Below the pieces are notes generated by a model. It was not told where the DNA came from, did no database searches, and saw nothing but the letters and a program-made list of their open reading frames with translations. From a virus (Duplodnaviria; Caudoviricetes), in IMG/VR virus record IMGVR_UViG_3300037423_001962, positions 1-45,900 of that record: 45,900 nt of DNA. One strand, given 5' to 3'. Each line of letters starts with the position of its first letter. Position 1 is the stretch's first letter. This document shows positions 1 to 45,900 of the stretch, piece after piece. Made by a program: the position numbers and the translations under genes.

Positions 1-5
1 GTAAA

Positions 6-260
6 TTGATGTTTGACGTAGAGGATGAAACAGAATTGAACTACTACCTACAAGGTAGCCAGTTACAGCTCGACCTTTTATTCACGCAAGACGCAAACAC
101 CTCTCTTGATTTTAACTTCGGTCTTGTTGATGTAACGAAAGCAGACGTGGATCGTTCGCAAGAATTTATTCGTGTGAACCTTGATTTCAAAGCGTTATTT
201 AATGCAACGAACGCTGGTAATATCGCTGTAACGCTTAAAAACAGCGTAGCAACTTATTAA
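6..260 (+). CDS. Major tail (tube) protein, C-terminal part (truncated by window edge)
   Basis: Position upstream of chaperone and tape measure; beta-rich C-terminus ending IAVTLKNSVATY typical of tail tube proteins. Confidence 0.65.
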   Translation: MMFDVEDETELNYYLQGSQLQLDLLFTQDANTSLDFNFGLVDVTKADVDRSQEFIRVNLDFKALFNATNAGNIAVTLKNSVATY

Positions 261-292
261 TCTGTAAGTAAAATTTGGAGGTATATAAAAAT

Positions 293-604
293 ATGCGTAT
301 TGAATTTCCGGAACTAGGCGATGGCTACTTTGTTGAGATTAAAGATCCGAATAAACTGAAGTGGAAAGAACAGAAGAGCTTGACCCAATCGTTCAAAGAA
401 GAATCTTTGGAAGCAAGTATGGAAGTTGCTGAGAAGATTTCCATTATTTTAATCAAGTCTGGTCATGTCTGTGATGAAGACAACAAGCCTTTTACGTTCC
501 CTGTAACTGCTGAATCGGTCGGTGAGCTTCCTTCCCAAGTCATTGAAGAAGTTGCGAAGAAATTTGCCGAGCTTAAGAAAGTGGTAAGCACCGAAAAAAA
601 CTAA
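293..604 (+). CDS. Tail assembly chaperone (gpG-like)
   Basis: GGAGG at 277-281, ATG at 293; between tail tube and tape measure; ends GAA AAA AAC TAA. Confidence 0.8.
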   Translation: MRIEFPELGDGYFVEIKDPNKLKWKEQKSLTQSFKEESLEASMEVAEKISIILIKSGHVCDEDNKPFTFPVTAESVGELPSQVIEEVAKKFAELKKVVSTEKN

Positions 605-792
605 TTGACCAGGTAGACAAAGCTTTGAGAGGGTATGGAAAAGCTCCCCTCTCTTACGCTGAGTTTACCATTTGTCGAGAGTTTGGTTGGACGTTTACAG
701 AGCTTGAAGAACAACCTGCTGAACGGATCGAACAAGCGTTTTTATTTATAGAACGTGAAAATCTGTACAGAAAGCAACAGGAAGACATGTAA
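293..792 (+). CDS. Tail assembly chaperone -1 frameshift product (gpGT-like)
   Basis: Slippery A AAA AAC at 595-601; -1 frame open 601-792 encoding LIDQVDKAL...CREFGWTFTELEEQP...QEDM*. Confidence 0.8.
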
Positions 793-806
793 AAGGTGGT
801 GAGCGA

Positions 807-3800
807 ATGGCAGATACAAATAAGGAGGCACGTTTAAATCTCGTCATTACGGCTCGTGACGAAGCGAAACAAGTCTTGCAGGAAATGGTTGCGTCTGTTG
901 AATCTTCTTTGAGTGGTATTCGGAAAGTGATGCTTAATGCGTTTCCGGCAGGAGACGTAGTTAAAAAAATGAGCAGTATCGCTACAACAGCCAGTGAAAG
1001 CACGAAAGGCGTTGCTGAAAGTGTAGCGAGTATGGAATCAACACTCAAAGAGGCGTTCACCGCCACCAGTTCGATGATGAATGAGTTTGCGAGTGCGTTT
1101 AGGTCCTCTACGAACAGTGTTCGCGGTTCAACTCGCGAAATGGCCGTAGGCGTTAGCCAAGATTTTAAAGACATTCAAAAATCCGCCCATCAAAATTCTG
1201 CAGATACGTACATGGCGTATCAATCTCTAGGCGACGGAATGAAACATTTCGGTCACGTTGTTGGAGAAGGATTTAAATACGCGATCGAACAAGCAGCCGA
1301 GTTTGACGGAAATATCCAACGTGTAAGTGCGGTTTTAACCCCAGTTGGGAAAGTAACCAGCGATCAGTTGAAACAAATGGGGGATTCGGCACTTCAGATG
1401 GGGATGCAGTCAAAATTTGGAGCAAATGAAATTTTAGGTGCGATGTACAACTTAGCACGACAAGGTTTATCCGCTACGCAAATTTTAGGTGATGGCGTTA
1501 ACGGTGCAATTCAAGTAACGAACGCATTAGCAATGGCAACGGACTCTGATCTAACTGAAACAGCTACGGTCGTTACCGACGTAATGCATGAGTTTGGCGT
1601 TGGTGGAGAGCAGCTTAAAGTGGTTGCGGACATGATCTCTGGTGCAATGCACAACTCCAGTATTTCGATGAACGACTTTCTCGTGAGTATGCGACAAGTC
1701 GGTCCAGTTGCTTCCAATATGCACCAAAACGTAGAAGACGTTTCCGCTGCGTTAGCCTTACTAGCTCAACATGGTATCAAGGGTTCGCAAGCTGGTACCG
1801 CGTTGAAAAATATGCTTTTAGGATTAGAACCGCGTACGAAAAAAGCAACAGAATTAATGCAAGAACTCGGAATATCCGGAGTAAACGGTGCGAAGGATTC
1901 GTTCTACGCATTAGACGGAACATTAAAACCGCTTCCTGACATCTTGGGTGTTTTGAACGATAAGTTTGGCGGTCTTAATGATAGACAAAAACAAGCCGCT
2001 TTGGCTACAACTTTTACCAAATACGGTCTTGCTGGTTTGGATACGGTGGTTACGCAAACGAAAGATAGTTTCCAAGAGTTTGAGGCAGAACTTAAAAAGG
2101 ACGACATCTACACGATCTCCAAGATTAAAATGGACTCCTTACAAGGTGACATCTGGAAACTACACGCCGCAACTCAAACACTTGCCAAGGCATTTGGGGA
2201 AACACTAAGACCGGTTATGCGTGAGTTAGTCACTGTTGTAGGGCAAGTTGCTCATTGGTTCTTTAACTTAAACGAACACACTAGGCATAACATTACGATG
2301 TTTGCGGGGATTGCTTCTGCTGTTCTTGTTACCATGGGAACATTTATCACATTTGGTCTTGGTCTTGAAATGATTATTGGTAAAATCGGATCATTGGCTA
2401 CGTTCTTGAAATATCTCCTTTCCCCTATCCGAGCTCTATCCCTCGTCTTTTCTCCTGTTGGTCTTGCGATTGGTGCGATTGTCATTGCTGTGTATGAGTT
2501 TGCCAAAGCATGGGAAAGCAACACCGGAAATATTCGTGAGAAAACAAAAGCCTTCGCTGATACAGTAAGCAAAAAATTTCATGAATTGGTCGATGACATC
2601 AAGCCTTACTGGGAACGTTTTACTAAAGCAGTAGGTCAAGCGATGGACGACGCGAAACCAGTAGTTTTGGCTGTACTGGGTGCGATCAAAGATGCTCTTA
2701 ATTCAACTGCATTTCAAAAGTTAGAAGAAGGAGCCAAAGCGATTGCTAAGCTGGGTGCGAATGCTGCGATTGCCCATCCAGACGTAACCCTTTTAGGGAT
2801 TGCTCTCATGGCGTTGGTTGGTCCAAAGACGCTAGTGTTGGGTTCAATCAGTGCCATCACTACTGCAGTTGGTGCGATGCCTGCGATCTTCGAAGGAACG
2901 CTTGGAGCGATTGGATTATTCGGAAGAGGTGCGATGGCTACAGCGAATGGTGCGTCCGCTGTAATGAAGGGAACGTTCAATGGGATTGCTACCGCGATCG
3001 AGGCTCCTGCGAAGGGATTTGCTAAACTTGAATCGAGCATGGCAACGATGAAAGCAACGGGTGGATTAACAGCTAACGTATTCGGACCCATGAAGAATAC
3101 GTTTAGAACGATTGGTATCGAGGCTTCATTGATGGGTACGAAAGTGATGAACGGAATCAATATGTTCAGCTTAACGAACATCAAGGCATGGGCTACTAGT
3201 TTCGGTTCTAACATGATCAAAGCATTTTCTTTCTCGAACATCATTCGGGTTGCACAAGGTGCGTTTACCGGGTTTATTCGCGTCCTTACGATTGGTTTTC
3301 GTGCGTTGCTTGGACCGTGGGGCTTAATCATCACAGCCGTCATTTTTGGAGTCGGTGCATTAATTTCGCATTGGGATCAAGTCAAGAAATGGGTAACGGA
3401 TCACTTCGGCAAGAACTTCCCTGCTACGCTTTCGGCTTTCAAGGATAAGTTTGTGGCGGTTTTTCAAAAAATAGGTCAGTTCTTTTCTGAAGTCTGGTCA
3501 TTTATCAAGCAAACCGTGACAGATGTTTTCAACTATGTAGCCCCATTTGTCGAGGGTGCTCTAAAGAAAATAGGAACTTTTTGGTCGGAAAACTGGGGAA
3601 AAATTAAACAACTGTTTAAAGAGGTCATGATTGCCTTAGGAGTGATCCTAGGTCCCGCTTTAGCGGTTTTATATACCCTTATTTCTGGTGCCCTTGGATT
3701 TATCAAGGGAATTTGGCACGATGCCTGGTCGGTTATAAAATCCGTTGTGAAGACGGTTTTCGACGCGATAGCTGGGGTAATACGGATTGCGTGGGACCTT

Positions 3801-4391
3801 ATTTCTGGTATCATCAGCGTTGCCCTAGATATTTTGACTGGGCATTGGGGAGATGCCTGGCACAAATTGCTCGAAATAGGTAAAAATTTGTGGAACGATA
3901 TCACAAGTTTCTTCGGAAATTTGGGATCCGACATGTGGAATTTCGGTAAAAACTTGATTCACATGTTTGTCGATGGGATCAAGTCGATGGTTCACGCTGT
4001 TGGTGATGCTGTAAGTGGTATCGCTAATAAGATCAAAGGATTTCTTGGATTCCATTCACCTGCTCGTGAGGGTCCAGCTGGACGCGGAGAAAGTGATCGT
4101 TGGATGCCCAATTTAATGGATATGCTCGTAACTGGCATTAACGATAACCAAGGTAAGGTACAAAAGGCTGTTGCGAACGTTGCACTCGGTATAAAAACCG
4201 GAATCAATGCATCGTATCAACACGTCAACAATCTCAATAACCAACCGATGGTTCACGTTGCTCCATCCAGTGGAAAATCACCGATAAACGTTCACATTAA
4301 CGTTGATGGACGTTCCGCGAAGACAGATAAAGCGATCGCTGAAGAGATTGCGAAGCAGTTCAGAACGCAAATGAATGTAGTAAGTGGATAA
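807..4391 (+). CDS. Tail tape measure protein (TP901-family core)
   Basis: 1194 aa, Ala/Gly-rich, GIKGSQAGTALKNML core motif, Trp-periodic repeats in the C-terminal half. Confidence 0.95.
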   Translation: MADTNKEARLNLVITARDEAKQVLQEMVASVESSLSGIRKVMLNAFPAGDVVKKMSSIATTASESTKGVAESVASMESTLKEAFTATSSMMNEFASAFRSSTNSVRGSTREMAVGVSQDFKDIQKSAHQNSADTYMAYQSLGDGMKHFGHVVGEGFKYAIEQAAEFDGNIQRVSAVLTPVGKVTSDQLKQMGDSALQMGMQSKFGANEILGAMYNLARQGLSATQILGDGVNGAIQVTNALAMATDSDLTETATVVTDVMHEFGVGGEQLKVVADMISGAMHNSSISMNDFLVSMRQVGPVASNMHQNVEDVSAALALLAQHGIKGSQAGTALKNMLLGLEPRTKKATELMQELGISGVNGAKDSFYALDGTLKPLPDILGVLNDKFGGLNDRQKQAALATTFTKYGLAGLDTVVTQTKDSFQEFEAELKKDDIYTISKIKMDSLQGDIWKLHAATQTLAKAFGETLRPVMRELVTVVGQVAHWFFNLNEHTRHNITMFAGIASAVLVTMGTFITFGLGLEMIIGKIGSLATFLKYLLSPIRALSLVFSPVGLAIGAIVIAVYEFAKAWESNTGNIREKTKAFADTVSKKFHELVDDIKPYWERFTKAVGQAMDDAKPVVLAVLGAIKDALNSTAFQKLEEGAKAIAKLGANAAIAHPDVTLLGIALMALVGPKTLVLGSISAITTAVGAMPAIFEGTLGAIGLFGRGAMATANGASAVMKGTFNGIATAIEAPAKGFAKLESSMATMKATGGLTANVFGPMKNTFRTIGIEASLMGTKVMNGINMFSLTNIKAWATSFGSNMIKAFSFSNIIRVAQGAFTGFIRVLTIGFRALLGPWGLIITAVIFGVGALISHWDQVKKWVTDHFGKNFPATLSAFKDKFVAVFQKIGQFFSEVWSFIKQTVTDVFNYVAPFVEGALKKIGTFWSENWGKIKQLFKEVMIALGVILGPALAVLYTLISGALGFIKGIWHDAWSVIKSVVKTVFDAIAGVIRIAWDLISGIISVALDILTGHWGDAWHKLLEIGKNLWNDITSFFGNLGSDMWNFGKNLIHMFVDGIKSMVHAVGDAVSGIANKIKGFLGFHSPAREGPAGRGESDRWMPNLMDMLVTGINDNQGKVQKAVANVALGIKTGINASYQHVNNLNNQPMVHVAPSSGKSPINVHINVDGRSAKTDKAIAEEIAKQFRTQMNVVSG

Positions 4392-4392
4392 G

Positions 4393-4420
4393 GAGACGTG
4401 AAAACGTCTCTTTTCCTTTT
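4393..4420 (+). terminator. Possible intrinsic terminator/attenuator after tape measure gene
   Basis: GAGACG-tgaaaa-CGTCTC followed by TTTTCCTTTT. Confidence 0.55.
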
Positions 4421-4433
4421 AAGGAGGCAAGAT

Positions 4434-5864
4434 ATGGCTAGTTCGGTTCAAATCCTGATCGGCGGTGTTGATTATACAAGTTATGTAGACTACGAATCGG
4501 TAAAAGTAGACAATAATATCGTTCAAAGTGCAGATACGATGTCTTTTGTCGTGCATATCAATCCAAACGATTCTCTTACAATGCCAAAATGCGGAAATGA
4601 AGTGGTTTGGCAAAATCCAAACGTGTTAGTTGCTCCTTGGAGTGGAGCTACACAAGTTCCGTACAGAGAATTCGGCGGCGTGATCGTAGAAGTTACCGAG
4701 ACTACCGAAGATGGAATTACCTTAGACTACGAAATAAGTTGTAAGTCGTATGAACATTGGTTCAATCGTCGACTCGTTGCAGCTTGGTATAATCAAGATT
4801 CTCCAGAAAACATTCTTAATTCGATTGTAACGAAATTCTGCCCCACATTTACCACGCACAACGTACAAACTACTGGATTAAAAATTGTTCCAGAATACTT
4901 CGACTATGTTTCTCCTAGTGACGCAATCAAACAAATTGCGGATCAGTGTGAACTGGGTTGGTACATTGATTCATACAAAGATGTCCACCTGTATTCACTC
5001 GAGACGTTTCAAACTCCACTTCCTAATAACACGTTAGATGTTGATCATGATACGCAGCATTACGGTGATTTAACACTTAAAGAAAATTCAGAGCAACAAT
5101 ACAATCGAATCTTTCTTAAAGGGTTTAAAACGCGTGCTACGACGCCTATTTATTTAACGTACACAGCGGACAGCCAAACGTTGCAATGGAACACCGGGTA
5201 CAGACCTTCCAGTCTTAAAGGGGATGTTGCTGTTCAAGTTTATTCGTCCATGCAGGATTATCTGAATGATTATGGATTTCGACATGGTGGATCTCCTCAG
5301 TACGGTACAACGATGACAGTGAAACGTGATATCGTGGACGGGGCTCCTCATCAACAAGGGGCAAATAACACAGCGTATATTAACTATGGACAAATGCTAG
5401 TTCGTATTCCGAACTTCAATAATGGCGGGGCGGTTCCGAATGGGTATGTTGTAGCGTGCCGTTTCTTCTATCTAAAAGATACGGTCGCCTTAGCACAAGA
5501 TCATCAAGCACAAGCACAAACCCAAGCGATTGAGAAAACGGATGATGGTTCATATGAATACAGCGTCCACGATAAAAGCTTAACAAACTCTACGCTTGGA
5601 GCGGTCCAGGCAAAGGGACAGTTGCTGCTTCAAAAATATCGTTTTCCTCAGATTAGTGGTACGTTTATTAGTTATTTTAACTCTACCAATTCTATTGGAT
5701 TTCGTGCTGGACAATATTTTACACTGCTTACAACGAAACGTTTCGGGGGAATTAACGAGATTATGTTTGTTCAGCGAGTAAACAAGTCGATTGTAAAGAA
5801 CGACTCCGGGGGATTAATCACGTTATGCGAAGTTGAGTTTGCGGATAGCCAATATCTTGTATAA
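4434..5864 (+). CDS. Tail tip / baseplate hub protein
   Basis: AAGGAGG then ATG 4434; follows tape measure; hub-like segments (AIKQIAD..GWYIDSYKDVH, GFRAGQYFTL). Confidence 0.7.
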   Translation: MASSVQILIGGVDYTSYVDYESVKVDNNIVQSADTMSFVVHINPNDSLTMPKCGNEVVWQNPNVLVAPWSGATQVPYREFGGVIVEVTETTEDGITLDYEISCKSYEHWFNRRLVAAWYNQDSPENILNSIVTKFCPTFTTHNVQTTGLKIVPEYFDYVSPSDAIKQIADQCELGWYIDSYKDVHLYSLETFQTPLPNNTLDVDHDTQHYGDLTLKENSEQQYNRIFLKGFKTRATTPIYLTYTADSQTLQWNTGYRPSSLKGDVAVQVYSSMQDYLNDYGFRHGGSPQYGTTMTVKRDIVDGAPHQQGANNTAYINYGQMLVRIPNFNNGGAVPNGYVVACRFFYLKDTVALAQDHQAQAQTQAIEKTDDGSYEYSVHDKSLTNSTLGAVQAKGQLLLQKYRFPQISGTFISYFNSTNSIGFRAGQYFTLLTTKRFGGINEIMFVQRVNKSIVKNDSGGLITLCEVEFADSQYLV

Positions 5865-5884
5865 CCAGATAAGGAGGCTATGTT

Positions 5885-6154
5885 GTGAAGTTAGATACAT
5901 TTGTTCAATTAATTAAAGACCTTCGCAGGAACCAAGAATTGGACGATACAGATCCAAACAACACGATCCTGCAAGTGTTTTCTACGCCTTATGATCAAGT
6001 AAGCGTAAGTGAATCGATTAAATTCACGAATAAGAGTCCTGGTAGTTTCGTTTGGGGAAACGGTTCTACATATACATCTTATGATAGCAACAACAACCCG
6101 TATCAAGCACCGAGTTGTGGCTGGTATTGGGGTTCTGGAGGTAGGTATCAATGA
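5885..6154 (+). CDS. Small tail/baseplate protein
   Basis: RBS AAGGAGG; ATGA overlap with next gene; tail module context. Confidence 0.6.
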   Translation: MKLDTFVQLIKDLRRNQELDDTDPNNTILQVFSTPYDQVSVSESIKFTNKSPGSFVWGNGSTYTSYDSNNNPYQAPSCGWYWGSGGRYQ

Positions 6155-6651
6155 GTGATTCTATGATGGCGATCGGATATGTCGTTGTTGAAAAACGAGA
6201 CAAACAAACAGGCGAAGTGACGTATCATGAAACATTTAAAAATCAGATCACAAACTATGCACTAACGCAAGTCGCGGCAATGTGGGCAGGGCAAAAAGTG
6301 AATACTCCAACGATGATCTCTTTAGGGACAGGATCTCCTCCTAACGGGCAGATTGGTACAACTCCTAATGATACAGGTCTTTGGAATGAATTTTCCGGCT
6401 CACGCCAACAAGTGGACTATGCGACGGTTTGGCTGAGCTATTACACGCAATTTTCTGCGACATATCAAGCAAACCAAATTTTAGGAACGTATGACGCCAC
6501 GAATAATCCTACTTCTCAAATCTCCTTAACTGAGGCGGGTCTTTGGGATGGGTACGGTAATTTGTGGTCTCATGTTCAATTAAGTGGTGTAACACATGAT
6601 TCGAATTCTATTCTATCTATTCAGTGGCAAGTGTTACAACAAGGAAATTAA
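6151..6651 (+). CDS. Tail fibre-anchoring / baseplate protein
   Basis: Motifs NQITN, ISLGTG, LTEAGLWD, LSIQW typical of fibre-collar-like proteins. Confidence 0.65.
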   Translation: MSDSMMAIGYVVVEKRDKQTGEVTYHETFKNQITNYALTQVAAMWAGQKVNTPTMISLGTGSPPNGQIGTTPNDTGLWNEFSGSRQQVDYATVWLSYYTQFSATYQANQILGTYDATNNPTSQISLTEAGLWDGYGNLWSHVQLSGVTHDSNSILSIQWQVLQQGN

Positions 6652-6666
6652 TAAGGAGGTTTTATT

Positions 6667-7857
6667 GTGCTTTATACCGTGAACTCGGGTTCTGTGCCGA
6701 TGGCTTCAGATGTGAATCAACTTGTGGACATCTTCGGAGGCAAACACGATATTGGTGCCATCAACTTAATGCCTCAAATTTCCGCTCCTTCTAATACCTT
6801 GACTGCAACAACTTCGTCTGGTGGAGGAATGGGAACAGGTGTTTATCAATATTCGGTTACGTATTGTACGGGCTACAAACAGTCCAATGGCGTTTTACAA
6901 ATTACTGGGGAAACGACTGGTTCACCCAGCTTCTCCGTTACAACTCCATCTGGCAACGGTACAGTTGGGTTAAATGCAATTCCCGTTTATGGTGGTAATG
7001 CCGTTGTTGCTCGTAGAATTTATCGTACAGCTGTTGGCGGGTCTACTCTTTACTTGGTAGCAACGATTTCAGATAACGTAACGCAAACGTACACGGACTC
7101 TGCATCGGATGCCTCGATCACTTCTGGTGCAGGTATTCCATCCGCGAATCAAACAGGTACGTATTTTATGCAAGATATGATCATTCGAAAAAGCGTTCCG
7201 CAGGTCCAACTGGACGCATCGCGTGGAACGTTTACGGGTCTTAGTTACAACGCGTCGTCTACATCCGATTTCGGTTTAAACATCAAAGTGGCGAACAATA
7301 ACGTTCTGAAATTAAGTTCTACGGGAGCCACGACTACGTTCGGCGGGTCAACACTTGATGATTCCTTGGGAAATGCAACAATAAAAGGAACGTTGAAATC
7401 GGACAATACGTACTTAGTTTGGAACGACAACTACGTGAAGCGTACCTTTGTCCTTCAACATCTCTCAACGGCTCAGGTTGTAAGTACGTTAAACGCATGG
7501 GTAAAAGTCGGATTCCAAACGATTGACCGAGACTTACTTAGTGAATGCCCGGCTGGTTATTCTCAGTTTAAAGCGAAAAATGCGGGTACTTATTCGATCA
7601 GTTCCAGCTTGTTTGTTTCAACTCCAGCAGTAAACACGCTTGTTTATATTGGATTCTTTAAGAACGGTTCTTTGATTTGTCGTTCAAACGGTGTGGTAAG
7701 TTCCAGCACTCAAACATATAACTTGCCTGTTTTTGGTCATTGCGAATTAGAGTTAGCTGTTAACGACATTATCGAAGTGTATGTTTATACCTCCGCTTCT
7801 GTAACTTTAGCAGCCGATAACTTGGGATCTATTTTTACCGTTGGACGATTAACGTAA
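6667..7857 (+). CDS. Tail fibre / receptor-binding protein with C-terminal C1q-like domain
   Basis: Thr/Ser/Gly-rich; RRIYRT...YLVATI...TYTD module; C-terminal AGTYSISSS...LELAVNDIIEVYVY. Confidence 0.75.
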   Translation: MLYTVNSGSVPMASDVNQLVDIFGGKHDIGAINLMPQISAPSNTLTATTSSGGGMGTGVYQYSVTYCTGYKQSNGVLQITGETTGSPSFSVTTPSGNGTVGLNAIPVYGGNAVVARRIYRTAVGGSTLYLVATISDNVTQTYTDSASDASITSGAGIPSANQTGTYFMQDMIIRKSVPQVQLDASRGTFTGLSYNASSTSDFGLNIKVANNNVLKLSSTGATTTFGGSTLDDSLGNATIKGTLKSDNTYLVWNDNYVKRTFVLQHLSTAQVVSTLNAWVKVGFQTIDRDLLSECPAGYSQFKAKNAGTYSISSSLFVSTPAVNTLVYIGFFKNGSLICRSNGVVSSSTQTYNLPVFGHCELELAVNDIIEVYVYTSASVTLAADNLGSIFTVGRLT

Positions 7858-7870
7858 GGAGGACGTAGAA

Positions 7871-8398
7871 GTGAATATTGAAAAAGTAGTTTTATCAAAA
7901 TATCCAAACGCAATTCCAAACGTTGACTTCCTTGTTGTTGACCGATTAGACGGAAATGGTGCCCAAATCGTGAATTGGATATTGAAAGATAGTACAGGGG
8001 CAGACGTACCTCAACCTTCTGTGAGTGAACTTTCCAGTTTGTGGCTTCCGATTTTTCAGCAAGAGAAAATTGACGAGCTTAACAATAAATGTAATGAAAC
8101 AATTCTATCTGGGTTTTCTAGCAACTGCCTGGGAACGGATCATACCTATCAATTTGATTATGACGCACAGGCGAATCTTACGGGACAACTTGCGTTAATG
8201 AATGCGGATTCGACGATTTCTTCCGTGCTCTGGAAAACAACTGACGCCGGGGTTTTGTCACACAGTAAGGAACAATTTTTGCAGCTTGTTCATGACGCTT
8301 TTAATTTCAAAAACTCTCAAATCGGAAAGTATTGGAATCTAAAGTCTCAGGTTCTGTCTGCGACGACAGAAGATGTTGTTAAATCGATTGTTTGGTAA
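7871..8398 (+). CDS. Tail fibre assembly-associated protein (XkdW-like N-terminus, DUF4376-like C-terminus)
   Basis: YPNAIPNVDFLVVD start; YQFDYDAQANL...WKT...VKSIVW end; directly after fibre. Confidence 0.65.
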   Translation: MNIEKVVLSKYPNAIPNVDFLVVDRLDGNGAQIVNWILKDSTGADVPQPSVSELSSLWLPIFQQEKIDELNNKCNETILSGFSSNCLGTDHTYQFDYDAQANLTGQLALMNADSTISSVLWKTTDAGVLSHSKEQFLQLVHDAFNFKNSQIGKYWNLKSQVLSATTEDVVKSIVW

Positions 8399-8401
8399 TG
8401 T

Positions 8402-8427
8402 GGGCGTGCTGTATACACGTCCTTTTT
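8402..8427 (+). terminator. Intrinsic terminator between tail and lysis modules
   Basis: GGGCGTG-ctgtata-CACGTCC followed by TTTTT. Confidence 0.55.
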
Positions 8428-8448
8428 AATTCTAAAAGGCAGGTGGGA

Positions 8449-8769
8449 ATGGTGGAAGATAAAGAAAGACTTGCAAAAATTGAAACGTCTATTGAATCCA
8501 TCGAAAAACTATTAAACAAATTAGAAGGAAAAATTGACGCATTCAACGACAGCATGGAAAAGAAATTCGTTTTACGATCAGAAGTGGATGCAACCGTTAA
8601 ACACTTACATGAACGCATTTCTGACGCCGAAAAAGAGCTAGAGAATGTAAAAAAAGAGCTTCATATGGTAAATGAAAAGAACGGCAAATTACCGGCTTGG
8701 GCTGCTGCTCTTTTATCGTTTTTAGTTACATTGGTCGGTGCCTTGTTGGCTGGCCATGTGATGCACTAG
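8449..8769 (+). CDS. Coiled-coil protein with C-terminal TM helix (XhlA/holin-like)
   Basis: ERLAKIETSIESI coiled coil, hydrophobic C-terminus, first gene of lysis cassette. Confidence 0.6.
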   Translation: MVEDKERLAKIETSIESIEKLLNKLEGKIDAFNDSMEKKFVLRSEVDATVKHLHERISDAEKELENVKKELHMVNEKNGKLPAWAAALLSFLVTLVGALLAGHVMH

Positions 8770-8781
8770 GAGGAATTTGAC

Positions 8782-9258
8782 TTGCAGTTTCAACGAGGAG
8801 ATATATTGCTGAAGCATGGATTTGGTCCACTCTCTTTGGCTATCGAAACTGTAAGTCACTCTCTTTTCTCTCATGTCGCCATTATTGTAGATCCTGAAAA
8901 AGAACTTCTTATTGAAGCAGATGGATTTCGCGATGTTGGATTTAAGGATATGAAAGATTACATAGGAGAGTGTCTTATTGTTCGTGTCGCCGACCTTTCT
9001 AATTTTCAGTGCGAACAACTTATTGATTTCCTTCATACACAAATTGGAAAACCTTATGATTACGTTGCGATTTTAGAAGAGTTTGAACGCTATTTTCTTG
9101 GATTTGTTCCCACCGAACACGATGAGCGAAAATATATTTGCTCAACCCTTGTTTCTCGTGCTTTTCATCACATTGGAATTACGCTTACGGACGTTCCGTT
9201 GCCGAGTCCGAATGATATAGCTCAGTCAAAACGCATTACACCTATTGGATTTTATTGA
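8782..9258 (+). CDS. Permuted papain-like NlpC/P60 amidase (YiiX/YaeF-like)
   Basis: GDILL, FSHVAI (His), GKPYDY, YICSTLV (Cys), PNDI in permuted order. Confidence 0.8.
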   Translation: MQFQRGDILLKHGFGPLSLAIETVSHSLFSHVAIIVDPEKELLIEADGFRDVGFKDMKDYIGECLIVRVADLSNFQCEQLIDFLHTQIGKPYDYVAILEEFERYFLGFVPTEHDERKYICSTLVSRAFHHIGITLTDVPLPSPNDIAQSKRITPIGFY

Positions 9259-9274
9259 TTGGAGGGTTCTTTTT

Positions 9275-9772
9275 ATGGAAAATGAGAAAAAGATAACAAA
9301 AGCACACGATCAGTTCGAAACGCTTCATGAAGTGATTCATTACGAAGACCATGATAAGAGAACGGAAAGTGCCGAATTTAGACGCGTCAAAAAAGAATTG
9401 CATGCAAACCATACGCCTTGTTGGATCAATAACGGACGTTGCGAAGGTGATTTGGAGGTACACCACAACATCATCGAATATTCCGCTTCTACGGAAGTCG
9501 ATTGGGACAAAATTCATGCGGATTATCCTGAATTTGTTGATGTTGATTGCGGATTTCAAATGCGGGTTTTGTGCGAAAAACATCATCGGGGAATTGGAAC
9601 GGGGATTCACAAAATTAGCTATCCAGCGTGGATTTTGCAAAAGTATTTAAAGCCAGAAGCTTTGGAAAAGTTTGAAAAGGCTGTAGATCAAATGATTTCA
9701 CAAGGTCACGACGAACAGAATGTGAATCAAATGGCCAAACATGTTCTGTTAAATACGAAAGATTTAAAATAG
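9275..9772 (+). CDS. HNH-like His/Cys-rich protein
   Basis: CWI...C...LEVHH and LCEKHHRG..GIH motifs; GGAGG before ATG 9275. Confidence 0.55.
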   Translation: MENEKKITKAHDQFETLHEVIHYEDHDKRTESAEFRRVKKELHANHTPCWINNGRCEGDLEVHHNIIEYSASTEVDWDKIHADYPEFVDVDCGFQMRVLCEKHHRGIGTGIHKISYPAWILQKYLKPEALEKFEKAVDQMISQGHDEQNVNQMAKHVLLNTKDLK

Positions 9773-9781
9773 GCGGTTCCT

Positions 9782-9967
9782 ATGAAGATGATTATTTTTC
9801 TTGTAGGTGCTGCCTTTTTATTTGTCCTTTGTTATCTGTTTGGAATTGATAGAGTTGGAAGTTACATTCAAATTTTAAGTGCCGTTCCTTGGTTTTGGAC
9901 GGTGTTTCGACTTGAACAACTTCATAAACAGCATAAAAAAGAAAGGGAGGATAAGCATGTACAATAA
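9782..9967 (+). CDS. Small two-TM membrane protein (holin/antiholin candidate)
   Basis: Two hydrophobic segments, charged C-terminus, overlaps endolysin start. Confidence 0.5.
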   Translation: MKMIIFLVGAAFLFVLCYLFGIDRVGSYIQILSAVPWFWTVFRLEQLHKQHKKEREDKHVQ

Positions 9968-11546
9968 ATACGATATTACGAAAAACTTGATTCCTGGACT
10001 TCCAACAAATGCATACCGCAACGGAGTCGGGGCATACGAAGGAGTCGTTGCACACTGCACAGATTCGGGAAATGGGTCTGGAAGCGACACGCCGACTGGC
10101 GAGAGGAATTATGAATCAACAACATTTAATAACGCCTTCGTTCACTTTTTTGTCGGTGTGGAAAAAGGCGTTCCTATTGTGGAACAGGTTGCACCTGTCG
10201 AGTATATGGCATGGGGAGCTGGTCCGAAAGCGAATCCACGTTTTGTTCACGTTGAATTATGTATGTACAACGATCCTGCAACGTTTAAACTAGCATATGA
10301 CGCGTATGTTTGGATTCTTGCCCGCTTACTATTTGACCGCAAACTAGACGTTTCACCAGCGAAATCAGACGGCACCGGGACGCTTTGGGCCCATAAAGAC
10401 GTGAGCTCTATTTTGGGCGGAAGCAATCATGAGGATCCGATTGACTATTTAAATACTCACGGAATCGCTTGGACGCAACACGTGTCAAACGTTAAAGCAT
10501 GTTATGACGCAATGGCAAACGAATCAAGTAAGCCTGTTTATGCTGTTTATCAATATACGAATCACTTAAAAGATTTCGTTTCGTATAACGACGCGATGGC
10601 GTATGCGAAAATGTGGGACCATTCTCACGTGGAAGAAATTGCGACAAAGGCTTGGAAATGGGATAATTATCCGATTTATCGTTTGCGTAAAACGTGGGCA
10701 GATGCTTCTAGCCAACTTGGAGCGTATAAACAATTAGACAACGCTAAAGCAGACGCTGATAAAAATCCAGGTTATACCGTATTCGACGAATCAGGAAATG
10801 CCGTGTACACAAAACCTGTAGACGTACCGAAACCAACGCCTCAACCTGTTGCTCCCGCTCCTGTAACGCCAGCGACGCCAAAGCATGCGATCATAGGAAC
10901 TTCTAAAGTAACACCAGATGTTCTAGCTGCGTTCGTGTCGACAAATAATACAAAATTCGACAAACTGATTTCTGAGTATTATAGTGCTATAGGAACGACA
11001 TACGGCATCCAATCGGATGTTGCCTTTTGCCAAGCCATCGTTGAAACTCACTACTTCCTCTTTGATATGGGAACGGCTGTAAAACCCGAACAACATAATT
11101 ACGCTGGACTCGGCGTTACGCAAAAGGGAGAGATGGGACTAAGTTTTGATACGATCGAGAACGGAGTTCGTGCACACCTACAACATTTGTACGCGTATGC
11201 AACGAATAGTGATCTACCAAATGGAGAAACACTGTTAGACCCACGTTTTAAATATGTGGAACGAGGCATTGCCCCGAGCTGGGAAGACTTGTCCACACGT
11301 TGGGCGACGGATGGAGCGTATGGAGATACGATATTGAAGGTTTATGACCAGTTGCTAACGTTTTCGCAAAATTATACACAGAATGTCGAAAAAACCGACG
11401 CACAAAAAGGGGTCATTTTTCCACTTTCAGACAATTCCGCGAGTAATACCCTTCCGGAAAATGGAATCGAAAAACTAGATTCGGCCCAAAAACAAGGAAT
11501 TTTTAATTCAATTGTTACAAGTCTTAAAAAATTATTTGGAATCTAG
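9957..11546 (+). CDS. Endolysin: Amidase_2 + cell-wall-binding modules + glucosaminidase (GH73-like)
   Basis: VVAHCT, FVHFFV, VHVELC, HEDP amidase motifs; YRLRKTWADASSQLGAY module; Pro-rich linker; QAIVET, HNYAGLG, WATD.AYG glucosaminidase motifs. Confidence 0.9.
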   Translation: MYNKYDITKNLIPGLPTNAYRNGVGAYEGVVAHCTDSGNGSGSDTPTGERNYESTTFNNAFVHFFVGVEKGVPIVEQVAPVEYMAWGAGPKANPRFVHVELCMYNDPATFKLAYDAYVWILARLLFDRKLDVSPAKSDGTGTLWAHKDVSSILGGSNHEDPIDYLNTHGIAWTQHVSNVKACYDAMANESSKPVYAVYQYTNHLKDFVSYNDAMAYAKMWDHSHVEEIATKAWKWDNYPIYRLRKTWADASSQLGAYKQLDNAKADADKNPGYTVFDESGNAVYTKPVDVPKPTPQPVAPAPVTPATPKHAIIGTSKVTPDVLAAFVSTNNTKFDKLISEYYSAIGTTYGIQSDVAFCQAIVETHYFLFDMGTAVKPEQHNYAGLGVTQKGEMGLSFDTIENGVRAHLQHLYAYATNSDLPNGETLLDPRFKYVERGIAPSWEDLSTRWATDGAYGDTILKVYDQLLTFSQNYTQNVEKTDAQKGVIFPLSDNSASNTLPENGIEKLDSAQKQGIFNSIVTSLKKLFGI

Positions 11547-11562
11547 TGGAGGTGATTGTGTT

Positions 11563-11880
11563 GTGTTCCAATTTTTGATAAACTACTGGTATATAGGAGC
11601 TCTTATTCTCCTTCTCTTACTTTACATTTTGGTCCGTAGATACGCAAAGGGAAAAGCGAGAGAGATCGCCATGCATTATCTGCAGCAAACAGAGAAAGTC
11701 GTTTTCACTACGTCTGATGCACGGATTGGCTTTGTGTTGGACTCCGCCTATAAAGCATTGCCGCCTCTTGTGCGTTCTCTCGTCCCATTTGCTGTATTTT
11801 CGGTCATTGTCGTCAATGTCTATGAAGAATCTAAACACCTCTTTGAGCATCTACATGATGAAAAAGTAGATAACAAATGA
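11563..11880 (+). CDS. Holin-like membrane protein
   Basis: GGAGGTG RBS then GTG; N-terminal TM (NYWYIGALILLLLYILV) followed by RR; after endolysin. Confidence 0.6.
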   Translation: MFQFLINYWYIGALILLLLLYILVRRYAKGKAREIAMHYLQQTEKVVFTTSDARIGFVLDSAYKALPPLVRSLVPFAVFSVIVVNVYEESKHLFEHLHDEKVDNK

Positions 11881-11915
11881 AAACGCCCCTCCATTTTAGG
11901 AGGGGCTCTTTTTTT
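11880..11915. terminator. Bidirectional terminator between convergent late and middle arms
   Basis: AAAAC-GCCCCTCC-atttta-GGAGGGGC-TCTTTTTT. Confidence 0.8.
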
Positions 11916-12171
11916 ATTCTATTTTTAATCCACCAATTTCCACCAATGATTCGATAGGCCATAAAAATGTACCGTTTTTGTGTTTGACGTAAAAGTAATG
12001 GTAGGTGTTTCCTACATTGTCTTCTAAACTCATATCTTCAACAATGACACCACCACGATGATCGTATGGAAACTTTTTCTCTGTTAACACTTCATCTTTT
12101 ACATAGACAGGGACACCGATAGAAGGGGATTTTTTACGGTCTTTGCAAATCCATTTGTATCCTTCTTTCAT
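11914..12171 (-). CDS. Hypothetical protein (possibly SH3-like)
   Basis: ORF coupled by ATGA overlap to upstream gene. Confidence 0.55.
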   Translation of the reverse strand: MKEGYKWICKDRKKSPSIGVPVYVKDEVLTEKKFPYDHRGGVIVEDMSLEDNVGNTYHYFYVKHKNGTFLWPIESLVEIGGLKIE

Positions 12172-12494
12172 TCGAACACTCCAATCTGCTCGTCAAATGA
12201 AATTTCTGGATGGCGTTTTTGTCGGTTTCTGATTTGCGTCTTGGTTTGAAAAGGTGCGTCATGTAGATGTTTTTTACGATCTTGCATGTACTCTACGAGA
12301 ATGTAATCACCAAGACGTTCTAGCGTTTTTTCTTCTGGTCTTACGCCTGTTGAACGTATGTAAGCGTCTGTAATTTCCTTCACTTGTTGGTTTCGTACGT
12401 CTACGTCTGGCTTTTCCGCTTGATGATGCAACGCACGCACCACTTCGATAATTTCTAAACGTGCTTCACCGATATCGCTTGTAAAAATATACAT
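12168..12494 (-). CDS. Conserved phage protein adjacent to sigma region-4 gene
   Basis: GGGAGGAGG RBS; ITDAYIRSTG.RP...LERLGDYIL helical motif. Confidence 0.6.
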   Translation of the reverse strand: MYIFTSDIGEARLEIIEVVRALHHQAEKPDVDVRNQQVKEITDAYIRSTGVRPEEKTLERLGDYILVEYMQDRKKHLHDAPFQTKTQIRNRQKRHPEISFDEQIGVFE

Positions 12495-12850
12495 TATTCC
12501 TCCTCCCAAATGCTTTTTGCATACTCTGTAATTTTCTCTATGGCCCTTTTTTCATAGGTTTGTACAGTTTGCCACACCAAATTTAACGCTTCGGCCGTTT
12601 CTTCCATCGTTAAATCCTTATCGAAACGATAATGCAACACTTCTTTTTCGCGATCTGATAGATTTGCTTTTTTCATAGCATCCTCGAAGTCTATCAATAA
12701 CAAACAAGTATCAATACAACCGTTTTCTACTTTCACGCGTAGATTGTTAATGTCTTCAAGCAGATAATACACGCCACGTTTGTTTCGTAAATTATACTTT
12801 TCTTCGAGATTCTTTTCTTTTTTGTGAATATCCCGTTTGACCATTCCCAT
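12494..12850 (-). CDS. Sigma-70 region 4-like HTH protein (late transcription regulator candidate)
   Basis: LSDREKEVLHYRF..DLTMEETAEALN....TVQTYEKRAIEKI. Confidence 0.8.
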   Translation of the reverse strand: MGMVKRDIHKKEKNLEEKYNLRNKRGVYYLLEDINNLRVKVENGCIDTCLLLIDFEDAMKKANLSDREKEVLHYRFDKDLTMEETAEALNLVWQTVQTYEKRAIEKITEYAKSIWEEE

Positions 12851-12997
12851 GTTGTTCTTCCTCCCAAGTTGCAATATTAAACTTCTCTCGTGCATCAACT
12901 AAAATCTGGCCTGTTTCGATCGAAACGCGTAACATATCTGGCGAATTGATCGCGTTTGCTTCCCCTTCTCGGTGTTTGCTTTTAATCTGCTTTACGC

Positions 12998-13291
12998 TCA
13001 TTCTTCCACTCCTAATCTTTCTAGTGAACGCCTGATGAATTCGTGTAATTCCTGACTTTCTGTAAATCTATCAATTTGTTCCAGGTAGTTTCTCATTGAT
13101 TCTGCATCCATACGAATCACTGCTGGAATGATTTTATCGGTATCCATTTCAAATACGACTTCTTCGAGTACCTCAACGGTTTGCAACGCAAGATACACCC
13201 ATTCTCTTCTTGTCGTGTCTTTTCCAAGCAGCCTGAATACCCCACTTTCGTCAAAGCATGTCTCTAGCCAATTAATCCTCATCCATATCAC
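12998..13291 (-). CDS. Hypothetical protein
   Basis: ORF in co-oriented operon. Confidence 0.55.
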   Translation of the reverse strand: MIWMRINWLETCFDESGVFRLLGKDTTRREWVYLALQTVEVLEEVVFEMDTDKIIPAVIRMDAESMRNYLEQIDRFTESQELHEFIRRSLERLGVEE

Positions 13292-13604
13292 CCAAGACGC
13301 TTTCTAAAAAATCTCGTGCACCGTCTTTGCTTTCTTTTGTTTTCGTAAACACGTTGCGTCGTGCTTTCAAAATTTCTTTTTGAGGCGTCGCATACACGGC
13401 ATCTTCCAAATCCTCCACATCATCGAAGTTTATCCAGTACGCAGCGACCAATGTTTTTGGATTCTCTTTCACTTCTGGCATGACTTTATGAAGGAAAGAA
13501 ATGCGTTCTTCGATGGATCCTGTTTCTCGCAATTTCTCAAATTTTTCTAGTTGTTCTTCTAGCTCACTAATTAGTTGGACCAAGTATTCTCCGTAATCTG
13601 TCAT
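13272..13604 (-). CDS. Hypothetical protein
   Basis: GGAGG RBS; directly downstream of a GGGACA-N16-CGGATA site. Confidence 0.65.
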   Translation of the reverse strand: MTDYGEYLVQLISELEEQLEKFEKLRETGSIEERISFLHKVMPEVKENPKTLVAAYWINFDDVEDLEDAVYATPQKEILKARRNVFTKTKESKDGARDFLESVLGDMDED

Positions 13605-13663
13605 CTATTTTTCCTCCACTGATCTGAATTTGATGGCGAGGACTATTGACTTCCTCGATTGAA

Positions 13664-13691
13664 TATCCGTTAGTTTCTTCGGTCTTGTCCC
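13664..13691 (-). promoter_or_regulatory. Putative phage-sigma promoter GGGACA-N16-CGGATA
   Basis: Exact hexamers, 16-bp spacer, one of 8 copies. Confidence 0.8.
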
Positions 13692-13719
13692 ACAAATAAA
13701 AAAAGGCGTGAGATTTCTC

Positions 13720-14457
13720 TCACACCGTTTCAAAAAATGCATTTGTCCATGGTTCAACTTTTACAATTTCCTCGCGAATCTTCTCGGCCAGCTCCGCGAT
13801 TTCGCCTTGGGCCCCACGTCCTGGTTTGCGTTTGCTGTAAAAATTCAAGAGTGAACGAAGGTTACCAGTCATGACGATGTTGCACGTTGCAGCGTTCGGC
13901 AATACGGCTCTAGCGTCTTCAGCTGGAATGCCCATTTTTCGCAGTTCATCGTACCAACACTGCGTCCATTGCATTATATCTTCGAAGAATTTTGTTCCTT
14001 CTTCGTGTTCGGTTATGCTTCTTGGAATGACGTAATCAAATCCGCCTGATTTATCGTCGCTTCCGAAGCGTACGTATCGTTGTGATTCGACGCTGAAACT
14101 AAAGTGTCGATGGCGTGTTAATTGTGCAAGCAACGCACGCGAAACGCCTTCTATTGCGAAGGTGAAATTCAAATGTTCAACTGTGCTTGTGTGTTTCGAT
14201 TTGAAAACATGGCGGAATAGTCGGTCCGCTTCGCTTCCTCCTTCGCCGTCGGTTGCTTCGCTTCCGAAGTATTTCTCACCCTCTACGTTTAAAATCTCTG
14301 TTGGTTTGAGCGGAGAATAGCAATTTCTGATCGCGGTTAAGGCGATCGCTTGTCCATCTGTTGGCTTATCGTTCAGATACATAACTGCAATTTCGTGTTT
14401 TAACGAAAAGTAAAACTCATCGTTTAACTTTGTATAGGCAAGCAATGCAACGTTCAT
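13720..14457 (-). CDS. thyX: FAD-dependent thymidylate synthase
   Basis: HTSTVEH, QLTRHRHFSFSVESQRY, EDARAVLP motifs. Confidence 0.97.
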   Translation of the reverse strand: MNVALLAYTKLNDEFYFSLKHEIAVMYLNDKPTDGQAIALTAIRNCYSPLKPTEILNVEGEKYFGSEATDGEGGSEADRLFRHVFKSKHTSTVEHLNFTFAIEGVSRALLAQLTRHRHFSFSVESQRYVRFGSDDKSGGFDYVIPRSITEHEEGTKFFEDIMQWTQCWYDELRKMGIPAEDARAVLPNAATCNIVMTGNLRSLLNFYSKRKPGRGAQGEIAELAEKIREEIVKVEPWTNAFFETV

Positions 14458-14711
14458 TATTTACCCTCCATTGTTGTAAATGTTACAATTAATGCTTCTC
14501 TCTCGACTCCGTTAAGTGTATAAGTACCTGGATTCGCAATCACTTCGACCTTTTCCCCTAGTTCATTGGCAATCTTTTGTCCTGCTGCTTTAACGCGGTC
14601 AACCGATAAAACACTCAGGGCTACAATTTCGGCCTTTCCTGATTCTTGCAAACGCTCAACTGCCTCTCTTACTAGTCTTTTTCCTGTGTTTTTCCCACCA
14701 CAAAGTATCAT
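14457..14711 (-). CDS. Hypothetical protein
   Basis: ORF with RBS, TAATG coupling to thyX. Confidence 0.55.
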   Translation of the reverse strand: MILCGGKNTGKRLVREAVERLQESGKAEIVALSVLSVDRVKAAGQKIANELGEKVEVIANPGTYTLNGVEREALIVTFTTMEGK

Positions 14712-14713
14712 CT

Positions 14714-15226
14714 TTAGCCCTCCATAAGTTTTAGTAGTCGCAAGCTGTTGAACATGTATTGTAAGTCCTCTTGATAACCCGAAAAGTGGTTCTCAAATTC
14801 GGTAATCTTGTAATCCTCGTCTGTTTTCACCCTATGAAACAATGAAAATAATTTATCGTTTGTAAAGATTTGAAAATCAAATCCTGATTCTATCTTTGTT
14901 TCATTTACAATGATATGTTTATATTGCTTTCCGTCCATATCGCACCTCGCAAAATTCTTGTCCATTGCCATCAACACGCAATGAGTAAACCATTCTTTCT
15001 CTCGTTCTGTTTCTGGTTCGTCCAACACAATTAAACGATTGGGTCTGAACATACCCCAACGTATTCCAAGGACATTCTCCCCGTACTGGACAAAGTGAAA
15101 GCGTGTTAATGTTTTGTTTCTTCCTATTCTCTCGCCGAGTTCGAAACCTCCGAATCCTCGTCCGATGATTAAATAGAACTCTCTTGTAAGGTTAATTTCC
15201 TGTTGAACCGAAGCCATTGACGCCAC
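14714..15226 (-). CDS. Hypothetical protein (start uncertain)
   Basis: ORF between dut and 84-aa gene; ends SLRLLKLMEG. Confidence 0.5.
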   Translation of the reverse strand: MASMASVQQEINLTREFYLIIGRGFGGFELGERIGRNKTLTRFHFVQYGENVLGIRWGMFRPNRLIVLDEPETEREKEWFTHCVLMAMDKNFARCDMDGKQYKHIIVNETKIESGFDFQIFTNDKLFSLFHRVKTDEDYKITEFENHFSGYQEDLQYMFNSLRLLKLMEG

Positions 15227-15620
15227 GCTCCGTTTCGTCGAGCTCGTCCACTTCTTCGGTTGCGTTTATTGGGTACGGAAGAACTAACATTTGTGCGACG
15301 CGATCGCCCCGCTTTACTTCAAACGGCCTATGCCCTGCGTTATGCAACAGAATCTTCACTTCTCCGCGAAAGTCTGAATCGATAACAGCTACGGCGTTTG
15401 ATAATGTAATGCCATGTTTTGCGGCGTTGCCTGAACGTGGAAACAACAAGGCAGCGTGCAAAAACGGAAGTTGCATGGCAAGACCTGTCTCCACAACACC
15501 ATGTTCACCTGCTTGAATCGTGATTTCATTTACAGCATGTAAATCCATTCCGGCAGCACCTGTTGTTTGGTAGCTCGGAATCACCGCGTCTGGATGAAGT
15601 TTTTTAAATTTGATAAACAT
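15192..15620 (-). CDS. dut: dUTPase (trimeric)
   Basis: AAGMDL, PRSG, IDSDFRGE, RVAQ, RG.NGFGSTG motifs. Confidence 0.97.
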   Translation of the reverse strand: MFIKFKKLHPDAVIPSYQTTGAAGMDLHAVNEITIQAGEHGVVETGLAMQLPFLHAALLFPRSGNAAKHGITLSNAVAVIDSDFRGEVKILLHNAGHRPFEVKRGDRVAQMLVLPYPINATEEVDELDETERGVNGFGSTGN

Positions 15621-15642
15621 AAATACGCCTCCTCAGTCTAAC

Positions 15643-15670
15643 TATCCGCAAGATGAAGTGAATTTGTCCC
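15643..15670 (-). promoter_or_regulatory. Putative phage-sigma promoter GGGACA-N16-CGGATA
   Basis: Exact hexamers, 16-bp spacer, upstream of dut RBS. Confidence 0.8.
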
Positions 15671-15673
15671 ATG

Positions 15674-15697
15674 AAAAAACCACCTTTCGGTGGTTTA
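15674..15697 (-). terminator. Intrinsic terminator after membrane protein gene
   Basis: AAACCACC-gaaa-GGTGGTTTTTT on minus strand. Confidence 0.8.
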
Positions 15698-16516
15698 TTT
15701 TCCTGACATTTGGTCTGTTGAAATACCTAGCTGTGTTCCGACGTCCATAAGACCTGCTACGCCCGTCATTAAGTACGTGCTTGCTTGACTTCCTTTGTCT
15801 TTAAAATCACTAAGTTCGCTTGGTTTGAAGTCATCAAAATATTTCATCAAGCTATCAAGTGCTTCTGCTTTTATCATATAACTAAGTCCAAGACTTTCTT
15901 CTGCGTCATCAAGTGCTTTTTGTTGATCTTTGGTAAGACCACTTGGATCTTTTAAACTTCCATAAGCAAACTGTAAATCTTTTGCCGCACTTTTTGCTTG
16001 TTTTGCATAATCATACGCACCGTTCGCATCATTGTTCTTCATGGCTTCTATCATTTTATCGTAGTCATTGGTGTAGGTTTTGTCCATTCCTTCGATCTTC
16101 TGATAAAACGCGATATAATCTTGCTTTGTTTGTTCTTTGGCTTTTGCAGCAGCTTCGTCGTCGGCTTTTTTCTTTGCGGCCGCTTCTTCATCCGCTTTCT
16201 TTTTCGTAGCTTCAGCGTCTGCTTTCTCCTTGGCGTCTGCCTCCGCTTTCGCTTTCGCCTCTGCTTCTTGTTTTGCTTTTTCTTGTGGATCTACGGGTTT
16301 TTCAGCGGGTTTTTCGGCAACAACTGGTTTTGATGGTGTTGCAGCGACCTCTGGATCTTTTTTATTGTTTGGAGCCGTGATGCAACATAAGATAAAGAAC
16401 ACCCAAATCAAAACTCCGTAGTGCTTTCGTTTGAAAACAGGAAATAGACTTGGTTTTGCCGTTAATACAATACTCGCAACAAATAAAATGAAACAAATAG
16501 CAAATATAACTCCCAT
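15695..16516 (-). CDS. Membrane-anchored surface protein with Ala/Lys/Glu-rich stalk (moron-like)
   Basis: Two N-terminal TMs, AEAKAKAEADAK repeats, helical C-terminal domain; own RBS and terminator. Confidence 0.75.
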   Translation of the reverse strand: MGVIFAICFILFVASIVLTAKPSLFPVFKRKHYGVLIWVFFILCCITAPNNKKDPEVAATPSKPVVAEKPAEKPVDPQEKAKQEAEAKAKAEADAKEKADAEATKKKADEEAAAKKKADDEAAAKAKEQTKQDYIAFYQKIEGMDKTYTNDYDKMIEAMKNNDANGAYDYAKQAKSAAKDLQFAYGSLKDPSGLTKDQQKALDDAEESLGLSYMIKAEALDSLMKYFDDFKPSELSDFKDKGSQASTYLMTGVAGLMDVGTQLGISTDQMSGK

Positions 16517-16589
16517 GGTATAACCTCCTTTTATACTTGGTGTACCACATTTACAGAATTATGCAACATTTCAGATATTTGTATTTTCG

Positions 16590-16770
16590 ACGTTAACGCG
16601 TTAATTCCTTGACGTATTCCAGTTTTAACGCGTTGTGGCTTTAATTGATTAAAGTGGTGGATACGAGGGGATAACTCAAATAAAGTAAATTCATCCAAAA
16701 TGAGTTATCCCTTCACGCTGGTACTTTAACGCGGTGAAATGGTATAACTGTATAAAGTTAATGCGTTGAT
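16590..16770. repeat. Cluster of TTAACGCG repeats and inverted repeats upstream of resolvase (res-site region candidate)
   Basis: TTAACGCGTTAA 16593-16604, TTAACGCG at 16625 and 16726, TTAATGCG at 16758; IR GGGATAACTCA 16668-16678 / TGAGTTATCCC 16701-16711. Confidence 0.55.
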
Positions 16771-16964
16771 GCTTTACTTTGATAAAGAAAATCTGAAAAT
16801 TTTACGGTGCAAGAAACGGGCGTTGTAGGAACTTTTTGAATTTGGTAATATTATTTAGTATAGGAAATTGATAACCGTCCTAGAACTCGTACAAATATCT
16901 ACGACCATTTACTGGAGGATTTTACCGTTTTATGTACAATAGGATTTATATAGGAGGGATTTTC

Positions 16965-17567
16965 ATGGGAATGAAATTTGGATATGCTCGGACAAGCACC
17001 GACGATCAGGTTATGGACTTACAGATTGACGCATTGAAAGCAGTGGGGGTTGATGAGCGGTTTATTTATTCCGAACACATTAGCGGTATGAAAGATGACC
17101 GACCTGAATGGTTGAAGTTAAAAGAGATGCTTCGCCCCGGTGATACGCTTTATATTTGGAAACTTGACCGTTTAGGGCGTTCGTCTAAGATGTTGATTGA
17201 AACTGCCCAGTATCTTAAGGACCACGACATTCAACTCATTTCGATTACCGACAATATCGATACGTCGACGCCAATGGGGCAATTCTTCTACGGCATGATG
17301 GCGTTATTGGCCGAAGTGGAACGAAACATCACATCAGAACGCACGAAAGCAGGACTTGCGGCTGCTCGTGCTCGCGGTCGTTACGGCGGTCGTCCGAAAC
17401 TTGATGAGACCGTACTTGAAATGGCGTATATGATGTATGAATCGCGTAAATACCCCGTTAAGCAGATTCTGGAGAAATTTAACATTAGTAAAACGGCCCT
17501 GTATAATTATATTGATGTGGTGAAGAAAAAAGAGGCCGAGGCTGCTGTAAAGGGGATAGCCAAGTAA
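16965..17567 (+). CDS. Small serine recombinase (resolvase/invertase family)
   Basis: GYARTSTDDQ, LDRLGRS, ERT.AGL.AARARGR.GGRP, C-terminal HTH. Confidence 0.95.
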   Translation: MGMKFGYARTSTDDQVMDLQIDALKAVGVDERFIYSEHISGMKDDRPEWLKLKEMLRPGDTLYIWKLDRLGRSSKMLIETAQYLKDHDIQLISITDNIDTSTPMGQFFYGMMALLAEVERNITSERTKAGLAAARARGRYGGRPKLDETVLEMAYMMYESRKYPVKQILEKFNISKTALYNYIDVVKKKEAEAAVKGIAK

Positions 17568-17569
17568 AA

Positions 17570-17612
17570 CAAAAAAAAGACCAACCGGATTTTTTGTCCG
17601 CTTGGCTTTTTT
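17570..17612. terminator. Bidirectional terminator between resolvase and speD
   Basis: A-tract, GACCAACCGGA-ttttttg-TCCGCTTGGC, T-tract. Confidence 0.7.
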
Positions 17613-17688
17613 ATTTGGGGGCGGGGCAAAACGCCCAGACTCCCACAATTACTATTATATATTATTATTTGTCAATAATCAATAACAG

Positions 17689-18054
17689 TTATTGTTTTCC
17701 GCGTGGAACTTTTATGATGTTATGTGCAACAGGATTTAAAGCGTCGATTAAAATTTCAGCGGCGATTTCTGGTTTTGCTTTATCACCACATGTAAATACA
17801 TCGACCATCGCCGTACCCATTTCTGGGTACGTATGGATGGAGAGGTGCGATTCAGCTAATATTGAGATCACCGTTGCACCTCCATATGGATTTCCTTCGA
17901 TGGCTGGGAATTTTTTCGCTACGGTTTCAAGAGGTGTCATTTTTGAAAAATAAATCGCTTCTCCGAATAACGCAGCTAGGTATTCATGGTCTGCTAATAA
18001 CACAGGATCTACTCCGAACATATCTACGAGCAAATGTGTTCCTAGTGAATTCAT
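17689..18054 (-). CDS. speD: S-adenosylmethionine decarboxylase proenzyme
   Basis: GTHLLVD, LAESHLSIHTYPE (self-cleavage ES), VDVFTCG. Confidence 0.95.
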   Translation of the reverse strand: MNSLGTHLLVDMFGVDPVLLADHEYLAALFGEAIYFSKMTPLETVAKKFPAIEGNPYGGATVISILAESHLSIHTYPEMGTAMVDVFTCGDKAKPEIAAEILIDALNPVAHNIIKVPRGKQ

Positions 18055-18245
18055 TCGTCCCTATCTCCAACTTCTATTTCGAGCAAACTGTTCACGATCG
18101 CAGACAAGAATAAAATGATTCCCGTAAACACAATACCATCCCAGTATGTAATCGGCATATCGAAAATACCTCTGGCAATGGCCGTAGAAATAAGTCCGAG
18201 TACGGCATATAAAACAAAGTAAACAATGATTCCAATAAAATTCAT
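18051..18245 (-). CDS. Small two-TM membrane protein
   Basis: Hydrophobic ORF with RBS, ATGA overlap with speD. Confidence 0.6.
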   Translation of the reverse strand: MNFIGIIVYFVLYAVLGLISTAIARGIFDMPITYWDGIVFTGIILFLSAIVNSLLEIEVGDRDE

Positions 18246-18256
18246 AGTTTCTCTCC

Positions 18257-19027
18257 TTATAGAAGTTTGGTTGAGAACAACTCCGCGACCTTCGAACGAA
18301 CCGATTCTTTCAACTCTACCATTCCGAATAAATCATGACCTTTCAGTCCTTCGATCATGGCAACGAGTCCATTATCGGCTTTGTATTTCTTGTTGAAAAT
18401 CTGTTCATAGTCTCCGCAGAAGATAATGCACGAGCCTTTTGAAACACGACTTCCTAGTAATCGGATTTGTTCTTTTGTAAGCAGCTGGCATTCATCGACG
18501 ATAATGATAGAGTCTTGGATGTCGCGGCCTAGCATATGAGCAACGATATCAAATTCGATTTGTCCGCGTTGCTGTAGATAAAACAATTCCTGATCTCCGC
18601 CTTCTAAGTTATCGACGATACTTCCCATCCAATTTCGAATCTTCTCATTCTTATCTCCTTTCAGGAAGCCAATTTCTTCACCGGCAGGAGCGGGCTGTTT
18701 GACGATAAACAAGCGTTGATACTCTCCGCTTTTAATTTTATTGAGCCCATACTGCATTGCTGCTTTCGTTTTTCCGCTTCCTGCGATTCCGGCCGCTACT
18801 TTAATCGGAATTTTATCGTTACTGAGTAGGTCAAAGAGCATTTTTTGCTCGAGATTTTTCGGTGCGAATCCTTTGATTTTATCGTACTTCAATGGTAGTA
18901 GCGTTTCTCCATTGAATCGATAAGCTTCTCCCTCGCATAGTACGTACTCGTTCACACCTGGAACTAATTTCCCCTCGTAGATACTTGCTAGTTCTGATTG
19001 TGTGACTTCTCGATACCCTTTGTACAT
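18257..19027 (-). CDS. phoH: PhoH-family ATPase
   Basis: PKNLEQ, G.AGSGKT, EEIGFLKGD, GRDI...IIIVDECQ, GDYEQ, RS.VAE. Confidence 0.93.
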   Translation of the reverse strand: MYKGYREVTQSELASIYEGKLVPGVNEYVLCEGEAYRFNGETLLPLKYDKIKGFAPKNLEQKMLFDLLSNDKIPIKVAAGIAGSGKTKAAMQYGLNKIKSGEYQRLFIVKQPAPAGEEIGFLKGDKNEKIRNWMGSIVDNLEGGDQELFYLQQRGQIEFDIVAHMLGRDIQDSIIIVDECQLLTKEQIRLLGSRVSKGSCIIFCGDYEQIFNKKYKADNGLVAMIEGLKGHDLFGMVELKESVRSKVAELFSTKLL

Positions 19028-19046
19028 AGTCGTTTCTCCTTTGGAA

Positions 19047-19346
19047 TTACGAAATTTTTGTAATGTGTACGGCCGATAGTTGGTTGCGATTTAATAGAAG
19101 AAGAGCTTCTTCGAGTTGCATCTCCAAGATGTGACCGGTGTATCCGCGAACCCACTGGATAATATGGCCCGCCTGCTGCTCTGTAACGTTCGCGAGTGTG
19201 ATTGGTTCCGCTCCTACTAATTCAATTTTTACATTTACCAGTAAGGTGGTTTCCTTCGTTTGTTCTAATTTTAGTTTTTTGTCTTGAAATACTTTATCGA
19301 TTCTCTCTGCTAAAGTGGTCTCTTTTTCGCTCATCTTGCCCTCCAT
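19047..19346 (-). CDS. Hypothetical protein
   Basis: ORF in operon; likely start at 19334 after GGAGG. Confidence 0.55.
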   Translation of the reverse strand: MEGKMSEKETTLAERIDKVFQDKKLKLEQTKETTLLVNVKIELVGAEPITLANVTEQQAGHIIQWVRGYTGHILEMQLEEALLLLNRNQLSAVHITKIS

Positions 19347-19347
19347 G

Positions 19348-20385
19348 TTATAGATCGTCCCAATCGACGTTCGCTGATTTTGAGTAATTCAACACTTTCT
19401 GCTCGAAGAAATCCGTTTTCTGTGCGTTGAAACTCGAGAATTGGTCGACCCATTTCACGGGATTTTCAACGACTTCTGGATACAGTGGTTCGATTCCGAT
19501 GTTTTTGAGACGTTGGTTGCTTAGCCATTTGATGTATTGGTCGATATTTGTATCACTGAGGCCCGCGATTTTCCCGCCTGTTACGTACTGCCCCCATCGA
19601 ATCTCCATTTCAACTGCTTGCCGCATCATCTCACGCAATTCTTCAACGAGTTCAGGCGTGAACAAATGCGGATTCTCACGTTGCAATTCGCGGAAAATGT
19701 TTTGGAACAGTGCCAAATGCGTCAACTCGTCGCGTTGAATGTAACGAATCTCGGACGCAACACCAAGCAAAACGCCTTTTCGTGCGTAACTGTAGATCGT
19801 TGCGAATCCGGAATAGAAGTAGATTCCTTCGAGAATGTAATTCGCCATGCATACTTTTACGAGCTCTTGGATGTCTTGTTTTTCAATGAACGACTCGTAA
19901 ATATCGGTGATGAATTTGTTTCTCTCGAGTAGCCGAGTGTCTTCTCTCCAAAGCTGGTAAATCTTCTGACGCAACTCTGCACTTACCACGCTATCAAGAA
20001 TATAGCCGTAACTTTGTGAGTGGACAGCTTCTTGGAACGCTTGGACCGTTAAGCATAAACTCACCTCAGGGGCCGTGATGTGTTCGTTGATGTTCGGCAG
20101 GTTATGCGTTTGAATGCTGTCTAAGAAAATCAAAAACGAAATCACCCGATTAAACGTATCTTTTTCTTCGTCGCTTAGCGTCTCGTATTGCTGGTTGTCT
20201 TTACCAAGAGGGATTTCCTCAGGGATCCAAAAGTTGTTCATCATGGTGCGATACATTTTGTATGCCCAGTCATATTTAATGTTGTTTAGTTCGATAAGAT
20301 TGGTCGAGTTTCCGCCTACAATTTTGCGTTTTCCCCAATCCGCTTCCCCTTCTGGGTTGAAAAGTTTATTCTTTTTAAGTTCCAT
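19348..20385 (-). CDS. nrdB: Ribonucleotide reductase class Ia beta subunit
   Basis: FWIPEEI, FLDSIQ, EAVHSQSY, LEGIYFYSGF, RDELTH, DFFE motifs. Confidence 0.95.
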   Translation of the reverse strand: MELKKNKLFNPEGEADWGKRKIVGGNSTNLIELNNIKYDWAYKMYRTMMNNFWIPEEIPLGKDNQQYETLSDEEKDTFNRVISFLIFLDSIQTHNLPNINEHITAPEVSLCLTVQAFQEAVHSQSYGYILDSVVSAELRQKIYQLWREDTRLLERNKFITDIYESFIEKQDIQELVKVCMANYILEGIYFYSGFATIYSYARKGVLLGVASEIRYIQRDELTHLALFQNIFRELQRENPHLFTPELVEELREMMRQAVEMEIRWGQYVTGGKIAGLSDTNIDQYIKWLSNQRLKNIGIEPLYPEVVENPVKWVDQFSSFNAQKTDFFEQKVLNYSKSANVDWDDL

Positions 20386-20406
20386 CTTTCATCCTCCTCA
20401 ATGAAG

Positions 20407-20434
20407 TATCCGTAAGCTTCCCTGGGCTTGTCCC
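20407..20434 (-). promoter_or_regulatory. Putative phage-sigma promoter GGGACA-N16-CGGATA
   Basis: Exact hexamers, 16-bp spacer, upstream of nrdB. Confidence 0.8.
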
Positions 20435-20501
20435 ATTTTGGTAAAATTTCTTGTAAAGGAGTGGTCATTATGATAGAAAAGAAGAGAATCGAGGTGGTGT
20501 T

Positions 20502-20954
20502 ATGAAGAAGAAAAAAGCAGATTTTACCTTCTTAAATCAATATGGAACAGTCGTCCCGGTGTTTCTTGGAAACGGATATAATTTGCGTTTTATTGAATAT
20601 ACAGGGCTTAACTATCTGACCCACGGAAATATATGGTGCACGACAGGTCTCTTCGGAAGGGAAAATGAAGAAAAGAAAATACGGCTTTCTCAAATCTATG
20701 ATGCAGAATGGAACGGAGAGCCCCTTCGCAAATATATGAAAAAACCGTATTTAGAATCGTTGTTTGGTATTAAACTTACATTAGAGGAGCAAGTAGATCT
20801 AAAACTTTTATGCGGTTTTTATATCAATGTTACATCAAACAGTTATCATGGAATTTTTGATACCTTGGAATTTATCAAACGCCATGAAGAGGAAATTGAG
20901 AAGAAACACCCGGAAGAGTGGAAAAAATTTCGTCTTCTGTATATGTTTTTATAA
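20502..20954 (+). CDS. Hypothetical protein, opposite strand, with C-terminal HP..FRLLYMFL motif
   Basis: GAGGTG RBS; downstream hairpin AAGGGGGTTC-taaat-GAACCCCTCTT. Confidence 0.65.
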   Translation: MKKKKADFTFLNQYGTVVPVFLGNGYNLRFIEYTGLNYLTHGNIWCTTGLFGRENEEKKIRLSQIYDAEWNGEPLRKYMKKPYLESLFGIKLTLEEQVDLKLLCGFYINVTSNSYHGIFDTLEFIKRHEEEIEKKHPEEWKKFRLLYMFL

Positions 20955-20961
20955 GGGGGTT

Positions 20962-21195
20962 CTAAATGAACCCCTCTTCGTCGTCTTCAAATTTTATCTC
21001 TTCCAAACTATCGAATAAGTCATTTTGAAGTTCGAGAATAAATAGATTCTTTTCCAAATCTTTTATTCCGCCCTCTAATGTTCGCTGCAGATCTAGCAAC
21101 ATTTGCAAGTTTCGCATCGCAATGTCGATGCATTCGCTGTTTATTTCTTTCGCGTCGTAAAACTCTTTTAATCTCGCCAGCATTTCGTCTCTCAT
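20962..21195 (-). CDS. Hypothetical coiled-coil protein
   Basis: AGGAGG RBS, acidic tail. Confidence 0.6.
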   Translation of the reverse strand: MRDEMLARLKEFYDAKEINSECIDIAMRNLQMLLDLQRTLEGGIKDLEKNLFILELQNDLFDSLEEIKFEDDEEGFI

Positions 21196-21207
21196 TGGTT
21201 CCTCCTA

Positions 21208-21237
21208 AAAATAAAACGCCCCGAAGGGCGTTTCTTT
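21208..21237 (-). terminator. Intrinsic terminator after nrdA
   Basis: AAACGCCC-ttcg-GGGCGTTTTATTTTT on minus strand. Confidence 0.75.
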
Positions 21238-23461
21238 ATGAACTGCAGCTTACACAATCTTCAACTTCTAAACTTTGCGAACGAACATAATAGAGCGTCT
21301 TCATTCCGACTTTCCATGCCGTTAAGTACAGATTCAACATTTCTTTCGCACTGATCGTCGGGCGAATATAGAGGTTAAACGACTGGCCTTGGTCGATGTG
21401 CCGCTGACGAATTCCTGCTGCACGAATACTCCATACTTGGTCGATGTTGTGGGCCTCTTTATAGAACCAGAACGTTTTCAGATTCAAGTTCGGAGCCGTT
21501 TGTGGAATGAGACCATTTTTCTTTTCTTCCATCCAAAACTTCGAGAACACAGGGTCAATTCCAGCTGTCGAACCACTGATTAGCGAGGTGCTGCCTGTTG
21601 GAGCGATGGCGAACATATACGAATTGCGGACGCCGTGTTTTTGTACTTCTTCGCGAAGTTTTTTCCAACGCAGCGAACTGTATTTTCGGCGGATGAAGTA
21701 TTCTCCGCGTTGCCACTCGCTTCCCTCAAAGAGTTCGTAAGAACCTTTTTCTTTGGCGTTTTCCATAGACGCTTTGATTGCGTAGTAGTTAATGTTTTCA
21801 AACAATTCATCCGCGTATTCAAGATGTTGTTCCGATTCCCAAGAAATGCCCTTTTGAGCAAGGTCCTGGTGATACCCGGAGACGCCCAGACCAATGGCAC
21901 GGTATTTTTGATTCGTGATTTCGGACTGTTTGACGGGATAGAAGTTTAAGTCAATGACATTATCCATCGAACGCATAAGCGTTGTGGTCGTATTTTCCAA
22001 ATCTTCGTCTGATTCGACGCGACCCAGGTTGATTGACGCGAGATTACATGTGATATAGTCGCCATTTTCGACTTGTCGGATAATCTGGTTTCCTTCGATT
22101 CTCTCTTCTACGAGTCGACTTGGGGAACCATTTTGCAATATTTCGGTACACAGATTAGACGAGTAGATCATCCCTGCGTGTTTGTTTGGATTCATACGAT
22201 TTACCGTGTCTTTGAACATGATAAACGGTGTACCTGTTTCAAACGCGGACTGCATGATTCGTTTCATGATGTCGATAGCTGGAATTTCCACACGTGGAAG
22301 CATTGGATGGTCGACACATTTCTTGTAGAAATCTTCGAATTCTTCTCCGTACGTATCCTCTAACCTTGCACTAAAATACGTTTCGACTTCATGCGGACAG
22401 AACAAATAGTAGTTTTCACGATTTTCAACGGCTCGCATGAAATTATCAGGTAGATTTACGGCAGGGAAAATATCATGTGCTTTCATTCGGTCGTCGCCTG
22501 CATTGGTCTTCAACTGAAGAAAATCAAGTACGTCTTTGTGCCAGACATCCAAGTAAATGGCAACACTACCCTGTCGAACGCCTAGTTGATTACATGCTAA
22601 TGCGGTGTTGTTGAAATTTTTAATCCACGGAACAATTCCACCGCTTGCTCCCGCTACGCCGCGAATAGGAGAATTTTTCGCTCGTACTTTCGTGATTGCA
22701 ATTCCCATTCCACCACCGAATTTTGAAACGTGAGCAAACGCATCATTCGTGTTGTAAATGCTCCACAGGTTATCGTCGACGGTATCGATAAAGCAACTTG
22801 AGAGCTGGTGAAACACTTTACCGGCGTTTGCAAGTGTCGGCGTGGCAACGGTTGCTTTTAGCTGAGAGAGCACGTCGTAGAAACGTTTTGCCCAGTGAAT
22901 CCGATGTTTCTCTTTCATCGCAAGGTGCATGGCGACGATCATAAATCGTTCTTGCGGCAATTCCATAATTTCGGCTTTGTTGCTTTTTGCAGTGTAGCGG
23001 TCCATGAGTTGCTTAACGCCTACATAGTTAAACAAGAAGTCTCGTTCTGGTTTGATATATTCTCCGAGTTCTTCGACTTCTTCTTTGGAGTAATGCTGCA
23101 GAAGATAATCTCCGTAAACATCTTGTTTCGTTAGACAATGAACAAGTTTGAAAAAATCACTGTAGCCGAACTTTTTATATTTCCGGGAAAGACCCGCTTC
23201 TTTGTATGCATCATAAAGATAAAGACGAGCAGCGACAAATTGCCAATTCGGCTGCTCAATCGATGTTTTTTCAATCGCCGTTTTTACAAGTGCTTCTTGA
23301 ATTTCCCGTGTGGTGATTCCGTTTCGGAATTCTCCAATAAGGGCGTGTTCGAGTTCGAGTGGATCGCAATTTTCGAGACCCTCGCAGGCATAATCGATGA
23401 CCTTTTTAAGTTTCGAGTAGTTTAATTCCTCTTCTTTTCCGTTTCGTTTAACAATAATCAT
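21236..23461 (-). CDS. nrdA: Ribonucleotide reductase class Ia alpha subunit with ATP cone
   Basis: IVKRNG ATP cone, ATPTL.NAG, LSSCF, SNLCTEI, CNLAS, APTGST, KTLYY, C-terminal CVSC. Confidence 0.97.
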   Translation of the reverse strand: MIIVKRNGKEEELNYSKLKKVIDYACEGLENCDPLELEHALIGEFRNGITTREIQEALVKTAIEKTSIEQPNWQFVAARLYLYDAYKEAGLSRKYKKFGYSDFFKLVHCLTKQDVYGDYLLQHYSKEEVEELGEYIKPERDFLFNYVGVKQLMDRYTAKSNKAEIMELPQERFMIVAMHLAMKEKHRIHWAKRFYDVLSQLKATVATPTLANAGKVFHQLSSCFIDTVDDNLWSIYNTNDAFAHVSKFGGGMGIAITKVRAKNSPIRGVAGASGGIVPWIKNFNNTALACNQLGVRQGSVAIYLDVWHKDVLDFLQLKTNAGDDRMKAHDIFPAVNLPDNFMRAVENRENYYLFCPHEVETYFSARLEDTYGEEFEDFYKKCVDHPMLPRVEIPAIDIMKRIMQSAFETGTPFIMFKDTVNRMNPNKHAGMIYSSNLCTEILQNGSPSRLVEERIEGNQIIRQVENGDYITCNLASINLGRVESDEDLENTTTTLMRSMDNVIDLNFYPVKQSEITNQKYRAIGLGVSGYHQDLAQKGISWESEQHLEYADELFENINYYAIKASMENAKEKGSYELFEGSEWQRGEYFIRRKYSSLRWKKLREEVQKHGVRNSYMFAIAPTGSTSLISGSTAGIDPVFSKFWMEEKKNGLIPQTAPNLNLKTFWFYKEAHNIDQVWSIRAAGIRQRHIDQGQSFNLYIRPTISAKEMLNLYLTAWKVGMKTLYYVRSQSLEVEDCVSCSS

Positions 23462-23470
23462 AGTTTCCTC

Positions 23471-23737
23471 CTAGTTAACAACAAATAGTAAGCGTAATTT
23501 TGGGTGTTCTTTTAATTTCTGCATTAGTTCGTTCAATGGTTCGTCTTCGTGTTTACGCCAACCCCAACCTTTTTCACCCCTAAAAAAACTAAAATTACAT
23601 CTATCGTTTCCGACTCGTACAGTAGCAAATAGAATGTTACTTGTTAATTCATAGCCCTCAACGTCGTAATCTTCTTGTTCCAATGCCTGCTTTACTATAG
23701 TCGCTGCATCTACCATTTTTTGTCCCCCTATTTTCAT
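23471..23737 (-). CDS. Hypothetical protein with C-terminal HPKLRLLF motif
   Basis: Ends QKLKEHPKLRLLFVVN. Confidence 0.65.
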   Translation of the reverse strand: MKIGGQKMVDAATIVKQALEQEDYDVEGYELTSNILFATVRVGNDRCNFSFFRGEKGWGWRKHEDEPLNELMQKLKEHPKLRLLFVVN

Positions 23738-23745
23738 ATGAATCG

Positions 23746-23961
23746 TTAATCCAACAAATTGTTAATTTTGTCTTTTCCAAAAATTTGATAACGGCTCGTT
23801 TCTACACCGTTTTCCCAAACATAAATCTTTGCATGTTCCCAATCACGCCAAACAGAATAATCGTAGGCTACATCAATTGCCTTTTGTTTGTCTGTTCCGA
23901 CATATTCAATCTTTCGTGCTTCACCAAACATCTCCCAATATTCCACAACATATGTTTTCAT
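23746..23961 (-). CDS. Hypothetical protein
   Basis: ORF with RBS in co-oriented run. Confidence 0.6.
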   Translation of the reverse strand: MKTYVVEYWEMFGEARKIEYVGTDKQKAIDVAYDYSVWRDWEHAKIYVWENGVETSRYQIFGKDKINNLLD

Positions 23962-24003
23962 TCCATTCTCCTATTCTTGCTATGTTTCATATTTCAAGTA
24001 GAT

Positions 24004-24231
24004 TTACTTCGTAAACAACATAGCTAATCCGGCTCCTATTAATAGAAAGACCATAAGAAGTGCTATTCCTGTTACAGGTATAACCATCAGGCTTATTGCT
24101 TCTCTCGAACGTTCTGACCATTTGGTTTTTGCATTCAATTGCCAATCTACCAATTTTTCAATAATAATTACGTGTAGAATAAGCCATCCATAAGCAGCGA
24201 AAAGAATGTATAGGATTACTAGAAATGCCAT
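24004..24231 (-). CDS. Small two-TM membrane protein
   Basis: Two hydrophobic helices. Confidence 0.6.
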   Translation of the reverse strand: MAFLVILYILFAAYGWLILHVIIIEKLVDWQLNAKTKWSERSREAISLMVIPVTGIALLMVFLLIGAGLAMLFTK

Positions 24232-24470
24232 TCTAGCAACCCCTCGTCTTCTCGATTTTTTAACATTTCACGGATATATTCAATACTGTTAATTTCGTGA
24301 TGAAGGTGCTTGATTGTATCGATTGACTCTTCCACGTAGTAGTCTTTATCAATTTCCCTTGTTTCTAAGTTATTTTTTAGAAAGGTTAATCGTTTAAAAG
24401 CGTGGTCTTTGTGTTTTCTTTCCCTTTCGGCTAGAAATTCTTCTAGTGCGTGTTCAAACATCTCACTCAT
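24219..24470 (-). CDS. Hypothetical protein
   Basis: Overlap-coupled ORF. Confidence 0.6.
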   Translation of the reverse strand: MSEMFEHALEEFLAERERKHKDHAFKRLTFLKNNLETREIDKDYYVEESIDTIKHLHHEINSIEYIREMLKNREDEGLLEWHF

Positions 24471-24678
24471 TTTGCATTACCCTCTCAATTTGTTCTATTG
24501 CCTCTTTTACATAGGTTGTAAAAGAACTCGTCATACTAGGTTTCTCCGGCCTCTTCTTACAGTAGGAGCATGTCAAGTCATCACATTCTCCTTCTAACCA
24601 CGTATCACAAACAACGCACATATACGCATCGCATCCCTCATGATAGACCTGCCAAGGTGTTTCGCAGCAAGACTTCAT
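24463..24678 (-). CDS. Cys-rich small Zn-binding protein
   Basis: DAYMCVVCDTWLE..CDD..CSYC..RP.KP. Confidence 0.65.
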   Translation of the reverse strand: MKSCCETPWQVYHEGCDAYMCVVCDTWLEGECDDLTCSYCKKRPEKPSMTSSFTTYVKEAIEQIERVMQNE

Positions 24679-24956
24679 GCGAACATATACCCCACAATCC
24701 GAACGTCTGGATTGTTGCGAAGCCGAAGCTGTTCATCGTACGCCGTTCCGTAATACACAACTTTTTCGTCGATTTGCTCCGTGTTGATAATCAGCTCAAC
24801 AGCTCCCGTCGGAAGTTGAACTGCGATTACCATTTTGGTAATTTTCTTTCCGTTCTTTTCACGTATTGATTTACTTTCTTCAAACGCTTGAATGAATGCC
24901 TCTTTATTTGTCATTTTCATTTCCTCCCCGTTTATATCGCAAAATTCAAATAACAA
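24675..24956 (-). CDS. Conserved phage protein
   Basis: AVQLPTGAVELIIN...YY..AYDEQLRL..NPDVRIV; true start probably near 24920. Confidence 0.65.
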   Translation of the reverse strand: MLFEFCDINGEEMKMTNKEAFIQAFEESKSIREKNGKKITKMVIAVQLPTGAVELIINTEQIDEKVVYYGTAYDEQLRLRNNPDVRIVGYMFA

Positions 24957-25321
24957 TCAGCTGGTAGGCTGTTGGTTTTTCGTTTATTTTTTCGTGGCGT
25001 TAGCCGAATGGTAAACCCTTTAGCACCTGCTTGTACATCTTCAACAGGAATGTAATACACCTCGTCATTAAAAGGTGCATACACTGCGAAGAAGTCGATT
25101 TGACCAGGCGTGTAGGGCTCCTCGAACGTGACTCTGAGGTTTCCATCTCGACGATCAATGCGTGCGGTTTTGATTTGAATTCTCGTAAACTCTCGTTCTC
25201 CCACTTCTACCAAACGGTCATAACGTGTTGGAATCATCGGCTCCAACACGTTATACCCCTGTTTTAGTAGATCCAACACAATCGTCGTTTCGGAGATGCC
25301 TCCGACTTGGTTTGAATGCAT
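24932..25321 (-). CDS. Free-standing PD-(D/E)XK endonuclease (PDDEXK_5-like)
   Basis: G.ISE, RYD.LVE, RIQIKT, Y....IDFFAVY, YYIP motifs. Confidence 0.8.
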   Translation of the reverse strand: MHSNQVGGISETTIVLDLLKQGYNVLEPMIPTRYDRLVEVGEREFTRIQIKTARIDRRDGNLRVTFEEPYTPGQIDFFAVYAPFNDEVYYIPVEDVQAGAKGFTIRLTPRKNKRKTNSLPADCYLNFAI

Positions 25322-25342
25322 TTTATCTCCTCCTCAGTTGAA

Positions 25343-25370
25343 TATCCGTAAGATTTTTTAGTCTTGTCCC
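25343..25370 (-). promoter_or_regulatory. Putative phage-sigma promoter GGGACA-N16-CGGATA
   Basis: Exact hexamers, 16-bp spacer, overlaps rusA 3' end. Confidence 0.8.
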
Positions 25371-25795
25371 TTGACAACGAGCGATTGACGAATTTTTTCT
25401 ACTTCTTCTTCGTAGTTTTGATCCGCTGGATAAATCACAACTTCCGCCCGCTGCTCTTCCAGCTTGTCCACGACAAGATAGGCGTGGATGATTTTCACTT
25501 GCTTGTCGTCTTTCCACGATGTGCCGTTTAACGCATCACTTATCGACTTGATGTAGTTATCCACGTCGCCATGGTTTCGTTTGTTGAAATATAAAAAGAC
25601 GTCTAAAGTAAGATGACCTTCCAACTTTTCAGCATTTGGAAAGGCGTCTTCATAGGCGTCTTTTACGTCTCGTTCATAATCTAACGTAGTTTGTGGGGTA
25701 ATGACTTTTCCCCGAACGAATCGTGGTCGTTCCTTCGGGTGTGGCCTTCCTGGAACGATAAAGTGTCGTAGTTCACTCATGCTTTCACTCCTCAA
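25358..25795 (-). CDS. rusA: RusA-family Holliday junction resolvase
   Basis: PG.P.PKERPR, GDVDNYIKSISDALNG..WKDD.QV. Confidence 0.92.
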   Translation of the reverse strand: MRSESMSELRHFIVPGRPHPKERPRFVRGKVITPQTTLDYERDVKDAYEDAFPNAEKLEGHLTLDVFLYFNKRNHGDVDNYIKSISDALNGTSWKDDKQVKIIHAYLVVDKLEEQRAEVVIYPADQNYEEEVEKIRQSLVVKGQD

Positions 25796-26054
25796 ATAAT
25801 GTATCTAACCTGTTAATAACCCATCGCTTATGAGCAAACGAACGGATGTCTTCTTGTTCGGACTCTGGTATTTCCTCATCTCTAGCAGATAAAACTTCTT
25901 TTGTGTCAGGATTGTATTTCCAATTAAAGGACCCGATCAGGTCGCCCATTTTATCCAAGTATTCAGTTCTTCCTAAAATATATGGATCGCTGTAAAGACA
26001 ATATTGATGAATCACGTATCGGGAATATTTTATAAAATGCATGTTTTCCTCCAA
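25785..26054 (-). CDS. Hypothetical protein (divergent C-terminal RL-motif member)
   Basis: FNWKYNPDTKEV strand pair; ends INRLDTLFEE. Confidence 0.55.
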   Translation of the reverse strand: MEENMHFIKYSRYVIHQYCLYSDPYILGRTEYLDKMGDLIGSFNWKYNPDTKEVLSARDEEIPESEQEDIRSFAHKRWVINRLDTLFEE

Positions 26055-26066
26055 AAGAAAAAGCAG

Positions 26067-26942
26067 CTACTTTTTGCTGCTCTTTTTTTCTTCAAAACTG
26101 TATCCGCCGTCTTTATGGCACTGATTTTTAAATGGGCAGAATCCACATTTTGAAAGGTCTGGCTCTGGAAGTTTTTCTTCTTTAATCGCTTCTACAACAG
26201 AAGCAAGTCTCAGCAACAGCTCTTTCGCCTCTTCTTTGGAGACGGAAACGAAGTAATGAGCGATGTCTTCTTTATCAGGGTTAATGTCGCTCCATTCAGG
26301 CTTACTTAGTGATTCATATTCAAAAATCCAATCCGTAATACCCCAAATTAAGGCATAGGCGACAGCTTGCTTTTTATGCGTATCCTGAGGCGAACCTTCT
26401 TTTAAAATCTTGTTAAGGTTCTTTCGTTTGTCTTTCGTTTTCTTTTCGAATCCGATTATGCGACTTACGTCTCCGTTCTCGTCCAATAGACCTAATTTTC
26501 CATCCGAACGACCACGAAGTTTTACCGTGTGACCGTTGACCGTGTAGGATTTCTCTCCGTCGAATTCAGCGTCTAAGAATTTAAAATGCACCGAATGACC
26601 CGCTTTTTTTAGCTTTTCTTCCATTTTAAAATAGTCGTCTTGGGTGATGTCGTGGCATCCTGTTCCGTTTCGACTCATTCGCTCACGCCATGGAATCAAT
26701 GGAATCGTATCTTTTTCGGCGTTTGTGTTTTCGTAGTAGAGCTCTCGCATACATTTATCAACGCCAGACGGGGAAAAGTAAATTTCGCTTCGCAAACGTT
26801 GTTCGCGTGGGATAGAGTAGAAGGTGTTAATTTGCTCGTGAAATAAATCCGCCAGGTACTGTTCATCGTGCATTTCTTTTTTCGGTGCATCAAAATCTGG
26901 ATAGTGTTTCTCTTCTTCTGCGTCAAAATAAAATTTGTTCAC
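26067..26942 (-). CDS. Cas4-like / PD-(D/E)XK exonuclease with Fe-S cysteines
   Basis: FSPS...C.RELYY, GRSDG, FEKKT, Q..AY, CGFCPFKNQC. Confidence 0.85.
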   Translation of the reverse strand: MNKFYFDAEEEKHYPDFDAPKKEMHDEQYLADLFHEQINTFYSIPREQRLRSEIYFSPSGVDKCMRELYYENTNAEKDTIPLIPWRERMSRNGTGCHDITQDDYFKMEEKLKKAGHSVHFKFLDAEFDGEKSYTVNGHTVKLRGRSDGKLGLLDENGDVSRIIGFEKKTKDKRKNLNKILKEGSPQDTHKKQAVAYALIWGITDWIFEYESLSKPEWSDINPDKEDIAHYFVSVSKEEAKELLLRLASVVEAIKEEKLPEPDLSKCGFCPFKNQCHKDGGYSFEEKKSSKK

Positions 26943-27223
26943 TGTATTCCCCCACTTTCAAATGCACCTGTTAGAAAGAGAAGTCTTGTTTGGGGACATT
27001 CTTCTTTTACAAAGTGCCAAATTTGTTTTAAACATTCTGCGTAGTCAATATTATTTCTGTCTAAAAAACCCATGAATGAGTTAGGGTGGAAAGGCACTTC
27101 AATTATATATTGTTTGTCGTATTTATTACGGGTGATTCCTATTTGATACATGTCATTTATGATCACAATTATTCTGAATTCGTTGTTGTCTTCGTAGATA
27201 TTCAAAAATTTAACTTCAACCAT
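26939..27223 (-). CDS. Hypothetical protein with C-terminal P.TRLLFL motif
   Basis: GAGGAG RBS inside polA end, ATG 27223; ends IWHFVKEECPQTRLLFLTGAFESGGIQ. Confidence 0.6.
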   Translation of the reverse strand: MVEVKFLNIYEDNNEFRIIVIINDMYQIGITRNKYDKQYIIEVPFHPNSFMGFLDRNNIDYAECLKQIWHFVKEECPQTRLLFLTGAFESGGIQ

Positions 27224-29390
27224 TGAACCACTCCTCGAAGTCGACTTTCTCCGCCCAACGATGCGGATTAATTTCGACGTCTGATTTAATTGGAACATTT
27301 AACTTCACAGCATTTTGCATGGTATCGCGGATCCGAAGCACTTCTTCACGTGTGATTCCCTTCGGGCAATCGAACAACAACTCATCATGAATCTGAAGGC
27401 TAATAAAGGAATCTAACTCAGGCAGCACCTGCTGCAAATCGACAATGGCCTTCTTTAAAAGCGTTCCGGCACTGGACTGAATCGAAAAGTTACCCGCCAT
27501 TCTATCGCCACTTAACGCGTCGTATCGGTCACCTGATTTGTACTCGTTATGCAACCGTCTTTTACGTCCGAACAAATCGGTCACATAGTGATCCATGCGT
27601 GCTTTTTTCACTTGCTCGTCCATGAATTTCTTGATACCAGGGTAAGCACGGAAATAACCGTCGATGATTTCTTTTGCTTCTTTTTCGCTGATTTGCAACT
27701 GTTCAGCAAGTCCCTTCGGACTCATTCCGTATACGATTCCAAAGTTAATTGTCTTAGACGCTTTCCGCCATTTTTGCTCTTGGGAGCCGTCTATGTCTTT
27801 CTTTTCTTCGATTTGTTTGTACGCTTCTTCGAATGGAAGATGGGAAAGATAGATTTGGGCAGCGGTTGTCGAGTGCAAATCTTTTCCCGTTACGAATGCA
27901 TTAATCAAGATTGGGTCATTTGCATAATGGGCGAGCACTCTCAGTTCTATCTGCGAAAAGTCGATGGAAATGAAAATACGGTCACTCCCGCTCGGTAAAA
28001 ACAAATGGCGAATCTCTGGACGCTTTGCAGGAATTTGTTGTGTGTTTGGACTGCTGCAGGTAAACCGCCCTGTCGCCGCTCCCCACGTGTTGTGCCACGG
28101 GTGAATGTGATTATCGGACTTTACTTCGCCTGGTAGTTTTTGCGTGAATGCTTGGCGAAGTTTTGAGAGCTCGCGAATCGAAAGAATCTTTTCGATAACT
28201 GGATGTTCTTTTTTAATCTTTTTGAGAACCTTTACGCCCGTCGACCCTTTATCAGGATTCGGTAGATTTAATTCGTTAAAAAGCTTTTTCGACAGCTGTG
28301 CTGGCGAATTGATGTTAATTTCTTCGCCGAGTAGCTCGTAGATTTGCTGTTCTAACTGTTTCTCTTCTGCTTCCAATTTGGTGTCTAGGTCAATCGCCGC
28401 TTGCGTATTAAATCGAATCCCGCGTAAGTCGGAGCGAATAAATTCACGGCATACAGGCATTTCAATGTCGTACACTAGTTTTCGGATATCCGTTAGATCG
28501 CTTCGCTTTTCATACCAATGGTTGATAAAGTTAAACAACTTCATCGTAAGGCTTGTATCTTTGCAGGCATACACACACGCCACATCAATCGGAACTTCGT
28601 GGAATTTAGCCACATCAAAGAGTTCGTCGAAATTGCTAGACGGAATATCCAGCCAAAGCGTCGCTAAATCTTTCAGACGGTGGGACGCGTTTTCATCAAG
28701 CGACATCGCTCCGATTCGTGTATCAAACAAAAGCTTGTCCACTAAATTGATTCCGTATTTGATAAAAAACCATTTACAGTCGAAAGGGGCGTTGTGCATG
28801 ACGATCTGTTTTTCTTCCAATACATCTTTTAGTTCCGAGAAAACAAGGGTTGGCCAGGTTGAATCTGTTTGTTCTAGGTGCTGCAGCGGAATGTAGAAAT
28901 GTTCGTCCTTGTCCGTCGAAATCGAAAATCCTGCCATTTCACCCCGGAAGGGATCCAACGCCGCCCCCTTTTCGCCAAATGTCTCGCAGTCGATGGCAAG
29001 CACTTTCGCACCCTGAAGCTTTGCTTTGCTAAAGTGGAGACTCTCTTGCGTAGAAACTAAGTAGTAATTAGCAGGTTTCTCTTTTACCATGCTTGCGAGT
29101 CTTTCTTTTCGCTGTATATCTTCATAGAGTTTATAAAGTTCGAAGACTTCTTTTTTTGATAATTTCTTTGAACTCTCGCGGGTAAGTGTTCCGCTTTGAA
29201 GCATTCGTTCTACGGAGTTCACGATAGTGAGTTCCTCTTCACGAAGTTTCAGCGAGCGGATACGGTCAAACGCTTCATCCAACGTTTCTTCTTTTTTGGT
29301 TTTTATTTGTTTTACGCGTTGCATGGCTTTTTTACTCTTTTGTTCTTCTTTTGCTAATGCTTTAAAAACAAACCCCAACTCTTCCACCAC
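27216..29390 (-). CDS. polA: Family A DNA polymerase with 3'-5' exonuclease, no 5'-3' exonuclease domain
   Basis: IDCET, HNAPFD, YACKD exo motifs; TGRF, DFSQIELR, K.INFGIVYG, QIHDELLF. Confidence 0.97.
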   Translation of the reverse strand: MVEELGFVFKALAKEEQKSKKAMQRVKQIKTKKEETLDEAFDRIRSLKLREEELTIVNSVERMLQSGTLTRESSKKLSKKEVFELYKLYEDIQRKERLASMVKEKPANYYLVSTQESLHFSKAKLQGAKVLAIDCETFGEKGAALDPFRGEMAGFSISTDKDEHFYIPLQHLEQTDSTWPTLVFSELKDVLEEKQIVMHNAPFDCKWFFIKYGINLVDKLLFDTRIGAMSLDENASHRLKDLATLWLDIPSSNFDELFDVAKFHEVPIDVACVYACKDTSLTMKLFNFINHWYEKRSDLTDIRKLVYDIEMPVCREFIRSDLRGIRFNTQAAIDLDTKLEAEEKQLEQQIYELLGEEININSPAQLSKKLFNELNLPNPDKGSTGVKVLKKIKKEHPVIEKILSIRELSKLRQAFTQKLPGEVKSDNHIHPWHNTWGAATGRFTCSSPNTQQIPAKRPEIRHLFLPSGSDRIFISIDFSQIELRVLAHYANDPILINAFVTGKDLHSTTAAQIYLSHLPFEEAYKQIEEKKDIDGSQEQKWRKASKTINFGIVYGMSPKGLAEQLQISEKEAKEIIDGYFRAYPGIKKFMDEQVKKARMDHYVTDLFGRKRRLHNEYKSGDRYDALSGDRMAGNFSIQSSAGTLLKKAIVDLQQVLPELDSFISLQIHDELLFDCPKGITREEVLRIRDTMQNAVKLNVPIKSDVEINPHRWAEKVDFEEWFNG

Positions 29391-29432
29391 AAGTTCCCCC
29401 TATACGCAAAGAGAGGCTTTCGCCCCTCCGAA

Positions 29433-30071
29433 TTAAAATAGATTATCGAACAATGAAGGTTCTCCGTTATCCTCTTCGATTGGTTTTACTTCGTCCTCAT
29501 CACTGCCAATACCGAGCAGTTTTTCAAGGTATTCTTCTGTTGGCGGCTGCAATACGTTCATGTAAAACTCATCATCTACTTTTGCGTCAGGTACTTTAAA
29601 CAGATCCTTTTCGTTTGCTTTCACACGTAACGGCATAAGTGTGTAGGTGGTGCTTTGGGCGTCTGAACCGCTACGAGAAAGGACGACTGGGGTTGTGGTG
29701 GATTCTTCTTCATACTGGTCGGTGAAACTGTAAATGCTAGAAATGTACTTTTTCTTCGCTTCAAAGACGCGAACTTCACCAGCGTCGACATCATAGAATG
29801 GAACGAGCCAAACTTTCGAACGATTCACGCCGTTTTTGCAGCTGAGGCACTCTTTGCCATTTCGCGGATCAGAGCAGACGTGCGAGTGAATCTTTCGCGA
29901 GAAATCTCCGTGTTGATAGAATGCAATAAAGCTGTTTGTAAGCAAATAGCCGCGAACGCTTTGACCGTCTTTGAGTCTGATGTAGTTTGTCTTCTGACGC
30001 TGCGGAGCGTTCTCTGTTGCCTTTCGTGCGTCTTCTCCCTTGCCGATGATAAAGTCGTTTAAATTTGCCAT
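29433..30071 (-). CDS. Single-stranded DNA-binding protein (gp32-like, Zn-binding)
   Basis: HVC...CLSC, R.G....TTY, acidic tail ending SLFDNLF; upstream of polA. Confidence 0.8.
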   Translation of the reverse strand: MANLNDFIIGKGEDARKATENAPQRQKTNYIRLKDGQSVRGYLLTNSFIAFYQHGDFSRKIHSHVCSDPRNGKECLSCKNGVNRSKVWLVPFYDVDAGEVRVFEAKKKYISSIYSFTDQYEEESTTTPVVLSRSGSDAQSTTYTLMPLRVKANEKDLFKVPDAKVDDEFYMNVLQPPTEEYLEKLLGIGSDEDEVKPIEEDNGEPSLFDNLF

Positions 30072-30089
30072 TGGTGGTTGTCCTCCCAG

Positions 30090-30152
30090 AAATAAAATAG
30101 GGACATCTCATCCCCTCGATTAAATATCCGTGAGGTTTAGTTGAGATGTCCC
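30090..30152 (-). terminator. Terminator-like hairpin that embeds the ssb promoter
   Basis: 11-bp IR GGGACATCTCA (30152-30142) / TGAGATGTCCC (30110-30100) followed by TATTTTATTT. Confidence 0.6.
30125..30152 (-). promoter_or_regulatory. Putative phage-sigma promoter GGGACA-N16-CGGATA
   Basis: Exact hexamers, 16-bp spacer, upstream of ssb. Confidence 0.8.
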
Positions 30153-30169
30153 GCTTCGTGGGAAAATAT

Positions 30170-30838
30170 TTAACTTTTTTGGTACTCAGTTGCGTAGTCG
30201 CGAAGTCTCCCTACGGATCTTTCTACGCTGCTTTTTGACTTGTTAACCATTTCACCGATTTCTCGGTAGGTGTATCCTTGCGTAAGGAGTACGGCAATTT
30301 TTGCATCAATAGGAGATTTTGATTCTATGTATGCAAAGAGGTCCGTTTTCGTCTCGTCCATTTGAACTTCATAGGACGCTGATTTATCTTCTTGCTCCTG
30401 GGCGGTATAGTAAGAAGCACCGCCGTGATCTTCACTATTTCTCTCTTGCAATTCTTCAAAACTTACAGTCTTTAGAACTTCTTTTTCCTTGTATCTTCCG
30501 TTTTCATCTTTTACAGAACGTAATGTTTGGGAACGTACAACATCAAACTGTATTTTAGCAAGACGTACTTTCAGCCAATACTTAAATGGTTTTCCGGCAT
30601 TTACTTCAAAATTTTGAACGGCTTTTGCAAATTGTGCTACGTAGTGTGTATGAAAGTCATCTTCATCTACAGTTGGATATTTAATGTGATCTTGCGATGC
30701 ACGGATTTTCAGATAATTTTCATATCGTTTGAAAAGGTCACCTAGGGAAAATTCGTTTCCTTGCTGGTACTCTAAGGCTAACTGCTCGTCTGAAATTGTA
30801 TGTTGGTTACTCATGTATCGAATCCCTCCGAACGCCAT
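30170..30838 (-). CDS. Phage RNA polymerase sigma factor (SigH/ECF-like; start probably 30814)
   Basis: SDEQLA..YQ.G....L..LF.RY region 2; AV..F......PF..W; GYTYREIGE...KSKSSV region 4. Confidence 0.85.
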   Translation of the reverse strand: MAFGGIRYMSNQHTISDEQLALEYQQGNEFSLGDLFKRYENYLKIRASQDHIKYPTVDEDDFHTHYVAQFAKAVQNFEVNAGKPFKYWLKVRLAKIQFDVVRSQTLRSVKDENGRYKEKEVLKTVSFEELQERNSEDHGGASYYTAQEQEDKSASYEVQMDETKTDLFAYIESKSPIDAKIAVLLTQGYTYREIGEMVNKSKSSVERSVGRLRDYATEYQKS

Positions 30839-30839
30839 A

Positions 30840-31796
30840 TTATAGAAGTTTCAACCCGAAATCTTTCCGATTCTCTATTAAACTCGTAATCTCAGTAACT
30901 GTTAAATCGTTTGCGTCTTTAATTGTACGAGGAATACTCGACCAATCCACCGTTGAGATTGGAAAGTAGCCTGACAATTTCGTGGAGATTGTTTTTCTTG
31001 CAACATCTCCCCCTGCATCGTTATCCACAAATAGCAGGATTTCTGTGTCGCTTGGTAGGTAGCGAATCATCTTGGTTGCCTGTTCCTCTGAAAATTGATT
31101 TCCACCAATTGCAACCGCTGACGCTAGATTCGACTGCCAGACGGACATACAGTCAATTTCGGCTTCTGTTATGGCTAGGATCTTTTTGCTGGATTTAAGT
31201 GCTTTATCGAAGGAGTATAAGGTTTGTTTTTTGACGTTTGGCGGCATGGAAGGTTCATACCAAAAACTCTTCTGATGCACCTTTCTAAACTTGATTGAAA
31301 CGAGGTTTGAATGCTCGTCCCGGTACGGAATCGTGATTGCCTTTTTTTCGGTTGAGTATCCGATTTCAAAGAATCGCTGCCAAGGTTCACTGATTCCGCG
31401 TTTTGTCAGGTAAGGATGCCTATATTTGTATTTATCTAGCACGAAATCGCTTACGCTATACATTTCTTTTCTTTCGCTTTCCTCGAAATGTAAGTGAAGC
31501 GGTTCGTCTAAGGTATGACTATAGGTTCCATATACATCAACTAGGTATTCGAAGGCATCGTGAACGGTATCAAATCCGTCCAAATGCTTTACGAGTGTTT
31601 GGAAATTCCCACGAATGCCACAACCGAAGCATTGATACATCCCGTTTTCTTTGTGTACTCCGAACGAAGGAGAATGTTCGTTGTGAAACGGACAGCACGC
31701 CATGATGTTATTTCCCACGGTTCGGATGTTTTGCATCCCTTTTTCGTTTAGGTAGTCGTAAATGTCGACGTTTATTTCAATGGTATTTAATTTCAT
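30840..31796 (-). CDS. dnaG: DNA primase (CHC2 zinc finger + TOPRIM)
   Basis: CPFHNEHSPSF...CFGC, YL.KRGI, ITEAEID, DND.GG, KDAND. Confidence 0.93.
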   Translation of the reverse strand: MKLNTIEINVDIYDYLNEKGMQNIRTVGNNIMACCPFHNEHSPSFGVHKENGMYQCFGCGIRGNFQTLVKHLDGFDTVHDAFEYLVDVYGTYSHTLDEPLHLHFEESERKEMYSVSDFVLDKYKYRHPYLTKRGISEPWQRFFEIGYSTEKKAITIPYRDEHSNLVSIKFRKVHQKSFWYEPSMPPNVKKQTLYSFDKALKSSKKILAITEAEIDCMSVWQSNLASAVAIGGNQFSEEQATKMIRYLPSDTEILLFVDNDAGGDVARKTISTKLSGYFPISTVDWSSIPRTIKDANDLTVTEITSLIENRKDFGLKLL

Positions 31797-31817
31797 GGTT
31801 CAACCCCCTACCCAACA

Positions 31818-31845
31818 TATCCGTTAGATTTTGGGGAGTTGTCCC
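31818..31845 (-). promoter_or_regulatory. Putative phage-sigma promoter GGGACA-N16-CGGATA
   Basis: Exact hexamers, 16-bp spacer, upstream of primase. Confidence 0.8.
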
Positions 31846-32014
31846 GCTACCAAAAAAATATTTTTTCCTGTAAGGTAAAGCATACGAAACAGGTGTGTTT
31901 TTACCTGGAAATAGCTAACAAGCTTGTTACTGCCTGCCTCTTTATCATTATACTCTTTTGATTTTTTTAAATAAAGGCTCCTTTGTGGCTTTCTTTTTTT
32001 ACAATTTTATCCAA
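31824..32014 (-). pseudogene. Frameshifted small ORF with FRMLYLTG motif
   Basis: AAAGGGGGTG RBS + TTG 32014 gives 15 codons then TAA; -1 frame stays open to 31824. Confidence 0.4.
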
Positions 32015-32049
32015 TGATCACCCCCTTTCTGCCCCAACGTTTTGGAAGA

Positions 32050-33327
32050 TTAAAAAATATCTGTCGCTTTTCTCGGGGACATAATTCCATCATTTGGACA
32101 CCACGATAATTCCAATTCACAAATTCCCCCGTTACGAGATTTGATTACATTTAACAAGGCTTTTCCGCGAATCCGTCCTGTTTCTTCGTCTTTAAACGTG
32201 ACCGAATCAAATGAGTACAATACGTTCGGGTCCTGTAAAATTGCGATGGTGCTCGAGTAATCCTTCATGGAAGGTGCCTTTAATTCTCGGATTCCGTTTT
32301 CGTTCGCTTTGTTGTTTTTTTCATAGTCTCCACTTGCCTGATACAGTACGAAAATTACGACATTCAATTTCGCTGCAAGCTGCTTTAATTGACGAGAAAG
32401 AGCGGATCGGTCTTCGTGCGTATTGCCTTTAAAGCTCATTAGGTTAAACTGGTCGATGACCACAAACTGTGCTTTTGTTTTCAAAATGTCATGTTGAAGT
32501 TGTTCAATCGTGAGACCATTTGGCCAGTCTTCTGCTGTTTTAATAATCAGATCAGGACGATTCGTTACACCTTTTGCGAATTTGTCCGTGTAGTTTCTGT
32601 ATCGGTCTTCGTCGTATCCAAGACGCCCCGTACGAAGTCCTTTGTTTGAAAACCCGCCCTCTAATGTATCAAGACGCATTTGGTTTTCTTTTTTGCTCAT
32701 TTCTGCCGATTCAACAAGTACCGTATGCCCTGCTCGATTCGCAGCAAGAGCAGACAGAAGACCGAGCCACGATTTACCACGCGATGTAAACGCAATAAGG
32801 CCAATTAGATTACCTGGCTCATACTGGCCAATCGCTTCATCGACTTCCGGAAAGAGTGTTGGAATCGTTGTCATGTTATCTTCTTGTTTACTTCCTTGGT
32901 AGTCTTCAAAGCGTTCTTGCCCAGAAGTTGTCCAGTTCACTCCGTTTTTGCTTCGTGTCATTGTTATTTCGCTAAGCGTTTCAGCTGCTTGTAGTATCTT
33001 TTCTTGAAATTTGTACGCATCCATTTTCCCGAAATCTGCCGCAAGGGACTCTAGCATTTTACGTTGGGATAATTTCAAATTCCGTTCGATAAGCTTCAAA
33101 GCCAGTGTGTCAATAGATTCCGTTGCGTCTACGTATTCAAACTCAGGACATGCCATTACAACCGATTCAACACTTGGCATTTCCCCATATTCTACCAAGT
33201 GTTTTTCAATAAATGAATAGGCAGTTTTTTGATCGTGAAAGTTTTTTGCGTGGTTCAATCCGTGACGAACCAATGACCCAAAATCGCGTTTGGCGATAGC
33301 AGCATTTAGTAATTGCAATTCTATCAT
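32050..33327 (-). CDS. dnaB: Replicative DnaB-like helicase
   Basis: A.TSRGKSW Walker A, SAEM, VVIDQ, SR.LK.LA, K.RNG. Confidence 0.9.
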   Translation of the reverse strand: MIELQLLNAAIAKRDFGSLVRHGLNHAKNFHDQKTAYSFIEKHLVEYGEMPSVESVVMACPEFEYVDATESIDTLALKLIERNLKLSQRKMLESLAADFGKMDAYKFQEKILQAAETLSEITMTRSKNGVNWTTSGQERFEDYQGSKQEDNMTTIPTLFPEVDEAIGQYEPGNLIGLIAFTSRGKSWLGLLSALAANRAGHTVLVESAEMSKKENQMRLDTLEGGFSNKGLRTGRLGYDEDRYRNYTDKFAKGVTNRPDLIIKTAEDWPNGLTIEQLQHDILKTKAQFVVIDQFNLMSFKGNTHEDRSALSRQLKQLAAKLNVVIFVLYQASGDYEKNNKANENGIRELKAPSMKDYSSTIAILQDPNVLYSFDSVTFKDEETGRIRGKALLNVIKSRNGGICELELSWCPNDGIMSPRKATDIF

Positions 33328-33356
33328 TTTTCTTCCCCCGTTTTATTGATTTTTCA

Positions 33357-34055
33357 TTACAATTTTTTTCTGCGGTCTGGTCCCTTGTATTCCAGTGGAA
33401 CGGTCATGCCTTCAATTCGGCTTTTTAAGCGTGGTCCAAGTTGTTGGGTAAGCTCTGGAATCGTTAGGTTTGAACTGAAGAAAGTAGAAAGTTCATTATC
33501 GTAGCGATGGCCAATGAGTGTAAGAAGCCGTTCTTGTTGCCATTGGCTTGGTCGTTCCGCTCCAATATCATCAAAGAGAACAAGCGGGCAATCTTTTAAG
33601 CTTTCAAGAACTGCGTTTCCTTCTGCTGCAACTTCTGGATCGTCAAATCCACGTTTTAGTAAATCAAGTAAATCGGGCACATTTACGAATTGGACAAGTT
33701 GTTTCGTGCGAACACCGTTTCGTATATCCTGCAGCGATTTGTTCACAATGAACGTAATCGCGAGTGAACAGATCGCGGTAGTTTTTCCGTTTCCGGTGTT
33801 GCCGTACAAATATAGTCCTTGTCCTGCTTCTACCCGTTCCATATCATTTGCTGACCATTTTTTTAGTAAATTCAATGCGTAGGTATCCTCTGGTAGATTA
33901 TCGATGCGAAATTTTTGGTGACGCTTGGGAATTCCCGATAATTCAAGTTGATATTTTAAATCTATCCATAGCGGGCATAACGTCGAACATGAAATGTTAT
34001 GCTGCTTGCAGTTTGCTTGTGCTGGACATGTCTGTGCAATTTTTGGATCTAGCAT
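33357..34055 (-). CDS. DnaC/IstB-like helicase loader ATPase
   Basis: GLYLYGNTGNGKT, LFDDIGAE, SSNL, RLKSRI, GPDRR. Confidence 0.92.
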   Translation of the reverse strand: MLDPKIAQTCPAQANCKQHNISCSTLCPLWIDLKYQLELSGIPKRHQKFRIDNLPEDTYALNLLKKWSANDMERVEAGQGLYLYGNTGNGKTTAICSLAITFIVNKSLQDIRNGVRTKQLVQFVNVPDLLDLLKRGFDDPEVAAEGNAVLESLKDCPLVLFDDIGAERPSQWQQERLLTLIGHRYDNELSTFFSSNLTIPELTQQLGPRLKSRIEGMTVPLEYKGPDRRKKL

Positions 34056-34074
34056 AAAAAACTCCCCCTAGTAA

Positions 34075-34791
34075 TTAAATCCATCCCTTTGATTCCCATT
34101 CATCGAGTAAATCTACGCCGTCTTCTGTAGTGATAACAGGTTCAGGTGTTGCTTCTTTTTCATTTTCTTGGACTAGCGAGAAGGCTTGTTCATGAAGCCA
34201 AGATGTAAGAGCTCCCAATGTCGGGCGTAAATATTTGTTTGACTTCCAACGCTTTTCGTACAATCGAAACACGACTTCAATGATGTTTTTGATTTGCTGA
34301 CTGCTGTAGGTTCCCATCAGTTTCTGTTTCACTTGTGTTGAATCTTTCCCCCAAGCAGGTTTATACGGTGCCTTGTAGGTTTCTTCGTAACATTTACACC
34401 AATACACAATCACATCTTTTGCCGTTGTAAATTCCTCTGGAATGGAATTACTCATCTCAGGTTCTTTTAAAGAAAAAGATTCTAAAGAATTACTTGGGAT
34501 GGGTAAATTTTTACTCGTTATAGGCATCTTTAAAACTTCTATCGGTTCAATTCGATAGATGTTGCTTTCTTGTTTTCTCTCAACCAACGTCACCAATTTT
34601 GCGGTTTGCAGTTTGGACATGTAGTTATAAATTGTTTTTCGGGATTTAACGCCAAGGTACTCACTTAACTGTTCGTTTGTAAGGCTTACGGTATGTCCGT
34701 CTGAAAATTGTTGCATGATCGTGTATAAATGCCAGGCATCCGAGCCCATTTCCCGAAGAAGAGCGATAAATTCACTTCTCTTTAATTCCAT
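34075..34791 (-). CDS. Phage replication initiator / replisome organiser (N-terminal wHTH)
   Basis: LTNEQLSEYLG..SRKTI...M.KL....LV......SNIY; upstream of loader and helicase; internal copy of the 18-bp motif at 34499-34516. Confidence 0.75.
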   Translation of the reverse strand: MELKRSEFIALLREMGSDAWHLYTIMQQFSDGHTVSLTNEQLSEYLGVKSRKTIYNYMSKLQTAKLVTLVERKQESNIYRIEPIEVLKMPITSKNLPIPSNSLESFSLKEPEMSNSIPEEFTTAKDVIVYWCKCYEETYKAPYKPAWGKDSTQVKQKLMGTYSSQQIKNIIEVVFRLYEKRWKSNKYLRPTLGALTSWLHEQAFSLVQENEKEATPEPVITTEDGVDLLDEWESKGWI

Positions 34792-34825
34792 GAAAAAAGA
34801 CCTCCTTTTCTATCGTCACACTAGT

Positions 34826-34853
34826 TATCCGATAGATTTCGAGGTCTTGTCCC
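34826..34853 (-). promoter_or_regulatory. Putative phage-sigma promoter GGGACA-N16-CGGATA
   Basis: Exact hexamers, 16-bp spacer, upstream of initiator. Confidence 0.8.
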
Positions 34854-34868
34854 ACATCTATAAAATTT

Positions 34869-35939
34869 TTATTGGTTGTCGTCATCTTCGAAGAAATCTT
34901 CTGAATGTCTTTCGATTCCAAAGTAATTGTTCGCTGCCTGTAACATGCCGTCTACATCGTCTTGTGCATATTTTAAATCAATCATTTCATCTTCTCCGAT
35001 AATGCGTAGTTCTTCATTTTTACCTTCTGCGATAATTTGTCCATCTTCTCGAACGCTCATTGTTCCTCTGTATTTTGGATTCTTGTAAATTTTTTGAACG
35101 GTGGAAGTGTAAAACATTTTTCCTCCATTTGTTGGTGTGATGTCGTTGTCGTTTAAGAAGTCAGCAATTCTTTGGAAGGACATCCCCTTTTTACGAAGGT
35201 CAAACACCATTTGAATAATGTGCAATTCTTCTTCGTTGATGGTAAGTTTTTTATTTCCATTTTCGTCTATTTCTGTTTTGTATCCAGTTGGAATGCGTCC
35301 GACAGCGTGTCCACCTTTTTTCGTCTTTTGAATACGACCTGCTTTAAGGCGTGCGACAATCATTTCTTTATCGTACTCGTTAAAGGCACCAATGATTGTT
35401 CTTAACATATTGCGTACTGAATCGTTCCCAAGAAGGTCAGGTTCGCGGACGCTGATAACTTCAATTCCTTTTCTCCAAAAGTCAGCTAGGATATATTCTT
35501 GGATTTTGAAATCACGAGCCAAGCGATCTAAAGATGGAATAATCAGCGTTGTAACTTCTGGATGTGATTCTACGTACATTAGAATTTCTGCAATTTGTAC
35601 GCGGTCTTCGACATCAGACGCACCTGATATGCTGCCTTCGTTGAAGATATGTTGTAATTCGATTTTTGTTTTTTCTGCGTAAACTTCAATTGCGTCTTGT
35701 TGTGCGTCTAATCCGTTTCCGTCTGTTAACTGTCCATGAGTTGAAACGCGGATTAAACCAATGGCCACTTCTTTGTTCGCATTTTCTTTTCTGAATGTAA
35801 TCTTTTTCTTTTTTTCTTTCTTCTTTCTTTTCTCTTCTTTTTCTATATTTTTCATTTCACTATTTAATTGTTCCAGTTCTTTAACTCGTAGGCGAAGAGC
35901 CTCTAATTCTTGCATTTCTAAATTTGTCATTATAAACAT
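34869..35939 (-). CDS. Serine recombinase with catalytic + Recombinase domains
   Basis: IRVSTHGQ, SLDRLAR, G..P.GY, IADFLN, NPKYRG; no Zn-ribbon cysteines. Confidence 0.88.
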   Translation of the reverse strand: MFIMTNLEMQELEALRLRVKELEQLNSEMKNIEKEEKRKKKEKKKKITFRKENANKEVAIGLIRVSTHGQLTDGNGLDAQQDAIEVYAEKTKIELQHIFNEGSISGASDVEDRVQIAEILMYVESHPEVTTLIIPSLDRLARDFKIQEYILADFWRKGIEVISVREPDLLGNDSVRNMLRTIIGAFNEYDKEMIVARLKAGRIQKTKKGGHAVGRIPTGYKTEIDENGNKKLTINEEELHIIQMVFDLRKKGMSFQRIADFLNDNDITPTNGGKMFYTSTVQKIYKNPKYRGTMSVREDGQIIAEGKNEELRIIGEDEMIDLKYAQDDVDGMLQAANNYFGIERHSEDFFEDDDNQ

Positions 35940-36148
35940 CCCCTTTCGCTATATGTAATTTGTGTTCCCTCTTTTGTATTCATTCACACTATAAATCCAA
36001 TTTCCTTTTTTGTAAAGAAAAATTTGTGTTTATTTTTTTGTGTTCGTTTTTTTATTTATTTTTACCATTTTTTGTTTTTTCGTATTATACTAAAAAAGAT
36101 AGGTAGGAAATACTATAGCACTACATTAAAAGTGGGAGGAGTGATCGT

Positions 36149-36514
36149 ATGAAAATATGGGGGCGTTTCTTTAGTTTGTTAAAGCGTGTTAAATTACATA
36201 AAGCAGATGTTGAATTAGTAACGCTTAATTTGCGAGTTCCAAAGGGATTGCATCGTTTGTTTGTTGAAGATGCAAGATTGAATTCCGATAAAGTTGTTAA
36301 AACTTCTTTAAATGATTTCATTTTAACGTTGGCTATGGATGCTGGCGGATATGACCAGAAGCTAAACGAAAACGGAGAATACGAATTCATTCGCGGAGAC
36401 TTAAGCAATGTAAATGGACAATTCGTTAGTTTAGAAGAATGCTTAGAAAAGAAACTTGAAACCATTTTGAAGTTCATGTCGGACGATAAGGATAATAAAG
36501 AAACCACCGAATAA
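36149..36514 (+). CDS. Arc/ribbon-helix-helix-like DNA-binding protein
   Basis: VTLNLRVPKGLHR.F...A......SLNDFI; GGGAGGAG RBS; divergent from recombinase. Confidence 0.6.
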   Translation: MKIWGRFFSLLKRVKLHKADVELVTLNLRVPKGLHRLFVEDARLNSDKVVKTSLNDFILTLAMDAGGYDQKLNENGEYEFIRGDLSNVNGQFVSLEECLEKKLETILKFMSDDKDNKETTE

Positions 36515-36522
36515 GGTGGTTT

Positions 36523-37323
36523 TTATATATGCTTTTGAAAAGCAGCAAGACCAAATGCTTTTAAATCATTAAACGTGGTATAATATAAACTATGGAACTT
36601 ACGTTTTGTTTTCTGTTCGAAAATGGCAATGAGCTCCGCGTGGTAATCGAAATTGGCTTGTCCATTGAAAATGAAATAGACTCGATGCTTTAACATGTGA
36701 AGCTTCATCAGTTTCTTTAGAAAGTCTTTTTCCGAGTGGCGTGTTCGCTCGACTTCTACAAAGTAGATACGCTCTTTCTTTTTTGCATTTGGCGTGTAAT
36801 CCGTCACCTTAAAGTCAGGTTTAAGATATGGCTTGTTTTGTCCTTCGCCCGTGAACGAACGATATTCTTTTTCGGTTCTCGGATCCTTTAACGTGATTCG
36901 CATGCATTCTTCTATTTTACTCACGCGTTCTATTTTTGCGTTTTGAAACGCCGTTTCTAATAGAGGTCGTACTTCTTGAAAGAATTTTTCTTCTGGTGTT
37001 ATGATGCTATAGTTTCCAGTAAGCTTACGAAATTGCTGAATGGTCTTCGTCGTGATTTGGCCATTGTATAAAAAGCTTGTACAAAACAAACCGCCTTGAA
37101 CATGAAGCAACAAAAAATATCGTTGCGTCTCAGGTTCCTTATATTTTTTATATCGGAGAATATAGCCGTAGTTATTCCCCAACTGTTTAAATACTCCTTC
37201 TCGAATCCAGCGATCAAATTCATATAAATCTCCGTTTCTTTTTGTAACGATTCCCAATTCACTGTAATGCTTTCTACCCTTTATAACGTTTATCTTTTCG
37301 TTCTCTAAAACTGTAAGTTTCAT
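36523..37323 (-). CDS. Protein with C-terminal PD-(D/E)XK-like domain (replication-relaxation-like)
   Basis: LKPDF.V......YFVEVERT.HS..DF.KKL.K. Confidence 0.55.
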   Translation of the reverse strand: MKLTVLENEKINVIKGRKHYSELGIVTKRNGDLYEFDRWIREGVFKQLGNNYGYILRYKKYKEPETQRYFLLLHVQGGLFCTSFLYNGQITTKTIQQFRKLTGNYSIITPEEKFFQEVRPLLETAFQNAKIERVSKIEECMRITLKDPRTEKEYRSFTGEGQNKPYLKPDFKVTDYTPNAKKKERIYFVEVERTRHSEKDFLKKLMKLHMLKHRVYFIFNGQANFDYHAELIAIFEQKTKRKFHSLYYTTFNDLKAFGLAAFQKHI

Positions 37324-37550
37324 TATCCCACCTCCCTAAGATCCCATTTGTGTTTCATAAATTCTACCACATTTTTTGTTCTTTCGGTGAAAAAAACTTC
37401 TCAAAACGCAAGAGCGGCGTTTTGATGGTTTATGAATATTTTTGTAGCACTAAACCAACGATGCCAGTAAGAAATATTCAAAATTTGGTGCTATGGATAT
37501 GGTATAAAGTATGAATCGGAGAAAAAGAAAAAAGCCCCGAAATGGGACTT

Positions 37551-38111
37551 TTATTTTTTGTCTTTATCAACATCTATCTTAAGTTCTTCTTTCATGTATT
37601 TTACAAGGGCTCTTCGTACGACATCACTTTTTCTGTAGCGTTCTTCGATGCAATAATCTGATAGCAGATCGTCAATTCGTTGTTCAATATAGAAGGAAAC
37701 GGACCGCATATTTTCAAACGCTTTAGGACCTGGTGCTTTTCTAGGTGTTCCGTCTTTTTTAGTTTTGTTATCTTTTTTTGGTTTCTTTTCTTTTACTTCT
37801 TTCGTTTCTTCCATTTTCTCCTCCACTTGTGGTGCTATAGTGTTAGTTTCTTGAACGGATGCTTGTGGTTGTCCTTGTGGTGCTATAGTACCAGGAACCG
37901 CAGGAGCCGTCGAATTTGGTTGCTGTGGTGCTATAGTGCTTTGGTGCTGTTGCGGGTTGTATGCTGGTTTTGGTTGATTAGGCGGCGTCTGTGGGCGTGG
38001 CGGATTTAGGATGCCTGCTGTTGCATTCGTTGCTGTTTTTAATTTATCTTGCATACGGTTTGAATTATTTTGATTTTGGTTGTTTTTATTTTGGTTATTA
38101 GTATTTGTCAT
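37551..38111 (-). CDS. Centromere-binding protein candidate (disordered N-terminus + RHH)
   Basis: N/Q/P-rich N-terminus with 3x TIAPQ; RSVSFYIE..I...L..Y.......KSDVVRRAL..Y; directly after parA. Confidence 0.75.
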   Translation of the reverse strand: MTNTNNQNKNNQNQNNSNRMQDKLKTATNATAGILNPPRPQTPPNQPKPAYNPQQHQSTIAPQQPNSTAPAVPGTIAPQGQPQASVQETNTIAPQVEEKMEETKEVKEKKPKKDNKTKKDGTPRKAPGPKAFENMRSVSFYIEQRIDDLLSDYCIEERYRKSDVVRRALVKYMKEELKIDVDKDKK

Positions 38112-38125
38112 TTTCTATTCCTCCC

Positions 38126-38989
38126 TTATTGTAATCGATTCAGCAATTCGCGAATCCAATATTTATATGGTGCCAGTGCTTTAGATAACTCTTTATTATC
38201 AGGTCCAAATCCACCGAGACTTAAGCGTCCTGTTTCGGCTTTACGTTGGATGATGTTCTCAAATACCGCCTCTCCGTAGGTTTGCTTTAGCATATCGACG
38301 TAGCCATTGTTATCCCAACGGCGACCATCTTGAATGGAAGCGGCGATTCCTGCGATTCGAAGGTAAGGATTATAGGCGTCTCGAACAGCATTGATGGTTT
38401 CCACCAAACGCGGCACAGCGTCAAAGCAGAACTTACTTGGTTCAAACATAATCACAACATCGGTTGCAGCAACTAAAGCGTTCGTCATACGTTCCGAGAG
38501 GTCTGGTGCGGTGTCAATGATGATGTAGTTGTACAAGTGTTTTACGCGATCAATTACTTCTTTTAAAACGGTGTTGATGTCGTGACCAGTTGGATATACG
38601 TTTAAATACAACCATTGCCAGAACGTTGCGAACAAATCATTGGCGGGAATAATATGTAAATTTTCATTCACTTCATGAATAAAGTATTCTTTTATATCTT
38701 CTCCGGTAAGGTTTGGGTTTTCGTGTACTGCTTTCATGGCATCGAGAATCGTTGCGTTGAATTCGTTCGGCAGCAATCCTGTAAGAAGTTGTGTTTGGTT
38801 TCCTTGGGCGTCGAAATCTATCACCAAAACCTTGGCATTCGGTTGAAGTTTTGGAATCAGATGAGACGTCACGGCTGTCGTGGTGCTCTTTGACGCTCCT
38901 CCTTTTTGAATGGAAAACGCGATCACCTTTGTTTCTTGTGCATCTAATTGTTCTTGTGTTAAAGCTTCATATTTTTCTATTTTAAGCAT
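38126..38989 (-). CDS. parA: ParA/Soj-family partition ATPase (type Ib)
   Basis: QKGGASKSTT, LVIDFDAQGN, IIIDTAP, NALVAA; GGAGG before ATG 38989. Confidence 0.93.
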   Translation of the reverse strand: MLKIEKYEALTQEQLDAQETKVIAFSIQKGGASKSTTTAVTSHLIPKLQPNAKVLVIDFDAQGNQTQLLTGLLPNEFNATILDAMKAVHENPNLTGEDIKEYFIHEVNENLHIIPANDLFATFWQWLYLNVYPTGHDINTVLKEVIDRVKHLYNYIIIDTAPDLSERMTNALVAATDVVIMFEPSKFCFDAVPRLVETINAVRDAYNPYLRIAGIAASIQDGRRWDNNGYVDMLKQTYGEAVFENIIQRKAETGRLSLGGFGPDNKELSKALAPYKYWIRELLNRLQ

Positions 38990-39393
38990 AATAGTATCCC
39001 TCCATTTATATGTAATTTGTGTGTTTCCGTCTAACAACTTCTATTAGTAAATATTATTTCCTCTTTTTTATTACTATTTATTGTTAGACTTCTGTGTTCG
39101 TTATATCTATCGACACATCATATAAATACTTTAGCATTTTTTACGATAAATTAATAGAAAAAAATATTTTCTAATAGAAATTCCTTACAGGACAAGGAGT
39201 TTGATGGATAAAAAATTTTCGAAGTTTTGGAACAAAACGAGAAAAACAACGACGGTCTCAGTGCCTTTTTGAGAGCGGAGGCGTAGGCGGAGCGTAGCGG
39301 CATAACTAATAATAACTTCTTTTTATAAAACTAAAAGGACGATTCTTTTTAAAAATCCAGCAACGGCAATGGGTTTGCTGATTTCCCCTCCAA

Positions 39394-39513
39394 AAAAAGG
39401 GGGGAATCCATCGGATGGTAACGACTAAAAAGGGGGGAATCCATCGGTTACAAAAACGAAAAAGGGGGGAATCCATAAGATAGTAGCCTAAAAAAGGGGG
39501 GAATCCATCGGTT
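39394..39513. repeat. Four iterons AAAAAGGGGGGAATCCAT (plasmid-type origin candidate)
   Basis: G6 tracts start at 39399, 39432, 39464, 39496 (period 33/32/32); downstream of Rep-like gene. Confidence 0.85.
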
Positions 39514-39596
39514 ACAAATTAAAAGGGTACCAATATTTCAGTTTGTTTTTAAATTGGGGTGCCTTTTTCTGTTTGAAAGATAAAAAAAGAAGAGAC

Positions 39597-40595
39597 CTAT
39601 TCGGTCTCTTTCTCTTCTCTTTCGATTGCTTCGCGTATTTTACGGTCTAATTCTGTTTCTTTCTTTTTCTTTGTTCGGTTATTCGAAACGGGTAAAATTG
39701 AAACATCGAATGGAACGTTTCTTTCTTTTCTTCTATCTTCAACAACACTGATGAAACTGAAGTTGATCGGTTCAATTTCTACGCCGTTTTTCTTTTTGCG
39801 GTTCATCATTCGCAAGTTGGCGTAGTAAATCTCGAATTCCTCCACTTGCAGCATTGCTTTTTCATATTCCATTCGCGTTACAAAGTACGGATGTATTTTA
39901 TAATATTTCGTTTTTCCAATGTCTGAACTAATGGAAACTCCATGGTTTATGAGTTCTCGAATAAATTTCGTTAGGCTTTCAGAATCTATCGCTAATGTTT
40001 CAGATAACACGTCATGTGTTAACATCTCGATTTTATACGGGTCTTGCTCTAATGGATTCGTGCACACGATCGTGTTGTGCATGTTTACCCATGGAATCAT
40101 TTTATAAAGCAGGCCAAGTGCTTCAACAGATACATGATACGCCAGTAGTCGACCGCTTGTGTGGTATACTTTTGCAAACGGGGATTCGAGAACGTATCCC
40201 ATTGTGTGGTATTTTTCAGTTATGTAATAATGCTGCCCTCTTTTTCCTAGGAAATTCAATGCGACGAGCTCAGATAAGAATTCCCCAGCTTGCTTTGCAT
40301 CTCGTATTCCCCAAAGATTCGCGAAGTCTCCACGTTTTGCTGCCTTTCCATCGATGCATAATACTTTTTCCTTGTCTTCTAGTGATTCACTCATTTCCAT
40401 AAGTAGAACAAGTCGGAATACTCGTCCAGAATTACGCAATGACATAGGTTTTGTTAATTCATAAACAGGATCTAAGTAAAAGTTCATCCAGTTTGGTTCT
40501 TCCCTTCTTACTTTTTCTTCTGTTTCTTTAATAAGCAAATAGGATTCGCCATCGATGGTGGCACGTGCTACCGATTGTTTTTTTCGTAAAGCCAT
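39597..40595 (-). CDS. Rep-like replication initiator (tandem wHTH)
   Basis: KVY....R.L...S...LGLLYK.IP..N...N..C.NP.E.D, Y.IHP motifs as recalled from Bacillota plasmid/phage Rep proteins; adjacent iterons. Confidence 0.7.
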   Translation of the reverse strand: MALRKKQSVARATIDGESYLLIKETEEKVRREEPNWMNFYLDPVYELTKPMSLRNSGRVFRLVLLMEMSESLEDKEKVLCIDGKAAKRGDFANLWGIRDAKQAGEFLSELVALNFLGKRGQHYYITEKYHTMGYVLESPFAKVYHTSGRLLAYHVSVEALGLLYKMIPWVNMHNTIVCTNPLEQDPYKIEMLTHDVLSETLAIDSESLTKFIRELINHGVSISSDIGKTKYYKIHPYFVTRMEYEKAMLQVEEFEIYYANLRMMNRKKKNGVEIEPINFSFISVVEDRRKERNVPFDVSILPVSNNRTKKKKETELDRKIREAIEREEKETE

Positions 40596-40724
40596 TATTT
40601 TATCCCTCCATTTGTGTTTGAATTGCGTCGTGTCCATTCAATAACTTCGTGATGAAAGGTTTTAACCCTTGCCATTGAATTTCGTTTCTAAAATTCTTTC
40701 GGCAAATTTTCGAATAACTTTAGT

Positions 40725-41110
40725 TAAAATATGTTAGTATTTAATAGCAAATAACAAAAAATACCATTTTATGTTATTTCTTATTATCTATTATGATAAA
40801 AAAATATTTAATCCTTTTAAATATTATTTGCTAATAGAAAATAATGTAAAATGTTAGTAAATAATAATGTGTAATAGAAAATGTTTTTTATTATTGAAAG
40901 TTAGGAAAAAATAATAATTGTTGTTGAAAGATAGGGACTTCTGTGTATAACTATGAATGAATACGAATGAATAATATTTTTTATGAAAAGATATTGATTA
41001 CTAACATTTTCTAATATAAAATAAGAGTAAATCATATTAACTAACATTTGTTCGGTATTCCAAACATAAAACAATATTAAATCATATCTCTGTTAGAAAA
41101 TAACATTTTC
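40725..41110. repeat. AT-rich region with degenerate TAATAGAAA / TGTTAGTAA repeats (parS candidate)
   Basis: Multiple direct and inverted copies; related copies upstream of parA (39040-39180). Confidence 0.45.
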
Positions 41111-41294
41111 TCGTAATCATTCATAATAAATACGAGAAATTATAGGTTTTTACACTATGTTTTTTGCACATTGGCAATTTAAAATGGAATTATCATCTTA
41201 AAAATACGCAAAATTTAGCCCCATTTTTGAATCTTTCTCTAAAAAATGGTTAATTATCTTGATTACGTGACTAAAATTAAAATTTTCGGCAAAC

Positions 41295-41322
41295 GGGACA
41301 AAACGAAAATTTCTCTCGGATA
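41295..41322 (+). promoter_or_regulatory. Putative phage-sigma promoter GGGACA-N16-CGGATA
   Basis: Exact hexamers, 16-bp spacer, only plus-strand copy, upstream of plus-strand ORF. Confidence 0.8.
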
Positions 41323-41342
41323 CTTTTATCGAGGTGATATTT

Positions 41343-41621
41343 TTGAAAATTTTAATTCAAAACGTAGAAAAAATTGGTGACGATTTTGCGGAAATTATTT
41401 TTCAAACGGAAGACGATCATAAAAATATTTCATTGCACGTGATGCAAAAAAATAAAAATTGGAGTCCGACGTCGATGTATTTTTTACATCACCCTGACGA
41501 ATGGACATGTCCAACTTGTAAAAAAGAACATTGGAATGACGACTCAATGAAATGCATTCGAAACGAAAACGAGATGAAAACGATTTGGAGTCAAATTCAA
41601 AACGAGATCCAACTAAAATAA
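41343..41621 (+). CDS. Hypothetical protein with CxxC motif
   Basis: GAGGTG RBS, TTG 41343; CPTC...C; terminator-like hairpin after stop. Confidence 0.65.
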   Translation: MKILIQNVEKIGDDFAEIIFQTEDDHKNISLHVMQKNKNWSPTSMYFLHHPDEWTCPTCKKEHWNDDSMKCIRNENEMKTIWSQIQNEIQLK

Positions 41622-41663
41622 AAAACGCCTCTGTGGAGAGAGACGTTTACACATGTAAAAAGG

Positions 41664-41918
41664 TTATTCGAAATATTTATTTAAAAATTCTCTAGCCTTT
41701 TCTTCGGATGTTTCTTCAATTTCGTCTAAAATTCCGAGTTCCTCTAGGGTATATTCCCGTCCTTTTAAAAACGCGACAATAAAGAGTTGTCTAGCAGTAA
41801 TTCCTTCTGGTAGGGTCCACCCATCAAAAATCTTTACTGCTACTTTTGCTGCTTCGTCTAGTTCGTGGATAGTTAAACCGGTTACTTCGATCTCGTGAAT
41901 ACGTTTCGTTTCTGCCAT
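41664..41918 (-). CDS. Hypothetical protein
   Basis: AAAGGAG RBS; TTGACA at 41974-41969 upstream. Confidence 0.65.
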   Translation of the reverse strand: MAETKRIHEIEVTGLTIHELDEAAKVAVKIFDGWTLPEGITARQLFIVAFLKGREYTLEELGILDEIEETSEEKAREFLNKYFE

Positions 41919-42042
41919 GTTTTAACACTCCTTTCTACATAGTTAAAGAATATATCCTTTTATCTGTTTGTCAAATTATTTTTATTTTCCCTATTTCCTG
42001 TCGAGAGTAAAAATAATTTTGGCATTTTCTGTATCACAATTA

Positions 42043-42069
42043 AAAAGCCTGGTATCCAGGCTCTTTTTT
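42043..42069. terminator. Bidirectional terminator
   Basis: AAAAAGCCTGG-tat-CCAGGCTCTTTTTT. Confidence 0.6.
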
Positions 42070-42173
42070 ATTTCTAATATTTAGAAATACTATTTAAATT
42101 TGTATTCTATAAAAAATATATCACTTGATAGTTAGTAATACAATGCAAGTTTGATGGTTTTTGTAAACTTTTT

Positions 42174-42407
42174 TTAATACCATTTGCCATCAATTGTATA
42201 ATGCCACCAAATATCTGGGAAAAAAATGTTCACTGTACGCTCTTTGTTGTCCCATTTTACCTGCTGAATATCGGCGATCGTGAATTTAGCTCTCGTTTCC
42301 GCTCCCATCGCTTGTTGGTGCAGCTGATATGTTCTTTCAAGAATAAGCTTTGCAGTAGGCGAAAGCTTATTGTAACCTTTTACTTTACTAAAATCGAGTT
42401 GTTGCAT
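42174..42407 (-). CDS. Conserved small hypothetical protein
   Basis: LDFSKVKGY..LS ... WWHYT..G.WY. Confidence 0.65.
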   Translation of the reverse strand: MQQLDFSKVKGYNKLSPTAKLILERTYQLHQQAMGAETRAKFTIADIQQVKWDNKERTVNIFFPDIWWHYTIDGKWY

Positions 42408-43013
42408 CTAAATTTCCCCTTTTTCATCAAATAACAGGATAAGTCTAATAGATGGATGATTTTTAACCTGATCGTACATCATTTCCCAATGCTTTATAAT
42501 TCCTGTTGCTGTATTTAGTGGCAAGTATTCCAATTCATCTTCTTCGAATACTTCATAAGTGATATTATACTCATTCCAATGACGCTTAAAGGAAAGGGAT
42601 TGCCCTTTCACGGTCCACTTGATGCTTTTTGAATATTCGTCCTCCGTAAACGAAACGCTTTCAATTATAGGTACGTTTCGTTCGTTAAATGCTTTTATTT
42701 TCTCGATCATCGTAAGGAATTGACGTGTCATTTCGGCTAATACTCCTGCCCACCACCCCTTTTCTTGGCGATTCAGGGCGTTTTTTAAATGTGTTCCTGT
42801 ATTTTTTATCGAGTTTCCAAAATACTCGTATTCTTCTTTTATATCATAGGGGCTTGCGATGATAGATACTGTTCCGATATCTCGGCTTGCTCCACCTATG
42901 GGTATTCCACTTACCTCGATAACGAGTTTATACGTATCGTTTTTTAGATAAACGACTTCTCGGTTATATAAACCGTTAATACTTTCAAACTCTGATGATT
43001 TCATTTCCCCCAC
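42408..43013 (-). CDS. Hypothetical protein, C-terminal HP.IRL motif family
   Basis: Ends MYDQVKNHPSIRLILLFDEKGEI. Confidence 0.7.
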   Translation of the reverse strand: MGEMKSSEFESINGLYNREVVYLKNDTYKLVIEVSGIPIGGASRDIGTVSIIASPYDIKEEYEYFGNSIKNTGTHLKNALNRQEKGWWAGVLAEMTRQFLTMIEKIKAFNERNVPIIESVSFTEDEYSKSIKWTVKGQSLSFKRHWNEYNITYEVFEEDELEYLPLNTATGIIKHWEMMYDQVKNHPSIRLILLFDEKGEI

Positions 43014-43020
43014 TTCCTTT

Positions 43021-43332
43021 CTATTCTAATAAATGAATTAATCGAAACTTCGGATGGTTCCGAACTGCTTCGTAAATGTCCTCTATATAATCGATTTCTT
43101 TTAACAACATGGTAACATTAAATAACTTTTTTTGTTTATTATAATCTAACATTACATGATCGGTTCGATTTGATGTGATAATTTCGCCGTGGATGATACT
43201 TTCTGGGTCATTTATTTGGCGAGTTAATGAATACGTAAACTTTACATCCATTGTGATTATACGCATCGTTTCGTATATTTCTTCGATATCGTTTATTTCG
43301 ACGAAGCTTTCCGTTATTGTTTCACGTGGCAT
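43021..43332 (-). CDS. Hypothetical protein, C-terminal HP.FRL motif family
   Basis: Ends IYEAVRNHPKFRLIHLLE. Confidence 0.75.
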   Translation of the reverse strand: MPRETITESFVEINDIEEIYETMRIITMDVKFTYSLTRQINDPESIIHGEIITSNRTDHVMLDYNKQKKLFNVTMLLKEIDYIEDIYEAVRNHPKFRLIHLLE

Positions 43333-43342
43333 TTATGCCCTC

Positions 43343-43687
43343 CTATCCCAACAGGTAAATTAAGCGAAAATTCGGGTGTTCCTTGATCGCTTCGAATATT
43401 TCCGGTATCCACTCTTCTTTTTCGGGTGGTCTGTTATTATCCCATTTAAATTCTTTTGTATTTTTATTGAATTCAACATGCCAACCCCTGCTGTCAAACT
43501 CACTCTCAAATTCATAATTGTGAAATTTGTGATCTGCGTTGGGTGCTTTGATTCTGCATGTATAAGTATATGTATAAGTTATGCTAAGCGTAAAGCCTCT
43601 GTGGTTTTCATATATAATCTTTAATTCTTTAAGTTCCTTAAATTTCTCATTAAATTTTTCATACTCTAGATTTTCCAAATCATACAT
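43343..43687 (-). CDS. Hypothetical protein, C-terminal HP.FRL motif family
   Basis: AAGGAGG RBS, ATG 43687; ends IFEAIKEHPNFRLIYLLG. Confidence 0.75.
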   Translation of the reverse strand: MYDLENLEYEKFNEKFKELKELKIIYENHRGFTLSITYTYTYTCRIKAPNADHKFHNYEFESEFDSRGWHVEFNKNTKEFKWDNNRPPEKEEWIPEIFEAIKEHPNFRLIYLLG

Positions 43688-43763
43688 AGTATTCCCTCCT
43701 TCCTGGAAAACTTTCCCCGACATGGCAGGTTTTTTGCAGCTCATCGCACGTTACGACGCGGGA

Positions 43764-44000
43764 TTATTCCCACGCCGCACACCGTGCAAATAGCTTAAAT
43801 TTCGGATGGTTCCGCGTATAGTGAAGCAGTTCTTGCAGTGTTTTTTCGTCGGCTTGCGTTGTGATCATGCTCACTTCGCCTGTTTCTTTATGTAGCACTG
43901 CATACGCAGATGTGCCCTTTATGTCGTTTATATCGTAATTTATCAAAAAGTACATATCATTCTGTAAATTTTCAAAAATGGTAATATTTGTAACGTTCAT
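43764..44000 (-). CDS. Hypothetical protein, C-terminal HP.FKL motif family
   Basis: GGAGGTGG RBS, ATG 44000; ends LLHYTRNHPKFKLFARCAAWE. Confidence 0.7.
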   Translation of the reverse strand: MNVTNITIFENLQNDMYFLINYDINDIKGTSAYAVLHKETGEVSMITTQADEKTLQELLHYTRNHPKFKLFARCAAWE

Positions 44001-44001
44001 A

Positions 44002-44184
44002 CTAAGCAATGTAACCACCTCCGCTGTACTTTTGCAGGCCGTGCTGGACGCTCTTTCCGTATCTTTCAATAACATTCTTTAATAACGTTATTTCGGATGG
44101 ATTCAATTCGTTTTCCAGTGTTTCGACCTCTTCTTTTTCTTTTACTTCTAAAGATTCATTTTCAAATTTACTATTCCGTAACAT
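44002..44184 (-). CDS. Hypothetical 60-aa acidic protein
   Basis: AAAGGGG RBS, ATG 44184; first gene after the third ribozyme in transcription order. Confidence 0.6.
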   Translation of the reverse strand: MLRNSKFENESLEVKEKEEVETLENELNPSEITLLKNVIERYGKSVQHGLQKYSGGGYIA

Positions 44185-44246
44185 GTGCAAATCCCCTTTC
44201 GTATGTTTGTAAGTGTTCAGCCCCTTAGGGTGCCGGGCGTTTTCGT

Positions 44247-44313
44247 GTTCGCCGACCGCTCCGATCGACTCGGGGCGGTTTCGTCGCAATTTTCAGCGAC
44301 TCATCAGGGCAAC
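44247..44313 (-). ncRNA. Type I hammerhead ribozyme HH-A (cleavage between 44254 and 44253)
   Basis: GUUGCC CUGAUGA GUCGC-ugaaaauu-GCGAC GAAA CCGCCCCGA-gucga-UCGGAGCGG UC^ GGCGAAC; canonical core. Confidence 0.92.
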
Positions 44314-44465
44314 TCTATAAGAACTTTTAGGCGTTCGAATTCGTTTTGATAGTGTTTGACCGTTTTCATGTCTTGCTCGAAGTTAAACGGGTGGAACGTT
44401 TTAACGATTCGACGATATTTCATTTTAAGTACGAAGAACTCCATTTTTAGCATTTGTTTTCTCAT
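44304..44465 (-). CDS. Hypothetical 53-aa basic protein (below ORF-track cutoff)
   Basis: AGGAGGT RBS; MRKQMLKMEFFVLKMKYRR...LIELP*; stop is the UGA of the hammerhead core. Confidence 0.6.
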   Translation of the reverse strand: MRKQMLKMEFFVLKMKYRRIVKTFHPFNFEQDMKTVKHYQNEFERLKVLIELP

Positions 44466-44477
44466 CGGCTTGACCTC

Positions 44478-44567
44478 CTAGTGTAAGAAAATCCAAACAA
44501 GCAAGCCAGAAACGATGGAAAACGAAGCAACTTCTTTAACGTAGTACGTGAATTTTTCAAATGTCAT
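44478..44567 (-). CDS. 29-aa single-TM peptide (below ORF-track cutoff)
   Basis: AAAGGGG RBS; MTFEKFTYYVKEVASFSIVSGLLVWIFLH*. Confidence 0.55.
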   Translation of the reverse strand: MTFEKFTYYVKEVASFSIVSGLLVWIFLH

Positions 44568-44637
44568 AAATAAACAACCCCTTTGCGTTTGTAATTTGTT
44601 ACAGGCCCACCTTATCGTGTTGGCGGGGTCTGGGCTT

Positions 44638-44700
44638 TCGCCGACGTTGGAGCGTGTCCAACGTTTCGGAGCGGTGCCTCCTGCTCCATCATCAGGGCGA
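44638..44700 (-). ncRNA. Type I hammerhead ribozyme HH-B (cleavage between 44643 and 44642)
   Basis: UCGCC CUGAUGAU GGAGC-aggaggcacc-GCUCC GAAA CGUUGGA-cacgc-UCCAACG UC^ GGCGA; one extra U after the core. Confidence 0.9.
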
Positions 44701-44702
44701 TG

Positions 44703-44894
44703 TTACTCTTCGGGTTTCTCATCCGGCTTTATTAGCATAGCAATCATAAAAGGTATTGTGCATAGCATGCTGATTTCTAAATGACCTCGATGGATTACTT
44801 CTTTTGGAATAAACAGTAACGCCAAGATAAGTAAAAATAACCCACAAGTAATCCCGATAATTTCGTATCTATATTTTTTCATATGTTTTTTCAT
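44703..44894 (-). CDS. 63-aa two-TM membrane protein flanked by two ribozymes
   Basis: AAGGAGG RBS; two hydrophobic helices. Confidence 0.7.
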   Translation of the reverse strand: MKKHMKKYRYEIIGITCGLFLLILALLFIPKEVIHRGHLEISMLCTIPFMIAMLIKPDEKPEE

Positions 44895-44940
44895 GTTTTC
44901 GCCTCCTTAAGTGTGCCGCGTCATTGACTGCGGGGCATAT

Positions 44941-45005
44941 TGCCGACCGTCGCGGATAGCCTCCGCTAGGTTTCGACCCATTGCCGTTGGGTCATCGTCA
45001 GGGCG
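44941..45005 (-). ncRNA. Type I hammerhead ribozyme HH-C (cleavage between 44945 and 44944)
   Basis: CGCC CUGACGAU GACCCA-acggcaa-UGGGUC GAAA CC-ua-GCGGA-ggcua-UCCGC-gac-GG UC^ GGC; extra U after core, short stem I. Confidence 0.87.
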
Positions 45006-45006
45006 T

Positions 45007-45348
45007 TTACTCAACTTCTAGCAACAACAATAAACGGGATTTTTTATCGTTTAAACACAGTTCTAAAACTTCGTCGGCGTACTGTTGTGCTAATTGTTCC
45101 AACTTTTCGATATAATCGCTAATTGGCATGTATTCTGCGAGTTTGTCGTCATACACAAGCTGGCGTTCTGCAGCGGTTGCACAGTATCCAATTTCGTAAA
45201 CGTACCATCCTTGCGAGTCTTTCGATAATTCAACGTATCCGTAGCCGTGTTTTGACCCTTCGAACTCAAACGTAAAATGAGCGGCTCTTACATTCTCCTG
45301 GTAAACTCCACCTTGATATTCGATATTGATGATTTTCATATGTATCAC
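45007..45348 (-). CDS. Hypothetical protein, divergent C-terminal RL motif family
   Basis: Ends VLELCLNDKKSRLLLLLEVE; first gene of the ribozyme operon. Confidence 0.7.
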   Translation of the reverse strand: MIHMKIINIEYQGGVYQENVRAAHFTFEFEGSKHGYGYVELSKDSQGWYVYEIGYCATAAERQLVYDDKLAEYMPISDYIEKLEQLAQQYADEVLELCLNDKKSRLLLLLEVE

Positions 45349-45430
45349 TCTCCCTTTTAATGTTATTTGTATTTGTTGAAACGTGTTCGCAACGTTTATT
45401 TTTTAAGGAACTTTTGTTCCCTGCACTTTC

Positions 45431-45458
45431 TTTATACTTGAAATTTTTACAATGTCAA
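45431..45458 (-). promoter_or_regulatory. Putative host sigma-A promoter of the small-gene operon
   Basis: TTGACA-N16-TATAAA with A-rich upstream tract. Confidence 0.55.
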
Positions 45459-45694
45459 ACATTTTGTGTTTTTTGTTTTGTGTTCATTTATTATCTACCT
45501 TATATAACGACTGTTTCCTTTTTTTCTTTAGGAATATTTTTAAAAAAGATTTTTACAAATCTTATAAAGGTGCATCACCAAAGGGTTTGTGCATCTAAAA
45601 ATATTTTTAAACAGTTACTAACAGTAATTAACAGTAAAAAATATCTATTACTAATTATTACTAACTACATATATTATTTAATAGATATCTAGCG

Positions 45695-45800
45695 ATGGGT
45701 AAAAATTTACTCATGGGTAAGAATTTACTCATCCCATATATATAATATATCTTTATTCTTTAATAACTAAATAAATAGGGAATGAGTAAAAACATACCCA
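45695..45800. repeat. 18-bp quasi-palindromic repeats ATGGGTAAnnnTTTACTC in AT-rich DNA (second origin candidate)
   Basis: Tandem copies 45695-45712 and 45713-45730, inverted variant 45784-45800, matching copy inside initiator gene at 34499-34516. Confidence 0.7.
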
Positions 45801-45900
45801 ACGTTTAAAACGTGATCCAAATAAAGCGGGGTTAAATTTTTAAGGTGGCAGGGGGTCTCGTTAGTGCTGGCGTTTGAATGCCTTTTTTTTTCTGGGGTGG

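Follow-up and report, generated by a model that had tools for sequence, protein, structure and literature searches.

Three type I hammerhead ribozyme motifs at the ends of small genes in a probable Bacillales phage-plasmid

Introduction

What could a phage gain from three putatively self-cleaving RNA motifs set one after another at the ends of its small genes? The role of phage hammerheads is still regarded as an open question (PMC6155905; PMC6765202). Clustered hammerheads flanking prophage genes have been described, among them a triple around ardA in A. tumefaciens and pairs in C. scindens and A. caulinodans (Perreault 2011; PMC3088659). Three such arrangements were reported there to cleave in vitro, the A. 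tumefaciens triple is active in E. coli as well, a processing into single-gene mRNAs was proposed, and a stem I-II pseudoknot was described for all three hammerhead topologies (PMC3088659).

The window analysed here is a stretch of 45,900 nucleotides, the IMG/VR virus record IMGVR_UViG_3300037423_001962 from position 1 to 45,900. An earlier note, made from its letters, had pointed out three hammerheads on the minus strand and had suggested that they cut one sigma-A transcript into defined mRNAs, by analogy with the processing of T7 early mRNA. We examined the motifs, the genes around them, the RNA ends that they would create and their counterparts in other phages, and weighed what cutting at these positions might achieve.

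Results

Three hammerheads on the minus strand

The minus strand between 45004 and 44249 carries three complete type I hammerheads, HH1 (44942..45004), HH2 (44638..44700) and HH3 (44249..44312), each with three stems around the core, of which stems II and III are closed and stem I is open. In the conventional hammerhead residue numbering, the core C3 U4 G5 A6 N7 G8 A9, G12 A13 A14, A15.1-U16.1 and H17 is complete in all three. The CUGANGA of this core begins at 45001 (HH1), 44695 (HH2) and 44307 (HH3). With C17 at 44945, 44643 and 44254, respectively, the predicted cut sites fall at 44945/44944, 44643/44642 and 44254/44253, spaced by 302 and 389 nt. Positions 44944, 44642 and 44253, given in the earlier note as RNA ends, are indeed the first bases of the predicted 3' products, and its pieces of 302 and 389 nt were recovered.

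A descriptor with minimum stem lengths of 3 (stem I), 5 (stem II) and 2 (stem III) gave three matches in the window and none in each of 100 dinucleotide shuffles; a fourth match at 5300, obtained with the loosest descriptor (shuffle mean 0.04, maximum 1), was weak and was discarded. Folded singly, HH1, HH2 and HH3 each adopt the hammerhead as minimum free energy structure (z -0.9, -3.1 and -3.5). The covariance model R1, built from 61 phage copies outside the window, scored them at 34.5, 36.7 and 56.3 bits (rough E values 5.5e-8, 1.2e-8 and 2.8e-14), with the next match in the window at 9.8 bits; since the 61 copies were collected with window-derived patterns, R1 is not fully independent. The search with Rfam models proposed in the earlier note failed to retrieve them: RF00163 (Hammerhead_1) gave no match in the window at the gathering score, and likewise none in control genomes, and below that score it gave HH3 only (E 0.66). 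Fold, cut-site and covariance model checks of the window revealed neither a further ribozyme nor a core-less cut site.

HH1 has a stem II of 6 bp with GGCA in loop II, a stem III of 3 bp, an internal loop and 5 bp, and a stem I of 3 bp, and HH2 has a stem II of 5 bp with GGC in loop II, a stem III of 8 bp including A15.1-U16.1 and a stem I of 5 bp; both are called by descriptor, fold and R1. HH3 combines a canonical core with the common loop II UGAAAAUU. In HH1 and HH2 an extra U (44994 and 44688, respectively) sits between A9 and G10.1. An extra residue after A9 is a tolerated hammerhead variant, found at the same place in the CChMVd (+) hammerhead (De la Pena and Flores 2001, via PMC3705267); the residue of CChMVd is A, whereas the U of HH1 and HH2 has been reported to raise cleavage in trans 3-4-fold (PMC3705267).

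Only a 13-nt stretch of the core is common to HH1, HH2 and HH3, so the stems differ between the copies, as had been claimed. The three form two subclasses, HH1 and HH2 with a GC-rich loop II predicted to pair with the tail, and HH3 with the UGAAAAUU loop. Identical copies of the stem-loop II of HH3 occur in further loci of phages and genomes (e.g. L012, L147 and L170), which together with the two subclasses argues that the copies are not one recent triplication. The earlier note was right about the full cores and the stems; it had missed the extra U of HH1 and HH2, the internal loop in stem III of HH1 and the stop codon of ORF4 inside HH3, as well as a covarying loop II-tail pseudoknot and two predicted hairpins at the new 5' ends.

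A row of small genes and its signals

The hammerheads belong to a minus-strand row of ten small ORFs, which is flanked by a sigma-A-like promoter near 45440 on one side and a hairpin at 42062-42041 on the other. The putative promoter (45431..45458) consists of TTGACA (45458-45453), 16 nt and TATAAA (45436-45431), with A-tracts upstream, and transcription is predicted to start near 45424. This promoter pattern matches just once in the window; the stock scan, requiring T at position 6, omits it. A GAAC-N4-GTTC palindrome at 45408..45419 resembles a LexA box as DNA and would form a 5' hairpin, with a G-U pair, as RNA; its outer bases are off consensus, its centre lies about 10 nt past the predicted start, and the window holds three perfect copies of GAAC-N4-GTTC against 0.6 expected. 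A CGAAC-N4-GTTCG-like LexA box at or just after the start has a precedent in phage GIL01 (P1; PMC4551915). As a family trait the box was rejected, with no match in 83 kb upstream of 79 loci and four in 113 kb downstream.

ORF1 (45007..45339) encodes 110 aa of no known family, and its UAA begins 8 nt before C3 of HH1. ORF2 (44703..44894; 63 aa, no family above cut-off) has the Shine-Dalgarno (SD) sequence AAGGAGG at 44908-44902, a clear hydrophobic segment at about residues 12-30 and a second, weaker one, and its stop begins 10 nt before C3 of HH2. ORF3 (44478..44567; 29 aa) has a single hydrophobic segment. ORF4 (44304..44465; 53 aa) ends inside the HH3 core, where its UGA stop is U4-G5-A6 itself. 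Relative to C3 the stops therefore stand at -8 (HH1), -10 (HH2) and +1 (HH3), and the ribozymes are sense to the genes and at gene ends, as the first description had it. The 3' block (42174..44184) comprises a 60-aa ORF, four HPxxRL-like ORFs and a 77-aa ORF, of no known family. The four ORFs (43764-43991, 43343-43687, 43021-43332 and 42408-43004) have a C-terminal HPxxRL-like motif in common at low overall identity; a C-terminal helix ending in HPxxRL is also seen in 23471-23737 and 26939-27298, and weakly in ORF1 (45007-45339).

None of the ten ORFs found a family above cut-off in PHROGs, Pfam, PADLOC or NCBIfam, the Atlas matches for the row proteins were all below 0.9, and ORF1 and the 103-aa paralog are singletons (the latter in a search of 5.8 billion proteins). 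The transcript likely ends at the terminator-like hairpin (42041..42062, minus strand), which has T runs on both sides and is listed by the scan on the plus strand; between 45.4 and 42.1 kb the terminator scan of the minus strand gave one weak match (43064-43049) and otherwise none. The row is presumably expressed early in infection. Its sole other long spacer (43681-43775, minus strand) contains a GUC and, spanning the stop codon upstream, a hairpin of 8 bp, but lacks a hammerhead core.

Loop II, tails and the new 5' ends

The segments just past the cut sites of HH1 and HH2 may pair in two ways. In the HH1 tail (44916..44944), UGCC is predicted to pair either with loop II, as a pseudoknot, or with the new 5' end in a hairpin at 44944-44934, which a second predicted hairpin with a bulged A follows (44933-44916). 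The GCC of the HH2 tail (44603..44642) is likewise predicted to pair with loop II or to close a GAAA hairpin (44642-44633) at the start of the 3' product, again followed by a second predicted hairpin. The HH3 tail (44218..44253) has predicted hairpins at 44253-44236, from the first base on, and at 44235-44218; the second (4 bp, bulged A, 3 bp, triloop) has the shape of that after HH1 with a different sequence. The bulged-A hairpin was rejected as a family motif, for it occurs in 4 of 153 copies, two of them from the window, and its descriptor matches 36 times across the window. All three 3' products are predicted to be paired from base 1; behind the first hairpin come a second one, an A/C-rich spacer and then the SD. 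A hairpin is likewise predicted at the very start of the primary transcript.

The loop II-tail duplexes of HH1 and HH2 are predicted at -6.1 and -5.1 kcal/mol, values that are not true pseudoknot energies, and HH3 has no Watson-Crick pseudoknot contact. When folded without the pseudoknot, the probability of stem I falls from 0.85-0.99 with a tail of 5-8 nt to 0.00-0.20 with 30-40 nt, in a model that ignores both the pseudoknot and Mg2+. The loss of stem I through the tail costs 1-6 kcal/mol, and HH3 has no pseudoknot to offset this cost. Ribozyme activity with the full tail is thus a prediction, in which the tail rivals stem I.

A family of phage copies

With the GCC/GGC stem I pattern, 106 of 120 IMG/VR loci passed the descriptor, 14 of them with at least two copies and 7 with at least three; two extra patterns brought in CCU/AGG and GGU/ACC stems. 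A genome-wide scan with the pattern was set aside as mostly chance matches (11 of 120 genome loci passed). The first set was reduced from 103 to 96 copies by removing five likely chance matches and two with short flanks; the second set holds 152 unique copies, including HH2 and HH3 and, because of a stricter stem III filter, excluding HH1. De-duplication was by local sequence only, so that related phages inflate all family counts.

The arrangement of the window is widespread among these copies. In 108 of 144 copies an ORF of 40 codons or more has its stop at -15 to +4 of C3 (the three 20-nt bins that follow hold 17, 11 and 7), and an SD with a start codon follows within 120 nt past the cut in 89 of 96, at a median of 34 nt. 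Pairing in the family stems reaches 98.8%, and stems I and II show changes on both sides, in a set that the descriptor itself selects for pairing. An inserted base after A9 occurs in the subclass with the GC loop II and is U in 17 of 18 copies. Among copies with a GC loop the tail triplet matches loop II in 40 of 51 (permuted mean 23.9, maximum 33 in 2000 permutations). Family tails that are not pseudoknot partners complement the 5' end of their product, as for a cap hairpin, in 30 of 78 cases (permuted 16.3, maximum 25), and the first three bases of the product are predicted to be paired in 36 of 43 copies against 19.0 when shuffled. In stability of the first 45 nt downstream of the cut, HH2 ranks 8th and HH3 18th of 152. 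The cap hairpin is uneven, not universal, across stem I types (GGC 21/30, AGGA 2/21, AGGU 1/8). Copies with an AGGA stem I on large contigs (L241, L246, L252, L263, L268 and similar) show no clear SD and no cap hairpin; these may belong to hosts with other translation signals or decay enzymes.

The proteins downstream of family copies have a median length of 93 aa; 57 of 69 were scanned, of which 52 had no Pfam match and one matched ArdC-N. The latter, whose gene (L169:3074-3862, plus strand) immediately follows a type I hammerhead, matches ArdC-N with E 2.3e-5 and, weakly, a zincin, and echoes the ardA of Perreault 2011. In another record (IMGVR_UViG_3300009156_000502, L050:1827-5300, plus strand) nine type I hammerheads occur in 3.4 kb, about one per small gene; there loop II (ACC/GCC) covaries with the tail (GGU/GGC), and stem I differs between neighbours.

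The phage record, its host and its relatives

The record is linear, 79% complete and present in soil and rhizosphere DNA runs. The window encodes tail and lysin proteins, ParA, a CopG-like protein and two recombinases. A Rep-like gene (39597-40637) has distant relatives on Halobacillus, Bacillus and Paenibacillus plasmids, and four iteron-like direct repeats between it and parA (39394-39533, spaced 32-33 bp) support a plasmid replicon. The nearest relative of the DNA polymerase is that of Bacillus phage Mgbh1 (53.7%). Judged by Rep, repeats and polymerase, the window is likely a Bacillales phage-plasmid. It also holds a sigma-factor-like gene, a second ORF of similar look, and ORFs that look, by eye, like S-adenosylmethionine decarboxylase and PhoH (12494-12898, 30170-30838, 17689-18054 and 18257-19027). 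AT-rich repeats, inverted as well as direct and nested in one another, lie close to the right end of the record (45693-45803, with 30-nt arms at 45714-45743 and 45771-45800); they could be an operator, an origin or an end structure.

The earlier note had proposed a search of related genomes for the same layout. Searches for close relatives, with Rep or ParA against IMG/VR, with ORF1 against metagenomes and with DNA against phage and plasmid records, gave none. The best Rep relatives reach 38%. Thirteen loci with distant Rep relatives gave one weak match to a single hammerhead (L390, E 0.018), a lone hammerhead-like motif with an atypical stem II (3569-3669, plus strand) that comes after a stop codon, again among small phage genes in a row, and an Rfam scan of seven of the 13 returned no ribozyme. 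As a check for natural variants, fragments from 4 of 10 DNA runs proved identical to the window, with zero differences.

Discussion

Taken together, the anatomy somewhat favours the view that HH1-HH3 are cut-and-cap punctuation of one predicted 3.4-kb transcript, placed between stops and ribosome-binding sites. During transcription, stem I would pair once the GGC past the cut site has been made; the tail GCC of HH1 and HH2 would then dock on loop II, and in HH3 the contact would come from the UGAAAAUU loop. Cleavage after GUC would yield pieces of about 480, 302, 389 and about 2200 nt. Each upstream piece would end just past its stop codon, with its 3' end folded into stems II-III and carrying a cyclic phosphate; such an end might protect it as a terminator does, without halting RNA polymerase. 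Each downstream piece would be freed by folding its tail back onto the 5' strand of the same piece, and two hairpins from the first base on would impede both re-ligation and RNase J1. The outcome would be mRNAs that are separately stable and separately translated, with a fixed, RiboJ-like 5' structure. For B. subtilis it has been reported that RNase J1 breaks down the 5'-OH product of glmS and that a hairpin downstream of a processing site makes the product more stable (PMC11780869); a cap would therefore be needed for lasting 5'-OH mRNAs in a Bacillales phage.

The arrangement and the processing model are already published (Perreault 2011), and HH1-HH3 are a clean example of them. With hammerheads close together that flank single genes or short blocks, and with tail, lysin and DNA polymerase genes present, the window fits what defines the clustered prophage hammerheads. 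It resembles those clusters in having several hammerheads per polycistronic phage region, each at a gene boundary, and, by prediction for HH1 and HH2, in the stem I-II pseudoknot; it differs in that all three copies are type I, two of them with the U insertion, next to orphan genes in a region with a Bacillales phage-plasmid look, and in that the activity of the Perreault clusters was assayed, whereas the window is known from sequence. The accessible text of PMC3088659 makes no mention of stop-codon placement, a 5' cap hairpin, RNase or translation, and four motif strings are absent from its 11 supplementary text files (the alignment dataset perhaps lies outside them). A literature search, with subscription journals mostly outside its scope, gave no title or abstract opening that deals with phage hammerheads set at stop codons or followed by a cap hairpin. 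Rfam type I hammerheads (RF00163, clan CL00010) have the core and the open stem I of HH1-HH3, although the copies of the window do not reach the Rfam threshold.

RNase III cuts the one early transcript of T7 at gene boundaries, requires a host protein to do so, and leaves 5'-phosphate and 3'-OH ends. Cutting at boundaries would be common to T7 and the window, with a host protein needed for T7. Cutting into gene-sized mRNAs independently of host nucleases is a plausible reading of the anatomy, given the predicted promoter and transcript. The suggestion of a self-cut sigma-A transcript agrees with the promoter and the arrangement, but it is not new (PMC3088659), and it overlooked both that a 5'-OH end is a substrate of RNase J1 and that the tail competes with stem I. 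By self-cleavage glmS of B. subtilis yields a 5'-OH mRNA in a Bacillus cell, as the window would, but glmS is ligand-dependent, lies in a 5' UTR and leads to decay, whereas the new end in the window is predicted to be paired (PMC11780869; PMC6765202). RiboJ likewise places a hammerhead and then a hairpin ahead of the ribosome-binding site and fixes the 5' end; it is engineered, single and set after a promoter in E. coli, in contrast to the natural, repeated copies after stop codons described here (PMC7536230).

Other readings have to be weighed against cut-and-cap. We consider it unlikely that the ribozymes gate translation, with the uncut 5' strand of stem I (GCCCU) pairing with the next SD while the tail takes GGC, until cutting, or a ribosome at the upstream stop, frees the SD. 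The stops at -8, -10 and +1 from C3 suit such a gate, its fold is predicted to be dominant in all three copies with 10-20 nt of upstream context (P 0.87-0.97), and after the cut the SD opens more cheaply by 4.4, 1.9 and 1.9 kcal/mol, an effect equally large if upstream strand and core stay unpaired as a ribosome would keep them; the pairing falls, however, to 0.04, 0.26 and 0.69 with 40 nt of context. Swapped ribozyme-tail pairs hide the SD equally well, which speaks against a cognate fit, and in the family a gain of at least 2 kcal/mol on cutting appears in just 11 of 88 copies. Native duplexes between strand and SD are slightly more stable in 69 family copies (-6.3 against -5.9 when permuted, 0/200), an edge for which shared GC content can account. 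A still more elaborate proposal makes each unit a two-state RNA switch instead of a constitutive cutter: the tail GCC would lock the ribozyme or fold back, the anti-SD strand would silence the next gene, a ribosome at the upstream stop would pick the state, and the row would be an early operon released by SOS (LexA), its products capped against RNase J1 by the repeated double hairpin. We regard this, too, as a long shot.

It is also rather doubtful that the cuts serve as a decay timer, in which 5'-OH entry points hasten decay by RNase J1 and early genes are shut off as in glmS. The precedent in B. subtilis includes a 5' trimming activity on 5'-OH ends (PMC11780869), and the first hairpins of the window are short, with 3-4 bp; yet each predicted 3' product opens paired and adds a second hairpin, so that entry of a 5' exonuclease is expected to be hindered. 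Slightly less credible still appears the idea that at least one copy is poorly active or conditional because the tail hairpin beats stem I, with the ratio of partial cutting tuning output. Equilibrium folds with the full tail disfavour stem I in all three copies, and HH1 has a stem I of 3 bp and an interrupted stem III (z -0.9); against this, the cores are intact, stem I would be the first to form during transcription, loop II-tail duplexes are predicted for HH1 and HH2 (-6.1/-5.1 kcal/mol), and the competing tail is family-wide. Ligation of the 302- and 389-nt pieces into circular mRNAs, which the earlier note had raised, or their re-splicing in new orders, is very improbable. The end chemistry is compatible, the junctions would restore a stem I of 3 and 5 bp, and retrozymes circularise likewise (PMC6155905). 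In related clusters, however, the ends of 12 of 28 neighbouring pairs do not fit and would form fewer than 3 bp; the cap hairpin would take away the 5' strand required for ligation, and predicted circular folds lose about 4 kcal/mol in stability against the linear ones; spliced or circular products of prophage clusters were searched for and none were detected, according to PMC3088659. Retrozymes are, moreover, bounded by repeats with the same ribozyme at both ends, while the copies of the window have 13 nt in common and their units are protein-coding.

A phage family of hammerheads that Rfam overlooks is evidently common, with about 140 and 130 IMG/VR stretches for two stem I patterns. The window offers a 1.3-kb cassette with three hammerheads of two subclasses and with promoter and ribosome-binding signals of Bacillus type, which can be moved into B. 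subtilis; since rnjA and rny mutants and end-sequencing are available there, stabilisation, destabilisation and gating could be told apart directly. If the cap model of cut-and-cap punctuation is true, the phage would have supplied a natural RiboJ-like part for hosts with RNase J, which would be useful in the synthetic biology of Gram-positive bacteria.
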